From Clytia hemisphaerica (lineage: Eukaryota): a DNA stretch of 64,000 nt. The notes beneath the pieces are model-generated. The model was not told the origin of the DNA and did not search any database. It saw only the letters and a list, made by a program, of their open reading frames with translations. The position numbers and the translations under genes were made by a program. Location of the stretch: contig NW_027104315.1 in NCBI RefSeq assembly GCF_902728285.1, positions 162,032 to 226,031 of the forward strand. Reading direction: 5' to 3'. Every line of letters starts with the position of its first letter. Positions within the stretch are counted from its first letter, which is position 1. Below are positions 1-64,000 of this stretch, one piece after another.

Positions 1-1194
1 ATTTTAGAAAAAAAAAAGGTTTTTAGAGTCAAATCCTACCATTGTAAATAGAATTTACTCAACATTTTTAATGTTCAATTTAATTACTGATGTAATTTTG
101 TCTTAAAACTTTTTGCAACTTTGTATAAATACAACTGAATCAATATTAAAAGATTAATGAAAAATTCTTTAAAAGTCTAGTAAATTTAATCAATTCAAAA
201 TTTATTTGTTAAAGCTGCATAAATTTCCTTTTCCAGTAATGTAATCGCAAATTAAAAAATGTGATTTCCCTATTAACCCTTTAAGTGCCAATGTCGTATA
301 TATCAGACATGGGCTATGTAATGCCCAGTTTGAGTTAGAAATCGTCATTTGTGGTCTAGCTTGTAGGAATTGGATTAAACTTCTTGTCAAGCACAAAAAA
401 ATCAAAAGTGAGTCTTTTCAGCGAGATTTTAAGCCAAAAAGTAAAAAAAAGAATTTGACAAAAATCCACTTTTTTAAGATTTTGACCGTTTTTTGACCAT
501 TTTTGGTCAACGAGTGATCCAAGAACCTCCAATTTTGGCCCTGATTAACTTGATTCTGTCCTCCACCAAATTAATTTCAAGTTTTACCACTGGGCACCTT
601 TCTACCATTCAGGCAGGTCCGCACAGTGGATTTACCATTTACCGCCGCCCAACCCGTCCTTCCTAAATCCGAAGCCAAAGACGCCTAAAAGAAAGAGGAG
701 ACTCTAAGCTATCAAACGACCTATAAGCAAGCTTCCAACTCCTTCTAGATCCGGAGATATAAGCCTTTAAAGTTTGAACTAGCGATTTTCTTTAAAAAAC
801 TTGACCGTGGCACTTAAAGGGTTGAAATACTTTGTGAAGGAAATTATAGAAGACCAAATAAGGCTTTTTAATTAACTCATCTACTCCTCAATTCCCATTT
901 CGACTTTCGGTAAAAAAAAGTTTTAATATTTGATTAAAACATAAGAGGTTATGCCGATCTTAAAATTTGCTAAGATTCAAACTTCTGAACCATTCAAGAT
1001 GAGAGGCTGGATCCGAGTTGCTGTATTATTTTCAATAGCATTTGCTTTCAGCAAAGGTGAGCTTATTCTTCATTTATTCTCGAAACATTATTTTCATTCG
1101 CTCATCTTGGTCTCGCAAATTTTGGCAAAAAATGGACAAATCTTTATGTAAAGTATCCTCAAAACTCATTACCTTAACTGAACTTAAAATACCT

Positions 1195-1432
1195 TAAGTG
1201 GATAAATTTTGGCGCGGATTTCATTTGGCGAATGCTCAATTTTACGTGCTATTTTACTAAGAAATACATATTCTCCATAGAATTTCTATCTTAGAAAAAT
1301 TTAGTTAAATTTGGCGGGGATTTAATTCGGCGAATGGCTAATTTTTTTAAATTTTGGCGAGGATTTATTTTGCCAAAATTCGCAAAAATTCGCCAAATTT
1401 AATCCCCACCAAAATTTATCCACATAAGGTAA
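1195..1432. mobile_element. MITE (TIR CTTAAGTGGATAAATTTTGG…)
   Basis: 1195-1225 and 1402-1432 are inverted complements. Confidence 0.45.
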
Positions 1433-1509
1433 TTGAAAAAAAGTTCTCTTTGCAATCAATATATATTTAATTCCCAGAATGATTGAATAGGTTTTTGAGA
1501 TGGAAACAT

Positions 1510-1830
1510 TACCCGGGGGGGGGGGGGGGCACTGGGTTTGCGGACTGACGGTATGTGCGGGCCAAAAATTGGCTTTTAAAATTGCACCCTTACAGTGCAG
1601 CAAAAATCAGTGAAAATCATACCCTTAGAGTACATTTTCCCCCAAACTTTCGATCACTTTCGTGCAAAAATTGGTCAAAATATCTAGATTTTTCAAGAAT
1701 TTTCTAAAAGTTCTACCCTTACAGTGCATCTCTAGTTTTTCCGACCCTTACAGTGTATTTTAAAGCTATTGGAAAAGGTACCCTTAGGACCTGCACATAC
1801 CCGTCGGTCCTTTTGCCCAGCTGCCCCCCC
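1510..1830. mobile_element. MITE with G/C homopolymer-capped TIRs (…GGGCACTGGGTTTGCGGACTGACGGTATGTGCGGGCC) and internal CCCTTACAGTGCA subrepeats
   Basis: 1513-1560 versus 1785-1830 inverted; 4 copies of cccttacagtg. Confidence 0.5.
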
Positions 1831-2399
1831 GGGAAACATTAAGTATACAAGTCATAAAATTTGGCATAAATTGTGAGAATTTTAAATTATATAAAAAATT
1901 GTCCACTTTTTGGGACTTTATGTTCCATTTTCGAGTGGCACAAGCCCGTCAATTGGCCCCTATATTTGCAACTAATAGTGATGTGACTTTGATATGTCCA
2001 ATCTCCTTGACAGTATTAATCCACTACTTAAACTAGCAAGTAGCTGTCGCTATGAATGCCCCGCCAACGCATTCATAATCGAGAATGAACGTTTGAAGGC
2101 CGCATTCCACCAGATCGTTTTATTGGAACACCATTCAAAAAGCGCACATTCAAAAAGCGCACAGCTAAAGATTTCTAACGTTGAACGCTTGTCTCGTTCC
2201 TTTGAAACCATTATGCGCAGCACAATATCAAAAATCTTTTTACACAAGAAAAACAAACACCAGACAAAATCAAATGTTTTTCTTCTCTGTTGGCTGATAA
2301 ACAAAAGAAACGAGGTGTACAGCTTGGCGCACATGGTAAAATATCTTGATATCCCTTGTTCACTTTGTAGGAACTAATTACCGAAAGGTATATGGCTGT

Positions 2400-2760
2400 C
2401 TATCAAGAGTTATCAACTTGATTCTTATGGGGGGGGTACTTAGGCAAATGGTAGATACAGTATGTGCCGCCCTTAAGGGTACCTTTTTTGGACTTCCAAA
2501 GTCCTGCTAAGGGTCGAAAAAATCAAAAAATCTAATTTCAGTCCCACTAAGGGTCGGAAAAATAGGAAAATTTCAACTTTTTACCCCCTGAAAGATCGAA
2601 ATTTGGTCAAAATTGGTCAAATTTGTCCCGCTAAGGGTCGTAAAATTCCCCTTTGTTTTCTCCTTTTTAGTCCCGGTAAGGGTCCAGAGTTCGAAAGTCG
2701 GGCGGCACCCCCCCCCGTCAGCTTGCAACCCTAGAACACCCTCCCCCGGGTCCTTTGTTT
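2400..2760 (+). mobile_element. MITE copy (CCGCTAAGGGTCG subrepeats, G/C-run ends), orientation A
   Basis: Near-identical inverted copy at 8285-8640; spurious ORF 2613..2939 inside. Confidence 0.6.
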
Positions 2761-2761
2761 A

Positions 2762-3530
2762 CTTTGTAAAAACTAATTACCGAAAGGTATGTGGTACTCT
2801 GTATCAGAGTGTATCTCACGTTTATCGCTTCGTAGACGTACTCTCTGTGTGCATTGTCTGTTTGATAAAAATTTTCCCGTATACGGAGACCTCTGCAATG
2901 AAGTATAATTTTAAAATAAAATGGCAGCCGAAGCTATGAAAATTGTAAACAAAGGGATGGGGTCCATGATTGGGGGTAACTTTCTAAGCATGTTTTACAA
3001 AAGTTATGCCAACAAAACAAACTATAGCCACTCTACATAGATCAAACGCCATAAAAGTAGTACTGAATTTGAACTTAAAAGCAAAGAACTGAAGTTGAAA
3101 CCACCTAAAAAAACATGATTCAGAAGATTCCAATCCAACAACTTTACTCTCACGTTTGTGAACTCAAAGATCCAAAATGTAAACAAAAAACATTCGATTT
3201 GTGCAAAAAGAGTTATTTTGCAATAGAATGTCTTCATTTAGAGCTCTCTTTAATTAATTATCAAGAAGCTGGCTGGTTTTTTGTTATGAATTTTTTTCGA
3301 CAAACTTTATATTCTTTCTGACAATTCTGACGGCCATTTTCTCTTATCGCCTCCAATTTCTCGCCAAACTCCAACAGCACACCATCGCAGCGGTTGGTTT
3401 GAAAAATCTCAAACCAGAAAAGACAATGACAACAGACCCTCTACGGAAATGAATTTTGAAATTAGCCGTAGATATCGGGTCTGTGTACAGACAAGGTATG
3501 TGGCTTTCTATCAAGAGTTATTGACTCGAT
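2762..3530. repeat. Dispersed repeat family, two segments, also present at 19590-19700 and 19740-19870
   Basis: gtatctca(c/t)gtttatcgcttcgtag…gtctgtttgataaaa…gacctctgc(a/g)atgaagta, and …catcgcagcggt…aatgacaacaga(c/t)cctcta…gaattttgaaattagccgta shared. Confidence 0.5.
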
Positions 3531-4307
3531 TCTTATAAAGTAGATACTTATAAGAAAAATAAATATATGCTCATCTTTGTGCACTGTCTCTGTTTTACTT
3601 TGAAGAACTAAAAATCAATACAAGTCACATCAAAATAGATAAAACAATAGGTGCGCGCGAACATTTTTTAACCGCGGGGGCTTGCTCAAAATCGGAAAAA
3701 ACATCAACGACATGAATATTTTTCTGGTGAACAAGCCCGCTACGTGAAGCAACAAAAGCCCCTGCGGGGCAATAAGATAGTGAGTTTATATGTTTGTCTG
3801 TTTTTCTGCGACGGAGACGGTCAGCTTCTGATTTGTCTAGATCCTGATTGACTGAGGACGACGGTAAATCATTTCTTTTACCATCCTCAGTTATTATAAA
3901 TCACTTCAGCCACCCCGTCCAAAATACAAATACATAAAATCGCTATATTTCCAGCGCAGTTGATCACTAAGGAGTGTACATCAAAAGTTTGTCGTAATCG
4001 ATTCTTCTTTTAACCAAGGTAGTAGTATAATTTTGACTTTAAAAAGAAATTTTTTTGTCCACTTTATCCCAATAAAACCGTCCCAGTCCTTTTTCCGCAC
4101 CTATAGACAATAGAAAAATGTGTCAAAAAGTATTGGATCGAGTTTAGGGGGGTAATTGAATAATTAGTTGGCACGCGCCTGACCACGCGACTACGGTCGA
4201 AAAGGTGTATTAAGTTAGTCGCAAAAAAACAAACTCGGTAAAAACATGCTCACCATTGCCGAAGACTTTTCGTATTCCTAAGGTAATAAAAACATTTTCC
4301 TATCAAA

Positions 4308-4464
4308 ATGACAAACTTTTTCACTCTGACTATTCTTCTTTCAGCTTGTAATGATTATTCATCAGTCAAATGTTTCTTCAAGAAGCTTGGAGGAGGATGT
4401 AAGCCAACGGATGAAGATTATCCTTTCATGAAAGAAAATTGCTTAAAAGCTTGTGATATCTGTA
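4308..4464 (+). CDS. Serine protease gene exon 1: Met, hydrophobic signal peptide (MTNFFTLTILLSA) and a ShK-toxin-like 6-Cys domain (...CLKACDIC), ending at a gtaagt donor
   Basis: ATG followed by a hydrophobic stretch; C-x3-C-x2-C spacing at the end is typical of ShKT; donor a|gtaagt at 4465; exon phase fits the next exon. Confidence 0.5.
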
Positions 4465-4797
4465 GTAAGTAGAACAACAAACCTTTTCAAAAATTACGTT
4501 AGGAGCAACTTTTACCTCGTTTTCAAAATATTGCTATGGTGATTGATTCCCAGAGGAGTTCATAAAAAATATACTCTATTTATAGAAGTAACACTTGAAG
4601 ACTCGCGGGATCACTTGGTAGCTGTTTTAAAATGAGGCAGGTGTTGCACTCAAAATAATTTATGAAGAGGCCGAATCAAAATTTATAAACTACAGGCAAC
4701 TAAAGTCTGTACAGATATAATTGGCAGTGGAAACAAGAATGCCTGTAACTTTTTATAGTTAAATGTAAGAAAGTTCAAATGTTTGATGGTTTGTGCT

Positions 4798-5198
4798 CCC
4801 AGCTTTAAGCTGGGAGCAAACCATCAAACATGGTTCTTCAAACATTTGAACTCTCTTGTTGAATGGTTTGCGCGGCACTTTCCAACATTGTTTCAAACAT
4901 TTATTTTGTTGCATTACAACGGCTTCTTTCTTTTGTTTACTTTTCAAATCACGCGTTCGAAGTCATATTCAATGTTCGATTAGCAATGCAAGGTCTTCCT
5001 TCTAGGGAAAGCCCGAGTTGAATGTTTGAAGAAATTATGAACTTGCTCAAACATCTTTTCAAACATTTTTGGAGATTTTTTTGTTGAAAAGATACGATTT
5101 TTGACTCCGCAAACCGTCAAACATCGATTTCAAACATGAAACGTCACGATGTTTGAAGAACAATGTTTGACGGTTTGCTCCCAGCTTTAGAAATATCT
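4798..5198. mobile_element. MITE with about 45-bp TIRs (AGCTGGGAGCAAACCATCAAACATGGTTCTTCAAACAT)
   Basis: Left TIR 4798-4845 and its reverse complement at 5150-5198; a second copy is split by the LINE at 6034/7934. Confidence 0.6.
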
Positions 5199-5204
5199 TT
5201 CACA

Positions 5205-6024
5205 ACCAGTTAGACAGGCAGCTGAGGTCACAAAAAAATTGGACGGGGTGCGAACAATCCCAAACCACTTTTAATTGAAAATATACAACCTAAATATCTA
5301 GAAACCATCAACCGGAGTTGTTGAAATTACTTACCGGATGTGTCCGGTAATATTTTAGTACCTGATGACGTCATGCGTGCCCATAGGCTAACTGAAAAAA
5401 TTTTGAGAACCAACATAGACATATTATATACCGATCGAAGCGTTTTTTAACGTAGATTAAGAAAATGGTCAGTAACCATATCTGAAAATTTTGCTATAAA
5501 AAGTTAGAACGCTTTTCCTTTATGTCCGTAACGTCAATTTTACCTGTCCGAGACGAAAAAAAAATCAAAAATTCAAACTTATCAAAATTGAAATCTAAGA
5601 CCGCCATTCGAAAGCTCTCAAAAATCGATATAGAAGACTTTTAAGTGGATATATATGATTTCTCAACCTAACTCGAGAAAATCGATCCTAAAGAAAGTGT
5701 AAATATGACGTCATCAAAACTTCGGAAGCTTGTAACTTTTTATTATCAAATTTTCAGACATAGTTAGTGACCTTTTTTTTAATCTACGTCGATTGGTATA
5801 TAATATGTCTATGCTTTTTTTCATAAAAATTTTCATTTTGCTTGTGACGTCATCAAATACGAAAATATTTTCGGACGCGTCCGGTAATTATTTTCAAACT
5901 GTCCGGTTGATGATTTTGTGTTCAGAAAGGTCGTATCTATTGAAAACAACTGTTTAAAGTTTGTTCGCAAACTTTGTAGCTACTGCACTTTTTTATGTGA
6001 CCTCAGCTGCCTGACTAAGTCATT
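5205..6024. mobile_element. TIR element (about 20-bp TIR AGACAGGCAGCTGAGGTCACA) with three perfect TGACGTCA palindromes inside
   Basis: TIRs at 5208-5230 and 5997-6022; TGACGTCA at 5363, 5707, 5844. Confidence 0.5.
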
Positions 6025-6049
6025 TATGTCACTAAAGCTGGGAGCAAAC

Positions 6050-7933
6050 GACTACGACTTTAAATACCTCGAGTAGCAACTCTTCATGTCCTCCTGAAAA
6101 ACTGTTAAAACATTTCAAACTCCATTTCAATCCAAATAATGATAACATGAGACCCAATGAACTTGATAACTTACCAGATTTTGTTGAATCACTTCGTAAA
6201 ATTTCATCGACGATCACTATTAACAATGAACCTCCCACTATTGATGAAATTACTGAACACTTACATAAACTTAGAAACAAGAAAGCAAACAATGACATTG
6301 ATTCAGAATTATTAAAGAAATGTGAATGTCCAATCCTTCTCGATGCTATTCATCAAATGACTACAAACGTAAGGGAAAACTTCGACATTCCTACTGCCTG
6401 GGGAAATTCCCGATTGAAAACATTGTGGAAAGGTAAAGGGTCAAAGAAAGACCCCTCAAAGTATAGAGGCTTGAGCATAGGTTCAACTATATGTAAATTG
6501 ATCGTGAACATTATTTTGAGTAGACTCCAGCCTTGGTACGAGGCACAATTGACAGATGAGCAAAACAACGGATTCAGACAGAACCGGGGAACAACAGATG
6601 GGATTTACAACATCAAACGTATACAACAGATCTCCAATCGAAAACTACAGCCACTCTACCTTGTGTTTGTCGACCTCTCGGCAGCTTTCGATCACATCCC
6701 GCGCAAATGGATGTTTGATTCAATTAAACTTCGTTTCAAAGATGATCAAAGCTCACTCCTGATTGACATCCTTGAGAAACTGTATGAAAACACTTCTTTA
6801 AATTTTGAGGAAGCAACGTTTGAAACAACAAGCGGTGTTCGTCAAGGAGGACCAGAAAGCCCTAACCTTTTCAACTTGTACATTGATTTCGTAATGAGGG
6901 TTTTTCTTGAAAATAGTCGACAGATTGAAGAAATTAAATTCTTCAACCATAAATATCGTTTGAACACGAGAGCCATTTCTCGAAAACAAAGGGCTGTAAT
7001 GAGAGACAGGAACCAACGATCTTGGGGGACGTCAGAAATTCCATGGTCAGGATATGCCGATGATTTAGTGCTGTACCTTCTATCACTTGAAGGTCTTCAA
7101 AAAAGCATTCAACTCTTAGACGAAATCTTCACCTGTTTTGGTCTTGCAATAAATAACTCCAAAACAGAAACAATGATACTGAATGTTGACGAAATTCCAA
7201 CATCGATTGCAACCCTGAGAGGTGTCGACCTCAAAAATGTCTCCATATTTCGATACCTTGGAGCTTACATTAATTGCTGCGAGCCTAGTACAGGAGACAG
7301 TGAAATAAATCAACGAATCCAACTCGCTTGTCAAAAATTTGCATAACTATCAAACCTCTTGCAAAATTTCCATATCAACTTGAGAACACGCATTTCATTT
7401 CTGAACTGTTTTGTGCGTAGCCGTCTTACCTACGCCTGTCAAAATTGGTGTCTAACTACGAATCAACTAAACAGACTAGACATCACATACAGAACATTCT
7501 TGAGAAGAATGATATGCAATGGGTTTAAACAAATTGACAGAGAAAACAATGACTATCGACTAGTCATCACGAATGAGAATTTGCATGCACTTTGTGGAAC
7601 TCGTGACGTCACTGACTTTATCAAAAGTCAACAAGCGAGCTATGTGGCACATGTAATAAGAATGCCTAACGAACGGTCGTTGAAACAATTAATGTTTAAC
7701 GATGACACAAATCGTAAACGTGGTCGACCTTCCAAGACACTGTTAGACCAAGTTGTTTCTGATAAAGATGTTTCAATTGATGTATTTTGTAATAGATCAT
7801 TAAATGAGAGGGTGTGAGATTGCTCTAGGGTTCCCAACAACACAGACAACAATCGTCCAGTGTCTTTGGTAGCCCTACAGCCAATCCATCCTTATATAGG
7901 GATTAGATTGTAAAATTTTATTATTATTATTAA
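6050..7933 (+). mobile_element. 5'-truncated non-LTR (LINE) retrotransposon, RT domain only, ending in a (TTA)n tail; inserted into a MITE copy
   Basis: Flanking MITE sequence aaagctgggagcaaac | … | catcaaacatggttcttcaaacattt is contiguous in the intact copy at 4798-4845; 3' end ttattattattatta; possible 4-bp TSD AAAC. Confidence 0.7.
6147..7817 (+). pseudogene. LINE reverse transcriptase ORF (FVDLSAAFDHI, QGGPESPNLF, YADDLVLY motifs). The two track ORFs 6147..7346 and 7359..7817 are in the same frame, split by one TAA
   Basis: RT motifs read directly; both ORFs start at coordinates that are 0 mod 3; single in-frame stop at 7344-7346. Confidence 0.75.
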
Positions 7934-8016
7934 ACCATCAAACATGGTTCTTCAAACATTTACACTTGCATCTGATGACTTTCAACCATTATACCATTAT
8001 ATAGGCTCTCTGAGTC

Positions 8017-8116
8017 CAGCTGACACAGGACAACGTTGTTTCAACGTTCATCTAACGTTAAATGGACGTTGTGAACATTAAAATGACGTTGAAAGAACGT
8101 CGTGTGCCAGCTGGGA
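8017..8116. mobile_element. About 100-bp ACGT-rich MITE family (TIR CCCAGCTGGCACACAACGTTGT). Other copies at 9118-9188, 10775-10868, 30960-31058, 37593-37658, 49603-49700
   Basis: All copies share ...caacgttgtttcaacgttcatctaacgttatatggacgttgtgaacg... flanked by inverted cagctggg termini. Confidence 0.6.
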
Positions 8117-8189
8117 AACAACCCATCTTTGGATTTTCAAAAATCACAACATTTAACTCAAAAAGATATTTATTTCATATTCACCATAG

Positions 8190-8278
8190 AGGAATACACA
8201 GGAAAATGTGGAGTCAGAGAAAAAAAGACACGAATTGTTGGAGGAACAACAGCTAAACCAGGGGAATGGCCTTGGCAG
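8190..8278 (+). CDS. Serine protease exon 2: activation peptide and start of catalytic chain (KEYTGKCGVREKKTR|IVGGTTAKPGEWPWQ)
   Basis: ORF 8102..8323 holds the R-IVGG zymogen activation site and the WPWQ motif; acceptor ...ccatag| and donor cag|gtaagt. Confidence 0.7.
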
Positions 8279-8284
8279 GTAAGT

Positions 8285-8640
8285 TTTACCCCCGGGGGGG
8301 GGGGTACTAGGGTTGCAAGCTGACGGGGGAGGGGGGTGCCGCCCGACTTTCGAACTTTGGACCCTTACCGGGACTAAAAAGGAGAAAACAAAGGAAAATT
8401 TTGGGAATTTTACGACCCTTAGCGGGACTAATTTGACCAATTTTGACCAAATTTCGATCTTTCAGGGGGTAAAAAGTTGAAATTTTCCTATTTTTCCGAC
8501 CCTTACGGGGACTGAAATTTGATTTTCTGATTTTTCCGACCCTTAGCGGGACTTTGGAAGTCCAAAAAAGGTACCCTTAAGGGCGGCACATACCGTACCC
8601 TCCATTTGCCTAAGTACCCCCCCCCCCCCCCCCCCCCCGT
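8285..8640 (-). mobile_element. Second copy of the same MITE, inverted orientation, in trypsin intron 2, ending in a C28 run
   Basis: Reverse complement of 2400-2760; spurious ORF 8153..8440 (-) has the same translation as 2613..2939. Confidence 0.6.
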
Positions 8641-8993
8641 TTTACCATACCTGCATCAGTAAAGTAAAAGATACCTCCAGATCGTACCTCCTGATCTGAA
8701 TGAACTGAATTTAAAAAGGACTGAAATTTTCAAGCTCGAACATTTTCATTATTCTAATAGCGCAAGACAGATACCACGTCCATCAGTAAAATCAAAAAGT
8801 GGTGGAAGTGGCTTTGGTTACGAGATTGTGAAATTCCATAATGTTTTATATTTTTCCAGTATAGAAAACCAAGGGGTGGCCAATTCTATTTCTTCCTTTC
8901 AGTTTTGTTACAATGTGTGCACATAACTTTAACTTCTATAGCTATATAAATGTATACAAAAGAGTGTTAACTTGCTACTTGTCTCTCCCTCAG

Positions 8994-9102
8994 GTCAAAG
9001 TTGGAGGGTGCGGTGGCACTCTTGTTTCTGATCAATTTGTGGTGACAGCGGCTCATTGTTTCGATCGCAGCAAAGATCCTGACGACTATAAAGTTACTGC
9101 AG
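8994..9102 (+). CDS. Serine protease exon 3 with the catalytic His (VKVGGCGGTLVSDQFVVTAAHC...)
   Basis: TAAHC motif in ORF 8913..9122; acceptor ctctccctcag|; donor g|gtaacc. Confidence 0.8.
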
Positions 9103-9756
9103 GTAACCCATCTGGCACATAACGTTGTTTCAACGTTCACCTAACGTTATATGGACGTTGTGAACACAACGTTGTATGCCAGCTGGGAAGGCTCTTCGTT
9201 TATTTTGTTCTTCCACAGCCGTCAAAGGATTGAGAGCTTCTCTGTAGCAAAGCATCGTGACTTACGTTAATATAAACTTACATAAATCTATCGTAAAATA
9301 GAAAACAAAATGACAGATTTTAGTCTACTAGATTTGAGTGACGTAACAAGCAATTTTGGGGACAATATTTTTGAAAAAAAGACTTTTGACAAAATTAATT
9401 AACTTAGATATTAACCTCGATGATAATAAAGCTCCAGTTCTGTGAATTTCAGAAGCTATTTCCAGTTTTACGATGCAGGTCACAAAAGGAAATTAATGTA
9501 GAAAAGTCACAAAAAAACAATCGGGTAAAACTATCTGATTGGCTGAGATAGAAAAATTACCTCATACTTCAGACATTTTGAAAAGCGTATGTTTATGTGA
9601 GCAATTTTCAGCTGTAATTGACATTTTTTTCTGCTAATAGGAAATTCGTGTCTCGGTCTTTCACTAATTTTCCAAGCGCAGCGTCCGAAATAATTGTTGT
9701 CATGCGTTAAGTTAGAAAAATTACGGTAGCCGATATTACATCAACTTTCTTTTTAG

Positions 9757-10010
9757 GTGAACATGACAAATACGAAAAGGAACAATGGGAACAAAAAATG
9801 GAAATCGAAAAGATTATCATTCACCCAGCATATGGAAAACTTGTCTCTAATGATGCAGACATGGCCTTGCTTAAACTGAAGAAGAAAGTCTCGTTTAACC
9901 AACGCGTTCGACACGCATGCGTAGCTGATGATTTTGTTGATATTGGTTTAGATTCGGAATGTTGGGTGTCTGGTTGGGGCGCTCTTAAATTCAACGGGCG
10001 TTCTGCAAGG
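9757..10010 (+). CDS. Serine protease exon 4 with the catalytic Asp (DADMALLKL) and the SGWG motif
   Basis: ORF 9798..10064; D-x-ALLKL and CWVSGWG are trypsin-family signatures; acceptor ctttttag|, donor agg|gtaatt. Confidence 0.8.
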
Positions 10011-10621
10011 GTAATTCCTGACGAAATTATTAACTTTTTATCACCGTACATAATTTTACCCTAATTTCTTTTGTCTTTACCATAAAAACCTTAGAAATCT
10101 TTTCAAGACGCGTGTTTAAAGAAAAGTGGTAATCAGAATATTTGCTTGAAACAAGAATTTCAAAGATTTTGTATTTGGGAACTACAGCTTTTTTTCAAAA
10201 ATTGATCATTGAGGAAAACTTATGTAAGAAAAAACTATTGAAAATGTCCAAAGATGATGATAAACTGAGGATTGAATGAAGCAAGATCCAATCCAATTCT
10301 GGACTTTTACTTGTCTTGCTTATATGAAGACAAATAACATGTTTTTTCTAACATAAGCATAACGTTTATAAGCATACACAAACTCAGTTTTTTGTACGAA
10401 ATACATGTTTTTTTCTTTTATAAGCATACGCAGGCTCAGTTTTTGGTACCCAAACAATGGATCTATTGTTTAAGAAGAATAGAATGCTAAAGCATAATGT
10501 GAGCCTGATATAGGGGCAAATACTTGCCTATAAAAAAAACATGTAGCACATTTTGGAACAGTGGGTTTAACATATCAAGACAAAAATAGGCGCAGTTGCA
10601 ACTTCTCTTTATTTTTTTAAG

Positions 10622-10748
10622 TATTTGCAACAAGCAAAATTACCGTTGATCGATCCCAAAGAATGTGTTGCTACCATGGGTTACCGAAGTATCACTGATA
10701 ACATGTTATGTGCAGGCTTCAAAGATGGCACTAAAGATTCTTGCCAAG
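10622..10748 (+). CDS. Serine protease exon 5 (YLQQAKLPLIDPKECVATMGYRSITDNMLCAGFKDGTKDSCQ)
   Basis: Typical LQQ-LP...C...MFCAG...DSCQG segment; Asp189-equivalent gives trypsin-like specificity; acceptor tttttttaag|, donor g|gttatt. Confidence 0.75.
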
Positions 10749-11900
10749 GTTATTATTTATATATACACCCCAGCCTGCACACTACGTTCTTTTAACGTCT
10801 ATCTAACGTTCACAACGTCCATATAATGTTAGATAAACGTTGAAATAACGTTGTGTACCAGCTGGGAACCCTACACCCTTGTCTCACAGCCCCGGTGGAA
10901 CTTTTTCCTCAGTGGGGATAAGAATTCCTATTTAAATCTCAAAGGCAATAGAAATTTCATTGTTCCAAGGTGAGAGCTCTACTGAGAGCTATTTGGGTCC
11001 CTTAGAACTGAAAGGGGGGCACATAGTGCCCCCCGTGGATAACTTAGGATAGGAACATTATTTGGTCATGAAATTTGGTACTGCAATGCTTAAACCTATA
11101 ACAAACAAATTTATCAAAAAATATTTTTGAAAATTGAATGCAATTTTTGATGACGTCATCAATTGTATCAACAATTGGCAAAAATCACCCAAAAGACTCA
11201 AAAAAAAAGATGTTTCTTAAAATTGCTATTGAAACGGATGGAGAAACACATTCTCCTTCATTTTGCTTTTATTTGGAAGCTTTTACAATGCAGTAAATGA
11301 AAATTAAATTCTAAATCAACAATTTTGTCGTGACGTTCTACTATAGCGCGCCAAAACCGAAGAAAATGTTTTCAACTTTCAAAACCACGTAAAATCAGAA
11401 CATTTCAACTTTTTCAAGTTGGTGATACTTTTTTTGTCATATTTATATTTATTTGTTGCTGCTAATTCTCCTGTAAGATGAAATAGAAGCAATACAAATG
11501 AAATGGACAATTAAAGTTTACTTGGTAACATGTTATAGTATCTTGGAGTAAGCACATAAAAAAGAGCAAAATAGCCTGCGCTGCAATTGTGCGATGGTAG
11601 TGGTCACCGACAAACCTGTCATTGGGACTAAAATAATTGACCAATGAAATAATTTTTTGAACCAAAACATTCCCCATAAAATTCGATGAAAAGTCATAAA
11701 ATTTCAGCTTTATAGATAGCCTCACTAGTTAAAAAATGCTAGCCAATTTTCTATCAGTAGGTAGGGTTAAGTGGTTAAGTGGTTGGTGATGGCTTCGGAG
11801 TACAATTTTCAAACATTGGATTTTGAATGGGGATGAAATCTTGAATTAAAGAAGATAGTTAGATATACCTAGCATTCTATCATCCCCATTATTTTTTCAG

Positions 11901-64000: not shown

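Follow-up and report, generated by a model that had tools for sequence, protein, structure and literature searches.

What is a long reverse-transcriptase reading frame doing in an intron of a trypsin-like gene, and what stood there before it arrived? The locus that raises this question lies in a stretch of 64,000 nucleotides of the Clytia hemisphaerica genome (contig NW_027104315.1, positions 162,032 to 226,031 of the forward strand), which we refer to as the window and whose coordinates are used throughout. An original prediction, made from the letters alone, read the locus as a nested insertion: a LINE, its reverse-transcriptase frame one mutation from intact, inside a MITE, inside the first intron of the gene. 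Here, we studied the locus together with its homologs.

The host gene and its second coding intron

The coding sequence is made of seven exons (951-1056, 4345-4464, 8190-8278, 8994-9102, 9757-10010, 10622-10748, and 11901-12079), all introns are bounded by GT...AG, and the spliced product is 100% identical to P0121, a protein of 327 aa named by NCBI “coagulation factor IX-like [Clytia hemisphaerica].” The first exon (951-1056) contributes the Met and a signal-like leader; the second (4345-4464) has an ShK-like match that falls below threshold (E = 0.0011, 19.9 bits relative to a cut-off of 20.9); and the third (8190-8278) is the start of the trypsin domain (Trypsin, E = 4e-68). The sequence between the second and third exons (4465-8189, 3,725 bp, plus strand, GT...AG) is where the reverse-transcriptase frame lies and, because a coding exon occurs upstream at 951-1056, it is coding intron 2 of the gene rather than intron 1 as predicted. 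An in-frame ATG at 4308, together with a hydrophobic stretch, could make 4465-8189 the first intron. However, this ATG falls within the acceptor region of exon 2 (its polypyrimidine tract and AG), and the model that begins with exon 951-1056 reproduces the NCBI protein exactly. The leader is also equal in length to that of the homolog P0122 (79% identical), with 19 residues from the (second) Met to the residue before a conserved AC. A start at 4308 was thus rejected.

A transposon end split by an insertion

The evidence that something was inserted into this intron comes from uninterrupted copies of the sequence on either side. The left flank (AAAGCTGGGAGCAAAC, 6034-6049) and the right flank, which resumes with CATCAAACATGGTTCTTCAAACATTT at 7936-7961, are separated by a block of 1,886 bp (6050-7935). 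Both pieces are contiguous at 4807-4847, the left end of a complete inverted-repeat element nearby that we call MITE-A, and they are contiguous again, inverted, in the other (right) end of that element (5149-5190). A third uninterrupted copy of the target is provided by an unrelated public contig, L003 (Ga0314701_10150302), of which bases 1-159 match 4965-4807 at 95.6%. The left piece, on the plus strand, is identical to 4807-4821 and to the L003 copy, and the 18 nt at 6032-6049 pair with 5173-5190 without a mismatch. The joined 25-mer across the flanks has 0.00 expected occurrences in shuffles of the window. Other copies have the flanks directly joined, and the insertion is therefore real. 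The predicted contiguity of the two halves in the neighboring copy is therefore borne out and extends to the inverted end and L003, so that the finding named in advance as damaging, halves that are contiguous in no other copy, is contradicted by three uninterrupted copies; the search for empty sites in other MITE copies found them in the neighbor (at both ends) and in L003. That the intervening 1.9 kb is a non-LTR element, as proposed, is corroborated for block 6050-7935 by its match to RVT_1 and by relatives with the same 3' end.

What was struck is less than was claimed. The intact neighbor (4805-5190, plus strand, 384-386 bp), which serves as the empty-site reference, has terminal inverted repeats at 4807-4845 and 5149-5187, with arms of 39 nt that are 95% complementary; the second copy, in L003, shares 95.6% identity with it across 159 bp. 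The right piece of the host sequence (7936-7961, plus strand) stops resembling these full copies at 7961, beyond which the window reads ACACTTG... and both the intact neighbor and L003 read GAACT.... There is no second terminal repeat downstream before exon 3, a search with up to three mismatches finding only the two ends of the intact copy. The host of the LINE is therefore a solo end fragment of 44 bp and not a MITE copy. Like MITEs, the reference copy at 4805-5190 is short and noncoding, has both terminal repeats (39 nt each), and is accompanied by at least one further copy elsewhere; unlike MITEs, the piece struck by the LINE is a single end without its partner. In all, the window has a single full copy of MITE-A besides two fragments of its ends, and L003 has one further copy.

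The 42 comparable bases of the host fragment are 100% identical to the neighbor's left end 1.2 kb upstream, which itself differs from the neighbor's right end at two positions, and 4767-4806 is a further orphan copy of the left end. The 44-bp flanks might accordingly be a local copy of that left end, produced by duplication or repair and possibly in the same event as the copy at 4767-4806. However, the conserved terminus CTAAAG, which in the host fragment starts at 6032, is found also in L003 and at 5185-5190, whereas the neighbor's left end reads TTTAAG, and we consider a local origin unlikely. Either origin of the fragment leaves the order of events unchanged, with the fragment first and the LINE second. 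We also considered a TTA/TAA target duplication for MITE-A, and hence an affiliation with PIF/Harbinger, and rejected it because CTAAAG or its complement is conserved at three independent ends and so is part of the repeat rather than a duplication.

Intron 2 of this Clytia gene is for the most part a stack of transposon remnants, and several other repeats were observed in and around it. A head-to-head palindrome at 4767-4857 joins the intact MITE-A copy to an abutting inverted copy of its left end (4767-4806), which matches the reverse complement of 4807-4857 past the terminal repeat, with a 12-bp deletion, and may stem from a repair or hairpin event or from insertion beside an older remnant. 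Between the intact MITE-A and the 44-bp fragment lies a foldback-like element (5193-6033) with 29-nt termini (TTAGACAGGCAGCTGAGGTCAC...) and inverted arms (5210-5514 and 5726-6018) of about 69% identity. A palindromic MITE-like repeat of about 100 bp with the ends CCAGCTG...CAGCTGG occupies 8016-8117 and has at least six copies in the window (the others at 9121-9166, 10769-10865, 30961-31045, 37593-37656, and 49604-49700), three of which fall within introns of the trypsin-like gene. A repeat containing a G run (8291-8624) stands at the start of intron 3, and intron 1 has an inverted version of it (2429-2750) with 92% identity. The L003 contig is an environmental JGI contig in which MITE-A (bases 1-163) lies upstream of a different ORF; its 95.6%-identical copy implies that the sample contained Clytia-like hydrozoan sequence.

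A 5'-truncated LINE copy that was dead on arrival

The inserted element is a 5'-truncated LINE copy of about 1,883 bp (6050-7932, plus strand), in the same (sense) orientation as the host gene, with 79% nucleotide identity to the related contig L002 and 76% to L001 along the whole copy. It preserves the remnant of a single ORF that is collinear with those of its relatives: 588 codons (6051-7814) followed by a TGA at 7815-7817, on the plus strand. The open stretch starts with the first inserted codon (6051), and across the 589 codon positions to the TGA there is one internal stop, a TAA at 7344-7346 (plus strand), where eight of nine relatives have Glu and P0012 has Ser. Relative to the other members there are no frameshifts and one extra in-frame Asn codon (EQNNGFR, within 6558-6575), and the C terminus (...NERV) ends at the same final residue as in P0001 and P0002. 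The prediction of a frame broken by a single TAA was verified; its length of about 555 codons had been counted from an ATG at 6147, and the full open stretch is the 588 codons from 6051. The reverse-transcriptase domain (Pfam RVT_1, E = 2.8e-27, residues 132-405) spans 6444-7265 on the plus strand, with the catalytic YADD motif at 7053-7064.

What is missing becomes clear from comparison with full-length proteins. Aligned with the 998-aa relative P0002, the copy starts near residue 411, so that about 410 N-terminal codons, including the endonuclease, are gone, and no upstream endonuclease segment or in-frame exon of the copy was found when P0002 was searched against the window with tblastn, only residues 424-998 being matched. 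Relatives of about 1,000 aa carry the endonuclease, and the predicted 5' truncation with loss of that domain is upheld. At the other end, the element closes with a (TTA)5 tail (7918-7932, plus strand), again as predicted. The 3' UTR is shared with L001 and L002, which terminate in this repeat at the corresponding position, so 7932 is the true 3' end. A self-BLAST of 6050-7933 returned the segment itself alone, indicating no terminal repeats of the LINE. Two sense-strand AATAAA motifs (7148-7153 and 7304-7309) lie within the LINE, in the host intron.

Without a 5' UTR or promoter, a start codon, or an endonuclease, the copy was dead on arrival and cannot have moved by itself. Describing it as one mutation from intact holds for the remaining frame but has no functional meaning, and “nearly coding-competent” is likewise functionally empty for a copy that is short of about 410 codons and its 5' end. 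An explanation for the near-intact frame other than youth is selection on a reverse transcriptase that was domesticated or exonized within the trypsin-like gene, an idea to which the length of the open frame and its sense orientation in an intron lend some appeal. Yet this frame is interrupted by a stop and lacks both a start context and an endonuclease; it carries four substitutions at positions that are invariant across the eight relatives compared; and the annotated protein P0121 skips the region entirely. We see next to no chance that selection of this kind has acted. No function is indicated for the LINE copy.

Full-length relatives and a conserved 3' UTR

A protein search with the reverse-transcriptase frame recovered 445 relatives, the closest being P0001 (84% identity, itself a partial ORF) and P0002 (80%, 998 aa). 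Many of these are proteins of about 1,000 aa that combine Exo_endo_phos or Exo_endo_phos_2 with RVT_1, as in P0002, where Exo_endo_phos covers residues 11-233 and RVT_1 residues 543-815; the annotated Clytia hemisphaerica proteins among them have about 56-64% identity. Full-length relatives occur as contigs of 3.2-3.45 kb with one ORF and a 5' UTR of 65-284 nt. For instance, L001, which carries P0002, is 3,338 bp long and consists of a 213-nt leader, an ORF at 214-3210, and a 3' UTR of about 115 nt ending in (ATT)n, and the same layout is seen in L004 (3,218 bp, ORF 66-3083) and L005 (ORF 285-3302). The unit of the tail differs among close relatives and can be (TTA)n, (TAA)n, or (TA)n. An exact-sequence look-up of the 399-aa ORF gave zero matches, and no specific account of RTE families in Clytia emerged from a literature search.

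The 3' UTR (7818-7917, plus strand) is conserved in five family members and contains two predicted hairpins, formed by 7822-7835 with 7868-7881 and by 7882-7892 with 7899-7910. Across the five sequences, 85% of cells are paired and both sides have changed in 10 of the 25 pairs; for these five, the covariation score was reached by none of 500 shuffles and the slid controls scored far lower. This pattern of paired change suggests that the hairpins are real, and they would fit recognition of the 3' end by the element's own reverse transcriptase. The sequences describe a hydrozoan RTE family with a conserved, structured-looking 3' UTR and with at most 84% protein identity to anything retrieved.

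Probable placement in the RTE clade

The element has the features of a LINE, namely a LINE-type reverse transcriptase, an AP endonuclease upstream in the same ORF (in the relatives), and a simple-repeat 3' end with 5' truncation. To place it among LINE clades, we used 30 reference reverse-transcriptase cores (RTE, CR1, Jockey, L1, R2, R4, and CRE) from Additional file 7 of PMC2887409, hand-transcribed, up to the last alignment block and excluding it, from a machine-read supplement that has visible errors. With the window reverse transcriptase as phmmer query, the eight best of the 30 references were all RTE (75-42 bits); the scores outside RTE were 41.6 for R2 and 32.5 each for L1 and Jockey, and CR1 references were absent from the 14 best matches, the lowest of which scored 26.4 bits. 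In a neighbor-joining tree, the window copy, P0002, and a Clytia relative fall inside RTE, beside BmRTE-d15 and HmRTE-e01. The clade that unites the window copy with RTE-1, BDDF (Bov-B), and BmRTE-d15 contained nothing but RTE references and query sequences in 155 of 200 bootstraps. The tree was built by a distance method alone (Poisson distances), and the badly extracted core of P0084, which has a long branch, spoils the two bootstrap counts that include it. A PDB sequence search, which matched only R2 and group II intron reverse transcriptases, was uninformative on the clade.

CR1/L2-group elements, too, have short tandem repeats at their ends and stem-loops in their 3' UTRs, so an origin of this copy in CR1/L2, or in another AP-endonuclease clade with a microsatellite tail, deserves consideration, the more so as the reference set is small and noisy. 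It is nonetheless improbable given eight RTE references at 42-75 bits when no CR1 ranks among the 14 best (lowest 26.4 bits), a tree position within RTE, and relatives whose ORF starts 65-284 nt from the contig start and leaves no room for ORF1. The question of RTE versus CR1/L2, posed with the original prediction, is answered by both the phmmer ranking and the neighbor-joining tree in favor of RTE and not CR1/L2, an assignment that should be taken as probable, coming as it does from a rough tree and noisy references.

The structure of the relatives points the same way. Hallmarks of RTE elements, given after Malik and Eickbush in a passage of PMC1291365, are one ORF and a 3' UTR that is unusually short and consists largely of AT-rich trimer-to-pentamer repeats; RTEs are typically present in genomes as 3'-partial copies that end in a simple-sequence repeat (PMC2887409). 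L001, L004, and L005 have a single ORF of about 1,000 aa and no ORF1, as RTE elements of about 3.2-3.3 kb do, and the window copy has a short 3' UTR with an AT-rich repeat, about 100 nt of unique sequence plus (TTA)5, the unique part being longer than in some RTEs. Like members of the RTE clade (RTE-1 of C. elegans, Bov-B/BDDF, JAM1, and the lepidopteran BmRTE and HmRTE elements), the relatives of 3.2-3.45 kb have one ORF of about 1,000 aa, with the AP endonuclease at the extreme N terminus followed by the reverse transcriptase and no ORF1, and their 3' UTR of about 115 nt ends in an AT-rich trimer repeat. Compared with known RTEs, this hydrozoan family was found under no name and has a tail unit that is variable among close relatives.

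Junctions and mode of integration

The motif AAAC occurs at both junctions, at 6046-6049 on the left and 7932-7935 on the right, and was proposed as a possible target duplication. The motif is indeed present twice, but any duplication is only 3-4 bp, since the right copy begins with the A that closes the TTA tail, and the left copy is part of a CAAAC that is present at the homologous position of L001 as well. The 5' junction reads ...GGGAGCAAACGACTAC... in the window and ...AGACAAACGACTAC... in L001; among the four relatives compared, L001 has CAAAC at this position and L002, L004, and L005 differ. Because the L001 junction shares CAAAC, these bases could stem from the target or the LINE or from both. 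Such ambiguity would, tentatively, be expected if a truncated cDNA had been joined at its 5' end with the help of microhomology. A duplication of at most 4 bp is also shorter than the 6-12 bp reported for lepidopteran RTEs (PMC2887409) and, being inseparable from the A of the tail or from microhomology, it is a weak hallmark of target-primed integration here.

Given all of the above, an RTE-clade LINE very probably integrated by target-primed reverse transcription into a pre-existing 44-bp transposon end in coding intron 2. Reverse transcription would have started at the (UUA)n tail on the nicked bottom strand (about 5'-GGTTT^GCTC-3') and would have stopped or been resolved after about 1.88 kb, and the 5' end would then have been joined at or near the short CAAAC/AAAC homology, leaving a duplication of 4 bp at most. 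Dead-on-arrival L1 copies of mammals offer a parallel: they are 5' truncated within an ORF, keep an intact 3' end, have a short and ambiguous overlap at the 5' junction, and decay neutrally. Unlike in mammalian L1, the tail of the window copy is a simple repeat rather than poly(A), and the microhomology is deduced from one relative only.

Age, order of insertion, and significance

How long ago this happened can be gauged from the decay of the frame. In the restored frame, 259 of the 5,292 possible single substitutions create a stop; if decay has been neutral, the one stop observed corresponds to a maximum-likelihood divergence of about 1.2% (95% Poisson interval 0.03-7%). Little decay since insertion implies an evolutionarily young copy; the searches recovered no second copy of this exact family from the same genome, and the best relative retrieved is only 84% identical in protein, so the argument for youth derives solely from the near-intact frame. 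A young insertion is compatible with this stop-based estimate, which is imprecise. Of the recent insertion and dating handle that were predicted, compatibility with youth (about 1% divergence) survives, and the handle itself is crude and, without a family consensus, weak. The relative order, in contrast, is confirmed: the transposon fragment pre-dates the LINE, which came later.

Taken in its full form, the original prediction, a LINE in a complete MITE in trypsin intron 1 with a true AAAC duplication and a usable dating series, is very improbable. It accounts for halves that are contiguous in other copies and for AAAC at both junctions, but the similarity of the host sequence to two full copies ends after 44 bp with no second repeat downstream, and the upstream exon places the insertion in intron 2. 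The object is instead an ordinary copy of an RTE-clade LINE, young and 5' truncated, that sits among transposon debris in an intron. It provides a clean example of insertion order, a DNA-transposon end and then an RTE copy, with little import beyond annotation.

The locus would gain interest if the family were still active in Clytia hemisphaerica and this copy recent or polymorphic between strains or haplotypes, a scenario that is conceivable although somewhat doubtful. In addition, the hairpins and the variable tail could together be the signal by which the reverse transcriptase recognizes its own element, and in that case they might also mobilize short nonautonomous partners with the same tail. 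An allele reading ...GGGAGCAAACCATCAAAC... would mark the insertion as polymorphic and, should the family prove active, strains of this laboratory model jellyfish might be told apart by the copy.
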